From Nitrosomonas europaea (lineage in GTDB: Bacteria; Pseudomonadota; Gammaproteobacteria; Burkholderiales; Nitrosomonadaceae), in NCBI RefSeq assembly GCF_900167395.1, contig NZ_FUWK01000066.1, forward strand, positions 1 to 6,805: DNA of 6,805 bases, read 5' to 3'. Shown piece by piece: positions 1 to 6,805 of the stretch. The notes beneath the pieces are model-generated. The model was not told the origin of the DNA and ran no database searches. It saw only the letters and a program-made list of their open reading frames with translations. Each line of letters starts with the position of its first letter. Within the stretch, counting starts at the first letter, position 1. Position numbers and translations under genes: made by a program.

Positions 1-277
1 TGGCTGTTTTCAATATCTCATTGGCTCGGCGCAGTTCCCTGTTCTCACGCTCCAACGCCTTGAGGCGATCACGTTCACTGCTTGTCAGACCTTCGCGTGC
101 GCCATTGTTAATTTCGCTACGTTTAACCCATTCCAGCAACGTGGAGGGCACACAGCCAATCTTGGGTGCAATTGATTCAACCGCCGCCCATAGCGATGGA
201 TATTCGCCTCGATGTTCCTGTACCAGACGAACAGATCGTTCACGAACTTCAGGGGAAAACTTTGTTTGATTGCTCAT
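1..277 (-). CDS. IS3-family transposase OrfA (HTH + leucine-zipper protein), 5' partial
   Basis: Absent from the ORF track because it runs off the window. Hand translation of the minus strand from ATG 277-275 gives [92 protein letters not shown]... The FSPE.R.R.V.LV start, HTH segment and [19 protein letters not shown] zipper are hallmark IS3-family OrfA features. GGAG lies just upstream of the ATG. Confidence 0.85.
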
Positions 278-327
278 GGCTCCATTCTCTCAAAAGTTGG
301 AGCCTCCTCAAAACCCGGGGCGATTCA
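1..327 (-). mobile_element. IS3-family insertion sequence, one terminal end only (element continues beyond window start)
   Basis: Read on the minus strand, the end at 327 starts TGAATCGCCCCGGGTTTTGAGGAGGCTCCAAC (rc of 296-327). A 5'-TG terminal repeat is typical of IS3-family IRs. About 50 nt later come GGAG and the ATG (277-275) of an OrfA-type transposase. The partner IR and TSD lie outside the window, so the exact boundary is inferred. Confidence 0.7.
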
Positions 328-412
328 TATAGATATTAAACAGCATTTGTAATGCTGCGATCAAAAATTTACGGCGCTGACTTGGTGGAGACAAGTTACC
401 GGCGGGGAGAAG

Positions 413-443
413 TAAAAAAAACAAGGAACCGATTTATCGGTTC
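413..443 (-). terminator. Rho-independent terminator downstream of the fic gene
   Basis: Minus strand reads GAACCGAT-AA-ATCGGTTC (stem 443-436 / 433-426) followed by CTTG and T8 (plus-strand A8 at 414-421). It lies about 130 nt downstream of the fic stop at 571. Confidence 0.55.
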
Positions 444-570
444 ACGATATGCGGGGCGTTACGGGGTGCCCCGTTAGAAACGAGGTGTCGGAAAACGAAG
501 TAATGTTGCGGTTAAAGCTGGGGGAAGGCCTTCACTTTATTATGCATCATATCTATAGGTGCCTGGAAAC

Positions 571-2091
571 TCAGCCAGTACTAACCAAGTTCGCCAGCAA
601 CGTCGAGAATGGTTTGATATCCCCCTCAACACTGGCACTTTCCAGTGCGGCCATATAGTCATTTCGTTGCTCCAATGGGATGACTATCCAAGAATAGCCA
701 CCCGAGGCTGACATCAGGTTCATCAGGAAACGTCCGATACGTCCATTACCATCTATATACGGATGAATATAGACAAACATGAAGTGTCCGAGAACGACAC
801 GGACTGCCGCTTCATTTTCCTGCTGCAACAACTCGAACAATACAGGCATTAACTCACGTACCGCTTCCTTGCCGGGGGGCGTGTGCATCGAGCGGCGAAT
901 GTAAACCGGGCTATTACGATAACCCGCAAGATCGGCAGCTTTCAGGATACCTGCGGTAACACTGGGGCCGAATAATTCACGGTACCATTGGGCGTGGTCG
1001 CTTTCGGCAACAGTACCAGCGTTTTCCTGGCTCAATACTTTTCCGATACTCTCCCTGACCTTCTGGAAAGCTTGCCAGTAACCCCTCGCTGCCAAAGCAT
1101 TCCGGTGGTCCTGATCATCTTTATTACTGTCCGGATTCCAGTTCCCCGAACGTACCTTCTCAATCAACGCTGCACTGACCTTATAGCCCTCAATGGACAG
1201 GGAGTTGTAAGCATCGTTGACATAGACTGCTTCGACCTGTTTCAGATATTTGGCTGAATCAGCAGGAAGGCCGGGAGCCGCCGGGAAACTATGCAGCACA
1301 TCTTCACGCATGCTTGCCCAGTTCATCCGCATACGGTTGACATAGGGTGAAGTTTCACGAGGGCTGAATATGATCTGTGCCTGATCCTTGAAGGGATTAT
1401 TCTCGTTCACGGTATATCCGGCTGCCCGCATTGCGCCCAGAATGTCATCTGCAATCTGCTTACGACCGATGCTGCGACAAGCACCGGCCAGCCATCCGGC
1501 AATTTTCGAGTGTCCACCAGCCAGTAATCGACCCAATAACTCCGAAGCATCCTGCATCATGGTCAGGGCAGTACGCATTTCTGTGGGATGAGCGGAGAAT
1601 TGAGTTTGTGAGCAACCCACCAGTGCGGCGGGCAAGTTGTAAATACGCATGCCCTCCTTTATTTCGGTATCCGATGCCGGTGGCAATTCCAGCCTAACAT
1701 CCAGAATGGAAGTCCCATGCAACAGACCAGTTGGTTTGTTGCCCCCCTTGGGAGAACGGATCAGCAATTGCTTTGGTACGCTCCAGTTGCCAGTATGCAG
1801 ATGGATGGACTGTTCCGGGCTGACGCACCATTCGTCACCAAATCTGGACTCAAGATAGGATGCGCAAAATACCCAGAACGAGGCGTACCAGGAAGTGCTT
1901 TCGCCTGCCGGTTCATCAGGACGGGAAGGAATGTACCAGCCTTTCATCACCTCCTTGATGAAGCCGTTTCTCATCAGCCGTTCGCGGTGGGTGCGCCCCA
2001 TATCTTCAGAACGCAAGGCCTTGCGTCCCTGATCCCGGAGTGTTTTCAGAACGGCAAGAGATTCTGCAAGTTTGTCAGCGGGTGTGGCCAT
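571..2091 (-). CDS. Fic-domain protein (AMPylase/adenylyltransferase family) with an intramolecular inhibitory-helix motif and a long wHTH-containing N-terminal extension
   Basis: 506-aa ORF. It has the canonical Fic active-site motif HPYIDGNGRIGR (HxFx[D/E]GNGRxxR; nt 730-765). SLSIEG in the same chain matches the [S/T]xxxE[G/N] inhibitory motif (nt 1186-1203), the class II arrangement. The N-terminal ~230 aa (..RERLMRNGFIKEVMKGWYIPSRPD.., ..CVSPEQSIHLHTG..) looks like a wHTH/AbiEi-type domain; this rests on pattern recall only. Confidence 0.9.
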   Translation of the reverse strand: MATPADKLAESLAVLKTLRDQGRKALRSEDMGRTHRERLMRNGFIKEVMKGWYIPSRPDEPAGESTSWYASFWVFCASYLESRFGDEWCVSPEQSIHLHTGNWSVPKQLLIRSPKGGNKPTGLLHGTSILDVRLELPPASDTEIKEGMRIYNLPAALVGCSQTQFSAHPTEMRTALTMMQDASELLGRLLAGGHSKIAGWLAGACRSIGRKQIADDILGAMRAAGYTVNENNPFKDQAQIIFSPRETSPYVNRMRMNWASMREDVLHSFPAAPGLPADSAKYLKQVEAVYVNDAYNSLSIEGYKVSAALIEKVRSGNWNPDSNKDDQDHRNALAARGYWQAFQKVRESIGKVLSQENAGTVAESDHAQWYRELFGPSVTAGILKAADLAGYRNSPVYIRRSMHTPPGKEAVRELMPVLFELLQQENEAAVRVVLGHFMFVYIHPYIDGNGRIGRFLMNLMSASGGYSWIVIPLEQRNDYMAALESASVEGDIKPFSTLLANLVSTG

Positions 2092-2111
2092 TGTATTGCC
2101 TAGCCGAATGT

Positions 2112-2207
2112 TAGATTTATCTGTTATCTTATATTTAGGTTATTATGTTTTATCATTTTTAGGTTTTCATGTAAACCCATTTCTAGGTTATTGTGAAAAT
2201 GGTGTTT
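2112..2207. repeat. Four tandem imperfect direct repeats with exact 24-bp periodicity in the AT-rich fic upstream region (iteron/operator-like)
   Basis: Units start at 2112, 2136, 2160 and 2184: TAGATTTATCTG.., TAGGTTATTATG.., TAGGTTTTCATG.., TAGGTTATTGTG.. The 12-nt core is TAGGTTaTt.TG, followed by a less conserved T/A-rich 12 nt. The array ends 20 nt from the fic start codon (2091) and must overlap the fic promoter. Confidence 0.7.
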
Positions 2208-2606
2208 GTTTCGATGGGTTCCGGGGAGTGAAATCCCCCAGTCGTGATCCAACCACAACGAGGTTGGCGCGTATCCAAACGGCGCAAGGTTGATCAATGG
2301 GTGTCCAGAGGGAGAGCGAATTCTCCTTCTTGGTCATGGGGGTGTCGGGGGAGCTTGAAGGCTCCTCTGAATGGTGACGCAACGACCAGACGTTATACCG
2401 GCGCTGAAGGCTCAATGCCAGCATGCGCCGGTATGCAGGGGGTATCCAACAGGGGGCGGCACGCTCCCTTTGGCAAGAGAGTGCTGTATTACAGCACACA
2501 TCTTGCAGTCAGCCTTACGGGATCGGCATCAGAGGGATGAACCCTATCTGCACCGGATCATGACCCATCGATGGAAACTAACCGAATGGGCCGATATCAA
2601 TTCCGG
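2208..2606. other. Non-coding, hairpin-dense block; candidate structured RNA or long structured fic leader (strand undetermined)
   Basis: The three overlapping ORFs here have R/C/W/G-rich, non-protein-like translations. The block holds many local stems. There is a perfect 10-bp inverted repeat ATACCGGCGC/GCGCCGGTAT (2395-2404 / 2425-2434, 20-nt loop). Others: GTGCTGT-att-ACAGCAC (2481-2497), AGAGGGAGA/TCTCCTTCT (2307-2330), CCAACC/GGTTGG (2249-2267), GGAGC/GCTCC (2350-2365), CCAAcAGGGGG/CTCCCTTTGG (2446-2473) and the palindrome CCATCGATGG (2565-2574). I recognised no known RNA family. Confidence 0.35.
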
Positions 2607-2899
2607 TTAGGTTTTTGTAATCAGATAAGTCCCTGCACCCACCATCAAGCAACCTGAAACCAGCCGGGCTTTATTCTCAATTGCCAGTTCTTTGCCCATC
2701 AGCATGATCTTCGTTGCGGTATAGGCATATACCAGCTTGATGCCACCAACCGTTACCGCCGTAATCAGCAAGATGGTCGATATATCCGGTAACGTCAGCG
2801 CAGATATATCGATAAATGCCGGAAATAGGCTCGCATAAAAAAATATCGCCTTAACGTCACCAAGCGTCACCACAAAACCTGCAAGGAAACTCGCGCATA
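2607..2899 (-). pseudogene. LysE/RhtB-family amino-acid exporter, C-terminal fragment (gene interrupted by IS630-family element)
   Basis: Minus-strand translation gives ..SGICASFLAGFVVTLGDVKAIFFYASLFPAFIDISALTLPDISTILLITAVTVGGIKLVYAYTATKI..LMVGAGTYLITKT*. It is hydrophobic and multi-TM, with the LysE-type central motif (F..Gf...l.[NPK-like]KAI.F..s..P.FI). The reading frame stays open up to the IS junction at 2899. The track ORF 2607-2873 is the part downstream of an internal GTG. Confidence 0.75.
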
Positions 2900-2932
2900 T
2901 TCCGCTGCTAGAGCATTTTTCTTCTAGTTGGA
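2900..2932 (+). repeat. IS630-family left terminal inverted repeat (IRL)
   Basis: TTCCGCTGCTAGAGCATTTTTCTTCTAGTTGGA pairs with the rc of 3925-3957, TTCCGGCGCTAGAGCGCTTCTCGTTTAGTTGGA. It is preceded by TA (2898-2899). Confidence 0.8.
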
Positions 2933-2988
2933 ATCATTGGGATTCCCCTGTGAGTTAAAATAAGAGAGGATAGGGGCGGAGGTGAGAG

Positions 2989-3933
2989 ATGCCGAAAGCT
3001 TATTCTGAGGATTTGCGCCGCCGGGTTGTGGCGGACACGGACAAGGGTCTGAGTATCAGGGCTGTGGCCAATAAATATTCAGTTAGCCCGTCATTTGTAT
3101 CGAAGATAACCTGCCTGTGGAGACAGGAAGGGAGCGTTTCCCCGCGCAGGATCGGGGGCTACCGGCGTCATGCGCTGGAAGCCCATGCTGCTGAAGTCAG
3201 GGGTAAGCTTCTGGAGGCAAGGGCATAACGCTTGCGCAGCTGCGCGATTGGATTGAAGAAGCTTTGGGGGTTCGTGTTCACATTCCCTCGGTTGACCGGT
3301 TTATCCGCTCGCTGGGATACAGTTATAAAAAAAACACTGCGGGCCAGCGAACAAGAACGTGCTGACGTGGCAGCGGCAAGGCTCGTCTGGCAGGACTGGC
3401 AAAAAACCTGCGACTGCGCGCGCCTGATCTTTCTCGATGAAACAGGAGCAAGCACAGACATGACGAGGCAGCATGGCCGCAGCCCTGTGGGAGAGCGATG
3501 CTATGACCATGCTTCCGGCGGTCACTGGAAAACCATGACTTTCGTTGCCGGACTGCATCTTGATGGTCTGCTTGCGCCGTGGTGTCTGGATGTTCCCATG
3601 AACGGCGCAGCTTTCCTGGCTTATGTGGAAACCCAGCTTTGCCCTGCACTCAAGCCAGGTGATATCGTCATCTGCGACAACCTGGGCAGCCATAAGGTTG
3701 CCGGTATCCGGGAGATGATCAAGGACAAAGGCGCAGAAATCCTTTATCTGCCGCCTTATTCTCCCGACCTCAACCCCATTGAGCAGGTCTTCTCCAAAAT
3801 CAAAACCCTCCTGCGTAAAGCCGCTGAACGATCCTTTGATGCTCTCTGGGCCGCCATCGGGCGCATCATTGAAACCATCCGGCCCCAGGAATGCCGCAAC
3901 TACTTCGCCAACTCCGGCTATGTGTCCAACTAA
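2989..3933 (+). pseudogene. IS630-family DDE (DD35E) transposase, reading frame broken twice (frame 1 -> 3 -> 1)
   Basis: Frame 1 (2989-3228): MPKAYSEDLRRRVVADTDKGLSIRAVANKYSVSPSFVSKI..GSVSPRRIGGYRR, the typical IS630 N-terminal HTH. Frame 3 (about 3222-3335): [37 protein letters not shown]. Frame 1 again (about 3328-3933): [55 protein letters not shown]. The catalytic D, D and E are present, with 35 residues between the second D and the E. The shifts fall at G3 (3221-3223) and A8 (3327-3334). Confidence 0.8.
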
Positions 3934-3957
3934 ACGAGAAGCGCTCTAGCGCCGGAA
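3925..3957 (+). repeat. IS630-family right terminal inverted repeat (IRR)
   Basis: TCCAACTAAACGAGAAGCGCTCTAGCGCCGGAA is the reverse complement partner of IRL (26/33). It is followed by TA (3958-3959) and contains the transposase stop TAA (3931-3933). Confidence 0.8.
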
Positions 3958-4262
3958 TATTTGCAGATCAACGTTTTTGCCCTGTTTCTGATCAAGCCAA
4001 TGCCGAACCCAATCAGGTAAATGCCTGCTGCGAATTTAATCACTAAAAAGAAGGTACCCATCATCTCCGACAGTGCCGTTAACCCCAGTATCGCCAGCAT
4101 TGCAAAAACCAGATCACCCAGCACGATCCCCATCGAAACAGCAGCCCCATTTGCAAAATTCATCGTGGCTGTACGAGTGATCACCAGGGCCACACTTGTG
4201 CTGGGAATGGCAGCAAGCATTATCATGATGGCGAAAAATGCCGCAGCGTCAAAAAAACTCAT
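3958..4262 (-). pseudogene. LysE/RhtB-family amino-acid exporter, N-terminal fragment
   Basis: MSFFDAAAFFAIMIMLAAIPSTSVALVITRTATMNFANGAAVSMGIVLGDLVFAMLAILGLTALSEMMGTFFLVIKFAAGIYLIGFGIGLIRNR.. has the typical LysE-family N-terminal half (P.S/G..... motif, three TM helices). AGGA lies about 8 nt upstream of the ATG at 4262. The track ORF (3930-4262) runs into the IS, and its last residues are IS-derived. Confidence 0.75.
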
Positions 4263-4369
4263 GGGGATTCCTGCAATATATCGGACTAGATTGATGTCAC
4301 GATGAGAAAAAACTTCATTTATTCTTTATGCTACCGTTGATTTCATGCTCAGGAAAACAATTGTGCCCT

Positions 4370-6007
4370 TTAGAGCCACAACCGGGTCTTGCCTTTGAAA
4401 GGTTTGTTAAAAAGCGGATTGACACCCACCCATTTCACCCAAGGCTTAACCTCGTGATAGCCGATTTTGGATAGGTGGATGGGACGGTGATTACCCATGA
4501 ACAAAATGGTATCAGAGGTGCGCCGTACCTCGTCTGCCGTCATCAGGCGACGCGGCGCATCCTGAATCGACCGGGTTGGTGCATCGAACAGACTGCGGCC
4601 AAGATTGTGATTGAGCGCCTTGATGGTGGATTCACCGAGCATATCTGAAATCAACTGGCAGGTCTTGTATGAGCGAACCCCCATGATGATCTTCACTTCT
4701 GTTTGAGAAAGCAACGTTTCCAGGCTTTCGCGCCCGTACACATGTGCCCATTGTTCCAGCTCCTGCACGATCAGCCACAGCTTGATCTTGAACTCCCGTG
4801 CCAATGTCAACAGCGAAGGTAAATCATTGATCTTTATATTAGTTATTTCATCGCACAGGAAGCAAACCGATTTTCCGTTCTGAAAGCGGATCAATTCTGT
4901 CAAAGCGCACCACGACAATAAACCCAGCCACGGGGCATAAACGGCCATGCGTGTCGGATCGGCGAGCAGATAAACCGTCATCTTCTTTTTCTTAAGATCA
5001 GCAAAGCGGAAATCGCAGGTAGAAGTGCACTCGGCCAGCTTCCCACTCGGAGAAAAAATTTCGAGCGGCTGGATGGCTCCTTCCCTGAACGACTCAATCT
5101 GCTTCTGATCGCCGCTATCGAATTTTGCCAGCAGATCCTTGGCCGATCTGGCCAGATCGCCATTCAGATGCGCAGAATACTGCGCATCCTGAAGCGCCTT
5201 GAGTAAAGCTTCCTTATCACTGAGCAAGCACAGTGCATCGGCCAATGTGGCGTGATTGCTGTTCGTCACCTGGTATACGAACGCAAATACCAGGAACTTG
5301 CGCGAACCGTTGCGGAAATACTGGTTCTCGCCCTGCTGGACCGGATCCTGGCAAAGCTGCTTGGCGATGCTTTGCGCATCGGATAAAAGCTGCGCATGCC
5401 TATCCGGATTATTCCAGCTGTCGATCAGAATCTGCAACGGATTGTATCTGGCCCCTGCTCCCAGGATATCCTGATACAAGCCACCCGGATTGACGCACAG
5501 GATCTCATGCTTGTAGCGCTTGCGCCGAAGCTCTGCGGTCATACAAGCCAGTGTTCCTTTAAGATCAGGAACGAACATGCTAATGGGATTGTGGCATAGC
5601 GCCGGTATTACGAATGTCACCGTCTTGCCACCCCCGGCAGGACTCAAAACCAACCCGGAAGATTCGATATCGACAAATACCGGTCTGTTCTCATGCACCC
5701 CGGCCAGAAAACCGCCACGCCTGTTATACAGGCCCATTTTCTCGATATCTCGCGATGAAGCCCAGGCTGCACTTCCGGAACGGTCAGTCGGCTTCATCGC
5801 ACGTTTGCGGAAAAATAATCTGATGAGATATAACAGGCTGTAAAGTACGCCTTTGATCAAGGTGAGAACGGCACCCAGCGCCAGAAAGACCGGAACAGCG
5901 AGCAGATCACTGTGCAGCCAATCCCGGGTCTCCCAGGCTCCCCAGCCGCACAGGCCACTCAGAACAAGAAGAACAAACGGATTAGTTATCTGATTACGCG
6001 GCTGCAC
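4370..6007 (-). CDS. Type IV coupling protein-like ATPase (VirD4/TraG/TrwB family), orphan
   Basis: 545-aa ORF. It has two N-terminal TM helices (FVLLVLSGLCGWGAW; AVPVFLALGAVLTLIKGVLYSLLYLI) and the juxtamembrane SGSAAWASSRDIEKMGL (compare the GSARWA motif of VirD4/TraG). Walker A is SPAGGGKT (nt 5621-5644) and Walker B is CFLCDE (nt 4847-4864). Also T4CP-typical: LWLIVQELEQWAHVYG and the C-terminal LMTADEVRR..ILFMGNHRPIHLSKIGYH. The longest-frame start is GTG (6007-6005), 3 nt after the upstream stop; the next in-frame Met is at residue 70, after the TM region. Confidence 0.85.
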   Translation of the reverse strand: MQPRNQITNPFVLLVLSGLCGWGAWETRDWLHSDLLAVPVFLALGAVLTLIKGVLYSLLYLIRLFFRKRAMKPTDRSGSAAWASSRDIEKMGLYNRRGGFLAGVHENRPVFVDIESSGLVLSPAGGGKTVTFVIPALCHNPISMFVPDLKGTLACMTAELRRKRYKHEILCVNPGGLYQDILGAGARYNPLQILIDSWNNPDRHAQLLSDAQSIAKQLCQDPVQQGENQYFRNGSRKFLVFAFVYQVTNSNHATLADALCLLSDKEALLKALQDAQYSAHLNGDLARSAKDLLAKFDSGDQKQIESFREGAIQPLEIFSPSGKLAECTSTCDFRFADLKKKKMTVYLLADPTRMAVYAPWLGLLSWCALTELIRFQNGKSVCFLCDEITNIKINDLPSLLTLAREFKIKLWLIVQELEQWAHVYGRESLETLLSQTEVKIIMGVRSYKTCQLISDMLGESTIKALNHNLGRSLFDAPTRSIQDAPRRLMTADEVRRTSDTILFMGNHRPIHLSKIGYHEVKPWVKWVGVNPLFNKPFKGKTRLWL

Positions 6008-6010
6008 AGA

Positions 6011-6475
6011 TTATCGTGCCCTGATAATGTGCAACGGATCGACGATCACTGAATGATTGCCGCTTGCTTTGCCGGTTTCGATGATTTTTGCAACCCCCTG
6101 TCCCCGGTTGCCGCGTGTGGCAGAAATATGAAAGGGCGCGGCATACGTGTTCTCATCAACGGCAATACGAATTTCACCGGAAACGCCTTGCGGCGCTTCT
6201 CCCTCATAAAAGTTGATGGCAATCACCACTGGGCGCAAATCAAGCGGTACGTCGAAACTGATAGTCTCATAGCCGTTCGTCGGCTGCGGCGAATTGCGGT
6301 AATCCTTCCAGTAACGCCCATGCGTCGTAACCATGCGTCCGAAATAGATAACCTCCGCACCCGGCAAGGGACGCGCATAAATGTCCAGATCGCATAAAGC
6401 GCATTGCCAGGAGATGCCAATCTTCACATTCTCCGCACGGACGATTTGCCTTTGCGGTAACGCCATCTTGCTCAC
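6011..6475 (-). CDS. Hypothetical 154-aa cytoplasmic beta-rich protein, tentatively TerD-like fold; translationally coupled to the T4CP-like gene
   Basis: The ORF has a GTG at 6475 and an ATG three codons in (6466-6464). There is no signal peptide or TM segment. Its pattern VKIGISWQ..CDLDIYA..VIYFGR..HGRY..YETISFDVPLDLRPVVIAINFY..VSGEIRIAV parallels the TerD-family layout (VGLGWD..DLDASA..FIFYNN..DGSV..DDE.L.I.L..VDKIIFVV.I..GAFIRL). It lacks the canonical GDN.TG.G.GDDE Ca-binding residues. The fold call is from memory, not a search. Confidence 0.6.
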   Translation of the reverse strand: MSKMALPQRQIVRAENVKIGISWQCALCDLDIYARPLPGAEVIYFGRMVTTHGRYWKDYRNSPQPTNGYETISFDVPLDLRPVVIAINFYEGEAPQGVSGEIRIAVDENTYAAPFHISATRGNRGQGVAKIIETGKASGNHSVIVDPLHIIRAR

Positions 6476-6524
6476 TGGGCGTTCGAAGATGGATTGTTTA
6501 TTCTCTATCTGTTTGGTCCCGCAT

Positions 6525-6805
6525 TGTGATGGTGTATTGTATGATTTGCTACCGACACAGGAGGAATTATGGGACAGATATTACACGGGAGCGCCCGCAC
6601 GACAGCGGCGGTGCGTCGAGCGATACAACATAGTGAAGAGAGCCTGAATGTGCTGGCCAGGCGCTACGCCATCAATCCCAAGACGGTGGCGAAATGGAAG
6701 AAGCGCAACTTTACGCACGATGCCAGGATGGGTCCGAAAGAGCCGCGTTCCACGGTTCTGACACCAGAGCAGGAAGCCGCTTGCGTAGCCTTCCGCAAAC
6801 ATACG
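6525..6805 (+). mobile_element. IS481-family insertion sequence, left end (continues beyond window end)
   Basis: An IS481-type transposase gene starts at 6569. The upstream sequence TGTGATGGTGTATTGTATG.. (from 6525) resembles the TGT-initiated IRL of IS481-family elements. The boundary is tentative because the partner IR is outside the window. Confidence 0.45.
6569..6805 (+). CDS. IS481-family transposase, 5' partial
   Basis: Absent from the ORF track because it runs off the window. AGGAGG (6559-6564) precedes the ATG at 6569. Translation: MGQILHGSARTTAAVRRAIQHSEESLNVLARRYAINPKTVAKWKKRNFTHDARMGPKEPRSTVLTPEQEAACVAFRKHT.., the characteristic IS481-family N-terminus (HG.A.TT...R..IQ.S.ES...LA.RY.IN.KTV.KW.KR). 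Confidence 0.85.
   Translation, partial: MGQILHGSARTTAAVRRAIQHSEESLNVLARRYAINPKTVAKWKKRNFTHDARMGPKEPRSTVLTPEQEAACVAFRKHT

Follow-up and report, generated by a model that had tools for sequence, protein, structure and literature searches.

The stretch of DNA analysed here (the window, 6,805 nucleotides) matches the chromosome of Nitrosomonas europaea ATCC 19718 exactly (source genome AL954747.1). It contains an intact gene for a VirD4/TraG-type coupling protein (T4CP), the remnant of a second gene, here called C, two insertion sequences (IS), a split exporter gene of the LysE family and a conserved structured element, ncE (Table 1). The initial annotation had described a stand-alone two-gene cassette composed of the coupling protein and a small TerD-like partner. 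Both open reading frames (ORFs) are present where they had been placed (545 aa, 4370-6007, with a GTG start; 154 aa, 6011-6475; both on the minus strand), and 3 nt indeed separate the TAA of the smaller ORF (6013-6011) from the GTG of the larger one (6007-6005).

Table 1. Features of the window and the evidence on which they are placed
Feature	Coordinates	Strand	Evidence and remarks
ncE, conserved structured element, ~225 nt	2291..2515	+	Covariation; candidate oriT or ncRNA
LysE-family exporter gene, 3' part	2607..2873	-	Pfam LysE positions 106-192; blastn to related locus L001
IS630-family IS, splits LysE gene	2912..3947	+	blastn gap versus L001; 41-nt terminal inverted repeats
LysE-family exporter gene, 5' part	3930..4262	-	Pfam LysE, E = 2e-13
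T4CP gene, 545 aa, intact	4370..6007	-	VirD4/TraG-type; GTG start; Pfam and motifs
3' remnant of gene C	6011..6507	-	blastn breakpoint 6507; 154-aa ORF (6011-6475) inside
IS481-family left end, splits C	6508..6805	+	Transposase ATG at 6569; continues past the window edge

The assignment of the larger protein, recorded in GenBank as 'TRAG protein' (CAD84157.1), to the VirD4/TraG-type T4CPs holds. It matches the Pfam families T4SS-DNA_transf (PF02534; 155.5 bits, E = 2.8e-45, gathering cut-off 20.1), TraG-D_C (PF12696; 82.4 bits, cut-off 22) and TrwB_AAD_bind (PF10412; 63.4 bits, cut-off 20.5), and its hydrophobic N-terminus accommodates two TM helices (hydrophobic stretches at residues ~10-25 and 35-66). 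The motifs GSAAWAS, SPAGGGKT (Walker A) and FLCDE (Walker B) are all found; among 32 homologues A124, G125, G127, K128 and E387 do not vary, and D386 hardly does. It resembles the canonical T4CPs (VirD4, IncP TraG, TrwB and Cag-beta) in its pair of N-terminal TM helices, its Walker motifs (A and B), its all-alpha domain and its TraG-D_C region; among solved structures the nearest is Cag-beta (8dol, E = 3.8e-25). Unlike these proteins, the clade to which the window T4CP belongs is never located beside VirB or Trb genes in the loci examined. Furthermore, the protein is not an equivalog of a named subfamily (IncP TraG, VirD4, TraD or others), its best NCBIfam score being 117.8 bits against a cut-off of 674. 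As its scores on the NCBIfam T4CP models (at most 118 bits) fall far under their cut-offs (250-1221), it is regarded as a member of a separate clade. A search of 72,556 plasmids found the nearest plasmid relative of this clade at 30.6% identity; seven plasmid records matched the T4CP, five of them typed as mobilizable. Megablast of positions 4300-6805 against plasmids and Escherichia coli genomes gave zero matches. The window lacks relaxase, VirB4 and VirB11 genes, as had been reported.

Insertion sequences and the disruption of gene C

The T4CP was said to lie between a LysE-family exporter and the end of an IS481-family element. Both neighbours are there, but the LysE gene, uninterrupted in the related locus L001, is itself split by an IS of the IS630 family. 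The transposase of this IS is encoded in two frames (2989-3228 and 3232-3933; NCBIfam NF033545, E = 6e-38), while that of the IS481-family copy matches NF033577 (E = 7.6e-9) and, in the source genome, is part of a transposase gene with an rve domain. Between the T4CP gene and ncE sits the 5' part of the LysE gene, which may be either cargo or flank. Altogether, four IS copies lie in or adjoining the window; beyond them lie genes for ArdA, the ParDE pair and a small resolvase.

The 154-aa ORF does not stand for a gene of its own. Close relatives, whose T4CP is 97% identical, have a 432-aa gene in its place, and homology to this gene C extends from 6011 beyond the ORF to 6507, where it halts at the IS481 end. 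In AL954747.1 the two halves of C lie on either side of the IS, with the break exactly between profile positions 269 and 270, and an intact 432-aa C is present in a different N. europaea strain. The supposed GTG start of the ORF corresponds to an internal Val codon in a conserved ...ERPVSK... stretch (23 full-length homologues aligned). Because the insertion of the IS481-family element split C, what had been read as a 154-aa gene is a dead piece of its 3' end. The remnant comprises the last ~165 codons (about 266-432), covers only profile positions 270-433 and encodes the C-terminal beta-sandwich, without the signal peptide and the vWA-like domain that precede it in full-length C. Searched by word index, the 154-aa ORF yielded a single partial relative. 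The proposed pairing survives in the sense that the upstream sequence is co-conserved and tightly spaced with the T4CP, but what had been taken for the partner is a piece of a 432-aa protein cut short by an IS. The annotation of CAD84156.1 and of its 270-aa counterpart should be read accordingly, as two halves of one IS-disrupted gene.

The N-terminus of full-length C carries a Sec-type signal peptide (MNKNTLLLLGLLFMTLMVAPVAFA/RD) that is kept in homologues, and the protein, described as cytoplasmic on the basis of its fragment, is predicted to be secreted. Its N-terminal domain, which is not encoded in the window, was modelled with a pLDDT of 78 and matched 4fx5 in Foldseek (E = 1.5e-6, probability 1.0), with further matches to ITIH1, Sec23/24 and integrin I domains. 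Judged from this model, the domain has the vWA fold common to 4fx5, the Sec23/24 trunk and integrin I domains. Unlike metal-binding vWA domains, it has A-V-S-P-Y in its first strand where these have D-x-S-x-S; across the 23 aligned homologues this strand is conserved as (V/I)A(V/I/L)SPY, without an aspartate, and the D-x-S-x-S motif of the MIDAS is absent.

The C-terminal beta-sandwich gave a model of higher quality (pLDDT 90, pTM 0.87) and no significant structural relative, the best PDB matches (EbpB pilin and TTHA1873) having E values of at least 3.3e-3 and TM scores of at most 0.40. A TerD identity was rejected, since Pfam TerD was matched neither by the 154-aa ORF at E<=0.1 nor by 25 family members at E<=1, and no TerD structure appeared among the best 50 Foldseek matches of the model. 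TerD-domain proteins and the C domain are alike in being beta-sandwiches of comparable size with a superficially similar 'G-I-S-W ... D-L-D' pattern. In contrast to TerD, however, the C domain is the C-terminal part of a protein predicted to be secreted, rather than a cytoplasmic stand-alone protein.

The A-B-C-T4CP operon and its islands

In about 50 of 71 T4CP-centred loci, the T4CP gene is the last of an operon with the order A (~120 aa), B (~350 aa), C (~432 aa) and T4CP. The supposed cassette of two genes is replaced by these four, which reside on serine-recombinase islands. Per-family HMM searches of the 71 loci detected A in 49, B in 48 and C in 52, with B and C contiguous and on the same strand as the T4CP. 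The hosts include Nitrosomonas, Nitrospira, Micavibrio, Hyphomonadaceae, Maricaulis, Alcanivorax and a Melainabacteria MAG. Intact islands or backbones are exemplified by N. europaea locus ABHF54_01290-01300 and by N. marina Nm22. Across phyla, and over T4CP identities ranging from 97% to about 41%, the order B-C-T4CP is fixed and the gap between C and T4CP measures 3-13 nt. A metagenome scan centred on C found B, C and T4CP together in five of six informative loci, and B-C fusion proteins also occur. B is predicted to be a membrane protein with four TM helices and coiled coils. No family for A, B or C exists in Pfam or NCBIfam, profile searches of the three against PDB sequences returned nothing significant, and a concatenated B+C query recovered C homologues only.

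A cluster of serine recombinases (median 527 aa) is represented in 57 related loci, a relaxase (PF03432, MobA/VirD2-type) in five and a MobC/NikA-like protein in three; ncE and the relaxase gene lie at one island end and the recombinase gene at the opposite end. With a relaxase seen in five loci only, and most 10-kb flanks stopping too early, a claim that the relaxase is universal would lack support. ArdC and DUF3768 are also present on some islands. No T4SS genes were seen in ~70 related loci (within 10 kb), in the window or within 10 kb on either side in N. europaea. In a Pfam census, the 45 largest neighbour proteins matched 78 families, of which 25 were listed; these included restriction, helicase, CHAT and NACHT families and none of VirB4 type, though a lone T4SS gene may have escaped among the others. 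The cargo varies and is mostly made up of defence systems, among them Gabija-like and Lamassu/ABC-3C-like systems, SIR2, restriction-modification and HerA. A-B-C-T4CP forms the constant backbone of the islands and the known defence systems their variable cargo.

As no T4SS was seen on them, the islands look like integrative mobilizable elements (IMEs). IMEs with their own VirD4 and relaxase have been described, and streptococcal examples carry a MobC relaxase (PMC5704250). Similarly, the 9.3-kb Agrobacterium plasmid pAtCFBP4996c lacks mating-pore genes but has a T4CP, a MobQ relaxase and a mobilization protein. The islands resemble these elements in that a T4SS is missing although a T4CP is present, in the relaxase and MobC-like accessory protein found in relatives, and in bearing cargo and a site-specific recombinase; piracy of a helper T4SS is likewise presumed. 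Unlike known T4SS-less mobilizable elements, the islands, which are known from sequence, carry a large serine recombinase and occur in Proteobacteria and Nitrospirota. Their T4CP is ~30% identical to any plasmid T4CP and is fixed to A, B and C, three conserved genes without a Pfam family, and a multi-hairpin element of ~225 nt occupies the place where a short oriT is expected.

The structured element ncE

With nhmmer this element was recovered in 43 of 72 sequences, the window among them. In the alignment, 94.7% of cells are paired, versus 40-49% for slid controls, and compensatory changes are found at 27 of 40 pairs; the plus strand is favoured and folding as ssDNA gives a z of -5.3. A terminal hairpin of 16 bp (2474-2506) covaries and ends in an invariant CTTGC. 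Rfam returned no family for ncE at gathering thresholds and, with permissive filters, noise only (E>3); Rfam and tRNA scans of the whole window gave nothing, and blastn of ncE against plasmids found no match. In five of five cases, ncE and the relaxase gene are co-oriented with the relaxase gene upstream.

In the oriT of MOBP and MOBQ systems the nick sequence is conserved and has an inverted repeat on its 5' side; the MOBP nick consensus reads (C/T)ATCCTG(C/T) (PMC3772185). Likewise, ncE shows a covarying hairpin and then a short motif that is invariant, its conservation stops abruptly, and its orientation relative to the relaxase gene is constant. In contrast, it is far longer, contains more helices, and its invariant CTTGC falls within a hairpin arm. 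Its layout suggests that ncE may be the oriT of this island family; it could equally be an RNA.

A strict correspondence of the hairpin motif to the MOBP nick consensus was discarded, CTTGC alone being invariant and the match loose. The element was also considered as a host ncRNA gene serving as integration target, and this was rejected because Rfam does not contain it and because, from one island type to another, it lies at different positions and in different orientations with respect to B-C-T4CP. Finally, the terminal palindrome does not behave as an att site of the serine recombinase: both arms are kept in integrated copies, the loop takes insertions of 20-25 nt and the stem covaries.

Transfer and alternative roles

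The reading that we favour, and hold to be probable with moderate confidence, is that the region represents the coupling-protein module of a decayed IME in the N. europaea ATCC 19718 chromosome. The module in the window is probably no longer functional, though the T4CP ORF is intact. On intact islands, the large serine recombinase would presumably carry out both excision and integration. The relaxase would nick at ncE, taken as the oriT region, and the membrane-anchored T4CP would receive the relaxase-DNA complex and pass it on to a T4SS supplied by a conjugative element in the same cell. B, predicted to be an inner-membrane protein with four TM helices and cytoplasmic coiled coils, and C, predicted to be Sec-exported, may join the T4CP as its partners in an envelope complex that perhaps docks onto the foreign T4SS. 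Against an IME weigh the small number of loci with a relaxase and the lack, in N. europaea, of a relaxase or large serine recombinase within 10 kb.

B-C pairs are also found without T4CP, relaxase or ncE, and distant pairs lie near TIR, CHAT, an AAA+/S8 peptidase pair and a methylase/Fic pair. As pairs lacking a T4CP are partly in defence-like neighbourhoods, the role of B-C need not be transfer. These two proteins, perhaps with A, could form an independent envelope module, such as a surface or entry-exclusion, adhesion or signalling pair, which in one lineage shares an operon with a T4CP that does not need it. This explanation, which we consider unlikely, would accommodate the size of the C family (920 clusters at 50% identity) and the observation that some T4CPs of the clade have unrelated genes upstream instead of B and C. 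The short C-T4CP gap and the fixed gene order, maintained down to about 41% T4CP identity, argue against it, as do the replacement pairs themselves, which repeat the architecture of B-C, pairing a multi-TM coiled-coil protein with one that is secreted or anchored, and thereby suggest that the T4CP needs such a pair. The likeness is one of architecture: when B and C were compared by hhalign with the pairs that replace them in distant loci (c9/c15 and c57/c58), probabilities were <2%. A 100% hhalign match of B versus C was spurious, produced by stop-to-stop segments that run across fused or overlapping ORFs.

A broader proposal, for which the prospects appear slim, is that B-C is a widespread undescribed envelope module of which one branch captured a T4CP and became a T4SS-independent machine, with ncE as a new ncRNA or ssDNA signal. 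Such a machine would serve, for example, in the exclusion of incoming DNA, in defence, or in the export of DNA or protein across the inner membrane.

The initial annotation had itself envisaged that the module might be self-contained and that its DNA-pump ATPase, anchored in the membrane, might act in defence, DNA sensing or exclusion independently of transfer. Recast for the four genes, this idea draws on the lack of a nearby T4SS at any locus, the tight packing of an operon kept across phyla, the richness of the islands in defence systems and the surroundings of the distant B-C pairs. It is nonetheless improbable. PADLOC-DB v2 yielded noise only (P-loop-level matches of the T4CP at E>=7e-4, none for the 154-aa ORF), A-B-C-T4CP is constant where the known defence systems vary, and the partner as first described does not exist as a gene. 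Moreover, the T4CP keeps relaxase, ncE and recombinase even where B and C are replaced, which ties it to transfer functions.

The other early suggestion, a remnant of a decayed conjugative element, came closest to the evidence, but the relatives look mobilizable rather than conjugative. That a full integrative and conjugative element (ICE) lost its T4SS genes, in N. europaea or in the whole family, is very unlikely despite the heavy erosion of the region by four IS copies and the nearby ArdA, ParDE and small resolvase genes, given that mating-pore genes occur within 10 kb in none of ~70 related loci, that the stretch from MobC/relaxase to recombinase in locus L044 spans only ~17.5 kb without an ORF of VirB4 size, and that the T4CP clade has no close plasmid relative and matches mainly mobilizable records.

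The analysis removes a false lead, as there is no TerD-T4CP two-gene system, and delineates a family of apparently mobilizable islands with serine recombinases, found in nitrifiers (Nitrosomonas and Nitrospira) and marine Proteobacteria, which carry defence systems and their own T4CP. The conserved partner genes of this T4CP and the folded DNA or RNA element nearby are undescribed; the large unannotated families B and C, together with the covarying 225-nt element, constitute concrete and testable objects. If the T4CP truly needs B and C, they would represent a new route by which a T4SS-less island gains access to foreign conjugation machines.

A divergent coupling protein and the remnant of gene C

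The 545-aa protein is unambiguously a VirD4/TraG-type coupling protein (T4CP): its N-terminus is hydrophobic, all of the core motifs named in the initial annotation are present, and it matches the Pfam families T4SS-DNA_transf (E=2.8e-45), TraG-D_C and TrwB_AAD_bind. It belongs to a divergent clade. All NCBIfam T4CP models scored it far below their cut-offs, among solved structures the nearest is that of H. pylori Cag-beta (E=3.8e-25), and its top relatives among 72,556 plasmids are only ~30% identical.

Its GTG start (6007-6005) lies 3 nt from the TAA (6013-6011) of a 154-aa ORF. These positions, from which a separate gene had been proposed, are accurate, but the small gene is a fragment of a 432-aa gene, here called C, cut by an insertion sequence (IS). 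The ORF matched nothing in Pfam, NCBIfam or PADLOC. On contigs whose T4CP is 97% identical to that of the window, a 432-aa gene stands immediately upstream of the T4CP gene and is preceded by genes of 351 aa (B) and 120 aa (A); the same arrangement is found in an 80%-identical relative. By blastn, window 3948-6507 is collinear with one of the contigs bearing the 97%-identical T4CP, and homology ends at 6507, within the 432-aa gene. The supposed GTG start of the ORF is an internal Val codon in the conserved ...ERPVSK... stretch of C. In reverse complement, the window agrees exactly with N. europaea ATCC 19718 (AL954747.1, ~281,229-288,033), in which A (120 aa), B (351 aa) and the T4CP are all intact. 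The IS interrupts C there, with the break precisely between positions 269 and 270 of the profile, the halves being entered separately in GenBank as hypothetical proteins of 270 and 151 aa. An intact 432-aa C is present in another N. europaea strain.

The N. europaea module is eroded: C is split by an IS481-family insertion, a LysE-family exporter gene, which had been taken for an intact neighbour, is split by an IS630-family insertion, and an IS3-family end and more IS copies are close by. Three IS families (IS3, IS630 and IS481) occur within 6.8 kb, and no large recombinase or relaxase was found within 10 kb. The Fic gene, which is divergent to and adjoins the structured element ncE, could be island cargo with a defence or toxin function.

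Features of the window and, in the last rows, of related loci (own coordinates)
Feature	Position	Strand	Remarks
IS3-family OrfA, N-terminal part	1-~340	-	runs off left end of window
Fic-domain protein, 506 aa	571-2091	-	PADLOC SoFic match, E=5e-21
ncE, ~225 nt	2291-2515	+	between LysE fragment and Fic gene
ncE terminal hairpin	2474-2506		16-bp covarying stem, 3' end of ncE
LysE-family exporter gene halves	2607-2873 and 3930-4262		split by IS630-family element
IS630-family element	2912-3947		41-nt terminal inverted repeats, two-frame transposase
T4CP ORF, 545 aa	4370-6007	-	position as initially annotated
154-aa ORF	6011-6475	-	position as initially annotated
IS481-family element end	from ~6508		transposase start 6569; right end of window
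Proteins between recombinase and A	L001 2402-6214; L005 4969-6498; L006 1651-4926; L008 4264-6324		
Variants of these proteins, in the same order			Sel1/TPR, 1270 aa; Ank/TPR, 509 aa; CHAT, 1091 aa; 686-aa protein + pentapeptide protein

Protein C, genes A and B and their distribution

At its N-terminus, full-length C has a signal peptide of the Sec type, MNKNTLLLLGLLFMTLMVAPVAFA|RD, which is kept in 23 homologues. Its AlphaFold model (pLDDT 78) has a vWA-like domain at the N-terminal side, for which Foldseek retrieved 4fx5 (E=1.5e-6), the Sec23/24 trunk, ITIH1 and integrin I domains; the fold is that of vWA proteins, but the D-x-S-x-S metal site is lacking. The C-terminal domain, the part left in the window, was modelled separately as a beta-sandwich (pLDDT 90, pTM 0.87) with no significant structural relative in Foldseek (best matches E>=3.3e-3, TM<=0.40). 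The 154-aa product had been described as a cytoplasmic, TerD-like partner. TerD is absent from the best 50 Foldseek matches of this domain, and Pfam TerD matched no C-family member checked; the TerD-like identity was therefore rejected and such a partner is unsupported. The C family comprises 920 clusters at 50% identity (E<=1e-3), is unannotated, and includes B-C fusion proteins of ~780 aa (P0154 and P0190, ~785 aa). B has 4 TM segments, with coiled coils in its N- and C-terminal regions, and A is small and soluble. Neither of the two matched anything in Pfam or among PDB sequences.

Scanning species-representative genomes with a T4CP profile yielded 62 loci, the closest in Nitrosomonas and others in a Burkholderiales MAG, Nitrospira, Micavibrio, Hyphomonadaceae, Maricaulis, Alcanivorax, Alteromonadaceae, Rhodobacteraceae and a Melainabacteria MAG. 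Several loci from Rhodobacteraceae and Ponticaulis (L043, L047, L054-L058, L061, L062 and L069) have T4CPs of this clade at 38-45% identity and keep the recombinase and, in most cases, ncE; upstream of these T4CPs stand pairs that share the architecture of B-C without being homologous to it.

Iterated HMM searches of 71 loci recovered A in 49, B in 48 and C in 52, with B, C and the T4CP adjoining each other in one orientation; in a C-centred metagenome scan the three occurred together in 5/6 informative loci. Distant C-family members still have a B homologue upstream, with no T4CP, relaxase or ncE nearby, and B-C may be an independent, widespread envelope module. Conversely, distant T4CPs of the clade retain relaxase, ncE and recombinase, and B-C is swapped for non-homologous pairs of similar architecture, each made up of a coiled-coil multi-TM protein and another that is secreted or anchored. 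The T4CP is therefore linked to the transfer backbone; the B-C envelope pair is exchangeable and more widely distributed. We favour a role in which B-C would form a partner complex anchoring or docking the T4CP. Some B-C pairs without a T4CP (loci among L087, L088, L089 and L092) lie near TIR, CHAT, eCIS and methylase/Fic genes; L089, like the window, has a Fic gene nearby.

Mobile islands and the structured element ncE

The neighbourhoods of the T4CP are of the mobile-island type. A large serine recombinase is found in 57 loci and its small partner gene in 31; relatives carry transfer-related genes (MobA/VirD2 relaxase, MobC/NikA-like protein, ArdC and DUF3768), defence cargo (Gabija-like, Lamassu/ABC-3C-like, SIR2, restriction-modification and HerA) and variable large proteins (Sel1/TPR, Ank/TPR, CHAT and pentapeptide). 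No mating-pore genes were found in the Pfam-annotated loci, the MobC-to-recombinase stretch of L044 (~17.5 kb) holds no VirB4-sized ORF, and among the 25 families listed, out of 78 matched by the 45 largest neighbour proteins, none was of VirB4 type. With recombinase, transfer genes and cargo, and no mating-pore genes seen, the family accordingly resembles integrative mobilizable elements carrying their own T4CP, a category known from streptococci (PMC5704250) and from small plasmids, one of which, a 9.3-kb plasmid of Agrobacterium, carries MobQ plus a T4CP. The proposal of a novel stand-alone TerD-T4CP cassette, perhaps a defence module, is not upheld; its fallback, a decayed remnant of a transfer element, was essentially right, with the amendment that the family is probably mobilizable rather than conjugative.

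Each lineage has its own large protein, of repeat or effector-like type, encoded between the serine recombinase and gene A. The N. europaea Sel1 protein has 1032 aa, against 1270 aa in L001, and an IS immediately adjoins its gene.

The element ncE is up to ~85% identical between Nitrosomonas and Nitrospira loci, and nhmmer detected it in 43 of 72 sequences, including Rhodobacteraceae loci with the T4CP but without B and C. In a 30-sequence alignment with 40 pairs, standard pairs fill 94.7% of cells (40-49% with slid partners) and 27 of the 40 pairs show compensatory changes (7-15 in slid controls), a count that none of 500 shuffles reached. The plus strand folds at -39.8 kcal/mol, against -26.5 kcal/mol for its complement, and the window copy as ssDNA gives z = -5.3. 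Rfam holds nothing resembling it. The loop of its terminal hairpin tolerates insertions and an invariant CTTGC stands at the end, past which conservation ceases, bar a weak CTTA ~7 nt on. The relaxase gene lies upstream of ncE on the same strand in 5/5 loci having one, and ncE and the recombinase occupy opposite island ends. This layout is like that of an oriT, where an inverted repeat lies on the 5' side of the nick motif, and the ncE motif loosely matches the MOBP nick consensus (C/T)ATCCTG(C/T) (PMC3772185). The element, which goes with this T4CP clade, is a candidate oriT or new ncRNA.

The ncE 3' hairpin region has a second copy close to the window but beyond its bounds (13079-13163 of L081, the AL954747.1 locus). 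This copy is partial and inverted and is flanked by an IS3 and an IS481-like copy; next come genes for an AAA_16-like protein, a small resolvase, ArdA and ParDE. A second decayed element may abut the first.

What remains of interest at the locus is the tight linkage of undescribed families, A, B and C, to a T4CP, together with a covarying 225-nt element.
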